From: an uncultured cyanobacterium
Lineage (GTDB): Bacteria; Cyanobacteriota; Cyanobacteriia; Cyanobacteriales; CAWCAG01
Assembly (NCBI GenBank): GCA_963793425.1
Contig: CAWCAG010000009.1
Coordinates: forward strand, 1 to 64,000
Length of the DNA: 64,000 bases
Direction of reading: 5' to 3'
Shown: in pieces, positions 1 to 64,000 of the stretch
Numbering within the stretch: the first letter of the stretch is position 1
How the letters are laid out: each line of letters opens with the position of its first letter
Made by a program: the position numbers and the translations under genes
Notes under the pieces: model-generated
Told to the model about the DNA's origin: nothing
Databases searched by the model: none
What the model saw: the letters and a program-made list of their open reading frames with translations, nothing else

Positions 1-6
1 AGGATT

Positions 7-1213
7 GTTTCAATCCCTAATAGGGATTATTATACGTTGCAACTAAGCCCAAGCTCAAGCCTGAGTTACCCAAGCTGGTTTCAATCCCTAATAGGGATTA
101 TTATACGTTGCAACATTTGGCGCTCACTTTCGGCTGAGGCATCACTAGCAGTTTCAATCCCTAATAGGGATTATTATACGTTGCAACTTACAGAGTTAAA
201 GGCAATCAATTGAACAATTCATGTTTCAATCCCTAATAGGGATTATTATACGTTGCAACCAAACGGGTCAATATCCTCGCCAGTATATTCGATGTTTCAA
301 TCCCTAATAGGGATTATTATACGTTGCAACGCATATGGCAGTGCAGCGGGTAAACGCCGACAATCGAGTTTCAATCCCTAATAGGGATTATTATACGTTG
401 CAACGTCTTGATCAGTCTTCTTGCTGAGCAAAGAAACCAGGTTTCAATCCCTAATAGGGATTATTATACGTTGCAACTTCGGCAGTGGACAGACAGCTTC
501 GCCAAGTCTTCAAAGTTTCAATCCCTAATAGGGATTATTATACGTTGCAACATGTTGACATTGATGCTCTCGTCCCTGAAAATTTTGTTTCAATCCCTAA
601 TAGGGATTATTATACGTTGCAACCTGAAATAATACCCTGAAGACTAACACCAGAACGGACGTTTCAATCCCTAATAGGGATTATTATACGTTGCAACTAT
701 GTATCTCTCAACTCACTTGAGTACTGAAGAACTAACTGTTTCAATCCCTAATAGGGATTATTATACGTTGCAACACTAAGCCATTTCGCTTACGCTTAAA
801 TAAAATGCTTGTTTCAATCCCTAATAGGGATTATTATACGTTGCAACACAGACATCGTCTGCATCATCAACAGCCTGCTCATCAGGGTTTCAATCCCTAA
901 TAGGGATTATTATACGTTGCAACTATAACAAAAGATTAGAAGCAAGGCAACATTTTAATTGTTTCAATCCCTAATAGGGATTATTATACGTTGCAACGTA
1001 AAATCAGTTGATAAAACTGGGAGCGATCTCTTGGTTTCAATCCCTAATAGGGATTATTATACGTTGCAACCATCTATGTGGGCTTAGCACCAGGTCTTGT
1101 GCAGCGTTTCAATCCCTAATAGGGATTATTATACGTTGCAACGTCGACAAGAATTCAATTCTCATGCCTCTTTCTTGTTTCAATCCCTAATAGGGATTAT
1201 TATACGTTGCAAC
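7..1213 (-). CRISPR. Type I-D CRISPR array, 17 identical 37-nt repeats and 16 complete spacers; probably continues beyond the left window edge
   Basis: Repeat GTTTCAATCCCTAATAGGGATTATTATACGTTGCAAC on + (GTTGCAACGTATAATAATCCCTATTAGGGATTGAAAC on -) starts at about 7, 78, 151, 223, 294, 368, 441, 515, 587, 661, 738, 811, 887, 961, 1034, 1106 and 1177, with unique 34-40 nt spacers. The ATTGAAAC 3' end and leader position indicate minus-strand transcription. Confidence 0.99.
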
Positions 1214-1508
1214 CGCCGCATCTTGAAACCATCGATATATTTAGTTTTCAAAGTACGTTTGCGCGGAACTCCTCTAAGAGTATCATAACCACCTCCAAAG
1301 AACAACATCAAAACGCTGAAACCCTTGCTGTGTAAAGTGCGCGGCACTCTCAAAAACAAAAATAGCTGAAACCCACTCCCCCAGAGACTTTCAGCTATTT
1401 TCCAACAAACAGCCATTCTGTGACCTACCCTGTCGCGCAAAATCAAGTAATTACTCGTACAAATTTTCTCAACTTGTTACCTTTCTCTTCATCAACTTAC
1501 TGAGTAAC
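1214..1508 (-). promoter_or_regulatory. CRISPR leader
   Basis: Non-coding stretch between cas2 and the first repeat, with repeated GCGCG and CTGAAACCC motifs typical of cyanobacterial leaders. Confidence 0.8.
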
Positions 1509-1781
1509 TCAAGCGAAGAAAATTGTCTCATCTCTGGGCATTTCTCCGCCGATGCGTTCTATCTTACCTTGACAGCAAGCACATAGGAAGTAAAAACGAA
1601 TACTATCATTCTCGCTGTCAATCAACTTATTCAAGCGCGATCGCAACTTAGCATATTGAGTTTTAGTCAACTTACACTCAAAAATACTATACTGAACCCA
1701 CTGTCCATAGGACTTGAGAATCTTATGAATCTTCGTGCGGCGTTTATCTTCAGAAATATCGTAGGAAACAATAACAAACAT
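1509..1781 (-). CDS. cas2: CRISPR-associated endonuclease Cas2
   Basis: 90 aa; VSYDI...R, WVQYSIFEC and DSIRFY motifs. Confidence 0.97.
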   Translation of the reverse strand: MFVIVSYDISEDKRRTKIHKILKSYGQWVQYSIFECKLTKTQYAKLRSRLNKLIDSENDSIRFYFLCACCQGKIERIGGEMPRDETIFFA

Positions 1782-1832
1782 GACTAATTGCTAACTGCTA
1801 ATTGTACGGCTTGCCTTTGCCGTTAGGCATCA

Positions 1833-2836
1833 TCACTTCAAAATCAGTGGTGGATATTTGTCGGTTTCCTCCATAAGATATTTTGCTAACAATCTGGCTT
1901 GGATCTCAAAGGTTTCTTGGTAACTTTTTTTAAGTTTCAGTACTGGATGTTTGAATTTAGATAACTTTTTCTCTTGGTAGAGGCGGAGGAAAATTTTCAG
2001 CCCCTCCTTTGTTAAACTAACCGCATTGCTAACAGGTTCGGTGGTGAAATCATCACAACTGAGCTTTTTCTTATTTAAAATATTCAAAACCAAAGCATCT
2101 ACAATTAAGGGACGAAACTCTTCCATAAGATCCAAAGCTAGGGAAGGACGGCCATATCTGAGGACATGAAGATAACCTAAATAAGGGTCAAAACCAGCAA
2201 TATTAACCGCACTTTGAACATCGTGACGTAGTAGGGAGTAACCCAAACTGAGTAAGGAATTGACCTATCTGTAGGGGGGCGGCGACGACGGGCTGCAAAA
2301 CTAAATTGAGAGTTGGCGATTAGTTGATTAAAGCAACCAAAATAAGCCGCACTGCCTGCCCCTTCCAAACCCCGGAGAGAGTCTATGTTGTTGGTATTGT
2401 CGATTGGTGCGATCGCTTGTTCGAGTTTAGTAATGCCCGGTTGTAAATCTAGTTGAGAAGAATCGCGACTACGCCGCAACAGTAAGTTACGATAATTTTT
2501 CAGCTTACCCCGTACAAACCCTTTAACAACGTGGATTGCTGCTGGCGAGTTTCCTGCTGCTGACCATTGGGCCTGTCGGACAAAAATATTTTTAGTCATT
2601 TCTGGTTGCAAACGCCCCATATACTTACCTGTCACCTTCAAAAAACTCAAAGGAATATGACGTTCCAACAATTCCATCACCACAGCCGGAGAAACTGTCG
2701 CCCTACCGAGAACAACAACCCCCTTAACGTTCAACAAAGGAACATCCAAAATCATCTTCTTTTCCACCTTAACAGTAAGACGTTCATCAACCTTGCCCAC
2801 AAAGGCATCTTCATGTGTTATGTAAACAGTACTCAT
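1833..2836 (-). pseudogene. cas1: Type I-D Cas1 split by a 1-nt deletion near 2264 (real lesion or sequencing error)
   Basis: N-part 2177..2836 (LRGLEGAGSAAYF, RRRPPTD) and C-part (VNSLLSLGYSLL, GYLH, SLALDLMEEFRP). Minus strand reads GAT AG GTC AAT TCC, one base short. Confidence 0.92.
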
Positions 2837-2856
2837 TTTCAGTTACCTATTACTTA

Positions 2857-3459
2857 TTACCTATTACCTATTACTTCTTCTTTATACCTACCCACCTTCT
2901 TTGCTGCTTGGGGTAAGCAATTTTGCCGTAAACTACAACCTTTGCAGCGTTTTGTGTAAATTGCTGGGGGCATCTTGCCGCTTTGTAATAGTTTTTGTAT
3001 AGCTTGGATAGTTGCGATCGCAGTTTCTTTTAATTGCTGATTAATCTCCACAGCTTGCCGTTGATGGGAATGGGCATAATAAACATAACCCGTTGTCACC
3101 TCCTCCCCCGTCATCTCCTCCAAACACAAAGCCTGCCCGCAAACCTGCAACTCATCATTATCCCACTCCCCCCGCTTACCCCGTTTGTACTCCACAGGAT
3201 AAAGCTTACCATCACGAGATTCAATCAAATCCGATTTGCCAATTAGGCCATACTCCTCAGATTTAAGCCAAATCGCCCTCACCTGCCAATCATCCCCCCG
3301 CTTCTCACTGCCCAAAGTATGCACCCGATCATGCAAACTAGTTCCTTCAATAGTATATTGATTCTCCACAAACTCTCCCGCACAAAACATCCGCCAACAA
3401 CGGTGAGGACAGAAAGCAAACTGATTAAGCGCTGCAAGAGGTATATATTCGTCATTCAT
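2857..3459 (-). CDS. cas4: CRISPR-associated protein Cas4
   Basis: FCPHR, GKSDLIE, PVEYKRG and C-terminal CxxCSLxxxC Fe-S motif. Confidence 0.96.
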   Translation of the reverse strand: MNDEYIPLAALNQFAFCPHRCWRMFCAGEFVENQYTIEGTSLHDRVHTLGSEKRGDDWQVRAIWLKSEEYGLIGKSDLIESRDGKLYPVEYKRGKRGEWDNDELQVCGQALCLEEMTGEEVTTGYVYYAHSHQRQAVEINQQLKETAIATIQAIQKLLQSGKMPPAIYTKRCKGCSLRQNCLPQAAKKVGRYKEEVIGNR

Positions 3460-3584
3460 AGTATTAGGGGTGTAAGGGCTGTAGGGTGCGAGTGTGTAAG
3501 GTTGTAGGGATGTAGGGTTGTAAAGAATTAGGGAGCAAAAACTACACTTAAACCTATTACTTATTACTTATTACTTATTACTTA

Positions 3585-4409
3585 TTACTTATTACCCAAC
3601 CTCACCCCCATCCCCATTCCCATAGTAGTTTTCCTGCCAATGCCGCAGTAGAGGGCAAAGTCTGCTAAAGCATTGATTTGCTTAATTTGCAAGGGTTCTA
3701 AATCCCCAAACAGACGGTAACTCACTTCTCCCACACAACCGATAAACTTACTGCGAGAATCAGCCACAATAGCAGTGTTGATGTTGAAGAAACTAGGGAA
3801 AATAGTTTCTAGGGGCAACTCAGGAAACTCCTGCCCACTGTACTTGTTCCAACGACTTTGCAAACTGTTAAACACTGACTCTGGAGCAGGTAAGGCAGTA
3901 TCGTATTTGCCCCGACGAAAGGCTGTCGGAGTAGCGAAATTTAAGGTAATTTGTTTAGTGCGATCACACGCTTCCTCATAAAGCTGGCTGTAAGGACAAG
4001 CATTCGCCCAAGGTTGTTCCGGATGAGGAGTCCCCAACATACTAGTAATCTTAAGATCCGCCGCCCCCAAATGCCAAGGTTTTTCCGGGTTGATATGTAA
4101 CCAAAGCTGGGTTAAGCGACTAAACATAGCCTCATCCAACAAAGATACTCGCCACCAACAATGAGTACCCGGAGGAATTGCTTTAGTATGTTGAGTTTGC
4201 AAGAGGTTGTTCTCCTTGGACTTCCTAGCAATTTGCAAAGGAGAAAGGGTAAAAGCTTTACCACTCTGAGATTCATGTAAATGCTGCCCCAATTCTGCAT
4301 CTACAGAACTAACTAAGGTAAGAAACAAAGCGTGTAAATGTCTCCCAGTCAGGAATTTCGGGGAAATGGGAGAAAGGGGCAAAAGGTTAAGGACTAGGCT
4401 ATAGGGCAT
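3585..4409 (-). CDS. cas6: CRISPR endoribonuclease Cas6
   Basis: GRHLHALF, FATPTAFR and Gly-rich loop GIGRKTTMGMG. Confidence 0.96.
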   Translation of the reverse strand: MPYSLVLNLLPLSPISPKFLTGRHLHALFLTLVSSVDAELGQHLHESQSGKAFTLSPLQIARKSKENNLLQTQHTKAIPPGTHCWWRVSLLDEAMFSRLTQLWLHINPEKPWHLGAADLKITSMLGTPHPEQPWANACPYSQLYEEACDRTKQITLNFATPTAFRRGKYDTALPAPESVFNSLQSRWNKYSGQEFPELPLETIFPSFFNINTAIVADSRSKFIGCVGEVSYRLFGDLEPLQIKQINALADFALYCGIGRKTTMGMGMGVRLGNK

Positions 4410-4427
4410 GGTTCAATGAAAGGATAA

Positions 4428-5150
4428 TTAATCAGCTTGAAAACGGTACTCCATCTGGGCAGGAATTTTTAACCCTTGCAATTCTTTAGGGGCATTTCGC
4501 CAGTAATAATATTCCCCTTCCATTTGCACATTGCGAATTAAACTTACCGGAGGCATATTAACTACATCGTAGCTAATTACTTGATGAGTAAACATTACAT
4601 CCAAAGGGTTTAAGGGATGGGGAAAAGTAAAGCTACCTGTTTTCTTTTGTGGTGGTGGTAATTGTTTAACTTCTACCTTTGCTTTACTCATCCATTTTCC
4701 TAAACGTATCCAACGGGGTAGCTTTAGAGGCTTTTGAGAGATAATGAAAGTCTCAAATAAACTCTCCGGGGCAATTTCTTTCGCCCTACCAAAACTGGGA
4801 ATATTCTTTTGAGTTTTCTGCATTTCGACATGGTAGTTATTGTTAGCATACTTCCAGGTATTGAGAATAGAACTGTAGGCAATTGTATAGGCAGGAGTCA
4901 CATAAATTCTTTGCGTGTTAAGAGGGGTTAAATGTTCCTCATATTTAGGTACTTGTTCAGGACAAAAGTAACGGTAACTATCTTCTTCTACCACAGTAGT
5001 TGAGTAAGTTAAGCTGTCAACTAAACCTAAAGCATAACTAAGGGCATAGTTGTGTAAAATTGGTTCTGTTTCATAAAGTCTGCCAATTTCACGGGTGGCG
5101 AAATAGAGACTATCGTGTAACTCTAATTGCAAGCGATAGATTAGCGTCAT
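4428..5150 (-). CDS. csc1: Type I-D Cas5d/Csc1
   Basis: LYFATRE, LHNYALSYALG, WIRLGKWMSKA; position between cas7d and cas6. Confidence 0.93.
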   Translation of the reverse strand: MTLIYRLQLELHDSLYFATREIGRLYETEPILHNYALSYALGLVDSLTYSTTVVEEDSYRYFCPEQVPKYEEHLTPLNTQRIYVTPAYTIAYSSILNTWKYANNNYHVEMQKTQKNIPSFGRAKEIAPESLFETFIISQKPLKLPRWIRLGKWMSKAKVEVKQLPPPQKKTGSFTFPHPLNPLDVMFTHQVISYDVVNMPPVSLIRNVQMEGEYYYWRNAPKELQGLKIPAQMEYRFQAD

Positions 5151-5202
5151 GGTAGCTTGTTGTGAATGATTTTGATTTGGTGGGCAATGCCCACCTTACT
5201 AG

Positions 5203-6231
5203 TTATTTAGCTTTCACTTTAGATTTTGTTGTACTACTTTTACCTTTGCCCTTAATATGTTTTTCAGCGTAAACTTTAGCTTCAGTGTCAGCTTGTTGCA
5301 AAATTTGTACAATCCCTGTTTCTGTTTTTGTTAAAGCTTTTACTTCGTTTAACAAGGGAGTAAAGTTTTCCCCTAAGAAATCTTCATGAACAATAAATTC
5401 ATCTTTCATTAATTCTTCCATCGCACTCTTAGCCGCAGTAATAACTTCATCTTCGTTTAAAGGATCAAGAGATTCAAGTTTATTTTCTGCTTGTAATTGG
5501 TCATAAATAGCTTGAGTCCAGCGTAAGTTACTAACAATTTCCCCATCAGCAAAGATGACACCGATTAATTCATTCCTAACTCTTCCTGTACGGGTGGTTT
5601 GTGCGCCATAATGACGAGTTCTGAGGATATTATTAAACACATACAAGAAACTCGCTTCAGTGGAGTCTTTTAAAGTAACAATACTAGGGAAAAAGACTTG
5701 GGGTTTAATATGATCTTGCTGATTAATTCTGCTGGTTACTTCCCCTGGTTTTGATTTATTTTCTCCTTTAGATGTCATAGTACCATTTTCAAAAGGGGCA
5801 TTGAGGGTAAAAGTTTCGTGGGATTCGTCGAAAGCAGTAATAGAAAAGGCAGTATCAACCACAACTTTAGACTTTTCTGAACCAGAATCACCAATAGCAA
5901 AACCGTAGATAATACAGTCGGGATTGTCCATAGCAAAGCTAACATTATATTCACACTCTTCTGCGGTCATAAATTCATATTTTCGCAGCAATTCCCTACC
6001 AACTAAACGTTCTGGAGTAGATTGTTTACGTTTGAACATAGAAAGGCGACTAATTGTACTCTTTTCAGCAATACCTGCCCTAACTCTTGCTTTATTCAGT
6101 TCGCTATCAGTTTGAAACAAAGGATAGGATTCTGTAACTCTGACGGTGATAAAGTGAACATATTTACCCATTGGTTTGTAGGGTATTTCTGTGTGAAAGT
6201 TTTTAGAATTAACGGTTGTTAATAAAGCCAT
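5203..6231 (-). CDS. csc2: Type I-D Cas7d/Csc2 (likely start MALL at 6231; ORF extends to 6276)
   Basis: KRKQSTPERLVGRELLR, PDCIIYGFAIGDSGSEKSKV, YGAQTTRTG. Confidence 0.94.
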   Translation of the reverse strand: MALLTTVNSKNFHTEIPYKPMGKYVHFITVRVTESYPLFQTDSELNKARVRAGIAEKSTISRLSMFKRKQSTPERLVGRELLRKYEFMTAEECEYNVSFAMDNPDCIIYGFAIGDSGSEKSKVVVDTAFSITAFDESHETFTLNAPFENGTMTSKGENKSKPGEVTSRINQQDHIKPQVFFPSIVTLKDSTEASFLYVFNNILRTRHYGAQTTRTGRVRNELIGVIFADGEIVSNLRWTQAIYDQLQAENKLESLDPLNEDEVITAAKSAMEELMKDEFIVHEDFLGENFTPLLNEVKALTKTETGIVQILQQADTEAKVYAEKHIKGKGKSSTTKSKVKAK

Positions 6232-6327
6232 AATGAATCTCCTTGTAAATTGTAGAATGTAGGTTGGGTTGAACAACTGTGAAACCCAACATTTATCAAA
6301 TATGTAGCAGACAATTTGAAGTAATTT

Positions 6328-6786
6328 TTATTCCTCTTCTTTAACCTGATTAGTTTTTGGAAAATTCTCTTTGTCATCTTCTAAGCGATAAAGAAACTCG
6401 CAAGTATCTTTAATCAGATTTAATTGCCGCCCTGCTAACCTAGCGCGATCGCTTGCGAAAGCTTTTTCAAAAACATCCACCACAAAGTAACGGGCAAAGT
6501 CTAAAACAGCTTGCCTTTCTTCTTCCCTATGCTTGAAAATCCAACGCCCTTCAGCAGTAGAAGAGTGAACCCGATCCATCAGTTTGAATACTTCTGCTGC
6601 TACGGCATTAACTAAGGTTTCTCCTTGGAAGATAGTAGACTCTGCTTTTAAGATGGTTTCGGCAGCAATATCTATCGGTTTTAAAACGGCGTTGGATTTC
6701 GGGTTATAACGCTTATTAGCGCGGTAAAACTTACGGTAAAGTTCGGTAAGTTTTTGGGGATGATTTAAACTTGATTGTGTTTGCAA
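6328..6786 (-). CDS. cas11d: Probable internally translated small subunit Cas11d (152 aa) within cas10d
   Basis: AAGGAG Shine-Dalgarno 6 nt before an in-frame TTG (6786-6784), ahead of SSLNHPQKLTELYRKFYR. Internal Cas11d translation is established for type I-D. Confidence 0.7.
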   Translation of the reverse strand: MQTQSSLNHPQKLTELYRKFYRANKRYNPKSNAVLKPIDIAAETILKAESTIFQGETLVNAVAAEVFKLMDRVHSSTAEGRWIFKHREEERQAVLDFARYFVVDVFEKAFASDRARLAGRQLNLIKDTCEFLYRLEDDKENFPKTNQVKEEE

Positions 6787-9748
6787 TTGCCACTCCTTTG
6801 ATTCAAAATTGTAAATTGCATAAGGGTCAAAACAAGGGTAAAAATAGTAAGCATAGAGACGTATTTTAGAAATTCTCGCAGTTTCCACTTTTTGCCTCCG
6901 CACCCAACGATTTAAGTAACTAAAGATATATAAAGGACTAGTTTCTAAATCTTTAGCTAATTCGGTTAACTTGCCCCAGTTAGAGTCATAACCAGATTTG
7001 CCTTGTTTTGCATTAACATCAAGATGAATTGCATAGGCAGCAGTTAAAACATTGAGGGGGGCAGAGTAGTTTCTTAGCCCCTCTTGCCAACCTTCTAAGA
7101 TGTAATCTAAGCGGAAGCGATCGCGCTTAGTTAAAACTCGGAAAGCTTGGGGGGCGCTATCAAGAAAAACTGTTTCTTCAAATTCCGCACCATCATTAAA
7201 AGGAGGGATAGGAGATTCGGAAACTACGGTTTTGACATCTAAAATCATCGGGAAAGCAAAGGCTAACCAACTAGGCATTACCCAAGATTCAGTGTCGGTA
7301 GCATCTTTACCCGGTGGTAAGGCCATAAAGTAGAAGGTAAGGGGTTGGTCTTCTGGGTAAGAAAGTTTGAAGGTACGGTCTTTTTTATATTTAGGATCAT
7401 CTTTAGGTAAAGTTGTTTTCTGTTGTAGGTTTTCTTCGATTAAAAAGCTATCTACTCTTTGATAGTTATCCCGTGCAAAATCAGCCTCCATATGTTCGCT
7501 AATAAAGTGATTGCGGATAGTAGTATTGAAGCGAGTTTGGGCAATATCGCTATAAGCTTTTTGTAAAAACTTATTAGTTTCGGGGGTAAAGTAATAAGTG
7601 GGATAAAAGTAAAGATAACGATACTTTCCATCCTCAAAACGTTTACCTACTGCTTGGGTTTGATTCATTAAAATCTGTCGCAACATCATTTCTATCCCGG
7701 CAATACTGGAGATGTTACGTTTAGCATTTGAACCACCCAACATTTGCTTATTGGTATAAACTTGGGGGGTAAAAAGTACCGCAGATTCCATTTGTTCTTT
7801 TACGGTGTAGGGAGAATGGGAAAGCGAACAAATTAATTGTCTTCCTCGACCTGATTTTTTAGCCAGTTGATAGTTATTTAACTCTTCAAAAAATACCTCT
7901 ACCCCATCAGTATTTATCTCTTTCTCTTCTGGCAACATTACTACCCGTTGTACCCAGAGGCGTAAATCATCCCAGCCATCATTTAATTGATAAGCAGAAA
8001 GCAAAGGGTTAATAATTTCAGCAAAATGTTCAATAAGTTTCTCACAAGTTTCCCTGACATCTTCAATGCCAGGATGGTGTTGCAGATACTTTGCTGCGAG
8101 GAAATACCATTCGTAGGGTACACCGCCAGTATTACCTTTTAACTTCAGTTCCTTCAAACTTTCATTAATACGCTGAATTTCCCGAATTTGGGGTAAATAT
8201 GCTTCCAGTTGCCAAAATTTAGCCGCTTCTTGAACTAAATCAATCTCTGGCAGAGGGGGAAGTTGTTTATCTTTCTTCCTTACTTTCTCAATCTTCTTAG
8301 CCTGTTCCCCCCAAATCTTACGACTAGCTACATCCCCAAACTCAGCTATTTGATCAATGCGGATATCATCACCGAAGTTGAAGTCATAGTCAGCAGAGAG
8401 GACATCTTTTTGCTGAAACTTAACTAGATTGTCGCTACGACTCTGGGCAACGGAACTCTTACCAGGATTGAGGATGCGTAAGGTTGCCCTCAAGCCTACC
8501 TGCATCAATCCTACTGTATTAAAGAACTGTTCGTAATACTCAGCATATTTCATCCCCTTACCATCTCTACCAAACCCTGTCTGACTTGCCATTAACCTCT
8601 CAGCGCAAAGTTTTTTGATATTGGCAATGACTCTTTCTGGTAACTCTGCGGTATCGAGGGGAGGGGCTTGACGATGTGCCAAGTAGATTACCCCTGTGGG
8701 TAAGTAAAGTAGGGGTTCGTAGTAAGTGCAATCCTGGGTATTTAAACTAGTGTGTGCCTGCATTATGGCATTGTTGACAACGTTAGTTAATACTCCCCTA
8801 TTTTCAGAAATGCTGTGGTAAGTAAACTTGAGTTGCCCATCACTCAAACTATGAAGAAGACTTTGCAAAGTAGAATGCTTTGCATCCTGGGGATGTTTAA
8901 TCACCGAAGCAAGTAAATCAGCAAGGGTAGTTAAATCTGCTAGACAAGTTAAATTGCGATCGCGCAGTTTCGGTTGCAAGCCATATTCAGATAGGTTGAG
9001 GTTAGTATCGTTACGCTGTTGTGCATTATAAGCAATATAAAGTAAATCATCCCGGTAGTCATACCACTCTTCTTCTCCCTGTTGTAAATGGGTAGGAAGA
9101 ATAAATTTATCAATTCCTAACTCTGTAACAACAACATCAAAAACCTCTCGATGTTCCTCTATAGATAGTTTACGAATATCTTGGTCAAAATCTTCCCTTA
9201 CTTCCCTATATTTAGCAGGCATAAAAGGAAACAAGCGATAGTCAAATTTCTCAAAGTCATGGAGAATAAAACCCGCAATAACTAATCTTCTTTCCCTTTC
9301 TTTAACTACTCTTTTTGCCGTAGTATCTAAACTCTTGTAATCGTCTCTCAATTAAATTAGCGGGAAATAAACCATTGAGAAGATGAGTATTTAAAGATTG
9401 ATCACCCGCATTATCTCGACGAACATTTTCTCTACCTCTGCGGCTATCTAAAGTGTCAAAAAATTTCCCTCCTTTAGCGGTGACACCAATAGCAACTCTT
9501 AGTAAATTAGGTAAGACAAACTCCGCAAAATCTACCATTACCTGATCATCTGGATTTTGGGAAGTAATTGCTTGTTTTAAAAGTTTGAGGGTAAGTAACT
9601 CCTGTTGTGGAGGAGAAACGGTACGTTCTGATGTTTGAAAGTAGTCTTCATCTTCATCGGGAGTTAACCAATCATCATCAATTTCCTCTTCTAAAGGTAA
9701 TGATAACTGTTCTGTTTCTTCCGGAGATTGTTTCTTTTTCTTAGCCAT
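6328..9748 (-). pseudogene. cas10d: Cas10d/Csc3 large subunit with N-terminal HD nuclease, split by a +1 insertion near 9329-9331 (real lesion or sequencing error)
   Basis: ORF 9302..9748 has DQSLNTHLLNG; ORF 6328..9351 has ILHDFEK and the Cas10d body. Minus strand reads CAA GAG T TTA GAT ACT, one extra T. Confidence 0.92.
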
Positions 9749-9774
9749 GATTCACCAAATAAAAGGTAGTATTT

Positions 9775-9844
9775 CGTAGGGTGGGTTAGGCGGGTTAAAA
9801 ATTATCCACACATCCTATCGATTTATGTCCGCCGTAACCCACCA
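9775..9844 (+). repeat. 70-bp REP-like palindromic element, copy 1
   Basis: CGTAGGGTGGGTTAGGCGG...ATTTATGTCCGCCGTAACCCACCA; direct copy at 10347 and inverted copy at 10559. Confidence 0.85.
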
Positions 9845-9863
9845 ATGTACAAATGTTATTCAC

Positions 9864-10328
9864 TCATACTCCCCACTTTTGTAAATTGCGTTCTATTTTA
9901 TTTCGTAAAGCTTGTCGATTTACTTGTATTTGTGTTTGAGTTTGAAGATATTCCTCTTTGAATTTCTCAAAGTTACCGTCCTCCTTTTCATAAATAACTT
10001 TGCCGTCACGAGCAATAAAATGAGCGATTAAATTTGAGCAACTATTTAAGTCAACTAAGTCAATTTCATTACTATTAAGGAGAAATATTTTTCCTAAAAT
10101 TCCCGGTACTTCCCACCAACCAAAAGAAGTTTCTTTTAGAGATTCTTTACGCATCTCTTTGTCGTAGAGTACAGCAAAATCCCAATCGCTTTGTTTATGA
10201 GTATCACCTCTAGCCCGCGAACCAAAGAGGATGAGCATTTTTAGATAAGGAAGTTGATTTGTAAGTTGGTTTAACTGTTCAGAGGTTATGTGTAAACCAG
10301 ATATTTCAGTAGATTTAATCATTTTCAT
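9864..10328 (-). CDS. Minimal nucleotidyltransferase (MNT/MntA-type antitoxin); no HEPN partner adjacent
   Basis: LFGSRARGD...SDWDFAV (GSx10DxD) and IDLVDL motifs. Confidence 0.9.
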   Translation of the reverse strand: MKMIKSTEISGLHITSEQLNQLTNQLPYLKMLILFGSRARGDTHKQSDWDFAVLYDKEMRKESLKETSFGWWEVPGILGKIFLLNSNEIDLVDLNSCSNLIAHFIARDGKVIYEKEDGNFEKFKEEYLQTQTQIQVNRQALRNKIERNLQKWGV

Positions 10329-10346
10329 TTCCCGAATAAGTTGCCT

Positions 10347-10416
10347 CGTAGGGTGGGTTAGGCGGATTAAAATATGTTTATCTTTCCGAGCAATTTATGT
10401 CCGCCGTAACCCACCA
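10347..10416 (+). repeat. 70-bp REP-like palindromic element, copy 2
   Basis: Same arms as 9775-9844 with a different central segment. Confidence 0.85.
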
Positions 10417-10558
10417 CATTTAACATTAGTTACACTCTCAATAAAATAAACAGTATTATGGCTAATCATTTTGATTTGATATAAAAATATGAATTTAACT
10501 ATTCCTGATCACTATGATTAAATTGTTCAAATACTTTAGTTAAACTTGCTTAATTTGA

Positions 10559-10629
10559 TGGTGGGTTACGGCAATATGAAGTTTATTGTTTGGATACTAA
10601 AATTGTTTCTGTGCCTAACCCACCCTACG
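10559..10629 (-). repeat. REP-like palindromic element, copy 3 (inverted)
   Basis: TGGTGGGTTACGGC...GCCTAACCCACCCTACG is the reverse complement of the arms of copies 1 and 2. Confidence 0.8.
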
Positions 10630-10633
10630 AAGT

Positions 10634-11134
10634 TTAATTATTTTCCCTCCAAATGTCGCGTAATTCTTTCAAAACTATCCACTGATTATCTTTTTTTACC
10701 TCAACATAATCCCAACCATTACATTGACTATTATTAATTTCGTTTGCTAAGGGGCTAGGTTTGTCAAATTCTTCTCCTTGATAAACGATGATTCCTCCAG
10801 GAGAAACCATCATACTATTGACATATTCGACTCCTTTGATTTCGGCATTCTTCCTCGTTAGTTTTACTCGAACAGGCATTCCTTGTTTAGTAAGCCCTGC
10901 ATCAAATAACTGGGTTAACCTGACATGACAATTGCTTTTTTCTTGTCTAGGAAACTGATTGTCAAGGTCTATAGACAACTGCGTTGGTGCTTTTTTCAGA
11001 TTTACTCCTCCAGGTTGCAAGCGTTTGGGAAGCCAGTTTAAAAATCCAGTACGCATGGGTTCTGGCATTTGGGCTATATCGTTATCAGTAAGATGAATAT
11101 TCATTTGTATGAAGTTTATAGCTTTGACCTCCAT
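10634..11134 (-). CDS. Protein with C-terminal RAMA/DUF4357-like domain (start may be 11104)
   Basis: LTQLFDAGL...GIIVYQGEEFDKPSPLA...CNGWDYV...LKELR matches the RAMA domain pattern. Confidence 0.7.
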   Translation of the reverse strand: MEVKAINFIQMNIHLTDNDIAQMPEPMRTGFLNWLPKRLQPGGVNLKKAPTQLSIDLDNQFPRQEKSNCHVRLTQLFDAGLTKQGMPVRVKLTRKNAEIKGVEYVNSMMVSPGGIIVYQGEEFDKPSPLANEINNSQCNGWDYVEVKKDNQWIVLKELRDIWRENN

Positions 11135-11286
11135 ATTATACCCTTTTTATTTAGACAACCTTGAGATGAAAAAATAGTGAAGATATTAAAAGGAAATAGA
11201 TTATATTCGGTATTTACAATACATAACCACTTTAAAACTGGATGAAGGGTTCTATCTCTTACTTGCCAGTGCTGTCTAACCCTAAT

Positions 11287-11316
11287 TTGACAAGGGAAAG
11301 ACATCTGTGTTAGTCT
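11287..11316 (+). promoter_or_regulatory. Sigma70-type promoter driving the mini-array
   Basis: TTGACA (11287-92), 18 nt, TAGTCT (11311-16) with extended TGn; predicted start about 11323, at degenerate repeat 1. Confidence 0.7.
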
Positions 11317-11320
11317 CATC

Positions 11321-11442
11321 ATGCTAAATATTTGTAATGCCTATTAGGTATTGAAAAATGTCCTTGTATATAGCAAATGTGATAAGAACTACTATTTCTG
11401 AACTTTTCACAAGACTTCAAAATCCCTATGAGGGATTGCAAC
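11321..11442 (+). ncRNA. Degenerate two-repeat mini-CRISPR (crRNA-like RNA) with one 48-nt spacer matching the cas3' start
   Basis: R1 11321-11357 ends TAATGCCTATTAGGTATTGAAAA (20/23 to the array repeat 3' end). R2 11406-11442 ends AATCCCTATGAGGGATTGCAAC (20/22). Spacer 11358-11405. Confidence 0.85.
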
Positions 11443-11443
11443 T

Positions 11444-13585
11444 TTAACAAACCCATATTTCCTCCCCCCTACTTTTCAAACGATAAGCCAGAATATCTAC
11501 TAACAAAGCTGACTGCCCGAAACAGATAGAATAGGGTGCTGTAGAATCATGAAGACTCGTATCATCGCAAATAGGATGAATCTGAAAGTGCATCGGTAAC
11601 TGTAAACGCATCCTCACCTCTGCAACCGGGCGAGGTAACAGATAACAAACCAAACCTTCCAACTTCAAGCGTTGATTAAGCTTGCTAATCCAGTAATTAT
11701 CTGGCTGCCAAACTTGCAAACCTAATAAAACCTGTACCTTCCAAGCATCAACAAGGGGTTTTAAATCCCCAGGATAAGTAAACTTCCAATTCAACCTCTC
11801 CTCACGATATTCGTGTAACTTGAGAAAAGCCAGACAGTAACTAAACCTCCCTTTAGCTATGGGTTCGTCCAAATCCTTAACAGTCTCTCCCAACTGACGC
11901 AGATATGCAGCCTTTGTCATGGGTTCAACTACCAAGTTACTCAAAATCCCCGGTAAACTGTATGTTTTAAAACGATCTGCTTCATTGTTTTCTGTTAAAT
12001 CATAAATTCCACATTGCAAAGGACTCGAACCGCGAAAACTAGCTGCATCCTCTAAAATAGGATTGCCTTTCTTTTTACCAGAAAGTTGCAACCATTCCTT
12101 TTCCCAAGCTTTACTGCGGCCAAAAACTCGCTTTAAATTAGCATTAAATATCTTCTCACAAGCTGCCTTAAAAGCCTGCTGACTTCCAGCATATTGTTGC
12201 CTAATTGTGGGCGCACCTAATTGCCGACACAATACCATTGATTGCACAGCACCCCAACGGGAATAGTAATGGTGAAAATCATTAATTTTGCGATAATTCT
12301 CTTTAATTTGATTATGAAAAAAGATGCGATCGCATACTCCCCCACTTTCTAAAGGTGGCGAATCCACTAAAAATAACCTCCCTACTAAAAAGTTGGGTAC
12401 TAAAGCATAGGCAGTAAACTCCTTAAACTCAATATCTCCATAACCACCATGTCTCCCCAAACGCCCTAAACGCTGAATAAAATTCCCTGCATCTGCTGCT
12501 TCAAAAATGAGGAAGTTAATTTTAAAATCAACACCAACATCAATAGTACTCGTACCAATCACTAAATCTGCACTTAGCGATCGCAACTTCTCCTTCTTCC
12601 CAGATAAGCCTGTATTCTCCCCCACAGTTAAGTTATAAGGTTGCAACAGTTTTCGTAACCAAGGGGTTAAACGTTTCACAGCAGCAATGGAGTTGAGAAT
12701 AACTGCCCCTTTGCTACCGGGGGAAGTAAGGAAACGATTAACAATCAACTCACCATTCTCTTTAATCCAAACCTCCGAAGCCTTAGACTTAGATTCTAGG
12801 GAAATAAATTTTAAGTTAATTTCCCTTGTCACCAACCGCCATCCTGGTGTTGCTGCAAAGCGATATTTATCCTCTGCAACTGGATCAATTTCTCGACAAC
12901 GAAATCCTGCATCCTGCAAACGCCCCACAAATTCTGGGCTAGGAGTAGCTGAAAGGAAAAGAAATTTCTTCTGGCGATTAGTGTAGCGAATCAACAACAT
13001 TGTATTGATCACACTAGCAACCTGGGGGGCAGCAAAAACATGGAACTCATCAAAGATAAACAAATCAAAACGCTTGTCAATCTTATTCCACAGCCTATCT
13101 GGACTATCCCCAAACATGAGATACTTACTACGATGCAGGTAATGGAAAATGTCAGGATTAGCTAGTAAAATTTCTGAATTGCTGGTGCGAGATTCTAAAG
13201 CCGCCCTCTTTCTCAATCCCTCCTTGTCAGCATAGATTTCTAAATCTTCCCCACTAAGGCGGTTAACACGAGGATTATGTTTCGGTTGAAACTTCTTGAT
13301 GTAATCATAAACTTGCTTTTCTTGATCCCTTGCTAACTCGTTTGTAGGATATAAAGCGATTCCATAAGATTCTCCTTGCAAAGTGTCCAGGTAAGCCGCT
13401 AAACTTTTCCCATCCCCTGTCATAGCTGTGTTGAAAACTACATCAATTTCGGGGTCACGAATTGCTTTTAAAGTTTCCAGTTGATGCCAAGAAAGCGTCC
13501 AACCTTTAGGTAACTTAATCCCTTCTGGTAACTCCGTTGCTGGGGCAGAATAAACTGGTTTTAAAGTAACTGTATACTCGGACAT
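11444..13585 (-). CDS. cas3: Type I-D Cas3' helicase (no HD domain)
   Basis: AMTGDGKS, DEFH, LSATP, IDVGVD and QRLGRLGRH SF2 motifs. Confidence 0.96.
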   Translation of the reverse strand: MSEYTVTLKPVYSAPATELPEGIKLPKGWTLSWHQLETLKAIRDPEIDVVFNTAMTGDGKSLAAYLDTLQGESYGIALYPTNELARDQEKQVYDYIKKFQPKHNPRVNRLSGEDLEIYADKEGLRKRAALESRTSNSEILLANPDIFHYLHRSKYLMFGDSPDRLWNKIDKRFDLFIFDEFHVFAAPQVASVINTMLLIRYTNRQKKFLFLSATPSPEFVGRLQDAGFRCREIDPVAEDKYRFAATPGWRLVTREINLKFISLESKSKASEVWIKENGELIVNRFLTSPGSKGAVILNSIAAVKRLTPWLRKLLQPYNLTVGENTGLSGKKEKLRSLSADLVIGTSTIDVGVDFKINFLIFEAADAGNFIQRLGRLGRHGGYGDIEFKEFTAYALVPNFLVGRLFLVDSPPLESGGVCDRIFFHNQIKENYRKINDFHHYYSRWGAVQSMVLCRQLGAPTIRQQYAGSQQAFKAACEKIFNANLKRVFGRSKAWEKEWLQLSGKKKGNPILEDAASFRGSSPLQCGIYDLTENNEADRFKTYSLPGILSNLVVEPMTKAAYLRQLGETVKDLDEPIAKGRFSYCLAFLKLHEYREERLNWKFTYPGDLKPLVDAWKVQVLLGLQVWQPDNYWISKLNQRLKLEGLVCYLLPRPVAEVRMRLQLPMHFQIHPICDDTSLHDSTAPYSICFGQSALLVDILAYRLKSRGEEIWVC

Positions 13586-13683
13586 AACTTGATACTTAAT
13601 TTTGTGTCCGTAACTTGTTGATATTTCCTATCATGCCACCGACAATAAAGATAATCAAGAAGTTTCCGTATAAAGTGTCCGTA
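13579..13683. promoter_or_regulatory. Divergent cas3'/WYL promoter region with repeated GT(G/T)TCCGTA motif (putative operator)
   Basis: GTGTCCGTA 13604-12, GTTTCCGTA 13662-70, GTGTCCGTA 13675-83, plus inverted CGGACATAA 13579-87. Confidence 0.55.
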
Positions 13684-13688
13684 CAAAT

Positions 13689-14567
13689 ATGAGCCGTAAA
13701 GGTCAATCTATAACTCTATCAATATCGGAACATGACAAAGCCGAACTAGAAAGCTTAGCCTTAGAATTTGACATGAAGTGGGGTGAACGTCCCAACATCT
13801 CTAAATTAGTAGAAGCGATCGCCCGTCGCAAACTCCAAATTGCCCCTAATCACAACTGGGCAGCTAACCGTATCAACGCCTTAGAGAGAGCAAGAAATGC
13901 TTTAATAGATGCAGGCATGATTGAAGAGGCGATCACGATTGCTCACTTGCTCCTTGAACGCAGCGAAATTACCATACCCTTAAGAGATAGAATTCAACAA
14001 TTTCTGGGTAATCCTCCTCCACCGTGGCGACTAGAATTAGATAAATACATCAAGCGTCAACAACCCTTCCAGCTTTTTTATCAAGATGCCACAGGCCGTC
14101 CCTGGAATTTTACAGTACGCTACGCGCAAATAGTTACCCATGAAGAAAGGCAATATTTAGACTGTTGGTGTGAAGAAACAGAAGGAAACTTAGATATAGA
14201 GCAACTCCAACACAACTGGAGTCTACGCATAGATCGTATTCCAGAAGCTGCCATTATGCCAATTAAGGGTCAATGGCAAGGAAAATTAGACAAGGTGCAA
14301 GTAGAAATACATTTTTTTGAACGGTTAGCCTTTGCTTATAAAGTTAAGGCAGAGGATGAGTTAAGTGAATGGCTGCCAGAACAACCGAGAGTAAAACGTG
14401 TATTGCGCTCAATTTCTAGTACCTATTGGTTCATCCGAGAAATATTCAAAAATTCTCCTGATGCAGCAATTATCTCTCCCCAATCAGTACGCGATCGCTT
14501 TATCAAACAGTTAACTTCTCTAAATAAAAAATACGGCTTGGAAAGTAAAGCAAAAGGTGATCAGTAG
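13689..14567 (+). CDS. WYL-domain transcriptional regulator (Sll7009-like) of the I-D locus
   Basis: N-terminal RHH-like SITLSIS...NISKLVEAIA; QYLDCWC and LRIDRI; divergent from cas3'. Confidence 0.92.
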   Translation: MSRKGQSITLSISEHDKAELESLALEFDMKWGERPNISKLVEAIARRKLQIAPNHNWAANRINALERARNALIDAGMIEEAITIAHLLLERSEITIPLRDRIQQFLGNPPPPWRLELDKYIKRQQPFQLFYQDATGRPWNFTVRYAQIVTHEERQYLDCWCEETEGNLDIEQLQHNWSLRIDRIPEAAIMPIKGQWQGKLDKVQVEIHFFERLAFAYKVKAEDELSEWLPEQPRVKRVLRSISSTYWFIREIFKNSPDAAIISPQSVRDRFIKQLTSLNKKYGLESKAKGDQ

Positions 14568-14770
14568 CAGAAACGATAATTTATGCCCCTGATAGTCAAC
14601 TGCGTTACATTCCCTGGCCACACTCTTTGAGTCTTGTTGGAACCGCAGCCCATTTTTGTTGTTGGTAGTAATTAATCACAATTTCTTTTTGCACAGGAAA
14701 AGTTTCTCAAACCCTTTTGAGAAAATAACTACAGCTAGCTGGCACTATCTCCGCCAGGAAGGGGCTTTCG

Positions 14771-14977
14771 TTGCAAGCAGCTATACCACCACAAAGGGCG
14801 ATCGCTACTATTTTCACCGTTAGACTGTTTGGTCGGGAGGATATCTTAGACCAATGGCCCGCCGTGGAAACGGAACTAATCAAGCAAATGGAGGGGGCTA
14901 TAGCTGCTCAACAAAGCATTATTTATGATGCTACTAATTTTAAGCGATCGCTACGGCTAGAATTACTACTATTTTAA
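14771..14977 (+). pseudogene. Fragment of an AAA_33/kinase-like protein
   Basis: LFGREDI..QWPAVE...IIYDATN..R; P-loop N-terminus absent. Confidence 0.55.
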
Positions 14978-15390
14978 TTGCTTCATCTGCTAGTGTTTTT
15001 GATACCGATAAGCAAAAGAGTCTAGAAGCTGGGTTTAACGATTTTCTCCCTAAACCAGTAAGCCAAGATGAGTTACTAGAGAAATTAGAGAAACATTTAC
15101 CAATCGAATGGATTTATCAACAGCAAAACGAAACACAGCAAATTAGCGATCGCCTAGAAGCAGAAACAATGGCAGCTAACAACTCACTAGTGTTTCCTCC
15201 CCCAGAAAAAATATCTCAACTCTATGATTTAGCTAAGGGAGGTCTTATTAGTGATATTTTGGAGGAAGCAGAAAAGATAGCAACATCAGATGCGAAGTAT
15301 ACACTTTTTGTTGCAAAGTTAACTCAATTAGGGCAAGGTTTTAAGATCAAACAACTACAAGAATTCCTTAAGCAGGCTGTTGGTAATTGA
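14977..15390 (+). pseudogene. C-terminal remnant of a hybrid histidine kinase/response regulator receiver
   Basis: In-frame IASSASVFDTDKQKSLEAGFNDFLPKPV upstream of ORF 15169..15390; no start codon or N-terminal part. Confidence 0.7.
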
Positions 15391-15402
15391 TAATTGATAA
15401 TC

Positions 15403-15535
15403 AAGCTGATGTGCATTTAAACTGTGTATTACTAAACTAGGAAATAAGCCTTAAAACCCTCCCCCTATCCCCCTATCTCCCTATCCCCCTATCTCCCCAT
15501 CAAACCTAATAAGTAAATTAAATGCCTGACAGCTT
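15403..15535. mobile_element. MITE-like element with terminal inverted repeats and internal CCCCCTAT repeats
   Basis: AAGCTGATGTGCATTTAA ... TTAAATGCCTGACAGCTT. Confidence 0.55.
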
Positions 15536-15699
15536 ACTAGTGGCTGAACAGATTTTAGATAATTTTTCCCAATTTTTCTGTTTTGTTTAAGAGAACTTCA
15601 ATAAATAAAATATCCTCACCAAGTATAAGATTTGAGCAACTAGCAACTAGCCATTAGCTTATCGCTTTTGGATAAGTCTTTTCTTAGTTCTCTGTTAGA

Positions 15700-16149
15700 T
15701 TATTTATCATTTAACGAATCTATACCTTGCTCTTTAAGTTTTTCAAGCTGGTCTTTCATTGCTTTAACTTGTTCGGCTGGGTGTCCTTGCCAAATCGTAA
15801 CTTCTCCTACAATTTTAAATGGTTGTGTCGAACGATAAGATTTAGTAGGATTACCTGGAAATTTTTTATCTGTCAAGTCTGGATCGTCTTCAAGTTCTCC
15901 TGTTGCTTCTACTAAATAAATTCTTTCCCGTCCTTCTCCAAGTGCAAGTTCAGCTCCCCAAATAGCAGCATCCAATGTTGCTGTCAAGAAGATGTATTTT
16001 GCATTTTTCTTTCGTCCAAAATTTGAATTGAAACCAACTTTAATTAAGTCGCCAACTTTCAAGTCAGCCTTCGTTCCGTGAAAATAGGCTTGAACGAAAG
16101 GTGTTGCACCTTGTCCGTTTGATTTCTTATCCTTTTTGTTTTGTTCCAT
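15700..16149 (-). CDS. arr: NAD(+)-rifampin ADP-ribosyltransferase
   Basis: FHGTKADL..GDLI, AAIWGAELA, IYLVEATGELEDDPDLTDKKFPGNPTKSYRS. Confidence 0.93.
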   Translation of the reverse strand: MEQNKKDKKSNGQGATPFVQAYFHGTKADLKVGDLIKVGFNSNFGRKKNAKYIFLTATLDAAIWGAELALGEGRERIYLVEATGELEDDPDLTDKKFPGNPTKSYRSTQPFKIVGEVTIWQGHPAEQVKAMKDQLEKLKEQGIDSLNDK

Positions 16150-16304
16150 TGGTCAAAAGTTAAAGTAGTCTGTTATTTTTTGATATGGCATTATATTTCT
16201 CTATCCCACTGCATATTTACTATCTGGGTTAAATACAAAATCAATAATTTGTCTTGATAGTTACTCTTCTAGTTTTATTCTTCGTGTTTCTTGCCAACTA
16301 AACT

Positions 16305-17330
16305 TCAAAAAACCAATGTCCACCCTTCCTGACGAGCCTGTTCACGGGTATAGGAAACACCATCAACTTTGATGCCATCGTTGTTGAGCAACGTGATAAT
16401 CCCGCCTCGATTGCTCAATTGGACAGTTTGGGGTAAAACAACCTGCAAAGTGTCTCCTGGGGGGAGGGTGTTGCTAAGAGTAAATTTGTTCTTGTACCTA
16501 TCTGCAAGACTCCAGCCCTCTAAATTGAGGGTTTGTGAGGTAGTATTAATTAGAGTAACTGTCTCTGCTTCTGGGGAAGGGCCAATTGGATTAACTAAAG
16601 CAGCAATGATGCGGACGCTTCTCTCTAGTTCCAAAGGTTCTAAGGGTTCTGAGGGTTCTAAGGGTTCTGGTGGACGGGTAGCCAAGCAATGACCAGCCTG
16701 GTCATCTGTATGCCAACATTGGGATTGAAACTTAAGAAAAATGGCTATCCACTCATTTTCTTGGGGAAAGTGTATCAACAATGCCCCATCTTGATAAACC
16801 CCATCATCTTTGCGGAAACGTTCGGAGTTGCCCTGATTCATGTGGATATCATGAATGCCATTACCTGGTATGAAGCCAAAAATCTTGTCTTTTTTAGACT
16901 CCGGCCCCCACCTTTCTCCAAAAGCATAAATAATCGCCTCTTCATCAGACATTGCCCGTCGTATATGCCTGTCAATTTTCTCGTTCAAGTCATTGTCTGG
17001 CCCTACAACATCAAAGGGGAGGGGTATCATTATCTCAGGATTCGGAATTAAGTTACTGCGAATAAAGTCCAGGGCCAATCCCCCCGGCTTAGTTTCCAAT
17101 TCATGAAAACCGGCACTCAATTCAGAAAGTTCTTCAATAATTGGATACTGAAAATTTTCATCAATCCAATACTCCAGTTCCGAGGGAAAGAGTTTAGATT
17201 GGACATTAACAGCAATTCGATAGTCAGTGTCTTGGTCAACAACATGAATCTGATAGTGGGCATTGCTAGTCACAGCTAATCTTCTGTCAACTACCCACCC
17301 TTTTAAGACACCGTAATTTTTTAAAGGCAT
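16305..17330 (-). CDS. DUF2278/YukJ-family protein with C-terminal lamin-tail domain
   Basis: MPLKNYGVLKG, GIHDIHMNQGN, DGVYQDG, then IIAALVNP...ETVTLIN...LSNRGGIITL. Confidence 0.85.
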   Translation of the reverse strand: MPLKNYGVLKGWVVDRRLAVTSNAHYQIHVVDQDTDYRIAVNVQSKLFPSELEYWIDENFQYPIIEELSELSAGFHELETKPGGLALDFIRSNLIPNPEIMIPLPFDVVGPDNDLNEKIDRHIRRAMSDEEAIIYAFGERWGPESKKDKIFGFIPGNGIHDIHMNQGNSERFRKDDGVYQDGALLIHFPQENEWIAIFLKFQSQCWHTDDQAGHCLATRPPEPLEPSEPLEPLELERSVRIIAALVNPIGPSPEAETVTLINTTSQTLNLEGWSLADRYKNKFTLSNTLPPGDTLQVVLPQTVQLSNRGGIITLLNNDGIKVDGVSYTREQARQEGWTLVF

Positions 17331-17512
17331 TTTGGCGATCGCTCCACATCTGCAAACAATGTTTAAGCTCAATATTAGGAAGCACTTTCTGACAAGTTTG
17401 TCGGTGAAAGGTTAGTTAATTTGCGTATCTAATGTCAAGACCTCTGTATGAAGATTTAATTATTTCGTACTTCCTACCATCTAGTATAAAGCTGAGGTTA
17501 CTAGAATTAAGA

Positions 17513-18244
17513 TTAAGAATAGTTGATTTTTTTTGAGGAAAATAGCAGAATTTCCCTTAAGGTTAATAGCTGCACCATTTTGCCATGATACCATCGGGCA
17601 TCTCGGAGTCCATCTAAGCCGACTTTTTTGTCCCAAAATTGAATATAGGGGTTTTTGTTGGCTGTAGTTGAGAATGAGGCATGGGTTGCAAGGTGAATAA
17701 TGCCAAAGCCCTTTTCACTACGTTGGTTGCGAAGGTTGCTTAAGGTGAAGTATTCATTGAGGAAAGATTCTCCGGGCCACATTTTGCCAGCAATGCTATT
17801 TAACTCTGTGGGGACAGCAGGTAAATCATCTAAATTGTGGTGGGCAAAGCTGTCGGCTCCCATAGCCAAAACCTCTGATTTATCTAGGGTTTCTAGTTCA
17901 GATTCCAGGGGACTAATCAACCAATGGTAAAGCTTTTGGGCTTGGGGTAAATAGGTGCTAGGATTGCTGATAGGTTTTGCTAAAGAGTTGCGGAATTTCT
18001 CTAATTCTATTTTTAGGGTTTGTTGATTTGCTTCTTTGACTACTGTGGTTAGGGGAGGCCCTTGGGGGCGTACTAAGGTGAGGTGCAAACCTTGTTTCGA
18101 GACAACTCCATAGACAATAACTGCTTTGTTGCCTTTAGAAGATTTGGCCCTCCTGTTGCCAAATGGGAGTAGGGATGTTTCCTTTACCTTGATAATCTCC
18201 ACCAACAAAGACATTGCCACCACCGTTACTACCAGAAGCATCAA
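17513..18244 (-). pseudogene. Truncated, internally deleted CHAT-domain fragment
   Basis: YLPQAQKLYHWLISP, LPAVPTEL, IIHLATHA; ends before the catalytic LSAC motif. Confidence 0.75.
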
Positions 18245-18833
18245 CGTTAGTGTTAATTAAAGCAAGGCGATTCCCAAAAATTCCTACATCACCACCACCC
18301 CCCCCAGAATGAGAAACATTAATAGTACCCGTTGCGATCGCTTCTCCTCCCTGAGTACTTATATCGATACCAGAATCAGTTAATTGCACATCTCCATTAC
18401 TATTAAAATTTAACCCCGTTTGCACCTTATTGATGACAGACTCTTCCAACAGTAACAAAGCTTCACTTTGCAAACCATATTCTAAATAAACATTAGCGAT
18501 CGCGATGCCCTTACCCACATCATCCAATAATGCTTGCTGAATTTCGGCTTCTGCTGCACGAAGTTGCTGCACCGCTGCTTCATCAAGAAGTTTAATTAAA
18601 GGCGAGATGTAAAACGCCCCCGTATCTGCTGTTACAGTAATCAAATACTCCTTAGCAGATTGTAGGGATTGTTTTCCTGCATAAACTACTTGAGTCTGAC
18701 TAACTTCAGTTTGCCAAACAACCTGCCCACCCTCCTCCACCGTAACTGTATAACTATTCGCCCTCGGCACTTCTTGCCAGCGTAAAGCCGTCTGATTCCA
18801 GGGTGATCTTTTGAGAAATAAGTACTTTCTCAT
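18135..18833 (-). pseudogene. Chimeric fragment with filamentous-haemagglutinin-like C-terminal part
   Basis: VDASGSNGGGNVFVGGDYQGKG typical of FHA-CHAT proteins, fused to an unrelated N-terminal segment. Confidence 0.6.
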
Positions 18834-19069
18834 TATTATACAGGATCAAAAGCTTCTATCTCTCCACTCTCAAAGTCAAAGCTAAATTGATCAGGGCTTC
18901 CTGCACCTTGCTTAAACTTAAAACCCTGGTAGTCAATCAAATCTTCCAGATCACCAGGAGAATTAGCAAGGTTGCTTTCCGGAATCTCAAAACCATAGTC
19001 ACGATTCTGATTAATTATCCCACCAGAATCATCTTTTTGATCAGTTAGTTGTCAGTTAAATGATCACAA

Positions 19070-20008
19070 TCATAAATCTTGGATTTTTGCTAACAACTCC
19101 CTGGCTTTATTCGCCCATTGCTGGTTATTTTGATTAGTGTATAGATCCCTAGCATACTCAATAACTTGTCTAGCTTCGTCATAACGTCCCTGACGAATAA
19201 AAATCAGCCCCGCAGCATAATAAGCGCCAGCATAACTAGGATTATTCTCTGTCACCTTACGGAAAGAATTAAGAGCCGCTTCTAAATTCTCTTCAGCAAA
19301 ATAAATACCCCCTAAATTGTAGTGAGCATCAGCATAATTAGGATTGATTTGAATCGCTTTTTGCAAAGCATCCTTAGCTGCTTTAGTTTGCTTTTGCTGC
19401 AAATAAATTTGTCCTAAATAATAATATGGTTCTGGGGCATTATGGCTATACTGAGCAGCATTACGAAAAGAAGTAACTGCTGGCTCTATCTCTCCTAACT
19501 GGACTAACACTAAACCTAAATTATAATGAGCTAGTCCCATTTCTGGGTCTTGTTGCAAAGCTATAGTTAAATACTCCTTCGCTTGGGGAAAATTTTTTCC
19601 TTCTAATAACGCTGCCCCCAAATTAGCAAACGCTAAGGTAAAATCAGGATCAACTTTAATCGCTTCATAAAAAGCATTAGCTGCTGTTCGTAACTGACCT
19701 TTTTGTCGTAAAGCTAAACCTAAATTATAATGTGCTGCTGCTAACTTAGGATTCAAGCGGGTAGCTTCTTGAAAAGCGGCGATCGCACTATCCAATTGTC
19801 CTTGTTTAATTAAACTTAAACCCTCATTCAGCTTCTCCGCTGCGGCGGGGGTTGTGGGAGTTAACACTGGGGGTAAAGGATTTTGGGCGAGAACTCCCTG
19901 AGTTAGGTTTCCCCCTACAGAGAAGCAGAAAATCACCACAACAATCAAACCGAAAAACCGGCGGGGATTGTTGCAACAAATTCGGAAGAAAACGTTGCTT
20001 ATATTCAT
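19070..20008 (-). CDS. TPR-repeat protein with signal peptide/TM segment
   Basis: Repeated AHYNLG motifs. Confidence 0.9.
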   Translation of the reverse strand: MNISNVFFRICCNNPRRFFGLIVVVIFCFSVGGNLTQGVLAQNPLPPVLTPTTPAAAEKLNEGLSLIKQGQLDSAIAAFQEATRLNPKLAAAHYNLGLALRQKGQLRTAANAFYEAIKVDPDFTLAFANLGAALLEGKNFPQAKEYLTIALQQDPEMGLAHYNLGLVLVQLGEIEPAVTSFRNAAQYSHNAPEPYYYLGQIYLQQKQTKAAKDALQKAIQINPNYADAHYNLGGIYFAEENLEAALNSFRKVTENNPSYAGAYYAAGLIFIRQGRYDEARQVIEYARDLYTNQNNQQWANKARELLAKIQDL

Positions 20009-20266
20009 TTAAATTAGCACTTATTTATGTTTAGTAAGCTTACTTAATTATTTAGGGTAGTTTGCCTTACAAGAGATTGCAATTTTGTTCTTGGTGGCAT
20101 TGTTACAGGTTAACCTCACTGAATATAGGGATGCAGAAGAAGCAACTCATATTTTATCTCATCGCAACTTTTGTTCCTTATTTAGCCATCAATACACCAT
20201 AATCATTTATTTTTAGGAGAACATGGCCATACTCATCATTTTTGAGGAAAGCCGTGGAGGTTTAAA

Positions 20267-22303
20267 TTGAACCAAAAAGTCCTTGAAAACACCCGTAATG
20301 TTGCCATAGTTGGCCCTTATTCTAGCGGGAAAACCACTTTACTAGAAAGTTTGCTCTTCATCACCGGGGCAATCCCCCGCAAAGGTTCAATCAAAGAAGG
20401 CAACACCGTCGGAGACAATGCCACAGAAGCCAGGGAACACCACATGAGTGTGGAAGTCTCCGCCGCTAGTACAGATTATCAAAATATTAGTTTCACCTTT
20501 CTCGACTGTCCTGGTTCCATTGAATTTGCCCAAGAAACCTATAATACTTTAGTAGGAGCGGGAGCCGCCATTATAGTTTGCGAACCGATTGTTGACAAGG
20601 TTCTTACCCTCGCCCCTTTATGCAAATTCCTTGACGATTGGGAAATTCCTCACCTCGTCTTCATTAACAAAATGGATCGTGCCAATGACCATTTTATGGA
20701 TGTTCTCCATGCCCTGAAAAAAGTTTCTAGTCGCCCCTTAGTACCGCAACAATACCCCATTCGCCCAAATAGGCAACTCCTGGGCTACATTGATTTAGTA
20801 AGTGAACAAGCTTATCATTATCATCAAGGAGATTCTCCCGATCCGGTTCCCCTTCCCGAAGCCCTCAAAGAGGAAGAAAAAGCGGCTAGGGAAGAAATGT
20901 TGGAAACTTTAGCTGACTTTGATGACCATCTTTTAGAAGAACTCCTCGAAGATATTGACCCACCCCAAGAAGAAATTCTCCGTGACCTCAAACAAGATTT
21001 AAGTGCAGACTTAATTGTTCCTGTCTTCTTTGGCATTGCCGAAACCGATTTCGGCTTGCGCCCTTTACTGGATGCCTTAGTTAAAGAAGCCCCTGCACCA
21101 AGTATAACCGCAGAACGTCGCGGCTTCACCCCCAGCAACGACGGCAAACCAAAACTACAAGTACTCAAAACCTACTATACTCCCCAAGGAGGCAAACTTT
21201 CCTTAGTCCGTATCTGGCAAGGCAACTTAACTGAAGGCGCAATCCTTAATAGTGTCCGGGCTGGGGGAATGTATCGCTTAACGGGGCAGCAACAACAATC
21301 CTTAACTCAAGCTTCTGTGGGGGAAATTATTGCCATTTCCCGTTTAGAAGGTATCAACACTGGAGACACCCTCACCACCGATGAAGTCTTACAACCAGAG
21401 GATGAACTCCCCAAAGCAGAAGCAATTGCCCCCGTATATGCCCTTGCCGTTACCCCAGAAAAACGTAAAGATGAAGTTAAACTCAGCAGTGCCATTAGCA
21501 AGCTTTTAGAAGAAGATCCTTCCTTAACCTGGGAACAGCAAGTCGATACTAATGAAGTTATTCTTTGGGGTCAAGGAGAAATTCACCTGCGGGTTTCCTT
21601 AGATCGTTTGCGACGCAAGTATAACCTGCCCATGAACACCCACTTGCCGCAAATTCCTTATAAAGAAACCATCAGTCAAGCTACCAGTTCCCACGGTCGC
21701 TATAAGCATCAAAGCGGTGGTCATGGGGCTTTCGGAGATGTCTATTTAGATATTCGTCCTTTAGGGCGAGGAGAAGGTTTCAATTTTCAGCAAACCATTG
21801 TTGGCGGGGCTGTCCCAAAACAATATATTTCTGGGGTTGAAACCGGGGTTAAGGAATATCTCAACCATGGCCCCTTGGGTTTCCCGGTGGTAGATGTTAG
21901 TGTCACCTTAACCGACGGTTCCCACCACTCTGTTGATAGTTCTGAACAAGCTTTTAAACAAGCGGCACGCATTGCCATGACCGAAGGAATGCCTAGTTGT
22001 AAGCCGATTTTACTTGAACCTATCCTTGCCATTGTAGTCTCTGCCCCCTCTGAGTTCACCTCCAAAGCCTTGCAACTAGTCACAGGCCGCCGGGGACAAA
22101 TTCTCGGTTACGAACCCTTAAGAAACTGGCAAGGATGGGACCAGATAGCAGCCCATTTACCCCAAGCAGAAATGCAAAATTTTATTATTGAATTGCGATC
22201 GCTAACTATGGGAGTCGGCTTTTTCAATTGGCAGTATGACTATCTCCAAGAAGTACCAGGTAAATTAACTGAGAGTGTTTTGAGTAAGGGTGTGGGGGTG
22301 TAG
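20267..22303 (+). CDS. Elongation factor G paralog (EF-G2 type)
   Basis: GPYSSGKTT, DCPG, NKMD, GEIHL, KHQSGGHG, DGSHHSVDSS. Confidence 0.93.
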   Translation: MNQKVLENTRNVAIVGPYSSGKTTLLESLLFITGAIPRKGSIKEGNTVGDNATEAREHHMSVEVSAASTDYQNISFTFLDCPGSIEFAQETYNTLVGAGAAIIVCEPIVDKVLTLAPLCKFLDDWEIPHLVFINKMDRANDHFMDVLHALKKVSSRPLVPQQYPIRPNRQLLGYIDLVSEQAYHYHQGDSPDPVPLPEALKEEEKAAREEMLETLADFDDHLLEELLEDIDPPQEEILRDLKQDLSADLIVPVFFGIAETDFGLRPLLDALVKEAPAPSITAERRGFTPSNDGKPKLQVLKTYYTPQGGKLSLVRIWQGNLTEGAILNSVRAGGMYRLTGQQQQSLTQASVGEIIAISRLEGINTGDTLTTDEVLQPEDELPKAEAIAPVYALAVTPEKRKDEVKLSSAISKLLEEDPSLTWEQQVDTNEVILWGQGEIHLRVSLDRLRRKYNLPMNTHLPQIPYKETISQATSSHGRYKHQSGGHGAFGDVYLDIRPLGRGEGFNFQQTIVGGAVPKQYISGVETGVKEYLNHGPLGFPVVDVSVTLTDGSHHSVDSSEQAFKQAARIAMTEGMPSCKPILLEPILAIVVSAPSEFTSKALQLVTGRRGQILGYEPLRNWQGWDQIAAHLPQAEMQNFIIELRSLTMGVGFFNWQYDYLQEVPGKLTESVLSKGVGV

Positions 22304-22305
22304 GG

Positions 22306-22338
22306 TAAGTAATAAGTAATAAGTAATAAGTAATAAGT
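22306..22338 (+). repeat. Heptamer short tandem repeat (STRR)
   Basis: (TAAGTAA)n; the same family in reverse at 2843-2875 and 3555-3595. Confidence 0.85.
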
Positions 22339-22384
22339 TTTGCATTGACTTTTACCTATTACCTATTACCTGTTACCTATACGT

Positions 22385-23962
22385 TTAGTTAGTAGCAACC
22401 AACTCTTTTGTTTTGACTAATTGTTCCCGGAAGAACTCTTCTAGAGGATCTATATGCACATCCTCAAACCACTCACTCGCTATATCTTCAATAACATGGT
22501 GTTCTGCCACTAGTTCATCGCCGCAATAGCGTCTGACAATGGGATGAATGCCAGAACTGAGGGCAGCTTGATTAGCATCATCTTTGTGGATACGATCAAC
22601 AGCAAAGGGATCAGGACTTTCGTTGATGATATCCAAACCAAACTCTAGGGTAATCACATAATAGTGGTCATGCTTACCTAAATCACTATCATGAACATAA
22701 TCAATAGGTAAGTCTTCATGATATTGTGCCTCTTGCCCTTCCCCAGGTACAATCACTGTGTCACAGAGAAACCCAGTTTGTTGCCACAGTGCCGAAGTTA
22801 TGTTCACTCTGTCGAGAATTGCTTTGGTTAAGCTTTCTGGGGTGGTAGCTACGGGTTGGTAAGGTAAGGGCTGATTGTAATACTTACTTTCTAGAATCTT
22901 GTGCAGGGCTTTAATGTTGTAGCGGAAGCCATGAATAAAGCCGGATTGCTTCTTCTTGTAATCCCGCATATGCATCAGCACCCCAATGAAGTACAAATCC
23001 TTAACATTGGTGGATTCCCAATCACTAGTTTGTGCTGGAAAACGGTCATTATAAGCTAGTTCAGGCTTGCAAGACTCTTCAAAAAGAGAATCATCAAAGC
23101 TGAACCCGGCACATAAAATAACCCGATCATAAACTAAGTCTTCAATCTCTCCATTCGCATGGGTATAATCGAAAGTAACCACATACTTACCATCGTCTTG
23201 AGGCTTAATTTCCAGAACTTTGGCATCGAGAACCACATTTTGAGACTTGAGTTGATAGGTGTCGAGGAAGTTGTTGTTGACAGCCCGTAAATGGCCAACA
23301 TACTTGGTTTTCCAAGCCATGGAAACGGGATTAGGGCTGACAATGTGGGTTAAAGCTGTGGTTCCCATTAAATGTTCCGCAGTCTCAAATCCTGAGTTTC
23401 CTTTACCAATAATCAGTACTTTCTCATTGGCGAAATCTTCTGGATCTAGGGAGACATCGGTATAGTTTTCGGCAAACTCAATACCGGGAACATCAGGGAC
23501 ATAAGGCTTAGCAAAACCAGTAGCCACAATCAAATGCTGGCAGGAATAGACATTGCCGTTGCTGTCAATAACCAAAAAGCCATCATTTTTCGCAATCCTA
23601 ACTACCTCAACACCATATTTAATCTTGAGTTGGTAATAGTTGGCAAAATCATCAAGGTATTTGAGGAGATCCTTGGCATCAGGTAAATAGCTGCGGCTGT
23701 AGTTTTTGAACAGCAAATCAGGATTATCGCTTAGTAGAGAATTCCAATCCCAACGTAGGTTGATTTCCGGATCGTCATAACCAGTATGTACTTTGTTGAT
23801 GGAGATTAAAGTTCTATGGCGGGGAAGGGCTTTGAAGGTATGGCCAGGATTTTCTCCTGCTTCAAGAATTAAATAATCTCGGTTAGTTTTTTCCAAGAAA
23901 TAGCCAAGTTGCAGCCCGGCAGGACCAGCACCGACAATGAGGTAATCCAGTTGTTTAAGCAT
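22385..23962 (-). CDS. FAD/NAD(P)-dependent oxidoreductase (FOXRED2-like)
   Basis: IVGAGPAG, LIVATG, IIGKGNSG, GFIHGFRYN. Confidence 0.85.
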   Translation of the reverse strand: MLKQLDYLIVGAGPAGLQLGYFLEKTNRDYLILEAGENPGHTFKALPRHRTLISINKVHTGYDDPEINLRWDWNSLLSDNPDLLFKNYSRSYLPDAKDLLKYLDDFANYYQLKIKYGVEVVRIAKNDGFLVIDSNGNVYSCQHLIVATGFAKPYVPDVPGIEFAENYTDVSLDPEDFANEKVLIIGKGNSGFETAEHLMGTTALTHIVSPNPVSMAWKTKYVGHLRAVNNNFLDTYQLKSQNVVLDAKVLEIKPQDDGKYVVTFDYTHANGEIEDLVYDRVILCAGFSFDDSLFEESCKPELAYNDRFPAQTSDWESTNVKDLYFIGVLMHMRDYKKKQSGFIHGFRYNIKALHKILESKYYNQPLPYQPVATTPESLTKAILDRVNITSALWQQTGFLCDTVIVPGEGQEAQYHEDLPIDYVHDSDLGKHDHYYVITLEFGLDIINESPDPFAVDRIHKDDANQAALSSGIHPIVRRYCGDELVAEHHVIEDIASEWFEDVHIDPLEEFFREQLVKTKELVATN

Positions 23963-24035
23963 AGATGTTAAATGTTGTAGTAGGCTCTGATGAATGGGAG
24001 ATGTTCGTTCTACTCAATAAACCTTTTCTCGCCGA

Positions 24036-24065
24036 CAGAAATTAGCAAACCGTTGCTAATTTCTG
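24036..24065. other. Perfect 13-bp hairpin upstream of the oxidoreductase
   Basis: CAGAAATTAGCAA-ACCG-TTGCTAATTTCTG. Confidence 0.6.
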
Positions 24066-24320
24066 CCAGATCACAGATTGTTACCTGAATATCTTGAGTT
24101 TGGGGTCATAACGAGAAAATTTATTTGAGTTACGGAGCAGTTTAAAAGGTCTATGTTTGCGTAATGTTTGCCTAAACGTTTGCGAGACGTATATTTTAAT
24201 GTTTGTTTTCTTCGAAGCTAAAACAAAAAAAACCACCGAAGAGTGTGCTTACTCTTTGCTGGGCTTTAGTTTGAGGGGCAGAAATTTACTCCCCTCAAAA
24301 ATTAATTCGCAAAAAAAAGT

Positions 24321-25043
24321 TTAAGAAAGACAGGGCAATGACGAAACCTGACTTTTTTTGGCGAAGGCTAATAATTCTTGGGTTAACTCAGTGAAAATAG
24401 CAAAAACCCTTGCCACCAGTTCAAAGGCTTTGGTTGTGTTTTGTACCGATAGCTGAATAGTCTCTAAAACGGTTTCTATGTTCTCTACACCCGTTAAATG
24501 TCCTGTCTCAAAACTCAAGTGAAAACGTCCGAAGTAGCGATATTCTTGTTGAGTAATCTCTTGTAGTTCTTGAGCAACAGCCGCAGTATTACTAAACATG
24601 ACAACCCCCGCTGCTTCAATGGCTTCGCTAACTGCTAGCTTGAGGTTAATATCTAGTTTTTCTGCTTTAAAGATACACTGTTCCAGTAAATGAGAAACAC
24701 GACGGGCAGCTTTAGTTTCTTCTCCCCAAAGAAAAGTCAAGGTTGCGTTGAAATCTTGCTTTTGATTGAAGCCGAGTTTCTCTAAATCTTCTAGAAACCA
24801 ACGCCAGTGGCGTTCATCTTCATAGGTGTGGTTGTTGATCAGTTGCTGAATGGGATTTTGGTTAGCTTCCTGGCGTAAGACATACTTGTTGAAATCGCTG
24901 AAATCCATAATAAAAGGGGCTACACAAGGGGCAAAAGCTAATCTTTTTTGGGGGCTAATACTTTTGTCTTGCAGGTATATCATCAGGGGTAGCTGCCTAA
25001 ATTCTTGTTGCTTTTGGTCAATAAAAGCAAGAACTTCTTTCAT
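24321..25043 (-). CDS. Heme-oxygenase-like diiron enzyme, AetD-like, paralog 2
   Basis: HTYEDERHW, EAIEAAG and HLSFETGH metal-ligand motifs; 240 aa. Confidence 0.75.
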   Translation of the reverse strand: MKEVLAFIDQKQQEFRQLPLMIYLQDKSISPQKRLAFAPCVAPFIMDFSDFNKYVLRQEANQNPIQQLINNHTYEDERHWRWFLEDLEKLGFNQKQDFNATLTFLWGEETKAARRVSHLLEQCIFKAEKLDINLKLAVSEAIEAAGVVMFSNTAAVAQELQEITQQEYRYFGRFHLSFETGHLTGVENIETVLETIQLSVQNTTKAFELVARVFAIFTELTQELLAFAKKSQVSSLPCLS

Positions 25044-25205
25044 AATTGATTCTCCTGGTGTAGGTTGACTTTGAGGTTAAGTTCTTTAGCATTTGCACCC
25101 ATATTAAACTTAACCAGAAAGGTTGCAGTCTTTACCTATTCAGAGTTCCCGAAAAGTAGCAGCAATCTCTGATCTGAAGGTGAGATTGCTGCGGAAAAGT
25201 AAGGT

Positions 25206-25928
25206 TTAGTTGAGATGAGAGGATAGAGATTTTTGGTTGTTTTTCGCAAAAGCTAGTAACTCGTGAGTTAATTCTGCGAAGATATCAAAAACCCTCTCCA
25301 CCAGTTCAAAAGCTTTGATTCTACTCTGGGGTGATAACTGAATTTTCTCTAAAACAGTTTCTACGTTATCTGTACCAGTTAAGTGTCCTGTTTCTAAATC
25401 TAAGTGAAAACGTCCGAAGTAACGGTAGTCTTTTTGGGTGATTTTTTGTAGTTCTTGGGCCACAGCGGTGGTGTTGCCGAACATAACTACCCCAGTTGCT
25501 TCAATCGCTTCGCTAACAACGATCCTCAAGTTGGGATCAGCTTGTTCTGCTTCTAGTAAACATTGTTCTAGTTGCTGACAAACATGACGGGAAACCGTGG
25601 TGTCTTTTCCCCAGAGAAACTTCAAAATATCACTCATTTTTTCTTCCCCATCAAAGCCTAGTTTTTCTAAGTCTTCAATAAACCAATACCAGTGGCGTTC
25701 ATCTTCATGGGTATGCTTATTGATCAGTTTTTGGGCAGGAACTGAAGAAGATTCTTGGCGTAATACATACTTGTTGAAATGCCTGAATTCCATGGCAAAA
25801 GGAGCAATACAAGGAGCAAAAGCTAGCCTCTTTTGGGGACTAATACTTTGGTCTTGTAAGTAAGCCATTAAGGGTAACTGGCTGAATTCTTCTTTCTTCT
25901 GTTCAATAAAGCTAAGGACATCTTTCAT
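25206..25928 (-). CDS. Heme-oxygenase-like diiron enzyme, AetD-like, paralog 1
   Basis: HTHEDERHW, EAIEATG, HLDLETGH; colinear tandem paralog of 24321..25043. Confidence 0.75.
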   Translation of the reverse strand: MKDVLSFIEQKKEEFSQLPLMAYLQDQSISPQKRLAFAPCIAPFAMEFRHFNKYVLRQESSSVPAQKLINKHTHEDERHWYWFIEDLEKLGFDGEEKMSDILKFLWGKDTTVSRHVCQQLEQCLLEAEQADPNLRIVVSEAIEATGVVMFGNTTAVAQELQKITQKDYRYFGRFHLDLETGHLTGTDNVETVLEKIQLSPQSRIKAFELVERVFDIFAELTHELLAFAKNNQKSLSSHLN

Positions 25929-26028
25929 GGAAACTTTACACCCTAATTTCGCGGATTTTTAAATCAATTCTTAGTATAGCGGGGGAAAAAAAATCGGCAA
26001 GGGGGAGGGGGAAGAACTAAGATTGTCT

Positions 26029-27480
26029 TTAAAGCCCAAACAAACTTTTAAACCTTTTACGTACCCAACTAACAGGATTGTTTTCATCTTCTCCTGGCGT
26101 ACCTAATTCTTTTAATTGAACTTGCCGCTGGCTCAATTCTTCTTGATGTTTCTCTAGTTCTTTAACAACTACCTCTAATAAATCTGGGTGTTGATGCAGC
26201 AACTTTTTAAAGGATTTATGGTTAATCACAAATAAAATTGTCTCTTCTTTTGCTCTCACAGAAGCGGTACGAGGAACCCCTAACATCAAAGCTAACTCTC
26301 CTAAAAAATCACCAGCACAAAGAGTGGTAAGATGTTTAGCTATTTTTTCTACGAATACTTCTACTGAACCAGAAAGAACAATATAAAAAGCATCTCCTGC
26401 ATCTCCTTCTTGAAATAGTAAATGCTGAGCAGATAAGCGTTTACGATAGCCGACTTCAATCAGTTTTCGTAACTCTAAATCAGTAAAGTTCTGAAAATAT
26501 TTTACCTGACGTAGCAACTCTTTGAGGGGAAGGGGGGAATTTTGAGATTTGCCGACAGGAGACGGTGCTAAAGTGACTTCTCGACTCTCTTTTTGCTGGG
26601 TTTGTAAAGAAGTTAATACCTCTGGATTGCGTAGCCATAAATCTCTCTGAGGAAAAGGAACTGTAATTCCTGAAGCACGAAGATTATACTCAATAATGAA
26701 ATTTAAGGAGCTTCTGATTTCTGGTTCTTGATCAATTCTATCAACCCAGACACGAAGCTCAAAGTTAAGGGAATTGTCACCAAAATTTTGAAAAATTACT
26801 TTAGTTGCTGGTTCAGCTAAAATCCGAGGTTCCATATAAGCTGAATTAAGTAAAATTTCGGTGACTATAACTGGGTCGCTATCGTAAGCTACTCCCACTG
26901 GAATATCAATGCGACCAATATAGCTTTCATAACTCCAATTAATAATCTTGCTTTCAACTAAAGTGCTATTAGGAACTAAAACATCTCCTCCTTCTCTAGT
27001 ACGAATAATTGTTGAACGCAAGGATATTGCTTTGATGTAACCTGATAAGCCATCAAATTCGACAAAATCTCCTACCTTCAAACTTCTTTCAAAAAGCAAG
27101 GTTAAACCACTCACAAAGTCTTTGGTAAGATCCTGCAATCCAAAACCAATTCCTACTCCTAAACCTCCTGCTATAACAGCAAGGGAAGCAAGATTAAAGC
27201 CGGTGGTTTGTAAGACTGTAATCAAGCCAATTGTACCTAAGCTATAACTGATTATGGTTGATAAAGCTTCTCTATTTCCTTCGTCAATACCTAGTTTGAG
27301 TAATAACCTATTTCTCAGAAATCTCTTGACAATACGAATTAAGAAAAGTACAACTAATGAAGAGAATATTAATTGGAAGATTGAACTTAAAGAAATGTAA
27401 GTATCGCCGACTTTGAGGATGTTGCTGTTAAAGATATGTAGAGACTGTCTAAGAAAACTTTCAAGTAGCTGCTGCATCAA
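26029..27480 (-). CDS. MscS mechanosensitive channel with C-terminal cNMP-binding domain
   Basis: GLGVGIGFGLQ, VPFPQRD, FLGELAL...PRTASV. Confidence 0.93.
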   Translation of the reverse strand: MMQQLLESFLRQSLHIFNSNILKVGDTYISLSSIFQLIFSSLVVLFLIRIVKRFLRNRLLLKLGIDEGNREALSTIISYSLGTIGLITVLQTTGFNLASLAVIAGGLGVGIGFGLQDLTKDFVSGLTLLFERSLKVGDFVEFDGLSGYIKAISLRSTIIRTREGGDVLVPNSTLVESKIINWSYESYIGRIDIPVGVAYDSDPVIVTEILLNSAYMEPRILAEPATKVIFQNFGDNSLNFELRVWVDRIDQEPEIRSSLNFIIEYNLRASGITVPFPQRDLWLRNPEVLTSLQTQQKESREVTLAPSPVGKSQNSPLPLKELLRQVKYFQNFTDLELRKLIEVGYRKRLSAQHLLFQEGDAGDAFYIVLSGSVEVFVEKIAKHLTTLCAGDFLGELALMLGVPRTASVRAKEETILFVINHKSFKKLLHQHPDLLEVVVKELEKHQEELSQRQVQLKELGTPGEDENNPVSWVRKRFKSLFGL

Positions 27481-27667
27481 ATAAAAATAAATTTATTTTA
27501 TTATTTCACTTTCGCGAACAATTCTGTTGTATAATTACTGTATCATAATGGGAATATCAACTCTCAAATTTTGTCGCCACCACTTCCATCATGAAAGTAA
27601 CTACTTACAGTTAACATATTACCATAAAACTGGTCTTAAATAATTGAAAAAACCACCTAATGTATAA

Positions 27668-29920
27668 TCATTTGATTAAGGAAGATTTATAAAGCTCATT
27701 CAACTTACTTGCTACTTCCGGTGGCACAGAAGTAAAGGCAATATAAAAGCTATCCGATGAGCTAACCTTGTCAAGAACTTTAGCATAAATATCTTCTTTT
27801 TCTTCTTCCAGACTAACATCAAGCAAATTCAGCTTAACATTAGAAAGCAAAGAAGGAATATGTTCTTTTTGATTAGTTTGAGAAACAATCTTAGCGCTTT
27901 TTTGAGATAATTCTCTAACCTCACCTTGAAAAACGTTCTCTCCTAAGTGCTTACCTTCCAAAATTGTATACTCAACAGGCAGAGAATTAGGAAGTTTCAA
28001 AAAGGTTTCTTCTTGTTGAGCTAACACAAGATTGTAGGGTTTACCTATGCCCATAATCTCATAAATATTAATCGGCCGTTTCACTCCCTTTGGTTGGACT
28101 TGTTTCTGCTGATTAATCTTAATTTCTGTAGCATTAGCCTCATTTAAAGTTGATTGAGAAACGAGAATTTGCCCACCAATGGTATAGGATTCAATGCGAT
28201 AGGTTAAATTCACTTGGTTTCCTACCACCCCATATTTAGTTCGTCTTTCTGAGCCAATATTACCAACAACAACTTCCCCGGTATTAATGCCAATACCCAT
28301 TTCCAAAGAACGCAAACCCCACTCCTGCATTTTATGATTAATAGGAGTCATCGCTAACTGCATATCAACAGCACAGGCGATCGCCCTGGTCGCATCATCA
28401 ACCCTTGCTGTTGGTGCGCCAAACAGAACTAAAATACCATCCCCCATAAACTCATCAATCGTACCTTGATACTTGGTGATAATATCGGCCATAACACCAA
28501 GATAGAAATTGAGAATCTTCACCACTTCTTCTGGAGGTAATCTTTCTGAGGTGGAAGTAAACCCCCGTAAATCTGAGGTGAGGATCGTAATTTTGCGCCT
28601 CTCTCCCCCCATTTTTAAGCCTTCAGGACTTTCAAGTAAGCTAGCAACTACTTCATTATTAAGATAGCGTCCGAAGGTTTGACGAATTGCTCCGGCAGTA
28701 TAGGCAATATAGCCTGTAATAAAGGCCGCAGAGGTGATTAAAGCAACGAAAGGTGGTACAAGCGGAATCCACCAACCTAATAAAAAAGCACCATAGCTAC
28801 TACCAACCAAAATTAATGCAGCAACAACATGAGTACTTAAAGAGAAAAAAACAATCTTACCCACAGAACGCAATTGCCAAGTTAAGTACGCCCCAACCAA
28901 AGCCCAAAAACCAATCCAGAATAACTCTAAGGGTTCTGCCCAAGTTTTAATTAAAGGGCGATCTTCAAGGACGCTACCAATAATTTGACTAGCCAAATGA
29001 GCATGAACTTCTACCCCAGCCATAGACTCAGGAAAATCTAGTAAACTACTACTATAAGGGGTAAAAAAAGAATCCTTAGAACTTTCTCCTACCGCACCAA
29101 TGAGAATCAAGCGATCGCGGCCCCAATCAGAAGGTACTCGCTCAGCTAAGACATCCCGAAGAGAAACAGTCTCAAAGTACTTATTACCACCGCGATAGTT
29201 CAACATCACCTGATACCCCCCATCATCGGCTCTAACGTAACCGCCATAATTACTAGTAAAGGGGAGTAAAACTGTTTCTTTCAACTTCAACAAATCACCT
29301 TCAGGAGTTTCCACTATCTCCAAAGAAATCCCTTCTTGCTCAAGATAAAGTGCTGCTAAATAGAAACCAAAACTAGGAATTGAGTTACCTTCGCGATCGC
29401 TAAGATAAATCAGGGTGCGACGCACTCGCCCATCACTATCTAAAATTAAATCATTAGCCCCCACCTGTTCCTTCTCTTTCAAAATCGGCGGGGGAGCAAC
29501 TGCCTCTAAACCTTGATCGCCAATAACCTTTTCTATACCAATAATATTATCAAAATTAGCAAAAACCTCCGCAAGCTCTTCTTCTCCTTCTCCCACAGGA
29601 ATATCTCGATAAATATCTAAACCAATCGCCCTAGGTTGCATTGCTTGCAACTTTTGTAGCAATTCAGCATAAATAGAATCAGGAAGAATTGCTTTATTAA
29701 ATTCTTGAATATCAGCCTCATCAATACCCACAATGACAATGCTATTATCTCTTGCTTCTGGAGGGCGCACACGCATATACAAATCAAAAAAGCCCCACTC
29801 TAAACCTTGTAACAAGCCGATGTAGCGTATCAAAATAACTAAAAGGGCCACAGAAGGAGCAACAATCCACACCCCTCTTGCTCGCCACAATAGCTTTCTG
29901 AGGCTAGTCCATGTTGTCAT
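27668..29920 (-). CDS. CHASE2-domain adenylate/guanylate cyclase
   Basis: IVIVGIDE, IGLDIYRD, GVEVHA; SDLRGFT, DEFMGDGI, GINTGEVVVGNIGS. Confidence 0.95.
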   Translation of the reverse strand: MTTWTSLRKLLWRARGVWIVAPSVALLVILIRYIGLLQGLEWGFFDLYMRVRPPEARDNSIVIVGIDEADIQEFNKAILPDSIYAELLQKLQAMQPRAIGLDIYRDIPVGEGEEELAEVFANFDNIIGIEKVIGDQGLEAVAPPPILKEKEQVGANDLILDSDGRVRRTLIYLSDREGNSIPSFGFYLAALYLEQEGISLEIVETPEGDLLKLKETVLLPFTSNYGGYVRADDGGYQVMLNYRGGNKYFETVSLRDVLAERVPSDWGRDRLILIGAVGESSKDSFFTPYSSSLLDFPESMAGVEVHAHLASQIIGSVLEDRPLIKTWAEPLELFWIGFWALVGAYLTWQLRSVGKIVFFSLSTHVVAALILVGSSYGAFLLGWWIPLVPPFVALITSAAFITGYIAYTAGAIRQTFGRYLNNEVVASLLESPEGLKMGGERRKITILTSDLRGFTSTSERLPPEEVVKILNFYLGVMADIITKYQGTIDEFMGDGILVLFGAPTARVDDATRAIACAVDMQLAMTPINHKMQEWGLRSLEMGIGINTGEVVVGNIGSERRTKYGVVGNQVNLTYRIESYTIGGQILVSQSTLNEANATEIKINQQKQVQPKGVKRPINIYEIMGIGKPYNLVLAQQEETFLKLPNSLPVEYTILEGKHLGENVFQGEVRELSQKSAKIVSQTNQKEHIPSLLSNVKLNLLDVSLEEEKEDIYAKVLDKVSSSDSFYIAFTSVPPEVASKLNELYKSSLIK

Positions 29921-29957
29921 ATCAGATCGGTGTTTAGGGGCATGACTTATCTGTTAG

Positions 29958-30020
29958 CAGGGGGCTGGGGAGATGGGGAGCTAGGGGGCTAGAGAGCTGG
30001 GGAGCTAGGGAGATGGGAGC
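29958..30020 (+). repeat. G-rich short tandem repeat
   Basis: Imperfect GGGGAGCT(A/G) units. Confidence 0.7.
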
Positions 30021-30040
30021 AGGCTACAACTAACGCACCC

Positions 30041-30149
30041 TACTGGCATGACACAGCTAAAGTAGTGCAATAGATTATCACTTAGAAACATGAATAAAAA
30101 CAGTATGACTCTTTTTCTAAAGCATCATTTTAGGCGTGTCACGCCACTA
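30041..30149. mobile_element. 109-bp MITE-like element
   Basis: Terminal IR TACTGGCATGACACAGCTAAA versus reverse complement TAGTGGCGTGACACGCCTAAA (17/21); related half-site near 33468. Confidence 0.5.
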
Positions 30150-30208
30150 CGCGAACACTAATGGCTGCTAATCGGCATCATAACTGATAACTGTTTACTG
30201 TTTGCTGA

Positions 30209-30982
30209 TTAGTTTTCTGTTGCTATGCTTTCTTCTGTCACTTCTTCAATTTCTACCACAGGAAACTCGGACAAATCTGCTAATTCAACAGAAGTAAGAA
30301 ACTCTCGCCATTTTTGGGGATATTCTTCTCGCAGAGACAAAATACTTAACAAAGTTTCATTCCAGGCCCTGGCATTAGCATAGAATTCCACCTTTTTAAA
30401 AGACTCTTCTCGTTCAACTTCTAGAGATTCAGCTAATTCTTGACGTTCCAATAATCCTCTCACCACTTCATCTTTACTCCTATCTTGGAAATCACAAACC
30501 AGTGCCAAAGACCAAGAATAATTAGTTCCTTTTTTCAACTCTAACTCTTCAGGGAGTTCAAGCTTGACAATATTCTCTCCTTCGGGAAGTTCAAAGGTGG
30601 CAAAGTAAACTTCTTGACTCACATCCTGGTTAACAATCACAAACTCTGCTTCTTCAGCTGTAGTTTCTGGGACAAACCAGAACATATTAGGATTAGGAGC
30701 AATAGTTGTACCAACATTATTCTTGGGCATCAATACCGTAAGACGTGGCTTACTCGTATCAACGCAAAGCCCCCCAGAAGGTACACCAGAGCGTCTTCCT
30801 GCCCCTGCTGTACGATTAGGGCTACCTCGCCTCTCATCCCCAGAGGGGAATTTGAGAGCAATTTCTCCTGTAGATGTAGTTTGAGATAAATTTGAGGATA
30901 ATATACTAGCAGCAACACTAGAAACAGGTGCAAAGCAGCCAAGTATAATTCCCAAGAAAAGTATTGATTGGCGAAGATTCAT
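30209..30982 (-). CDS. DUF928 domain protein
   Basis: RTAGAGRR, LMPKNNVGTT...WFVP, YSWSLALVC, YANARAWNE. Confidence 0.9.
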   Translation of the reverse strand: MNLRQSILFLGIILGCFAPVSSVAASILSSNLSQTTSTGEIALKFPSGDERRGSPNRTAGAGRRSGVPSGGLCVDTSKPRLTVLMPKNNVGTTIAPNPNMFWFVPETTAEEAEFVIVNQDVSQEVYFATFELPEGENIVKLELPEELELKKGTNYSWSLALVCDFQDRSKDEVVRGLLERQELAESLEVEREESFKKVEFYANARAWNETLLSILSLREEYPQKWREFLTSVELADLSEFPVVEIEEVTEESIATEN

Positions 30983-31200
30983 AAGAGACTTTACTCCTTA
31001 AAATAGCTGAAGAATTATAAGTTAAATATTGGTAGGTATGCACTTGGTTTAAATATAGTAACTTCAAGGTTACAGCTTGGTAGTATTGATGCTAATTCTC
31101 GGTACAATTCGTAATTTTTATTTGATTAAGGTTTAGATACACCGCGCAACAAAACATTTCCGGATCTATCAACCAGCAATAAAGATTAGTTTGAAGATTA

Positions 31201-31995
31201 TTAATTGTTGTTTGTTGTGATAGTTTCTTCAATAACTTCTTCAATTTCTACCACAGGAAAATTAGCTAAATGTGCTAATTCCACAGAAGCGAGAAACTCT
31301 CGCCATTGTTGAGGGTATTCTTCCCGAAGAGATAAAATGCCGAGCAAAGCTTCATTCCAAGCCTTAGCTTTAGCATAAATTTCTACTTTTTCTAAAGAAT
31401 CTTCTGCTTGTTCCTTCAGTTGTATTTCTAGGGATTCATCTAATTCTTGACGTTTTAAATATCCATGTATAGCTGCATCTTTCCCCCCTTCTTCAGTACA
31501 ATATATTTCCAGAAGCCAAATATATTCAGTTCCTGGCTTTAACTCTAACTCTTTGGGCAGTTTAAATTTAACGATACTTGGGCCATCAGGAAGCTCAAAA
31601 GCAGCCTCATAAAGGTCTTCAGGAGACTCCTCATCAAAGATATACAGTTTCCCTCTTTGAGCTTGATGTTCTGGAAGAAACCAAACTATAGTTGGATTAG
31701 AAGTAATGGTTGTGCCAATATTATCTTTAGGCATCAATCCAGTCGTCTCAAGCCCGTTTTTCTTAAAGTTACTTGTTAAGGGAATACATTTATCAGGACA
31801 TCTTGTCCGGGGGGATGTACGTCTTTGTCTTACGGTATTTTGTTCTCTATCACTAGAAGGAAATTCTAGACTAATTTCTTGTTTGGTTGTAGTTTGAGAT
31901 AAATTTGAGGATGCTACAGTAGCATCAGCAGATATAGTAGATGCAAACCCGCCAAACATAATTCCTAGAAAAAGTATTGATTGGCGAAGGTTCAT
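31201..31995 (-). CDS. DUF928 domain protein (tandem paralog)
   Basis: Near-identical N- and C-termini to 30209..30982. Confidence 0.9.
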   Translation of the reverse strand: MNLRQSILFLGIMFGGFASTISADATVASSNLSQTTTKQEISLEFPSSDREQNTVRQRRTSPRTRCPDKCIPLTSNFKKNGLETTGLMPKDNIGTTITSNPTIVWFLPEHQAQRGKLYIFDEESPEDLYEAAFELPDGPSIVKFKLPKELELKPGTEYIWLLEIYCTEEGGKDAAIHGYLKRQELDESLEIQLKEQAEDSLEKVEIYAKAKAWNEALLGILSLREEYPQQWREFLASVELAHLANFPVVEIEEVIEETITTNNN

Positions 31996-32119
31996 AATAG
32001 AGTTGACTCCTTAAAGTGGTGCAAAAGAAATAAGTTAAACAGTTACAGTGGCAATTCTGTAGCACAATTTGTATCTCGAATAATAGTTTACTTGCACTAA
32101 TTAACAAAATAGTTCCGAA

Positions 32120-32593
32120 ATGACAAAACTTCGCTCTTTAATTATTGCCCTTGGGATCGCTTTATTTATGGTAGGGGCTTTTTTTGCTAATCAAGCAGAC
32201 ATGGCAGCTATGCAAAGCAATTCTTCTGCTGCCGGTTTAACAGGGATGGAGAAATTGGCACAAAATTCAGTTCCCTATCAAAAAGCCTTAAACGACGGTA
32301 AACCAACCCTATTGGAGTTTTATGCAGATTGGTGTACCACTTGCCAAGCTATGGCTCCTTTAATTAGTGATTTTCATCATCGCTACGGTGAAGAGATTGA
32401 TTTTGTCACGATTAACATTGATGACCCCCAATGGCGAGGTTTAATTAAGGAATATCGTGTTACGGGTGTACCTCAATTTGAGTTTCTTGATTCTCAAAAA
32501 GAAGTAACCAGAACACTTGTGGGTAGGGTTCCTGAGATGATTTTTAATGAGCAGCTATTAAGAATAATAGGAAGAGAAACTAATAAATCTTAA
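32120..32593 (+). CDS. Membrane-anchored thioredoxin (TxlA-like)
   Basis: EFYADWCTTC, GVP cis-Pro motif, N-terminal TM. Confidence 0.88.
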   Translation: MTKLRSLIIALGIALFMVGAFFANQADMAAMQSNSSAAGLTGMEKLAQNSVPYQKALNDGKPTLLEFYADWCTTCQAMAPLISDFHHRYGEEIDFVTINIDDPQWRGLIKEYRVTGVPQFEFLDSQKEVTRTLVGRVPEMIFNEQLLRIIGRETNKS

Positions 32594-33432
32594 CTATGAA
32601 AAGGTATTACTATTAAAGGGAACAAACTTACAATGATCCCAGCACAAATCCAGAAGTTGAATCCAGAAGGTAACTCTGAATTATTAATTAAGGCATCAAT
32701 TCTTTCTTGTAAGCGATTTTTAGGAACTGGAGTACTAAAAGCAGCACTAAAGTTTTTTGACACCATTAAAGGGGAACTTATCACCGTTAATAGGGCTTCT
32801 GCCAATATTAAAGGATCTACTTTTTGGGCTGCCCAACTATCGGCACGAATTTCTCGTAAGGTGAGGATTTCTTGCCATAATGCTTCTGTATTAGGTAACC
32901 AAAAAGTGATTTTACGTAGCCATCCTAACCAGAAAAACCAAAAGGTATCTCGATAAAATAAATGAGCTTGTTCGTGGGTTAAAACAGCTTCTAAATGCTC
33001 TGGTGACAGAGATGCGATGAATCCTTTGCTCACCACTAATTGAGGCTGCCAAAAGCCAATTTGAGCGCAAAAAAGTAGAGGATTGTCAAGGAGTCGAACG
33101 GAGAATCCTGCTAATTGTTGGGTCGGATAATTATTAATTTCTCGCCTAAATTGACCTGCTTCTGTAGCTAATTTGACTGCGACTATAACGGCTAACAGCA
33201 GCCAACAGATGGTTATTAAGTAGCTAAACCAATCGGTGCTGAGTCCGATCATTTCCCCTTGAGGCCCCATAAAAAGTATGGCGATGCCACTCATCAAAAT
33301 TAAGAGGGGAGGTAAGAGAAAAAGTAGTAATGCTTGTTGCCAACGGGCTATCCAACTTCCTGCAACGGGAAACCAACTTAGTCTCAATAAATAAGCTAAA
33401 CTTACTACCCCAAGGATCATAATTAAGTGCAT
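32590..33432 (-). CDS. M56 family metallopeptidase (BlaR1-like)
   Basis: HEQAH, EIRADSWA, several TM segments. Confidence 0.9.
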   Translation of the reverse strand: MHLIMILGVVSLAYLLRLSWFPVAGSWIARWQQALLLFLLPPLLILMSGIAILFMGPQGEMIGLSTDWFSYLITICWLLLAVIVAVKLATEAGQFRREINNYPTQQLAGFSVRLLDNPLLFCAQIGFWQPQLVVSKGFIASLSPEHLEAVLTHEQAHLFYRDTFWFFWLGWLRKITFWLPNTEALWQEILTLREIRADSWAAQKVDPLILAEALLTVISSPLMVSKNFSAAFSTPVPKNRLQERIDALINNSELPSGFNFWICAGIIVSLFPLIVIPFHS

Positions 33433-33497
33433 TTATCCTTTCCCCCATCTCCTTAAATTTCTACTTCTACTGGTGTGACCCAGCTAAGATTCTGTGT

Positions 33498-33556
33498 TAG
33501 GGCGGGTTTATTGGATTTAATGTCAATCTCACGATTTGACTCAAAAACCGCCCCTA
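33498..33556. repeat. REP-like inverted repeat
   Basis: TAGGGCGGGTTT...AAACCGCCCCTA. Confidence 0.6.
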
Positions 33557-33979
33557 CTCTCCGTCACTTTCCCGAACCTGGCGGGCTTTTTGAATGCGCT
33601 GGGCAATAGCAGCAATCTGTTCTACGCTAGCTTTATCCAGGCTATCAGCAAAGGCAGCCACCACATCAGGGTTGCCTACCTCTAAGAAGCGATTAAGTTG
33701 GTCATGGGCTTGAATTACTTCAGCTTCTTGGCGAGAGATGCGGGGTTGCCAACAAAAAGCTCTTTCTTCTCGGTCACAAGCTAACCAACCTTTTTCAGTG
33801 AGACGACGCAATACTGTCGTAACCGAAGTATAAGCTAATTCTCGATTAGGATCTTCTAAGATGCGATCGCGGACTTCTTTAACACTAGCGGATTTTAATT
33901 CCCAAACGATTTCTAAAACTTCTCTTTCTAAAGGCCCAAGAGAGATTTTTTTGGGGCGATAATCAGGCAAAGGACTCAT
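33554..33979 (-). CDS. BlaI/MecI/CopY family transcriptional regulator
   Basis: LGPLEREVLEIVW, LAYTSVTTVLRRLTEKG. Confidence 0.93.
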   Translation of the reverse strand: MSPLPDYRPKKISLGPLEREVLEIVWELKSASVKEVRDRILEDPNRELAYTSVTTVLRRLTEKGWLACDREERAFCWQPRISRQEAEVIQAHDQLNRFLEVGNPDVVAAFADSLDKASVEQIAAIAQRIQKARQVRESDGE

Positions 33980-34024
33980 AAAATTACAAATGGTAAATGT
34001 TTAATGATAAATGTTTAATGTTGA

Positions 34025-35647
34025 TTACCAAAACCCTCGCTTACCGCTGGGTAAAACAGTATTCCAGTTAGTTTTAGCTTGGGATAATTGTTCTTCGGTT
34101 ACTTTCGCATTACTAAGGTCTGCCCCTGATAAATTTGCTCCTTTTAAGTTAGCGTTACTAAGATGGGCATTACTAAGATCAGCCCCCCGTAAGTCCGCAT
34201 TTCCTAAATTGGCATAATTGAAGTAAGCCCGACATAAAATAGCATCTTTTAAAATCGCGTTAGTTAAGTTAGCCTTACCAAAATTAGTATTAGCTAAATC
34301 AGCCCCCTGTAGATTAGCCCTGGTTAACCGAGATTCATTAAAGTGGCTATCACAAAGACTTGTTTGTTGTAAGTCTATGCCGCTTAAATTTTGGCTGGTA
34401 AAATCCCTTCTACCTTTTTTGTAACCTTCCAGTAGAGAATTTTTATCTAATCTGGTTAGGTTTTTCCTCCGTCCAGAAGAACTAAGCTGCCCACTGGCCA
34501 TTCTCCCGGAAGTGCTATTCATTCCTCCTATAGAGTTCCCTGCTGCTGTATCTTGTTGTTTCAGCCGTTCTCTCCGGGCGCGAATTTTTTCGGCCATAGA
34601 ACTAACTCTTTTAGATGAAGAGGATGGTAAAGTATCAGCAGTATTACTAGCTCGATTAAAATTATTGGGTAAGTTAAAAGTATCTGTTTGACCTTTTTTT
34701 GGGGTGTTAACTTTAGTAACTAAACTTTCTGCTAACCCCTCTAAATAAGGTTCTAAATCCAAAGCCCGTAGCACATCATCAGTTTTTTGGTAACGATGCC
34801 GTACCCCCACCTCGAGCATTTTACCGAGTACTTGAGCTAAATGATCACTGATATCAACGTATTTGCGCCAAACCATTTCTCCTGTTGCTGGGTTATAGTC
34901 CAAGTCTTTAGGGGCTTTCCCGGTGAGCAGATAAATACTAGTTACCCCAATGGCGTAGATATCACTGGCATAAACTGGTCGCATAGCCATTTGTTCTGGG
35001 GGGGCAAAACCTGGAGTCCCGATGGCAAATTGAGTAAAAGCAGTTTGATCCGCAGAATCGGAGGTTTGTTCTGGGGTGATCTGATTTTTAACGGCTCCAA
35101 AGTCAATGAGTACTAATTTCTTATCTTGTTCCCGGCGAATTAGGTTAGCGGGTTTGATGTCTCGGTGAATCACTTTTTGGGAGTGAATGTACTGAATCAT
35201 CGGCATGATTTCACTGAGAAATTGCTTCACTCCTGCTTCGGTGAGGGGACCGTTGCGCTTAATTTCTTGCTGGAGGTTATTGCCTTTGACGTATTCTTGG
35301 ACTAAATAAAAATTCTCATTTTCCTCAAAATAGTCTAGTAATCTCGGTACTTGAGGATGATTACCAATGCGACCTAATGTTTCTGCTTCTCGTTCAAATA
35401 ACTCCCGGGCCATTTGTAAAATATGAGGAGAACTACTAGAAGGGCGTAGTTGTTTAATCACACAACTCGGCTTTCCTGGGAGAGATAGATCGCGGGCTAA
35501 AAAAGTTGCTCCAAATCCTCCTTGTCCAAGGCATAGTAGCCCTAAATAGCGGCTCTTCAGCAGTAAAGAGGAACCACAAGATTTACAGGATTTAACTGAG
35601 TCTGGATTTTTGGGCTGAGGACAGGCAGGATTAAGGCAGTAGCTCAT
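34025..35647 (-). CDS. Ser/Thr protein kinase with pentapeptide repeats (SpkB-like)
   Basis: CLNPAC, LGQGGFG, HRDIKPAN, DFG; C-terminal A(D/N)Lxx repeats. Confidence 0.95.
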   Translation of the reverse strand: MSYCLNPACPQPKNPDSVKSCKSCGSSLLLKSRYLGLLCLGQGGFGATFLARDLSLPGKPSCVIKQLRPSSSSPHILQMARELFEREAETLGRIGNHPQVPRLLDYFEENENFYLVQEYVKGNNLQQEIKRNGPLTEAGVKQFLSEIMPMIQYIHSQKVIHRDIKPANLIRREQDKKLVLIDFGAVKNQITPEQTSDSADQTAFTQFAIGTPGFAPPEQMAMRPVYASDIYAIGVTSIYLLTGKAPKDLDYNPATGEMVWRKYVDISDHLAQVLGKMLEVGVRHRYQKTDDVLRALDLEPYLEGLAESLVTKVNTPKKGQTDTFNLPNNFNRASNTADTLPSSSSKRVSSMAEKIRARRERLKQQDTAAGNSIGGMNSTSGRMASGQLSSSGRRKNLTRLDKNSLLEGYKKGRRDFTSQNLSGIDLQQTSLCDSHFNESRLTRANLQGADLANTNFGKANLTNAILKDAILCRAYFNYANLGNADLRGADLSNAHLSNANLKGANLSGADLSNAKVTEEQLSQAKTNWNTVLPSGKRGFW

Positions 35648-36174
35648 TCAGCGTCACCGATGTTGCGTTGTCTGGGCTAGGACTAGTAAGTAGTTTGTCA
35701 ATTTTCCATTGACGGGTTAGAGAAACAGGGCAGGGGGAAAGTAATCTCTAAATCTAATCCGGACATAGTGCTAGCTGTCATCCGAGAATTCGGTGTGACA
35801 AATACACAGTTTTTAGTAGATATATTTTCAGTGTAAACCTTTGGCATACTCTCCTGCCAACAATTTGAAGTAAATTTGCTCAGCATCAAGAGTATTACTT
35901 GTAGTTTCACCCAACGACGGAGTTAAACACCCTGTTTATTGTTGGTGACGAATCACCAAATTTCCCTTGCCCACTTAGGATATCTTATTTTTCTTAATTC
36001 AAACTTGCTTAAGACTACTTTTTTTTAAAGAGTTCCCCTGATATATTCATTTTGCCCAAAATTAGCCTTGGAGTTTTCGGTAACTACCAAAATCAATTTG
36101 AGGGAGGCTCTATTGGGCGAGACTAGCTTAAGATAAAATACACAGCAGTGATAGTAGGTAGAAGCTAGTAGTAA

Positions 36175-38607
36175 ATGCGTATCTCTTTAAACTGGCTGCG
36201 GGAATTAGTAGACGTTAATCTTTCCCCAGAAGAATTGGCCAAAACCCTAACAATAGCAGGTTTTGAGGTAGAAGAAATCGAAGATCGCCATACTTTGGCC
36301 GCTGGAGTGGTGGTGGGTAAGGTGGTTGAATGTCAGCCCCACCCAAATGCTGATAAGTTAAGTGTTTGTCAAGTTGATATTGGCGAAAAAGAGCTTTCTC
36401 AAATTGTCTGTGGGGCTGCTAATGTCAAGGTGGATATTTATGTTCCTGTGGCTACGGTAGGAGCCTATTTACCCGCAGTAGAGATTAAAATCAAGGCAGC
36501 AAAATTACGGGGAGAGCGTTCAGCAGGGATGATTTGTTCTTTAGCTGAACTAGGTTTAGCCAAAGAATCTGAAGGGATTTATATTTTTCCTGGGGAAGAT
36601 TTAGTGCCAGGAAAGGAAGTAGCCCCTTTATTGGGATTAAACGATCTTGTTTTGGATTTGGCCACCACAGCTAACCGTGCGGATGCTTTGAGTATGGTAG
36701 GAGTAGCGCGGGAAGTTGCCGCTTTAACTGGGGGTAAGGTAAAGTTGCCCCCATCTCCAGAGTTAGAAGTTAGTAGCCAGGATGGCCTCAAATTAGATAT
36801 TGCTGATGCCAAAGCTTGCCCAGCTTATATTGGTACGGTAATTAAAAACTTACAAATTGCTCCTTCCCCAGAATGGTTAAAGTGGCGTTTAGAGGCTGCT
36901 GGAGTCCGACCAATTAATAATATTGTTGATATTACCAATTATGTGCTTTTAGAATGGGGACAGCCCCTCCATGCTTTTGATCTTCAGCGTTTACAAGCTG
37001 TAGCTGGGGGCAATAATTTAATTATGGGGGTCGGCTTTTCTGCTCCAGGAGAATCATTAAAAACCTTAGATGGTCAAGAGCGTCAGTTAAAATCCTCTAA
37101 CCTCCTCATTCAGGCCAATGGTAAACCTATTGCCTTAGCAGGGGTGATGGGGGGAGAAGCAACAGAAGTTCATGAAGAAACCCAAGAGATCCTCCTCGAA
37201 GCCGCCCTTTTTGACCCCGTAGTTATTCGTCGCTCCTCCCGGAGCCAGAATTTGCGTACAGAAGCCTCTTCCCGCTACGAACGCAGCGTTAACCAAGCAG
37301 AGCTAGCAGTAGCTTGTAATCGGGGGATCGCTCTGTTACAAGAGCTTGCTGGAGGCAATGTGGTTAAGCAAGCAATTGCCGATGCCAGACCAGATCCTAG
37401 TAGTTGGAGTCGTTCTATTGAGTTACGCTTAAGCAGAATTAATCAGATTTTGGGTCAAGTTAAGCAAGGAGATGGTACAGGTTACATCACCCAAGAAGAT
37501 GTGGAAAAAATTCTCACTGCTTTGGGATGCCAATTAACTAGTACAGATTCCCAAACTTGGACGGTTAAAGTCCCTCCTTACCGCTACCGAGATTTAGAGC
37601 GAGAAATTGATCTAATTGAAGAAGTTGCTCGTCTTTACGGTTATGATCATTTCTGCGATACCTTACCCAGCAAAACTCAACCGGGATATCTTCCTAGTAG
37701 TGAAAAAGTTAAACGCAAAGTTCGTCGGGCTTTCCAAGCCGTAGGTTTAACAGAAGTTGTACATTACTCCTTAGTTAAACCGGAAGGAGAAGAAGTGGTT
37801 TTAGATAACCCCTTATTCAGTGAGTATTCATCTCTGCGTACAGATTTACTCGGTGGTTTAATCAATGCCTTTCAATACAACTACTCACGGGGTAATGGTT
37901 CCCTGAATGCCTTTGAATTTGGGCGAATTTTCTGGCGTGGTGAAGAGGGCTTAGGAGAAGCTGATTCTGTAGCGGGGATTTTGGGAGGAGATTTTTATCC
38001 CCAAGGACGTTGGCTTAAAGGCGGTAAATCTGTTCCCATAACTTGGTTTGAGGCGAAAGGTTGCTTAGAAAGTGCTTTTGCTTTGTTAGGTTTGCAGGTA
38101 GAGTACCAACCTAGTAACCAAGATGAAAGATTACATCCGGGCCGTACTGCTTCTCTGTGGATAAGTGGTAAACGTTTAGGAACTTTTGGTCAAATCCATC
38201 CTCAACTAAGGAAAGAAAAGGATTTACCTGATGAAGTTTACATCTTTATTCTTTCTGCCCCAGTACTTTTAGAAACTTTGGAACCCCAAGAAACCAAAAG
38301 TAACAAGTTTCAACCATTTTCTACCTATCCGGCAGCGGAAAGAGATATTGCCTTTTTTGCTTCTGTAGAGACTTCTGTCGCCCAATTAGTTCAAGGTATG
38401 AAAAAAGCCGGGGGAAAACTCCTCAACAAAGTGGAATTGTTTGATGAGTATCAAGGAGAAAATGTTCCTGAAGGAGAGCGTAGCTTGGCTTTCAGCCTTG
38501 CCTACAGAGCTAGCGATCGCACTTTAACAGAGCAAGATATTGAACCTGTACATCAAAAAGTTAGAGAGGCTTTGACAGATAAGTTTAGGGTAACTTTAAG
38601 GAGTTGA
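36175..38607 (+). CDS. pheT: Phenylalanine-tRNA ligase beta subunit
   Basis: [42 protein letters not shown]. Confidence 0.98.
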
Positions 38608-38637
38608 TTAAAACTTAATTTCCTAATCTTTGAAAGA

Positions 38638-39060
38638 ATGAACTTTATGGAAAACTTACTTTCTAAACGCCTCAAAGTAGCGCTGTTATGTGGTGCAATC
38701 ACAACAGCTATTGTATTACTATACAACTTTGATCCTGCTGCACCAGACACTTTTTTCCCCGCCAGCCCTTTCCGAAGTTTAACAAATTTGTATTGCCCAG
38801 GCTGTGGAACAACACGCGGTTTACATCAAATTTTACATGGTAACATCTTAGCGGCTTTGGATTTGAATCCTTTAATGGTTCTATTCCTGCCGTACTTAAT
38901 TTATGCCTTCTGTGCCTACAGCGCCCCAGTTATTACCAGTTATAGGTTGCCTCAACCTTATGTTAAAGGTAAATGGATTTGGGGTTTGTTAGTTATTGTT
39001 TTAGCCTATTGGGTATTAAGAAATTTGCCGATGTGGCCTTTTTCTTGGTTAGCGCCGTAA
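38638..39060 (+). CDS. DUF2752 membrane protein
   Basis: CPGCGTTRG, NPL, YWVLRNLP. Confidence 0.88.
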   Translation: MNFMENLLSKRLKVALLCGAITTAIVLLYNFDPAAPDTFFPASPFRSLTNLYCPGCGTTRGLHQILHGNILAALDLNPLMVLFLPYLIYAFCAYSAPVITSYRLPQPYVKGKWIWGLLVIVLAYWVLRNLPMWPFSWLAP

Positions 39061-39068
39061 TTCAATGA

Positions 39069-39383
39069 TCAATCATCCAAGATCCATTCTGACTCTCGCT
39101 CTCCTAAATCTAATGGTAAACTAATAGCCTTGCCTAAACGAGGGCGATCGCGGGCTTTGGTGATGAAAGCTTGTACTTGAGATACTCCACCCCAAGCATT
39201 AAGATAAGCAGACACTGTATCAAGATGAGCCAAATATTCTGCTTCAGAAAGAGGAAAAGAGGCTTGTTCTAAATATTTCCACATTACTTGGAAAAAAATC
39301 TTTCCTCTAATACGCCGTAGCTGGACATCATAAGAACGTCCCCATTTACTAAGTAATAGTTGCTGCAATTGTTCGCCAGTCAT
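39069..39383 (-). CDS. DUF3067 family protein
   Basis: KWGRSYDVQL, QVMWKYLEQASFPL. Confidence 0.88.
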   Translation of the reverse strand: MTGEQLQQLLLSKWGRSYDVQLRRIRGKIFFQVMWKYLEQASFPLSEAEYLAHLDTVSAYLNAWGGVSQVQAFITKARDRPRLGKAISLPLDLGERESEWILDD

Positions 39384-39455
39384 GGAATGATTACTTTTTT
39401 TCTGTCCTTGTGCTTTGCCCTCTTCTCCTACCTTAACTTGGTTTTAATTAAGAGA

Positions 39456-40055
39456 TCATCTGGCGCGAAGTTCGGTTTCGACAAGATCCAAATCTTCTTT
39501 CAGGAAAACAGTCATTTTCCCGGTAAAAGTTCTGCCGCGATGTTCCCCCGCCATTTCTTCCACCATCTCTAACCAATAAGCATAGCGATCCCCTAAGCGT
39601 AATTCTCCTTTAGTAGCGGCGAGGAGAGGTAAATTTTTGCGCCTAGCGATTTCCTCCATTTCTCTGGTGGGGTAGGCGTAGATGATGCGAGCATTAGTAT
39701 AATCTTGGTAAATGCTGACATCGTAAATTACTCGTAAAGATTCCTCTAACCGATCTCGGTTTACACCATTAACCCGGTCATAAAAAGAAAATTGTTCAGC
39801 ACGGATCAAGTTTTTGTTAGCTTGGTATGATCCTAAAGGGGGAATAACAGAAGCATGAAACTCGAAGCTTTGGAAGGCAGTATTATTCCTGCGTACAGTT
39901 AAGCCATCTCCTACGGTAGGTCGTAAACTACTATTACCATTAATCCAAGCTACCACAGTTGACTTTTTCTGACCGGGTAAAGCTTGTGCCGAAACTGCGC
40001 CTAAGCTCAAAATCACTCCAACAGATAGAAGTAGTTTGAGAGAATACTTAAACAC
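39456..40055 (-). CDS. Exported hypothetical protein
   Basis: Signal peptide ending AQA-LPGQ; 199-aa ORF. Confidence 0.75.
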   Translation of the reverse strand: MFKYSLKLLLSVGVILSLGAVSAQALPGQKKSTVVAWINGNSSLRPTVGDGLTVRRNNTAFQSFEFHASVIPPLGSYQANKNLIRAEQFSFYDRVNGVNRDRLEESLRVIYDVSIYQDYTNARIIYAYPTREMEEIARRKNLPLLAATKGELRLGDRYAYWLEMVEEMAGEHRGRTFTGKMTVFLKEDLDLVETELRAR

Positions 40056-40112
40056 GGTTGTCCTCCTTTGCTAATTTTAAATGGGTGTTTTCTATGATTC
40101 CCATTCAGAGGG

Positions 40113-42539
40113 TTAATTGTTATCGACTAAGGGATAAAGATTTTGCCAAGCACGAAAAATATTACCCTGCATGAGGGCGGCAATGCCATTAATGGCCTGA
40201 AATTCTTGAGAATCAGGATTTTGTTGTAAAGCTGGTTGAATAGCTTTTTGGGCAGTGCGGGGATGGAAGTCGTAGAGGTTGACAAAAGCTAAGTAAGCGT
40301 GGGGATAAGGATTTTGAGAATCGAGGGCAATAATTTGTTGTAAAGCTTCCTTCGTTCCCTGTACATCCCGTTGCAAAGCCCTTGCTAAAGCTAAGCCATA
40401 GCCCCAGTTGAGGTTTTTTCTTTGCTGCAATCTATACACTAAAGCAGTCTCAGCTTGTGCCAGGTAATCTTGGGTGGGGTCGTATTGATTGATTCGACCT
40501 GTTTGGGCAAAAATTGGTTCTAAGCCTGTTATACCTTCACTTAAGCCAGGGGCAATGTTACGCAACTGAGTGACTAAATCTAACTCCGGGGCGGGTATAG
40601 CTGCTACTTGAGGGTTGATTTTGATGGTTACTTCCGGCACTACTAGAGGGTAGCTTTCCCCCGTTTTACGGTTAAGGTAAGTTGCTTGGAGTTGATATTC
40701 TCCCGGCTGTAATTCTATTTCCGGCAGCATTGCAGTACGTTCAGTAACCTGGAAGCTATCCTGGAAATCTTCAAGGTGCAATTGCCCCAAACCAATACCA
40801 TGATCATGGAACCAAGAAGTATTTGCACCCACATTCTCCCGATGTTGCCAAGTTAACACTACCAAACCAGCTTGTAATTCCGGACTGGGGCCAGTCCATT
40901 GATAGGTAACGGGGATGGGTTGCCCTGGGGGTGCTTGTGAGGGAATATTGATACTAGCTAGTTTAACTTGGGTTCCTTTGTTGGGGAGAGATTGCACAGC
41001 AACGGCAGGAAGCTTTTTACGGTAAAGTTTGAGAAGGGTATTATCAGGTAAAGTCCAAGTTTTAGCAGAAAAGAAATCTTGCCCTGACTCCACTCTTTGT
41101 ACCATTTGAGTTTGGGAAGGGGGGACACTTCCTAAGTCCCCAGTTTTGGTAACAAACCAATCAAAGGCGCGGGCATCAGTAGCAATAAATTCTTCTTTTC
41201 CTGAGACTTCCCGTCCATAAACTTGGAAGTTTGTCAATGCACCGTAGTAATTGAAATTGTGGTTGTTAAGTTGCGGGGTACTCATCAACACCCCCAGGTT
41301 GGTTTGCAAGTGAGGAGTTGTGCGGTTAATTTTGGCAATTACTTCTTCATGGGGCCAAGTTGCACCTAAATAGGGATGATATTGGGCATTGGGGCTTAAA
41401 AGCTGAGTTATGTATGTTCCTATGCCACTACTCACAGGAAAGAGATTTAAACACATCAGCAAAAAGCTTAAACCCATTGTTCCCCAAGCCACCCCTCGCC
41501 ACCGTTTGGGATACAAAGTTAAACCATAACCCAGTACCACAGCCAAAACTGGGTAAGCAACCATGACATAGCGAGTATCTTTGTTGACGATGGCGGAATT
41601 GATTAAATAGGCAGGGATAAAGAAGATGAGTAGCCAACGCAAGGTTGAAGTTTGAGGCAATTTGCGCCACCAACGGGGTAAATAAAGCAGGAAACCGACT
41701 ATGGGAACTAATAGTAAAGGAAAAGTGAAAGCAACAGGGAGAGTTTGTAAATAATGAGTCCAAGCCGCTAAGGTATTGAGGGGAGGATCTCCTTCTGCCA
41801 TTGCCCCGCCGACAATGCCCCTTTCATAACTACTAATAGCAAAAAGCCAATTGGTACGATACCAAGGGCCACAAATAAGTAAAGTAAGTAACAAAGCTGT
41901 AATTAATTGGGCGATCGCCTGCCATTTTCTTTGCCAAATCATTGTTGCACCTATCCACAAAAGTGGGAAGCAGAAAAAGATTAAGATTGTTGGTTTAGCT
42001 AACATTGCTAAGCCAAAGCAAAAGCCAAAACCCAATGCCCAATACCAACTCTTTCCCCTGTGCCAAATTGTCAGAGAAGTAAAGCTAGCTGCCCCCATCG
42101 CAATTAAGGAATAATCTACTAGATAATTAAGGCGGAGAATATAAAAAGCTGGCAACAAAACACAAATGCCTGCCCCCCAAAGTCCCGCCTGACTGTTAAA
42201 AAGTTCCTTACCTAACAAATAAACAGAAGTAAGTAAAATCCCACTAAAAAAAAGATTAACCAACAAAGCATTATCAGGACTGCTACCAAAAACTTGTTGC
42301 CAAGGGGCCGTACTAACATAAGTTAAGGGAGGATACTTTTTAGAAAGCATCCACAAACTTTGCCACCAAGTTCCAGATAATAATTGAGCATTTTGTAGAG
42401 CGTTTAAATAATTGAGTGAACCCGTAAGATGGTTACCTTGATCCCAAGCTGGCACACTTTTATCTAATGCTAACCACAGGCGATCGCGCAATACAGCTAT
42501 TAACCAAATAGCAACGAGAATACATTTATCATTAAACAT
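40113..42539 (-). CDS. Glycosyltransferase family 39-like membrane protein with C-terminal TPR
   Basis: PAWDQGNH, YPPL, many TM helices, KDTRY. Confidence 0.85.
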   Translation of the reverse strand: MFNDKCILVAIWLIAVLRDRLWLALDKSVPAWDQGNHLTGSLNYLNALQNAQLLSGTWWQSLWMLSKKYPPLTYVSTAPWQQVFGSSPDNALLVNLFFSGILLTSVYLLGKELFNSQAGLWGAGICVLLPAFYILRLNYLVDYSLIAMGAASFTSLTIWHRGKSWYWALGFGFCFGLAMLAKPTILIFFCFPLLWIGATMIWQRKWQAIAQLITALLLTLLICGPWYRTNWLFAISSYERGIVGGAMAEGDPPLNTLAAWTHYLQTLPVAFTFPLLLVPIVGFLLYLPRWWRKLPQTSTLRWLLIFFIPAYLINSAIVNKDTRYVMVAYPVLAVVLGYGLTLYPKRWRGVAWGTMGLSFLLMCLNLFPVSSGIGTYITQLLSPNAQYHPYLGATWPHEEVIAKINRTTPHLQTNLGVLMSTPQLNNHNFNYYGALTNFQVYGREVSGKEEFIATDARAFDWFVTKTGDLGSVPPSQTQMVQRVESGQDFFSAKTWTLPDNTLLKLYRKKLPAVAVQSLPNKGTQVKLASINIPSQAPPGQPIPVTYQWTGPSPELQAGLVVLTWQHRENVGANTSWFHDHGIGLGQLHLEDFQDSFQVTERTAMLPEIELQPGEYQLQATYLNRKTGESYPLVVPEVTIKINPQVAAIPAPELDLVTQLRNIAPGLSEGITGLEPIFAQTGRINQYDPTQDYLAQAETALVYRLQQRKNLNWGYGLALARALQRDVQGTKEALQQIIALDSQNPYPHAYLAFVNLYDFHPRTAQKAIQPALQQNPDSQEFQAINGIAALMQGNIFRAWQNLYPLVDNN

Positions 42540-42544
42540 TAAAC

Positions 42545-43380
42545 GGTTCTACCGAACATAGGATGTAAGATTAGTAGTTGAAGTGCCAAGTCAAAATGCT
42601 CCTCAGAGAGAAGTTTTTAAAGTTCCTGAATCCGTAACCTCTCCTTTTAATCAACTTCAACTTGTTATTAATTCCTTCCACTACTCCTTGAGTTGTACGG
42701 GAGTCAAAGTAGGCTATAATCTCTCCCATCCAACGCCTTATTGTCCCACAACTTTTTGGGAAATACGAGTAAGCTTGAGCGCACCAATTAGCTATTTCTA
42801 ATAATCCTTCACTCCAGTCTTGGCTCTGTTCAAATATAGTTCTAAATTCCTCTTTTAATCTGTGCATTTTACCCAGAAGAGGTGAGACTTTATTGACTTG
42901 GTTCAATTTAATCTTTTGCTCTTCGCTCAAGTCTAATTCATTAAATTTCTTGCCACATTGCGAGCATCTCATTTGGCGATGATTAATTTTGAGATACACT
43001 GGTTGAGTTGCCCAAGGTAAATCTCTAATCGTTAGCTGATTATTCTGATGGAGTTTTTCAGTTATTGCACCGCAGTTAGTGCAGGTAGCTTTTTTCTCTA
43101 TTTTTTCTATGTGTAAGACTATGCCTATACTCTCTATACACTGATAATGTTTAACGGTAACTCCTTCTAATTGAAGTAAGTTTGTCATGAGGTTTAGTTG
43201 AGGATTCGATGGCATTTGTATAAGTTAAGTCTAAATAGTAGTTTTATTTTTACTATCATTTAATCTTTGAAAGAGCTATAATGCAAGCTGGATAAACTTT
43301 ATAGACATAAAACTATATATTTAAAGCCTGAGTATCTATTTTCTTGTTTTTTGCTTTCACATTGCAAGTTCGATAGAACC
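42545..43380 (-). mobile_element. Internally deleted ISL3-family element (836 bp)
   Basis: TIRs GGTTCTACCGAAC / GTTCGATAGAACC (12/13); no target-site duplication visible. Confidence 0.88.
42571..43215 (-). pseudogene. ISL3 transposase lacking its central catalytic region
   Basis: N-terminal CxxC...IRDLP...CxxC joined directly to C-terminal [19 protein letters not shown]; only 214 aa. Confidence 0.88.
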
Positions 43381-43413
43381 AGAATTTTAGCTACGATCGC
43401 CAGTTTTAAATTT

Positions 43414-45099
43414 TTAGGTTTCTTTTTTCAATACAGATACTTCAAAGGGTTGTAAAGTTGAGGGCAGGTCTATAATTTTGTCAGCTCCCCAGACATTGGA
43501 AACCAGTACTTGCCAGCTTTCTCTAGGGATATATTCGTCTAATACTAAGTCCTTTTCATAGGCAAAATTGATGATGATTAAAACTTTTTCAGCTTGAGTT
43601 TCTCGAAGATAAGCTAAATGTTCATAAGGGTAATGAATTAAAGTTTTCCAGCTACCAACACGTAAAGCTTCGCTATTTTTTCTAGCTTTAATTAACTGTC
43701 GATAGAAATTTAAGATTGATTTCTGGTCTTTTAATTGTTTGGCAACATTAACTTCCTGGTAATTTTGATTTACTGGTAGCCAAGGTTCTGTATCTTTACC
43801 AAAGCTAAAACCAGCATTAACAGTATCATCCCATTGCATAGGAGTACGTCCCCCATCTCGTGGCGGTGGTAACTCTCCCGTTGCACTTTTAACTGTTGCA
43901 TGATCTTTCAGCTTTTCTGGAGGAATATCAAGATTATCAACCATGCCAATTTCTTGACCATAATAGACAACCGGAGTCCCTCTAACTGTTAACAAAATGG
44001 CTGCTGCTGCTTGGGCAATTCCTAATTCATTGCTACATAAACTACATTCATTCCAACGAGATAAATGTCTCGGAAGATCATGGTTATCTATAAAGTAAGT
44101 TGGCCATGCCCCTTGAGGTGTGATTAGCTCTTTTTTCGCAATTTCTCGCTGAAGATTTCCAGGATACCAGGGACTAAAAGGAAATTCAAAAGTAAATGCC
44201 AGATGTAATTCATCATTATTAACACCATAAAAAATAGTTGAGTCGTAGATCCTATTGTCAATAAAAGTTTCACCAATTAAAACTCGCTCATCATACTCAT
44301 CAATTATCTTTCTTATTGCTCTGATAATATAATGATTTTCAGGCAAATTCTTATCATATAAATGGCTTTGATTATGATAATTATTTTTATCAGTTGCACC
44401 AAATTTAACAGGATTAAAGCGATAGTATTCATCTTTGCTATAAACACTAGAAGCATCTAAACGAAAGCCATCAACCCCTTGATCTAACCAAAACCTAATT
44501 ACTTGGTAAACAGCTTCTTGAACTTCTGGGTTACGCCAGTTTAGATCCGGTTGAATAGTATTAAAAGTATGGTAATAATATTGTTGTCTGGTTTGATTAA
44601 AAGTCCAACCTGTTCCCCCAAAATAAGATAGCCAATTGTTAGGAACTCCGCCATCAGGACTAGGGTCTTGCCAATGATACCAGTCACTTTTAGGATTATC
44701 TTGGCTAGAACTAGATTCAAGGAACCAACTATGTTGATTAGAAGTATGATTAACTACTAAATCGAGAATTACTTTAATACCTCGTTTATGGGACTCTTTG
44801 ATGAGAGTTTCAAAATCTTTAAAATTACCAAATGTGTCGCTGATACCATAATAATCACTGATATCATAACCATTATCAATCATGGGGGATTCGTTAATCG
44901 GAGACAACCAAATAGCATCAACTCCTAAAGATGTTTCACTGTTAGGATTACCATCATTGAGATAGTCTAATTTATTAATGATTCCTGGTAAATCTCCAAT
45001 GCCATCGCCATTCCCATCAGCAAAGGTAAGGGGATATATTTGATAAATTACGCCAGTTTGCCACCATTTTGAAGAATCAGATTTTACATCTTGGGCCAT
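43414..45099 (-). CDS. GH13 alpha-glucosidase
   Basis: YQIYP, DGNGDGIGDL, DLVVNH, DGFRLD, NHD, YYGQEIG. Confidence 0.93.
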   Translation of the reverse strand: MAQDVKSDSSKWWQTGVIYQIYPLTFADGNGDGIGDLPGIINKLDYLNDGNPNSETSLGVDAIWLSPINESPMIDNGYDISDYYGISDTFGNFKDFETLIKESHKRGIKVILDLVVNHTSNQHSWFLESSSSQDNPKSDWYHWQDPSPDGGVPNNWLSYFGGTGWTFNQTRQQYYYHTFNTIQPDLNWRNPEVQEAVYQVIRFWLDQGVDGFRLDASSVYSKDEYYRFNPVKFGATDKNNYHNQSHLYDKNLPENHYIIRAIRKIIDEYDERVLIGETFIDNRIYDSTIFYGVNNDELHLAFTFEFPFSPWYPGNLQREIAKKELITPQGAWPTYFIDNHDLPRHLSRWNECSLCSNELGIAQAAAAILLTVRGTPVVYYGQEIGMVDNLDIPPEKLKDHATVKSATGELPPPRDGGRTPMQWDDTVNAGFSFGKDTEPWLPVNQNYQEVNVAKQLKDQKSILNFYRQLIKARKNSEALRVGSWKTLIHYPYEHLAYLRETQAEKVLIIINFAYEKDLVLDEYIPRESWQVLVSNVWGADKIIDLPSTLQPFEVSVLKKET

Positions 45100-45126
45100 A
45101 TTTCAATTATTTCCTGATAAATAAAT

Positions 45127-45765
45127 ATGATGAGTATCAGAACTAAGGTTGATCAAGAAGCTATTATAGCCACTTGGAGACAATCTCTAGGAAGACTACT
45201 ACATTTTTATGATCGCCGTCGAGGAAAATTGAAGCGATTTTTTCCTCGCCTCTTCATTTTCTTCGTATTCCTCAATATAACTTGTTATTGGTGGGCTATT
45301 GTTAGTGCTTATCCAGAAGCAGCTTTCGGTGAAGAGAAACTCCACTATTTTTTGATTCAGTTTCCTGTGGGTTTGTTGGGGGCTTTGTTTGATACCCTCT
45401 CTTTTTTTATCACTGTTTATATTGCGAAAAAAGCTTTAAAAACCACTTCAGTAACCAGTTATTTAGCCCATCTTAGTGTTGATATTATTATTGCCATTAT
45501 TGCCACTTGGTGGGTACTTTTTGTCTTTTCCTTTTCTGGTTGGTTAGTTAGTTTTGTGCAACACAACCCAGAATCTTTTACTCAACGCAGCTATGTTTAC
45601 GAACAAAGATTAACGGAGGCGATCACAAACCCTACCAACAAAGGAAGTCTCAAAAATATCTATTTTGGTTTTGTTGTGGGCATTTCTGCTATGCTACCGA
45701 CTTTTACTCATCTTTTCTTGTCGGTACGTGCTATAGCCAAAAATTTATTGACGAACAAAAATTAA
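45127..45765 (+). CDS. Hypothetical membrane protein
   Basis: 212 aa with about 4 TM segments. Confidence 0.75.
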   Translation: MMSIRTKVDQEAIIATWRQSLGRLLHFYDRRRGKLKRFFPRLFIFFVFLNITCYWWAIVSAYPEAAFGEEKLHYFLIQFPVGLLGALFDTLSFFITVYIAKKALKTTSVTSYLAHLSVDIIIAIIATWWVLFVFSFSGWLVSFVQHNPESFTQRSYVYEQRLTEAITNPTNKGSLKNIYFGFVVGISAMLPTFTHLFLSVRAIAKNLLTNKN

Positions 45766-45907
45766 CAATATGTCGTCTTTTGTTAAATATGGTTCATACC
45801 TTGATAGGATAGTCTTAAAATAAACTAAAGATATGTAGACGGAACTAGGGAAATCGTGTTTATCCCACTCAGGATAGAGTTTTTTAAGAAATTACCTAAT
45901 AAAAAAA

Positions 45908-46354
45908 ATGACTGAAAGTAGTACTGCTGCCAAGAAAACCACTACTAAAGCCAAAACTACCCCCAGCCGTAGTAGTAGTGCGAGTAAAGAAAATGCTAAG
46001 GAGGAATTAGCTTTGGCTACGAAAGAAGAAACAAAAGAAACAAAACAACCCCTAGAGTTGGAAACCCAAGCCCCCACTGGCGCGATAGAATTGAGTCCAA
46101 AAATGACTTTGGTGGGCAATCGCCCTGTTGAAGCTAGTCATCTCGAATTATCAGACAACTTTGTTGCGGGAGGCCATATGCGTCCTGTGGTTAAAAGTGA
46201 TTTAGAGATTGTCGCTACAATGTCCTCTTCTGGCATTCGCCCAATCACTGCTAGTCATCTGAACATTAGCGAAACCTATAGAGTGATGGGAAATCGTCCT
46301 GTGGCTTCCAATGAAATTGATGATCCTACTACTTTAATGGGTTATTTGGATTAA
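45908..46354 (+). CDS. Hypothetical protein with RP(V/I)xxSxL repeats
   Basis: Four GNRPV/RPI units; ends LMGYLD. Confidence 0.75.
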   Translation: MTESSTAAKKTTTKAKTTPSRSSSASKENAKEELALATKEETKETKQPLELETQAPTGAIELSPKMTLVGNRPVEASHLELSDNFVAGGHMRPVVKSDLEIVATMSSSGIRPITASHLNISETYRVMGNRPVASNEIDDPTTLMGYLD

Positions 46355-46572
46355 GATGCTAGTGGCTAGTGGCTAGTAGCTAACGGCTAGTTGACAATTC
46401 TTTTTAAATAAAACCTGGCGATCGCCTAAACTTATAAGATTATAAGTAGCTGCGATCGCTATTTAATTGATAATTGTCTAATTTTGCTATTATCGTAGAC
46501 TAAAATTAATAACTGAATTATTGTTCGGCTTGCCCTTGCCGTTAGGCATCATTGATAACTGATAACTGATAA

Positions 46573-48894
46573 ATGAGTTTTCTTAGTAATCTTAATTCTT
46601 CTCAACGTAGTGCTGTAGAACATTATTGTGGCCCTTTGTTAGTTGTTGCGGGGGCGGGTTCAGGTAAAACTAGGGCTTTAACTTTTCGTATTGCTAACTT
46701 GATTGTTGAACATAAAGTTAATCCTGAAAACATTTTCGCCGTAACCTTTACCAATAAAGCGGCTAAGGAAATGAAGGAACGGATTGAGAAATTATTTGCT
46801 AATAAATTGGCAGAGGCTAAATATGGTCAACGTTTAGACTTGTTGCCTCCTCCTCAACAAACTCAATTGCGTTCCCAGGTTTATAAACAAACAATCAAAC
46901 CCCTTTGGATTGGAACTTTTCATAGTTTATTTGCACGAATTCTGCGTTTAGATATTAATAAGTATCAAGATGAATCAGGGCGACAGTGGCAGCGAAACTT
47001 TTCTATTTTTGATGAATCTGATGCTCAAAGTTTGGTAAAAAATATTGTCACTAAACAGTTAAATTTAGATGATAAAAAGTTTAATTTTCGTTCTGTACGT
47101 TATGCCATTAGTAATGCGAAAAATCAGGGTTTATCTCCCCAGGATTTCTTGAAAGAACAACCTAATTATCGCGGCAGAGTAATTAGTGAAGTATATAACG
47201 AATATATTAATCAACTAGCAGCTAATAATGCCCTGGATTTCGATGATTTAATCTTAGTTCCCTTAAGAATTTTCCAACAAAACGAAACAGTATTAGGCTA
47301 TTGGCATCGGCAGTTTCGTCATATCTTAGTAGATGAATATCAAGATACTAATCGCATTCAATATGAATTAATTCGTCTTTTAAGTACTAATGGTGAAACC
47401 AACAAAGCTAGTTGGGATTGGCGCGATCGCTCGGTTTTTGTCGTAGGAGATGCTGACCAATCTATTTATAGTTTTCGCATGGCAGACTATAAAATCTTAT
47501 TGGAGTTTCAAGAAAACTTTGGTGATGGTTTGCCTGATGATGATACGAGAACAATGGTTAAATTAGAAGAAAACTATCGTTCTAGGGAAAATATTCTCGA
47601 AGCTGCCAACCAACTTATTAATAATAATACTCAACGTATTGAAAAAGTTCTTAAACCTACAAGAGGTTCAGGGGAACCAATCTATCTTTACAAAGCAGAT
47701 GATGAAATAAGAGAAGCAAAATTTGTTGTTAATAAAATTCGTTATTTAGCCCAAGAAAACCCAGAAATAGATTGGGGCAGCTTTGCGATTTTATATCGTA
47801 CTAATGCTCAATCTCGTGCTTTTGAAGAAGTATTGCGGGGGCAAATTCCTTACTTAATTGTGGGGGGTTTAAAGTTTTATGATCGTAAAGAAATTAAAGA
47901 CGCTTTAGCTTATTTAAGGGCGATCGCTAATCCAGCCGATACCGTGAGTATTTTAAGGGTAATCAATACTCCCCGGCGGGGCATTGGTAAAGCGACCATC
48001 GAATCCCTTTTAGGGGCTTCTCAAGAATTAGGTATTCCCTTATGGGAAATTCTTAAAGATGAAACTTCTGTTAACACCATGGTAGGGCGCAAAGCTAAAG
48101 CGGTTAACAAGTTTACGGAGGTAATTAAGAAGTATCAAGAACAAATTAACAACCTCAGCGCCACGGAAATTATTCAAGGAGTGATGGAAGATTCTGATTA
48201 TGTTGATGATTTGAAAAGTAAGGGAACCGATGAAGATGCTAACCGCCTAGAAAACGTCTACGAATTATATAACGCGGTGGCACAGTTTCAAGAAGAATAT
48301 GAAGATAAGAGTTTACAAGGTTTTTTGGCAAATGCTTCTTTAGCGTCAGATTTAGATAATTTAGAAGATGGGCAAAAAGCGGTTTCTTTAATGACGTTGC
48401 ATTCTGCCAAAGGGTTAGAGTTTCCCATTGTGTTTATGGTGGGTTTAGAACAAGGATTATTTCCCAATATCAGAAGTTTAAATGACCCCACTTCTTTAGA
48501 AGAAGAACGTCGTTTATGTTATGTGGGCATTACCCGCGCCCAAGAACAGTTATTTATTAGCCACGCTAGGGAACGTCGTCTTTGGGGGGCAAGGGATGTG
48601 GCGATACCTTCACAGTTTTTACAAGAAATTCCTCGCGATTTGGTTGATAGCAAGGTGACGAAAAGTTTTAGTACAAGTTTGCGACGTAAGAAGGCTAAAA
48701 CTGAGGCGAATGAAGTTAGTAATGGGGTTAAGTATAGTTGGGAAAAAGGTGATTTGGTGTTACATAAAACCTTTGGAGAAGGAGAAGTTACCCATGTTTT
48801 TGGGGAAGGAAACAAGATGAATTTAGCGATTAAGTTTCCTGGTTTAGGTCAGAAGATTATTGACCCGAAGATTGCTTCTTTGGAAAAGTTGTGA
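46573..48894 (+). CDS. pcrA: ATP-dependent DNA helicase PcrA/UvrD
   Basis: AGAGSGKT, TFTNKAA, VDEYQDTN, GDADQSIY, NYRS, HSAKGLEF, EERRLCYVGITRA. Confidence 0.97.
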   Translation: MSFLSNLNSSQRSAVEHYCGPLLVVAGAGSGKTRALTFRIANLIVEHKVNPENIFAVTFTNKAAKEMKERIEKLFANKLAEAKYGQRLDLLPPPQQTQLRSQVYKQTIKPLWIGTFHSLFARILRLDINKYQDESGRQWQRNFSIFDESDAQSLVKNIVTKQLNLDDKKFNFRSVRYAISNAKNQGLSPQDFLKEQPNYRGRVISEVYNEYINQLAANNALDFDDLILVPLRIFQQNETVLGYWHRQFRHILVDEYQDTNRIQYELIRLLSTNGETNKASWDWRDRSVFVVGDADQSIYSFRMADYKILLEFQENFGDGLPDDDTRTMVKLEENYRSRENILEAANQLINNNTQRIEKVLKPTRGSGEPIYLYKADDEIREAKFVVNKIRYLAQENPEIDWGSFAILYRTNAQSRAFEEVLRGQIPYLIVGGLKFYDRKEIKDALAYLRAIANPADTVSILRVINTPRRGIGKATIESLLGASQELGIPLWEILKDETSVNTMVGRKAKAVNKFTEVIKKYQEQINNLSATEIIQGVMEDSDYVDDLKSKGTDEDANRLENVYELYNAVAQFQEEYEDKSLQGFLANASLASDLDNLEDGQKAVSLMTLHSAKGLEFPIVFMVGLEQGLFPNIRSLNDPTSLEEERRLCYVGITRAQEQLFISHARERRLWGARDVAIPSQFLQEIPRDLVDSKVTKSFSTSLRRKKAKTEANEVSNGVKYSWEKGDLVLHKTFGEGEVTHVFGEGNKMNLAIKFPGLGQKIIDPKIASLEKL

Positions 48895-48918
48895 TAGTAA
48901 GCTCAAAAGTTACATAAA

Positions 48919-50936
48919 TCTGTGGGTAGAGTTAGTTCTATTGGGGGACTAAGCCCCCCAAACCCGCATCTCAGGGAAACAAGTGTTTCCCCACACCCCT
49001 TCCTAACCGCTTCGCTCTTGGTTGGTTATGTTTGGCTGGCTAATTCCTGGTTGCTTTATCGTCGGAGATAGGCCTGGTGGTAGGGTGCATTGGGATTTAG
49101 GCTCGTTCCTTCTTTTGATTAGTCTGTGGGTAGAGTTAGTTTTATTGGGGGATTGACCCCCCAAACCCGCATCTCAGGGAAACAAGTGTTTCCCCACACC
49201 CCTTCCTAACCGCTTCGCTCTTGGTTGGTTGTGTTTGGCTGGCTCATTCTCGGTTGCTTTATCGTCGGAGATAGGCCTGGTGGTAGGGTGCATTGGGATT
49301 TAGGCTCGTTCCTTCTTTTGATTAGTCTGTGAGTAGCGTTAGTTTTATTGGGGGACTAAGCCCCCCAAACCCGCCCAGCAGGGAAACAAGTGTTTCCCCA
49401 CACCCCTTCCTAACCGCTTCGCTCTTGGTTGGTTATGTTTAGTTGGCTAATTCCTGGTTGCTTTTTCGTCGGAGATAGGCCTGGTGGTAGGGTGCATTGG
49501 GATTTAGGCTCGTTCCTTCTTTTGATTAGTCTGTGGGTAGAGTTAGTTTTATTGGGGGACTGACCCCCCAAACCCGCATCTCAGGGAAACAAGTGTTTCC
49601 CCACACCCCTTCCTAACCGCTTCGCTCTTGGTTGGTTATGTTTGGCTGGCTAATTCCTGGTTGCTTTATCGTCGGAAATAGGCCTGGTGGTAGGGTGCAT
49701 TGGGATTTAGGCTCGTTCCTTCTTTTGATTAGTCTGTGAGTAGCGTTAGTTTTATTGGGGGACTAAGCCCCCCAAACCCGCCCCTCAGGGAAACAAGTGT
49801 TTCCCCACACCCCTTCCTAACCGCTTCGCTCTTGGTTGGTTATGTTTAGTTGGCTAATTCCTGGTTGCTTTTTCGTCGGAGATAGGCCTGGTGGTAGGGT
49901 GCATTGGGATTTAGGCTCGTTCCTTCTTTTGATTAGTCTGTGGGTAGAGTTAGTTTTATTGGGGGATTGACCCCCCAAACCCGCATCTCAGGGAAACAAG
50001 TGTTTCCCCACACCCCTTCCTAACCGCTTCGCTCTTGGTTGGTTATGTTTAGTTGGCTCATTCTCGGTTGCTTTATCGTCGGAGATAGGCCTGGTGGTAG
50101 GGTGCATTGGGATTTAGGCTCGTTCCTTCTTTTGATTAGTCTGTGAGTAGCGTTAGTTTTATTGGGGGATTGACCCCCCAAACCCGCATCTCAGGGAAAC
50201 AAGTGTTTCCCCACACCCCTTCCTAACCGCTTCGCTCTTGGTTGGTTATGTTTAGTTGGCTAATTCCTGGTTGCTTTATCGTCGGAAATAGGCCTGGTGG
50301 TAGGGTGCATTGGGATTTAGGCTCGTTCCTTCTTTTGATTAGTCTGTGGGTAGCGTTAGTTTTATTGGGGGATTGACCCCCCAAACCCGCATCTCAGGGA
50401 AACAAGTGTTTCCCCACACCCCTTCCTAACCGCTTCGCTCTTGGTTGGTTATGTTTAGTTGGCTCATTCCTGGTTGCTTTATCGTCGGAAATGGGCCTGG
50501 TGGTAGGGTGCATTGGGATTTAGGCTCGTTCCTTCTTTTGATTAGTCTGTGGGTAGAGTTAGTTTTATTGGGGGATTGACCCCCCAAACCCGCATCTCAG
50601 GGAAACAAGTGTTTCCCCACACCCCTTCCTAACCGCTTCGCTCTTGGTTGGTTGTGTTTGGCTGGCTCATTCTCGGTTGCTTTATCGTCGGAAATGGGAC
50701 TGGTGGTAGGGTGCATTGGGATTTAGGCTCGTTCCTTCTTTTGATTAGTCTGTGAGTAGCGTTAGTTTTATTGGGGGACTAACCCCCCAAACCCGCATCT
50801 CAGGGAAACAAGTGTTTCCCCACACCCCTTCCTAACCGCTTCGCTCTTGGTTGGTTGTGTTTGGCTGGCTCATTCTCGGTTGCTCTGTCGTCGGAGATAG
50901 GCCTGGTGGTAGGGCGCATTGGGATTTAGGCTCGTT
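48919..50936. repeat. Non-coding tandem array of 10 x 203-204 bp structured units
   Basis: Units start at 48919, 49123, 49326, 49530, 49733, 49937, 50140, 50343, 50546 and 50749 (last slightly truncated); no ORF of 60 aa or more. Confidence 0.96.
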
Positions 50937-51022
50937 TTTGAAATCGATGATAATCAGTACTCTTGTTTTACTATATTTTTCCTGATTTCGGTATTTCCGC
51001 AAAACTGAAATGCTTCCTCTCC

Positions 51023-54000
51023 CTACTTCCTCATCTCTTCCTGGAGATAAGCAAGATTATTCCGAATAGTTACTGTGTTGGGGTGGTTGCTGCCTAAAAC
51101 TTGTTCGCATAACTCCAAAGCTTGTTGATATAGAGGTTCTGCTTCTGTATACTTTCCTTGTGATTTGTAGAGTCCTGCCAGGTTGTTGAGACTCGATGCT
51201 ACATCAGGATGTTCTTCTCCTAAAAGGCGTTTTCTTAGCTCCAAAGCTTGTTTGATATAAAGGTTCTGCTTCTGTATACCTTCCTTGGGATTCGTAGAGT
51301 GATGCCAGGTTGTTGAGACTCGATGCTACATCAGGATGTTCTTCTCCTAAAAGGCGTTTTCTTAGCTCCAAAGCTTGTTTGTATAAAGGTTCTGCCTCTG
51401 TATACCTTCCTTGGGATTTGTAGAGTAATGCCAGGTTGTTGAGACTGGTTGCAATAGAAGGATGTTCTTCTCCTAAAAGGCGTTTTCTTAGCTCCAAAGC
51501 TTGTTGATATAAAGGTTCTGCTTCTGTATACCTTCCTTGGGATTCGTAGAGTGCTGCCAGGTTGTTGAGACTGGATGCTACATCAGGATGTTCTTCTCCT
51601 AAAAGGCGTTTTCTTAACTCCAAAGCTTGTTGATATAAAGGTTCTGCCTCTGTATACCTTCCTTGGGATTTGTAGAGTCCTGCCAGGTTGTTGAGACTGG
51701 TTGCTACATCAGGATGTTCTTCTCCTAAAAGGCGTTTTCATAACTCCAAAGCTTGTTGATATAAAGGTTCTGCTTCTGTATACCTTCCTTGGGATTTGTA
51801 GAGTCCTGCCAGGTTGTTGAGACTGGTTGCTACATCAGGATGTTCTTCTCCTAAAAGGCGTTTTCTTAACTCCAAAGCTTGTTGATATAAAGGTTCTGCT
51901 TCTGTATACCTTCCTTGGGAATAGTAGAGTCATGCCAGGTTGTTGAGACTGGTTGCTACATCAGGATGTTCTTCTCCTAAAAGGCGTTTTCTTAACTCCA
52001 AAGCTTGTTGATATAAAGGTTCTGCCTCTGTATACCTTCCTTGGGATTCGTAGAGTGATGCCAGGTTATTGAGACTGGATGCTACATCAGGATGTTCTTC
52101 TCCTAAAAGGCGTTTTCATAACTCCAAAGCTTGTTGATATAGAGGTTCTGCCTCTGTATACCTTCCTTGGGATTCGTAGAGTTCTGCCAGGTTGTTGAGA
52201 CTCGATGCTACATGAGGATGTTCTTCTCCTAAGCGAGTTTCTACTTCTACCCAACACTGGTTTAAATAAGGTTCTGCTAATTTGTATAACCCCTGTCCTT
52301 TATAAAACCAAGCTAAACCAAGGAAAGACCAAATCAAGTCTTCATCATCGGCTACAACATCAAGATGCTTTGACGGTACTTCTTTGAGGTGAGGAATAGC
52401 TGCTTTTACCCTTTGAATATCTTTTAGAGTAGGTGTTTGAGGAATCGTCTTAGCAATAGCCACCATCGCCTCAGCAAAAGCCGTTGCAAACGCCTCTTTC
52501 TGCACCGAGGCTGCTAACTTTTCTTGGCAAAATACCCGAATCAAAGCATGAACTTTGTAACCGTTTTCTTTCTCATCAAACTGAATTAAATGCCGTTGAT
52601 AAAGTTGCCTTTTCCCCTGATTCAAACTCCCTTTACTCCAACTAAGATGACTTTCCGCCGCTTCCTTCACCAACTCCCAAGGTAACAAAGCCGGGGCAAA
52701 CAGCCCCATAAACATAGCCAAATCCTTCGCTTCTGTGTCCAGCTTTGCCCAACTCAACTCAAAAGCTGCCCTAACCCCTCTTTCTGCCGTACCATTAATG
52801 CTGCGATCTACTGCCTCGCAACCCAAACCCTCCTCTTGCAGCAATTCCCCCATCTCCTGCAAGCTCAAGCTGGGATCTTCCCTTAAATACCAACCCACCA
52901 ACTCAATACCCAAAGGTAAATAACCCAACCAAGCTAACAACTCCCTCGCCGTAGCAGCTTCTTGTGTAACTCGCTGTTTCCCCAACAGCTTAATCAATAA
53001 CTCCTCTGCCTTCTCCAGGGACAACACATTTAAAGGCATCTCCGTAAAACTGGGGCTGAGGTTACGCACTCTTGTAGTTAAAAGGAGAGAAAACCTCTTA
53101 TTTTGGGGTAAAACTTCCTGTAACTTCGTCTCCTTCCCCACATCATCCACCACTAGCAAAACCTTTCCCTGTTCGGGTTGCCAATGCTGCCAACACCACC
53201 TCACCTGCTGCAAAATATCGAGGGGTTGCCCCTGAGAGTTTTTTTGCGGAATCTCCAAACCCAGATTAAGCTGAATAAACTCTACCACCGCCGTAGCCAA
53301 GTCATTCACCCGCACATCAAACCAACAAACTCCCCCACCATAAACATCCTGATATCTCTTTACATATTGCGTCGCCAACTCCGTCTTGCCCACACCACCC
53401 ATTCCTGCCACCGCAGAAATAGCTATACCTTCTCCTTGGCATAACTTTGTGTGGAGTGTCTCCAACTCCTTCTCCCGTCCCACAAAATACTTTGAACCAG
53501 AATATTTAAGAGATTGTAATGGCTTTGAGTCCTGTTCCCCAGGCGAGTTCAGTCAATAGTTATTATTGTTAACAGTAAAGCTACCAGGGCCAGAATTATT
53601 ATACTGCCCACCTTCAATCTTTTGCTGATAAACCCCAATACTTTCTGCTAACTTAGGGCGATTTTCCTTTGCCGCTTGTGCCTGTAATCTTTTGTTTAAA
53701 ACACCCAACTGCTTTTTAAAAACCTGATTTTCTTGCGCTGCCTCTTTTACCCGTTGCCCTAAAATCTCTAACTCTTGGCGCAACTCCCCATCAGACTCAA
53801 CCTCCTTTGCCACAGCCTCCAAAACCGCCACCCCAATATCTTCAGGATCTTCTACTGCTGCTTCCAACGCCTTAAACTTTTCCGGAGATTTACCAACCAA
53901 CAAACTCTTAACCTTGCTTCCCTGTTGCCAAGCTGCCTCAACAACCTTTTCTCCTGCTTTCTCCAGAGTTTTATTACCAAGCAAAACTCCCAAGGCAATT

Positions 54001-54023
54001 AATGTAGGAATAATTGGTTCCAT
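51023..54023 (-). pseudogene. NLR-like gene (helical N-terminal domain, NB-ARC, 42-aa TPR repeats) interrupted by four in-frame TGA codons and one frameshift
   Basis: ORF 53553..54023 is in frame with FVGREKEL...GMGGVGKT...LLVVDDV (52116..53483). TGA at 53553, 52116, 51930 and 51738; +1 shift near 51250. Confidence 0.85.
51110..52230 (-). repeat. About 9 near-identical 126-bp TPR-coding repeats
   Basis: [42 protein letters not shown] units. Confidence 0.95.
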
Positions 54024-54090
54024 TATTCTGTCATAGTTAAAACTGTTGTTGCTATTATAGCTTGAGAGATTTTTTGTTAGTCACAGATAA

Positions 54091-54137
54091 ATGATCCTCC
54101 CAAGTCCCCCTTCCCAAGGGGGATTTAGGGGGATCAT
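54091..54137. repeat. Palindromic REP-like element/possible terminator after gnd
   Basis: ATGATCCTCCCAAGTCCCCCTT CCC AAGGGGGATTTAGGGGGATCAT. Confidence 0.7.
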
Positions 54138-54160
54138 CAAACTAAATCAACTAAAAAAAC

Positions 54161-55600
54161 CTAAGCTTGTTCCATCCACTCTGTATGAGTAAACTCACCT
54201 CTGGGCTTGTCGATTCTTTCGTAGGTATGGGCCCCGAAATAATCCCGTTGTGCCTGAGTTAAGTTTTGGGGTAAACTGCCACGACGATAGCTATCGAAGT
54301 AATCCAACGAAGCACTAAAAGCAGGAACAGCAATACCTGAACTATTGGCAGTAGCAAGGACTTCCCGCCATGCCTCTTGGCGATCTAGGATACTTTGCTT
54401 AAACTCTGGGGCCAAGAGTAGGTTAGGTAAAAGAGGATTGTCTCGGAAAGCCTCCTTAATCTTATCCAAGAAACTAGCCCGAATAATACAACCTCCTTTC
54501 CAAATACGAGAAGTTTCGCTTAAATTGAGGTTATAGTTAAACTCGCTAGATGCCTTACTTAACAAAGCCATGCCTTGGGCATAGGAACACATTTTAGAAC
54601 AGTAAAGGGCATCCCGAATCTTATTAACAAAAGCTTTCTTGTCTCCTTCAAACTTACCCATCGGGCCAGTCAAAACCTTAGAAGCAGCCACCCTTTCATC
54701 TTTGTAAGCAGACATAACGCGGGCATTAACTGCTGCATAGATAGTGGGTATAGGTACGCCTAATTCCAAAGAACTAACCACAGTCCAACGTCCAGTACCC
54801 TTTTGCCCAGCAGCATCAAGAATTAATTCTACCAGAGGGCCTTTAGTTTCTGGATCAATATACTTAAAGATGTCGGCGGTAATCTCAATCAAGAAAGAAT
54901 TGAGTTCATCTGTAGTATTCCACTCAGCAAACACTTCATGTAACTCAGTATGGCTTAAGCCTAAAGCATTTTTCATTAAATCATAGGCTTCAGCAATAAG
55001 CTGCATATCTCCATACTCAATGCCATTGTGAACCATTTTCACATAATGACCCGCACCTCCAGGGCCGATAAAAGTCACACAAGGACCATCATCCACTTGG
55101 GCAGCAATTTTGGTTAAAATGGGTTCCAACTTTTGGTAAGCTGCTTCTGTCCCTCCTGGCATCAAACTAGGGCCATTAAGGGCCCCTTCTTCGCCGCCAC
55201 TAACACCCATACCCATATAACCTAGTCCCGTAGCTTCTAGTTCTTGGGTACGTCTTTCGGTATCATTATAAAGAGAGTTACCGCCATCGATAATCATATC
55301 TCCTTCTTCTAGCAAAGGCTTAAGCTGTCCAATAACTGCATCCACAGGTTTACCAGCTTTAACCATTACTAGGATTTGGCGGGGACGTTCTAGACTTTCG
55401 ACAAATTCCTCCAAAGAATAGGCTGCTTTCACGTCCTTATCTTGGGCGCGGTTGGCCATAAAATCCTTCGTTTTCGTGGGAGTTCGGTTATAAACTGCGA
55501 TGGGAAAACCGCGACTTTCTACATTAAGGGCCAAATTTTCCCCCATTACCGCTAAGCCAATTACGCCGAAATTTCTTTTACTCATAAAACTCTTTGCCAA
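54161..55600 (-). CDS. gnd: 6-phosphogluconate dehydrogenase (start probably 55585)
   Basis: GLAVMGENLA, VSGGEEGA, VKMVHNGIEYGDMQ, QAQRDYFGAHTY. Confidence 0.98.
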   Translation of the reverse strand: MAKSFMSKRNFGVIGLAVMGENLALNVESRGFPIAVYNRTPTKTKDFMANRAQDKDVKAAYSLEEFVESLERPRQILVMVKAGKPVDAVIGQLKPLLEEGDMIIDGGNSLYNDTERRTQELEATGLGYMGMGVSGGEEGALNGPSLMPGGTEAAYQKLEPILTKIAAQVDDGPCVTFIGPGGAGHYVKMVHNGIEYGDMQLIAEAYDLMKNALGLSHTELHEVFAEWNTTDELNSFLIEITADIFKYIDPETKGPLVELILDAAGQKGTGRWTVVSSLELGVPIPTIYAAVNARVMSAYKDERVAASKVLTGPMGKFEGDKKAFVNKIRDALYCSKMCSYAQGMALLSKASSEFNYNLNLSETSRIWKGGCIIRASFLDKIKEAFRDNPLLPNLLLAPEFKQSILDRQEAWREVLATANSSGIAVPAFSASLDYFDSYRRGSLPQNLTQAQRDYFGAHTYERIDKPRGEFTHTEWMEQA

Positions 55601-55733
55601 TTCTAATATCTATCCCGCGTGGGGGTAAGCTACACTCTCAACAGTAGCCCGATCTTCTTGATTCATGGCTAAAGAAGAGATTAAGAGTTTTGTCTTTTGT
55701 TAAAAGTAGCTGACTATTTTCAATGAACAGTTA

Positions 55734-56297
55734 TCAATAATCAATGATCAGTGGGGGAGTGTTAGGCGGTTTTAGTTGGAAGAGTGAACATTTGATGCCG
55801 TAGTATTTATCTGTTGTCCCCAGGGGGAGCATTTTTAGACGTTCCATGACGCGAATTGAACGCTTATTTTCTGCCCTGGTGATCGCATAAATTACCGGCA
55901 AATTTAAACTATCAAAGCCATACTCAAGAATCTTTTTTGCCCCCTCTGTGGCATAACCTTGACCCCAACTTCTACGCCGCAAATGCCAGCCAATTTCAAC
56001 ATCTTGAGTTAATTTTCCTTCCGCATCAGGTAATTGCTTGAGAATAATTGCCCCAATAAGCTGTCCTGTGGCTTTTTCTACAGCAGCCCAATAACCAGTG
56101 CCATTGTTAAGGGCATCGTAACGGTCTACATTTAATTGCAGGCGATCGCGTACACTAGTAATGCTTTTTTCAACTTTACCATCACCGATATAACGCATTA
56201 CTTCACGATCACCATAAATCTCCCAAGCGGCTTGGGCATCTTGTTGAGGTTGCCAAGGGCGGAGTAATAAGCGTTGGGTGATAAACTCCTTATTCAT
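55734..56297 (-). CDS. RimJ/RimL-type GNAT acetyltransferase
   Basis: TQRLLLRP, EIGWHL...WGQGYATE, NKRSIRVMERL. Confidence 0.92.
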   Translation of the reverse strand: MNKEFITQRLLLRPWQPQQDAQAAWEIYGDREVMRYIGDGKVEKSITSVRDRLQLNVDRYDALNNGTGYWAAVEKATGQLIGAIILKQLPDAEGKLTQDVEIGWHLRRRSWGQGYATEGAKKILEYGFDSLNLPVIYAITRAENKRSIRVMERLKMLPLGTTDKYYGIKCSLFQLKPPNTPPLIIDY

Positions 56298-56495
56298 CGC
56301 CGTTAATTTATCTCTTCCTTTTGATTTTATGCTCTGAAGGTAACTTCTTTCTTAAGGAAGTGTTAACCTCAAAGCTTATTTACTTAGCATATTACTAAAC
56401 TTCTGTTTCGTTCTTGCCGGCAAATACAGACCGAAAGAGAGTAAGTTGAACCTAAATATAAATTTACCCAATCTCTGAGCGAAGAAAGTAGTAAT

Positions 56496-57452
56496 ATGAG
56501 TCGTACAGCCTGCTTGATTTTTAATCCTGTTGCTGGACAAGGGGATGCTGACCAAGATTTAGAAAAAATCAAGACCCTTCTTGACCCCAAAATTGATCTT
56601 GATATTAAGCTAACAACCAAAGAGGTTGATGCAGGTCAACTGGCACGAGAGGCCGTAGCAAGGGGGGTTGAAGCTGTTATCGCTTCGGGGGGAGATGGTA
56701 CTCTTTCTGCGGCGGCCGAAGCTTTAGTAGAAACGGATATTCCTTTGGGAATAATTTCTAGGGGGACGGCCAATGCTTTCGCCTCAGCTTTAGGAATTCC
56801 TGATGTCATTGAAGAAGCTTGTCAAATGATTCTTGATGGCAAAACTAGAGTTGTAGATGCGGCTGTGTGCAACGACAAGCCCATGGTACTTTTAGCCGGG
56901 ATCGGTTTTGAAGCAGAAACGGTTAAAGATACCTCTCGCGCCTCCAAAAATCGTTGGGGAATGCTAGCTTATGTTCTCGCTGGCATCAAGCAACTGGCAG
57001 ATTTAGAAGCTTTTGAAGCTACCATTGAAACAGAAGATAAAATTATTGAAGTTACTGCCACAGCCATAACCGTTGCTAATGCTGCCCCCCCTTCATCAGT
57101 TTTAGCCCAAGGGCCAGCAGGTATTATTGTTGATGATGGCTTGCTTGATTTAACCTTAGTAGCCCCTAATAGTCGGGCTGGGGCTGTGGCAGCTTCTTAT
57201 CATTTATTACAAACTGCTTTTAGTAACGAAGCAGCAGAAAGAGATGATATTGGTTATCTACGGGCTAAAGAAATCAAAGTTACTACTAATCCTCCTCAGC
57301 AAGTGGTTCTGGATGGAGAATTAATTGGTAAAACTCCTGTTAGTATTAAATGTATTCCCCAATGCTTGACTATTTTTGTTCCCATGACGAAAGCAGAAAG
57401 GCCAGCAGAAAAGTTGGCAGGACTACCGGAGTTAAAGGTTGAGGATAAGTGA
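56496..57452 (+). CDS. YegS/diacylglycerol kinase family lipid kinase
   Basis: NPVAG, GGDGT, GTANAF, LDGE. Confidence 0.93.
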   Translation: MSRTACLIFNPVAGQGDADQDLEKIKTLLDPKIDLDIKLTTKEVDAGQLAREAVARGVEAVIASGGDGTLSAAAEALVETDIPLGIISRGTANAFASALGIPDVIEEACQMILDGKTRVVDAAVCNDKPMVLLAGIGFEAETVKDTSRASKNRWGMLAYVLAGIKQLADLEAFEATIETEDKIIEVTATAITVANAAPPSSVLAQGPAGIIVDDGLLDLTLVAPNSRAGAVAASYHLLQTAFSNEAAERDDIGYLRAKEIKVTTNPPQQVVLDGELIGKTPVSIKCIPQCLTIFVPMTKAERPAEKLAGLPELKVEDK

Positions 57453-57499
57453 TTGCTAGTTGCTAATTGCCAACTCCGTTCCCTGTTTTCACGACTAAC

Positions 57500-58177
57500 T
57501 TAAACAGACATTTGGGTTATGGCGATATTTCCTGAGAAGCAAATATCTACATCTGAACCAGAGGTGCGATCGCGTTTTTCATAAACACCTTCGTATTGAT
57601 AGGAGTTTCCCTCAACTCGATATTGTAATGGCAACGGTTCTTTACTTTGAGGGCAAAAGACAATTTTGGGATCAGGGGAACCAGATTCTAAATGAGGTAA
57701 GTTAACATTCCAAAAACTTCCAGGGGGTAAGGGGCGAGGAAATAAATCTGCTAATACTTTTTTAGTCCAGTAAGTAGCCCAATCCCAATCAATTATTAAA
57801 GGTCTTTTGATCCAATGGGAAACAGCTATTCCCGAAATACCTTGCATCGCAGCTTCTCTGACAGCAGCCACAGTTCCAGAAATATAAGCATCGGTTCCTA
57901 AGTTGCCCCCAGCATTAATACCAGAAAGAAGCCAATCTATTTCTCTACATAAATGGCTAACTGCGAGGCGGCTACAATCGGCCGGAGTGCCGCCGATAGC
58001 ATACTCAGTTTCTGTACGTTGCACCACTGGAATTGGTCTGTCGGTAGTAACTTGGTGGCTGCAACCAGAGTGATGTTCTTTGGGGGCAACAATTATGCCT
58101 TTTCCTTCTACGGCCCCTTGTAAAGCTTGTATACCAGGGGCATCAATACCGTCATCATTGGTTAAAACTAAGATCAT
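57500..58177 (-). CDS. surE: 5'/3'-nucleotidase SurE
   Basis: LTNDDGIDAPG, GTPADC, SGINAGGN, SGTVAA. Confidence 0.96.
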   Translation of the reverse strand: MILVLTNDDGIDAPGIQALQGAVEGKGIIVAPKEHHSGCSHQVTTDRPIPVVQRTETEYAIGGTPADCSRLAVSHLCREIDWLLSGINAGGNLGTDAYISGTVAAVREAAMQGISGIAVSHWIKRPLIIDWDWATYWTKKVLADLFPRPLPPGSFWNVNLPHLESGSPDPKIVFCPQSKEPLPLQYRVEGNSYQYEGVYEKRDRTSGSDVDICFSGNIAITQMSV

Positions 58178-58244
58178 TTACCATTTATCTTTTAGCCGTC
58201 TTACTTATTGTCTGCGATCGCCTGAGCTTTTTCGACTAATAAAT

Positions 58245-58538
58245 CTAATGACTACGGAAATATTGATAGCGATAGAAGGTATAAAGATTAAACAAACCTC
58301 CTACCAAACTACAGGCTAAGGCAATTGTCAATATTCCCTGTAAAGGGCAACCGTTGCCGAAGGTAGCCAGAAATTTAAAAACCGTACTTAGGAAAATCTG
58401 ACCAAAAACAGCTAAGCCCGGTATATAGATAGCTATAACGGGAACCACCAGTATCGCGCCTACTACAACCATTGGCGCTAAAAAACTGAAAATGGTAGTT
58501 AGTAGTAAAGAAAATAAGAAATTAGGCAAACTGCTCAT
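58245..58538 (-). CDS. Small hypothetical membrane protein
   Basis: Hydrophobic 97 aa with FSFLAP and TFGNG. Confidence 0.7.
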   Translation of the reverse strand: MSSLPNFLFSLLLTTIFSFLAPMVVVGAILVVPVIAIYIPGLAVFGQIFLSTVFKFLATFGNGCPLQGILTIALACSLVGGLFNLYTFYRYQYFRSH

Positions 58539-58836
58539 AGGGAAGCTAGTAATTTAGTAACTGAAGCAGGATAATGATACGAAAATAAATTTTACTATCC
58601 TGCGCCTTCTTTCCAGTATTAGAGGAGAAAAACCGATTTTTCCGGAAATGTTTTATTTCTTAAATGTTCATTAACAATCTTGGTGAACATCCGTAAATTT
58701 CTTCTCATAAATCAGGACGGGGAGAAAACTATTAGCAACTAGCAACTAGCCATTAGCCATAACCAGGCTGTACCTCACGCTTACCAGAAATTGCTATATA
58801 TATCTAATTAACTTAACTTAACTTTTGTTTGCATGG

Positions 58837-59763
58837 TTAAAAATCCTCTTGGCGAATCCAGCCATTAATGGTAAAGCGGCTATCCCGAAAAGCTTGGGAT
58901 TGGCAGTTGATGGGCAGGACTTCGTGCATATAGCGGCTGAGAAAGAAGACAATGCTATTTTGACGAGGTTCAACGGTTTGATAAGAATCTGCCTCTACAT
59001 AGAAATTGTTTTCTATCTTACTATCATAAATAACTAACTCTCCTCCTCCAAAAGATTTAGGTTCGCGATAAAAATAATAAACGTAGGTGAGAAGACGATT
59101 AGCAGTATCGGGACTCCCGTTATCATTGTGAATACGATAGTAGTTTCCCTGATTGTGGGCAGTTAATTGAGTTTCTACCTCAGTTGGATTAAAAGAAGAA
59201 ATTCCTAATTGTGAACAGACTTGAGGAAGAACTTTTTTGATCCGAGTGACAATAAGTTCAGAAAAGTTAGGGAAGGAATAAAGTACTGAAGATTGGCGAT
59301 AATTAAGGTCTTGGGTGGAAGTATTACTAGGGATAAAGTCTTTCTCTTTGGCGATAACATAATTAAGTAATTGTTGTTGTTCTTCTGAGGTTAAAAGGTC
59401 ATCAAGTTGAACAGATTCTGAAGGAATTACTTCTAATTGTGGCTGACCCTCATCCTGAAGTAGAGTTTCTGGAGTCTCAGGCAACTTTGTCAGAGAATTT
59501 TCGACATTCAACTGAACTGGTGGTTCGGTAATTACCCCAATTAAATGTTCCGCTGACAAATAAAGTGCTGCCCGGTTTTCTTGAAGAGGAATTTGCCAAC
59601 CAGGAGGAGACGCTTGGCTAACATCAGAATTCATAAACCGATAAACTAATTCATAGAGGAGAGGATGATCAGATGGCAGATAAAAAGTTTTTTCGTGACC
59701 ACCAGAAAGCAGAAGAGTAACCTTAACCTCTTGAGTGGCAAAAGAGTCAGAAACAAATACCAT
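58837..59763 (-). CDS. 2OG-Fe(II) oxygenase (prolyl hydroxylase-like)
   Basis: HND, GGEL, HEV, SRFTINGW. Confidence 0.9.
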   Translation of the reverse strand: MVFVSDSFATQEVKVTLLLSGGHEKTFYLPSDHPLLYELVYRFMNSDVSQASPPGWQIPLQENRAALYLSAEHLIGVITEPPVQLNVENSLTKLPETPETLLQDEGQPQLEVIPSESVQLDDLLTSEEQQQLLNYVIAKEKDFIPSNTSTQDLNYRQSSVLYSFPNFSELIVTRIKKVLPQVCSQLGISSFNPTEVETQLTAHNQGNYYRIHNDNGSPDTANRLLTYVYYFYREPKSFGGGELVIYDSKIENNFYVEADSYQTVEPRQNSIVFFLSRYMHEVLPINCQSQAFRDSRFTINGWIRQEDF

Positions 59764-59825
59764 AAAAATCAGGTTTAAAAAGCAACTGTAAAATAAAAAA
59801 GTAGGCAGTTAAAGGAGGAAGATAG

Positions 59826-60602
59826 ATGGTAAAATCTGAGGCAATTTTGCGTCTACCAACGGGCAAAGAACTACCTTGCTCTGATGATACCCCTGTGGAT
59901 AACGAACTACAAAATCTTATTCCTAATCTTCTCGAAATTATCCTCGCTTCGATTTGGCACAACCGCAGAGATTGGTTTTTTGCTGTGGATATGGGAGTTT
60001 ATCATCAAACAGGTACAAAGGTAAGAAGTCCGATTGTTCCTGATGGCTTTCTGAGTTTGGGTGTAGAGAGGGTTAAAGATGGTGAAGCGAGAGATAGTTA
60101 TGTGGTTTGGGAAGAAAAAAATGTTGTCCCGATTTGGGTATTAGAGATAGTCTCAAAAACCTATGGAGGAGAATATGACCGCAAGATGGCAGATTATGCC
60201 AGATTGGGAGTAAGTTACTACACAATTTACAACCCGAAATACTGGCAAAAGCAGAAAAGAAAGAGTGCTTTGGAAGTATATCATTTGGAAGAAGGCAGCT
60301 ATCGACTTTTAGAAGGAGAACCAATTTGGTTGCCAGAAGTGGGTTTAGGCATTGGATGTTCTCAAGGGAAGTATTGTGGTTTAGAGAGGGAGTGGTTGTT
60401 TTGGTTTGATGAAGCAGGAAATCGTTTTTCCCTTCCGGAAGAGTTGTTGGAAAATGCTGTACAAAGAGCAAGAATTATAGAAGAACAATTGGCAGCAGAG
60501 AGACTGAAAAATCAACAAAAACAACAAGCAGCGATCGCAAATCTCCAAGCTTTAGGTTTAAGTTTGGAACAAATTACTGAAGCTTTGGGTTTGGATAGAT
60601 GA
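59826..60602 (+). CDS. Uma2 family endonuclease
   Basis: LPCSDDTPVDNELQ, VPDGF, LEIVS, YARLGV. Confidence 0.93.
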   Translation: MVKSEAILRLPTGKELPCSDDTPVDNELQNLIPNLLEIILASIWHNRRDWFFAVDMGVYHQTGTKVRSPIVPDGFLSLGVERVKDGEARDSYVVWEEKNVVPIWVLEIVSKTYGGEYDRKMADYARLGVSYYTIYNPKYWQKQKRKSALEVYHLEEGSYRLLEGEPIWLPEVGLGIGCSQGKYCGLEREWLFWFDEAGNRFSLPEELLENAVQRARIIEEQLAAERLKNQQKQQAAIANLQALGLSLEQITEALGLDR

Positions 60603-60642
60603 GTAAGTAATCAGGGTGGGCGATGCCCACCTCCAGAAAAAA

Positions 60643-62610
60643 CTAACTTTGCCTCAACTTATCCAAGACACTTAAATCCTCCATTGTCGATACATCCCCT
60701 ACTAACTCTTGCCCTGCGGCCAAATTACGTAGGAAACGACGGATAATTTTGCCGGAACGAGTTTTGGGTAAAGCGTCGGTAAAACGAATTTCTCCCGGAC
60801 GGGCGATCGCACCAATTTCTTTGACAACGTGTTGCTTAAGTTCTTTTTTCAACTCATCGCTGGGCTGAGAATTGCTTTCTAAGGTCACAAAAGCATAAAC
60901 ATCCTCTCCCTTAACTTCATCGGGGCGACCGACCACTGCTGCTTCTGCAACTGCGGGGTGAGATACCAATGCCGATTCTACCTCCATTGTACCTAAGCGA
61001 TGTCCTGCTACATTAATAACATCATCTACGCGCCCCATAACCCAGAAATAACCATCTTCATCCTTTCTTGCACCGTCCCCGGCAAAGTATAAATATTGCC
61101 CATCTTTGGGGGGTATATGTTCCCAATAGGTCTTGCGGAATCGTTCATCATCCCCATAAACTGTACGCATCATACTTGGCCAAGGATGCTTAATCACGAG
61201 ATAACCCCCTTGATTATCTTCTACGGGGTTGCCTTCTAGGTCAACAATATCAGCGATAATGCCAGGAAAAGGTAAGGTTGCGGAACCTGGTTTGGTGGGG
61301 GTTGCACCGGGAAGGGGCGTTAGCATAAAGCCTCCGGTTTCAGTTTGCCACCAAGTATCGATGATGGGACAGGTTTCATTACCAATCACTTGATGATACC
61401 ACATCCAAGCTTTGGGGTTAATGGGTTCACCCACAGTTCCCAGGATACGGAGGGAGGATAAATCTCTAGCTTTAGGGTGTTCATCTCCCAACTTAATCAG
61501 CGCCCGAATGGCTGTAGGGGCAGTGTAAAAAATATTCACCCCATACTTTTCTACCACATCCCACCAACAACCAGGGTTAGAGGTACGGGGTACACCTTCA
61601 TACATTAAGCTGGTAGCACCGTTGGACAAAGGGCCATAAACGATGTAGCTGTGGCCAGTAATCCAACCCACATCAGCGGTACACCAATAAACATCAGTTT
61701 CTTTGAGGTCAAAAGCCCATTTTGTGGTTATGTGAGTATAGAGATTGTACCCCCCAGTGGTATGAACAACCCCTTTCGGTTTACCCGTTGTACCGCTAGT
61801 GTAGAGAATGAACAGCAAATCTTCACTATCCATTTGTTCCGCAGGGCAGTTAGGGGAAGCTTGGGGTTGTAAGCCATGCCACCAATGATCTCTACCCTCA
61901 AGCATTTCGATATCTTCTTTGGTACGCTGCACCACCAGAACATTTTCGACACTGGGGGCAGCATTATTTTCTAAAGCCTTATCTACCTGTACTTTCAAAG
62001 GAACAACTTTATCTTTACGGAAACCACCATCAGCAGTAATCACTAACTTTGCTTGGGCATCAACTAAGCGATCCTTCAATGCCTCAGCACTAAAACCACC
62101 AAAAACTACGGTATGTGCCGCACCAATCCGGGCGCAAGCTAACATAGCGATCGCAGCTTCAGGAATCATGGGTAGATAAATGGCGACGCGATCGCCTTTT
62201 TTGACCCCCAATTCCTTCATGACATTGGCACACTGACAAACTTCTCGGTGCAGTTGTCCGTAAGTGATGACGCGGGAGTCCCCAGGTTCCCCTTCCCAGA
62301 TAATTGCTGCTTTGTTTCTACGATGAGTGGTTAAATGACGGTCTAAGCAGTTATAGGAAATATTAATTTTACCTCCTACAAACCATTTAACAAAAGGGGG
62401 TTGCCAATCTAGTACTGTGTCCCATTTTTTAAACCAATGCAGTTCTTGTTCTGCTAATTCTGCCCAAAATTGAGCAGGATCTGCTTGGGCTTTGGCATAA
62501 ATTTCTTGATATTCAGCTAAACTCTTAATATTTGCTTCGGCAGAAAATTCAGCCGGAGGGGGAAAGAGGCGCTTTTCTTGGAGAATTGATTCTATGGTTG
62601 GTTGGGACAT
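60643..62610 (-). CDS. acs: Acetyl-CoA synthetase
   Basis: [33 protein letters not shown]. Confidence 0.98.
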
Positions 62611-62739
62611 TTTTAATAGTTAGGGGTAAGAGTATAATCCTATATCTATCAGCATTTGAGTCAATTTTAGGTTACAATTTCTTGACTCTATAATTCCAAG
62701 CCACCTTAGCTGTAGGTGAATTAGGAAGAAAGGCAACCC

Positions 62740-63636
62740 ATGAGTAAATCGATACGCAAAAAAAACTCTAGTCAATGGTCAAAAGAAGTTGACGATTTTA
62801 TTCGTGGGGCTTCAGGAGGCTTTCTCTTTGGTATTCCCTTGCTATACACTATGGAAGTTTGGTGGATTGGCTCCTATATTGAACCTCCAAGAATGTTAGG
62901 CTTGTTGGCTGTTACCTATGTCGTTGTCTTCTTATTAAACCGAGTTGAAGGTTTTCGTGAGAATAGCAACCAAGTTATTGATGCGGCGATGGAAAGTGTT
63001 GAAGCTTTAACCATTGGTATAATTTGCACTACTTTCCTGTTAATTTTGTTGCGCCGTATCACCCTAGAAACTTCTTTAGATGAAGCCTTGGGAAAAATTA
63101 TTCTAGAAAGCATACCTTTCTCTTTGGGGGTAACTCTATCACGGTCATTTTTACAAGGCGATCGCAGTTTATCTCAACAGCAAAAAGACTCTTCGGGTCA
63201 ATCCCACCAGAAAGCTCAAAAAGCTAATCACCCTAACTTCTATGAAACTTTAGCAGATATCAGTGCCACCCTTATTGGTGCAATTATGATTGCTTTTAGC
63301 ATTGCCCCTACAGATGAAATTCCGTTACTAGCGGCTGCTTCTTCACCATTTTGGTTGATTGCCATTATAGTTGTTTCTTTGCTCATCTCCTTTGGTATTG
63401 TCTTTGCTGCGGGATTAACAGATCAACGAAAACGCCAGCAACAGCGGGGTATTTTCCAGACTCCTGGGGGAGAAACCCTTCTTTCTTACTTAGTCTCTTT
63501 ATTGGCTTCTGGTTTAATGCTCTGGTTTTTTGCTCAACTTAGTTTAAGTGATCCTTGGTTTATGTGGTTGCGTTATACTCTTTTGTTGGGTTTACCTGCA
63601 ACCATTGGTGGGGCTGCAGGACGTTTGGCCCTATGA
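62740..63636 (+). CDS. TIGR02587-type integral membrane protein
   Basis: GGFLFGIPLLYTMEVW, IAPTDEI, LPATIGGAAGRL. Confidence 0.88.
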   Translation: MSKSIRKKNSSQWSKEVDDFIRGASGGFLFGIPLLYTMEVWWIGSYIEPPRMLGLLAVTYVVVFLLNRVEGFRENSNQVIDAAMESVEALTIGIICTTFLLILLRRITLETSLDEALGKIILESIPFSLGVTLSRSFLQGDRSLSQQQKDSSGQSHQKAQKANHPNFYETLADISATLIGAIMIAFSIAPTDEIPLLAAASSPFWLIAIIVVSLLISFGIVFAAGLTDQRKRQQQRGIFQTPGGETLLSYLVSLLASGLMLWFFAQLSLSDPWFMWLRYTLLLGLPATIGGAAGRLAL

Positions 63637-64000
63637 GTAAAAAACGTTCTGCTCAGAAATTATCAAATCGTTCCCCCGCAGAAAAAGTAAGTTTTGTGAT
63701 CGCTTTATCTATCCTTTCTTTAATCGTCGGATTGGTGTTTTATAGTTGGTTTACAGGAGAAAACGAGCCTCCGATTTTATCTGTAAGTGTGCAAACAGAA
63801 ATTCGTCAAGTTGAAGGGCAATTCTATATACCTTTTAAGGTAACGAACAAAGGAGGGGTTACAGTAGAATCAGTGCAGATCATTGCTGAATTAGAAGAGC
63901 AAGAATTACAGGAAATTGGGCAACAGGAATTTAACTTCCTTTCCGGCGGGGAAGTTAGGGAAGGAGCATTTATTTCTCCTCGCGATCCTAATTTAGGGAA
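63633..64000 (+). CDS. TIGR02588-type protein, runs off the window end
   Basis: ATG overlaps the previous stop; RSPAEKVSF, PPILSV, FYIPFKVTNKGG, FLSGGE...GAFI. Confidence 0.8.
   Translation, partial: MSKKRSAQKLSNRSPAEKVSFVIALSILSLIVGLVFYSWFTGENEPPILSVSVQTEIRQVEGQFYIPFKVTNKGGVTVESVQIIAELEEQELQEIGQQEFNFLSGGEVREGAFISPRDPNLG

Follow-up and report, generated by a model that had tools for sequence, protein, structure and literature searches.

The small CRISPR-like RNA gene (mini-array) beside cas3' in the stretch of 64,000 nucleotides analysed here (the window) is real. It is best explained as a cargo-linked type I-D crRNA-like RNA gene whose guide is aimed at the control region of the neighbouring cargo, not at cas3', and we give this reading, which is drawn from sequence comparisons, a probability of roughly 65%. 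The original prediction also proposed RNA-guided regulation, with a processed RNA guiding Cascade to the start of cas3' and thereby giving feedback on the cas genes. The general concept fits the anatomy of the locus, the relatives and the literature, but the cas3' target and the cas feedback were unsupported.

The mini-array belongs to a type I-D locus at the beginning of the window. The CRISPR array (7-1213, - strand) contains 17 repeats of 37 nt separated by spacers of 34-40 nt and is truncated by the start of the contig; the repeat search of the genome found the same repeat at the end of contig C1 as well. Beyond the array the window has a complete type I-D gene set on the - strand. These genes are cas2 (1509-1781), cas1 as two overlapping frames (1833-2246 and 2177-2836), cas4 (2857-3459), cas6 (3585-4409), csc1/cas5 (4428-5150), csc2/cas7 (5203-6276), cas10d (6328-9748) and the type I-D helicase gene cas3' (11444-13585; TIGR03158, E 2.1e-109). 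A gene for a WYL-domain regulator (13689-14567, + strand; PADLOC WYL, E 1.3e-10) is divergent from cas3'. The cas10d gene is read in frames of 148 aa and 1007 aa, and this split is a one-base insertion relative to a congener (G001) that cuts off the first ~130 codons from the remainder. Given the insertion in cas10d and the split cas1, Cascade is possibly defective, unless these are assembly errors, which both frameshifts may be. Two non-cas genes, MntA-like and RAMA-like, lie between cas10d and cas3' and are referred to here as the cargo.

The mini-array occupies 11321-11442 on the + strand, between cas3' and cas10d, and is convergent with cas3'. Its first repeat-like unit, R1 (11321-11357), is degenerate in the 5' half and has the hairpin AATGCCT-ATT-AGGTATT and the 8-nt handle ATTGAAAA (11350-11357). 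The spacer-like guide (11358-11405) is 48 nt long and thus exceeds every spacer of the array. The second unit, R2 (11406-11442), is a full-length repeat of a different I-D repeat family, has the handle ATTGCAAC and adjoins the stop codon of cas3'. Both units are on the + strand, whereas the array is read on the - strand. Over the last 22 nt, R1 has three differences from the array repeat, two of which convert a stem C-G pair to G-U, and R2 has two, one in the loop and one in the handle. The original prediction had described this anatomy, that is, two degenerate repeats opposite to the main array that keep the hairpin and handle, a C-G to G-U change in the stem of R1 and a changed loop and handle base in R2, and all of it was confirmed at the same positions.

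The MFE and centroid structures both contain the two hairpins. The Rfam model CRISPR-DR5 scored R2 at 32.1 bits (E 0.12), which is under the gathering threshold, and did not detect R1. When the whole genome was searched outside CRISPR arrays for the 22-mer at up to four mismatches, just R1, R2 and one further site (C5:1780000) were identified, and two such units 85 nt apart next to cas3' are far beyond chance. The stem change in R1 is not to be read as local compensation; the same G-U variant is present in the solitary repeats of three other loci (L061, L064 and L065), where they lie beside RAMA-like genes. The 5' half of R2, as read by eye, has 18 of 21 positions in common with the array repeat in another genome (G288), the likeness extending over the full length, and the loop of R2 is that of the array on contig C7.

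The putative promoter of the mini-array (11287-11316, + strand) contains the elements that had been predicted for it, namely TTGACA (11287-11292), a spacing of 18 nt and TGT-TAGTCT (11311-11316), and a -35-like box is present at a comparable position in the relatives. However, the -10 box TAGTCT agrees with TATAAT at 3/6 positions, and a promoter scan of 11000-11600 called no sites. The guide itself was searched for in several ways. A blastn search with 11135-11445 against 401 genomes of the order gave 936 matches, and among the 150 listed there was no homologue of the spacer; all but one of these were on repeat-like units and the remaining one was on an A-rich 30-mer. A pattern scan of metagenomes for the handle with the start of the guide identified no stretches. 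The same scan for the R1 stem variant identified 56 stretches, chiefly chance matches in coding DNA, which included RAMA-type solitary repeats (L072, L121 and L110) and an array with this stem (L070), and the guide was absent from them. No exact 9-mer common to the spacer and the window lay in the locus. As a separate observation, in L024 and L056 the promoter of the solitary repeat has a -10 region whose reverse complement is identical to positions 4-16 of the guide, and a GTN PAM is absent there.

Mini-arrays of this kind have been described for type I-D systems. In the available sections of Shmakov et al. (PMC10120712), they are located in a long intergenic region between cas3 and cas10d and are opposite in transcription to cas3. 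Two Cas3 clades have cargo genes (TA, regulators and others) in the interval from the mini-array to cas10d. The putative targets of the mini-arrays are in cargo promoter regions, and the gene content is variable, with empty loci in related species (PMC10120712). In addition, creA-like elements are mentioned for I-D in the available part of a preprint (10.1101/2023.03.10.532045). The original prediction noted that the concept is known in other subtypes and left it undecided whether this I-D instance was described; I-D instances had already been described in these two sources. The window has the repeat units outside the array, the position, the orientation and the cargo of this class. As in the loci of Shmakov et al., there are two repeat-like units with opposite transcription and the same placement of cargo, the gene content is variable, with an empty locus in a close relative (G001 here), and a partial, PAM-flanked, seed-proximal match is found upstream of the cargo, in a putative promoter region (site C, described below). 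Two differences were noted. First, the upstream repeat is here the more degenerate of the two along its full length, whereas in their mini-arrays it is the better one (PMC10120712). Secondly, the target here requires a one-base gap at flipped position 6.

Comparable loci were gathered from six relatives of Cas3', from a Cas3' search of 61 genomes (24 matching) and from a RAMA-like search of 401 genomes (14 matching, including the window). In many genera, one or two repeat-like units on the strand opposite to cas3' adjoin its stop codon. Targets were analysed in 22 loci. The loci left out were L009 and L024, as duplicates of L004 and L056; L012, L013 and L021, whose only repeat lies immediately at the end of cas3'; L016, which has repeat-like matches on the other side of cas3' and none in the 450 nt past the stop codon; and loci without a unit in the repeat search, including L062, L063 and L066, whose divergent repeats were missed. 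Sites were required to have a 5' GTN PAM, and the prediction of this PAM (GTN/GTT) for I-D is supported by PMC9123187 and PMC10212523 in the parts available.

The relatives follow a common target rule. In 21 of the 22, which are not independent because they fall into about five guide families, the best GTN-flanked site matched the guide at 11-15 of 15 paired positions and was located in the region separating the mini-array from the cargo gene, at a distance of 62-221 nt upstream from where the spacer starts. The best site was at cas3' in none of the 22. The seed was matched at 7/7 positions in 17 of the 22 relatives. Mismatches were concentrated at position 6 (13 of 21), position 12 (18 of 21) and position 18 (14 of 21), as against 0-1 of 21 at positions 1-5, and this periodicity is the pattern that would be expected of Cascade pairing. 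A joint difference was seen in L022, with C at position 8 of both guide and target, compared with T in the related GAATAAG guides and their targets.

The original prediction had suggested scanning the genome for GTN-flanked matches better than the one at the cas3' start, and the scan identified one, designated site C, with 17/20 paired positions as against 14/20 at cas3'. Site C (11202-11227, - strand), the proposed cognate target, consists of a GTT PAM (11227-11225) and a protospacer (11224-11202). It is located in the 186 nt that separate R1 from the RAMA-like gene, about 134 nt upstream of the spacer start and inside the range of the relatives. Divided into segments, the DNA reads ATGTA TTGTA A ATACC G AATAT and the guide reads ATGTC C TTGTA T ATAGC A AATGT. 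The segments are matched at 4/5, 5/5, 4/5 and 4/5 positions, given no base opposite flipped position 6, and flipped positions 12, 18 and 24 are mismatched, all three. Within the seed, guide position 5 is mismatched, in addition to the one-base gap at position 6; the rule for type I systems is full complementarity over the first 8-10 nt, position 6 excepted (PMC10212523, available part). Among all GTN sites of the genome, site C is the sole one at 17/20, and the next are three sites at 15. In the 186-nt region, none of 3000 shuffled guides reached 16 under any of four models and 7 of 2000 reached the observed 12 in a simpler gapped 16-nt test, the gap model having been picked post hoc from four models in one test and from seven in another.

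Protospacer positions 20-23 of site C overlap a perfect TATAAT (11200-11205, - strand), which is a possible -10 box of the cargo promoter. The promoter scan, which requires 4/6 in the -35 box, did not call the TATAAT at 11205-11200. Because of this overlap, Cascade at site C would sit over a plausible core promoter. The window has one candidate site, whereas the relatives mostly have two in tandem. Site B (11297-11307, - strand), in the mini-array's own promoter, has a perfect seed (positions 1-5, 7 and 8; 11304-11297), and 219 of 5000 shuffles gave a seed match in the region. Site B is only a weak possible second site, because its PAM is CAG and there is no pairing past position 8.

One-base indels opposite flipped positions are also present among the relatives. 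The indel test used 34 GTN sites from the 21 relatives, each with at least 4/5 matches in segment 1 and at least 3/5 in segment 2. Segment 3 was matched at 4/5 or better without a gap in 24 of these sites. In six of the other ten, segment 3 was matched at 5/5 after a one-base shift at position 12, with one base more in L015, L022, L054, L055 and L061 and one base fewer in L065, and these events span three guide families. The control with non-cognate segments gave 0 of 862. We suggest tentatively, as an idea that may well prove wrong, that the targets of I-D crRNA-like RNAs could tolerate one base more or fewer opposite flipped positions 6 and 12, with pairing resuming in register. Gaps and bulges are not mentioned in the available part of PMC10120712, nor in the titles and abstract openings given by a literature search, although such a rule may already have been published.

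The RAMA-like gene (cargo gene 1; 10634-11134, - strand) matched Pfam RAMA below the cut-off (E 1.6e-06) and PADLOC PDC-S14 (E 1.2e-10), its true start is likely the second ATG (11104), and no relative of the protein with a solved structure was found by sequence. Homologues were identified in 13 of 400 other genomes of the order. Twelve of these 13 genes are a few hundred bases from a cas3' end, the exception being L060, and a repeat unit was read by eye in all 12, nine of which were also identified by the repeat search. Cargo gene 2 (9864-10328, - strand) encodes an MntA-like nucleotidyltransferase (NCBIfam NF047752, E 2.6e-25; Pfam Polbeta), and a HepT partner was not found beside it. Direct repeats of 74 nt lie on either side of this gene (9770-9843 and 10348-10421), and at 9770-9843 the window retains the segment upstream of cas10d that is common to G001.

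The congener G001, whose Cas3' is 92% identical, is without the MntA-like gene, the RAMA-like gene and the mini-array. The cas10d of G001 is intact (1160 aa) and is separated from cas3' by about 360 nt. Compared with G001, the window has an extra block at about 10646-11460, which contains the RAMA-like gene, site C, the mini-array and the last cas3' codons. Because the module is extra relative to G001, the R1 variant is present beside other RAMA-like genes and R2 is like the repeat of G288, the mini-array appears to travel with the cargo and the target. Thus, the RAMA-like gene, the intergenic control region and the mini-array most likely form a small mobile cargo module that would need the Cascade of its host.

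The module would be expected to work as follows. Transcription on the + strand would begin at about 11323. Cas6 would cleave at the foot of each hairpin (R1 and R2) and release an RNA whose 5' handle, ATTGAAAA, begins at 11350 and whose guide begins at 11358. I-D Cascade with this guide would bind the GTT-flanked site at 11227-11202 (- strand), in the module's own intergenic region, where the partial pairing of the four segments (4/5, 5/5, 4/5 and 4/5) would allow binding and no interference. Bound Cascade would repress the cargo promoter and with it the RAMA-like gene, perhaps also the MntA-like gene and cas10d via read-through, and the divergent mini-array promoter would perhaps be repressed too. 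In view of the imperfect seed and the frameshift in cas10d, the chance that this circuit is still functional in the strain is put at about even.

The alternative that survives best is that the mini-array and site C were once a working pair, which decayed, perhaps recently if the frameshifts are real, within a decaying I-D locus and has no present function. We consider this unlikely, but it has to be taken seriously, since it would account for several features at once: the mismatch and the one-base deletion in the seed of site C, the long spacer, one site as against mostly two in the relatives, the -10 box at 3/6, the one-base insertion in cas10d relative to G001, the two frames of cas1 and the MntA-like gene without a HepT partner. 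However, the frameshifts are possibly assembly errors, and other features are not those of decay. The three segments after the gap of site C still pair (5, 4 and 4 of 5) and every flipped position is mismatched, a pattern expected if selection for Cascade pairing continues. Both hairpins are intact, and the stem of R1 is still paired. Lastly, the indels at flipped positions with resumed pairing in six other loci point to tolerance rather than to decay.

The target favored by the original prediction is considerably less probable, and we regard it as very unlikely. In that model, the processed RNA would guide Cascade to the GTT-flanked cas3' start (13588-13570, - strand) and would provide CreR-like feedback on the cas genes. 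The match itself is as described. Site A (13570-13588, - strand) consists of GTT (13588-13586) and the start of cas3' in the exact register past the handle, and the spacer matches it at 13/16 positions, with positions 1-6 perfect, mismatches at 7, 8 and 14 and no similarity past 16. In addition, cas autorepression by degenerate mini-CRISPRs is established in I-B, I-E and V-A (10.1101/2023.03.10.532045, available part). There are 44 sites at 13/16 in the genome, four of them with GTN, and the odds that one of these four would coincide with the initiation codon of the first cas gene are about 1 in 300 to 1 in 5000, a rough estimate that allows for the guide beginning with ATG. With just four such GTN sites, the place of site A is a mild coincidence that is hard to dismiss fully.

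Against site A, the match is ordinary on a genome-wide pairing-aware score. The mismatches at 7 and 8 are consecutive seed mismatches, which leaves a seed of 5/7. Over 15 paired positions site A scores 11, which is reached by 98 GTN sites genome-wide, and over 20 paired positions it scores 14, which is equalled by 34 GTN sites genome-wide. Spacers set against non-cognate loci as a null reached 11/15 within 5 kb in 35 of 366 cases. Site A is the best ungapped GTN site of the window on this score and is 2228 nt from the guide, but the much better site C is in the intergenic region adjacent to the mini-array. The similarity is explained by coding, because G001 keeps the same GTT and first 15 bases (ATGTCCGAGTATACA) at its cas3' start but has no mini-array, and because ATGTCC, which encodes MSD or MSE, is the usual cas3' start in the relatives, none of which has its best site there. 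Moreover, the guide would pair with the template strand at least about 45 nt downstream of the conserved extended -10, so that bound Cascade would act as a roadblock and not by promoter occlusion. The WYL regulator gene and the repeated TACGGACA-like motifs could provide conventional control of the cas3' promoter.

Two further candidates were rejected. The guide was considered as a decayed self-derived spacer from cas3', but the similarity ends after position 16 (7/19 beyond). The genome also has 35 perfect-seed GTN sites elsewhere, the top one being C3:92745 at 12/15; as targets these were set aside, three of the four inspected being inside ORFs (C5:739869 is the fourth).

Least credible of all is that the solitary repeats are a Racr-like RNA anti-CRISPR from a mobile module that soaks up Cas6 or Cas7: the module does appear inserted relative to G001, its repeats are of foreign type (the R1 stem variant and the other repeat family of R2) and Racrs are likewise solitary repeat mimics on mobile DNA, in viral genomes (PMC10651486, available part), but the mini-array is not a solitary mimic in a virus or plasmid, since its repeats flank a guide with a PAM-flanked cognate site in a chromosomal cas locus, phage genes are absent nearby, the position adjacent to cas3' is conserved over many genera, and the guide-target pairs have a PAM and periodic mismatches, neither of which a decoy needs.

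The preferred reading, a guide aimed at the control region of the cargo, can be compared with two other known systems. It resembles CreR in that a degenerate mini-CRISPR in a cas intergenic region has a partial match at a PAM-flanked site in a putative promoter. However, CreR represses an effector cas promoter, whereas the supported target here is upstream of a non-cas cargo gene, and the CreR experiments in the available part of the preprint are on I-B, I-E and V-A, not I-D (10.1101/2023.03.10.532045). Downstream of site C come the cargo genes and then, on the same strand, cas10d, which could be affected only by read-through. The second system, CreTA, is cited in PMC10120712 and 10.1101/2024.01.05.574328. 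The CreTA system of Li et al. (2021) is reportedly a CRISPR-repressed toxin-antitoxin in which creT is a small RNA. As in CreTA, a self-contained crRNA-like guide would be coupled to a target at a neighbouring gene's promoter and would be dependent on the Cascade of the host, so that loss or inhibition of Cascade would derepress the neighbouring gene. The cargo here, unlike creT, encodes proteins.

These results have several implications. First, a short partial match at a conspicuous place, for instance a start codon, should be held against a genome-wide pairing-aware null before it is accepted. Secondly, if I-D Cascade binds targets with an extra or missing base at flipped positions, this would be an unrecognised rule of target recognition; such indels could permit binding without cleavage, and they would bear on off-target prediction for I-D editing tools. 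Third, the mini-array class published in 2023 also covers a family of cyanobacterial I-D loci whose cargo includes a RAMA-like gene. Lastly, because the guide would be aimed at the module's own control region and not at cas3', the arrangement points to a Cascade-dependent cargo, addiction-like or anti-anti-CRISPR, rather than to feedback on the cas genes.

In related loci of other genomes, the solitary repeat units found at the cas3' end beside RAMA-like genes form one family (L054-L059, L061, L064 and L065), of which L062, L063 and L066 are further members with divergent repeats. The guide, ACTGTCGCCTTCTGA..., is conserved and common to the family, and its GTT-flanked targets usually number two and lie in tandem. 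In addition, the solitary-repeat RNA has a 5' leader (GGAGAAAGGG-like) that is complementary to a stretch 3' of the guide (CCCTTTCTCC-like), and this complementarity is accompanied by matching changes in L061 and L065. The pairing may represent an end-to-end stem which substitutes for a second repeat.

The guide of the window mini-array was also compared with these loci. Its positions 4-16 (window 11361-11373) are perfectly complementary, in reverse, to a 13-nt stretch of L024/L056 that belongs to the -10 region of the promoter of the solitary repeat. The same guide stretch is matched at 11-12 of 13 positions in L054, L057 and L059. A GTN PAM is absent. In related loci, changes in target length were found opposite flipped guide position 12: the target has one base more in five loci and one base fewer in one (L015, L022, L054, L055, L061 and L065), and the five positions that follow are completely paired in these loci.

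Three further arrays with the same hairpin and handle are present on other contigs of the window's own genome (C1 428413-430186, C5 1518577-1521420 and C7 238836-242643). The C1 repeat is identical to that of the window array, and the C1 array is probably the continuation of that array over a contig break. The ATG loop of R2, the second mini-array repeat, also occurs in the C7 array, and one additional solitary repeat-like site, with four mismatches, is located at C5:1780000. Elsewhere in the window there are two long tandem repeats, at 48919-50936 (203-nt unit, 9.9 copies, 95% identity) and 51110-52232 (126-nt unit, 8.9 copies, 94% identity). The ORF at 15700-16149 (minus strand) strongly matches PF12120, the family of rifampin ADP-ribosyltransferases (E 9.2e-48).

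Two cas genes on the minus strand are split. The cas10d gene consists of an N-terminal frame of 148 aa (9302-9748) and a second frame of 1007 aa (6328-9351), with an extra base near 9331, in the overlap (9302-9351), relative to the intact 1160-aa gene of the congener G001. The extra base lies outside any long homopolymer, and the split reflects either a genuine frameshift or a mistake in the assembly. The cas1 gene (1833-2836) comprises two overlapping frames of 219 aa and 137 aa, which match Pfam Cas1 positions 1-187 and 195-283, respectively, and its split resembles a frameshift. The MntA-like gene is flanked by 74-nt direct repeats (9770-9843 and 10348-10421), a segment present in a single copy in G001 as opposed to two in the window. 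Inverted GGGTGGGTTAGGCGG / CCGCCGTAACCCACC-like arms are present in this segment, which resembles a small mobile or palindromic element.

Upstream of cas3', a AACAAGTTACGGACAC-like motif is conserved in many genera (window 13590-13690; L002, L005, L006, L008, L009, L010, L013, L019 and L022), where it is accompanied by an extended -10 box (TGnCAATAT-like). The window also carries a tandem 13-nt AAGTGTCCGTACA at 13660-13687, adjoining the divergent WYL regulator gene. The motif, the extended -10 box and the tandem AAGTGTCCGTACA are candidate operator sites.
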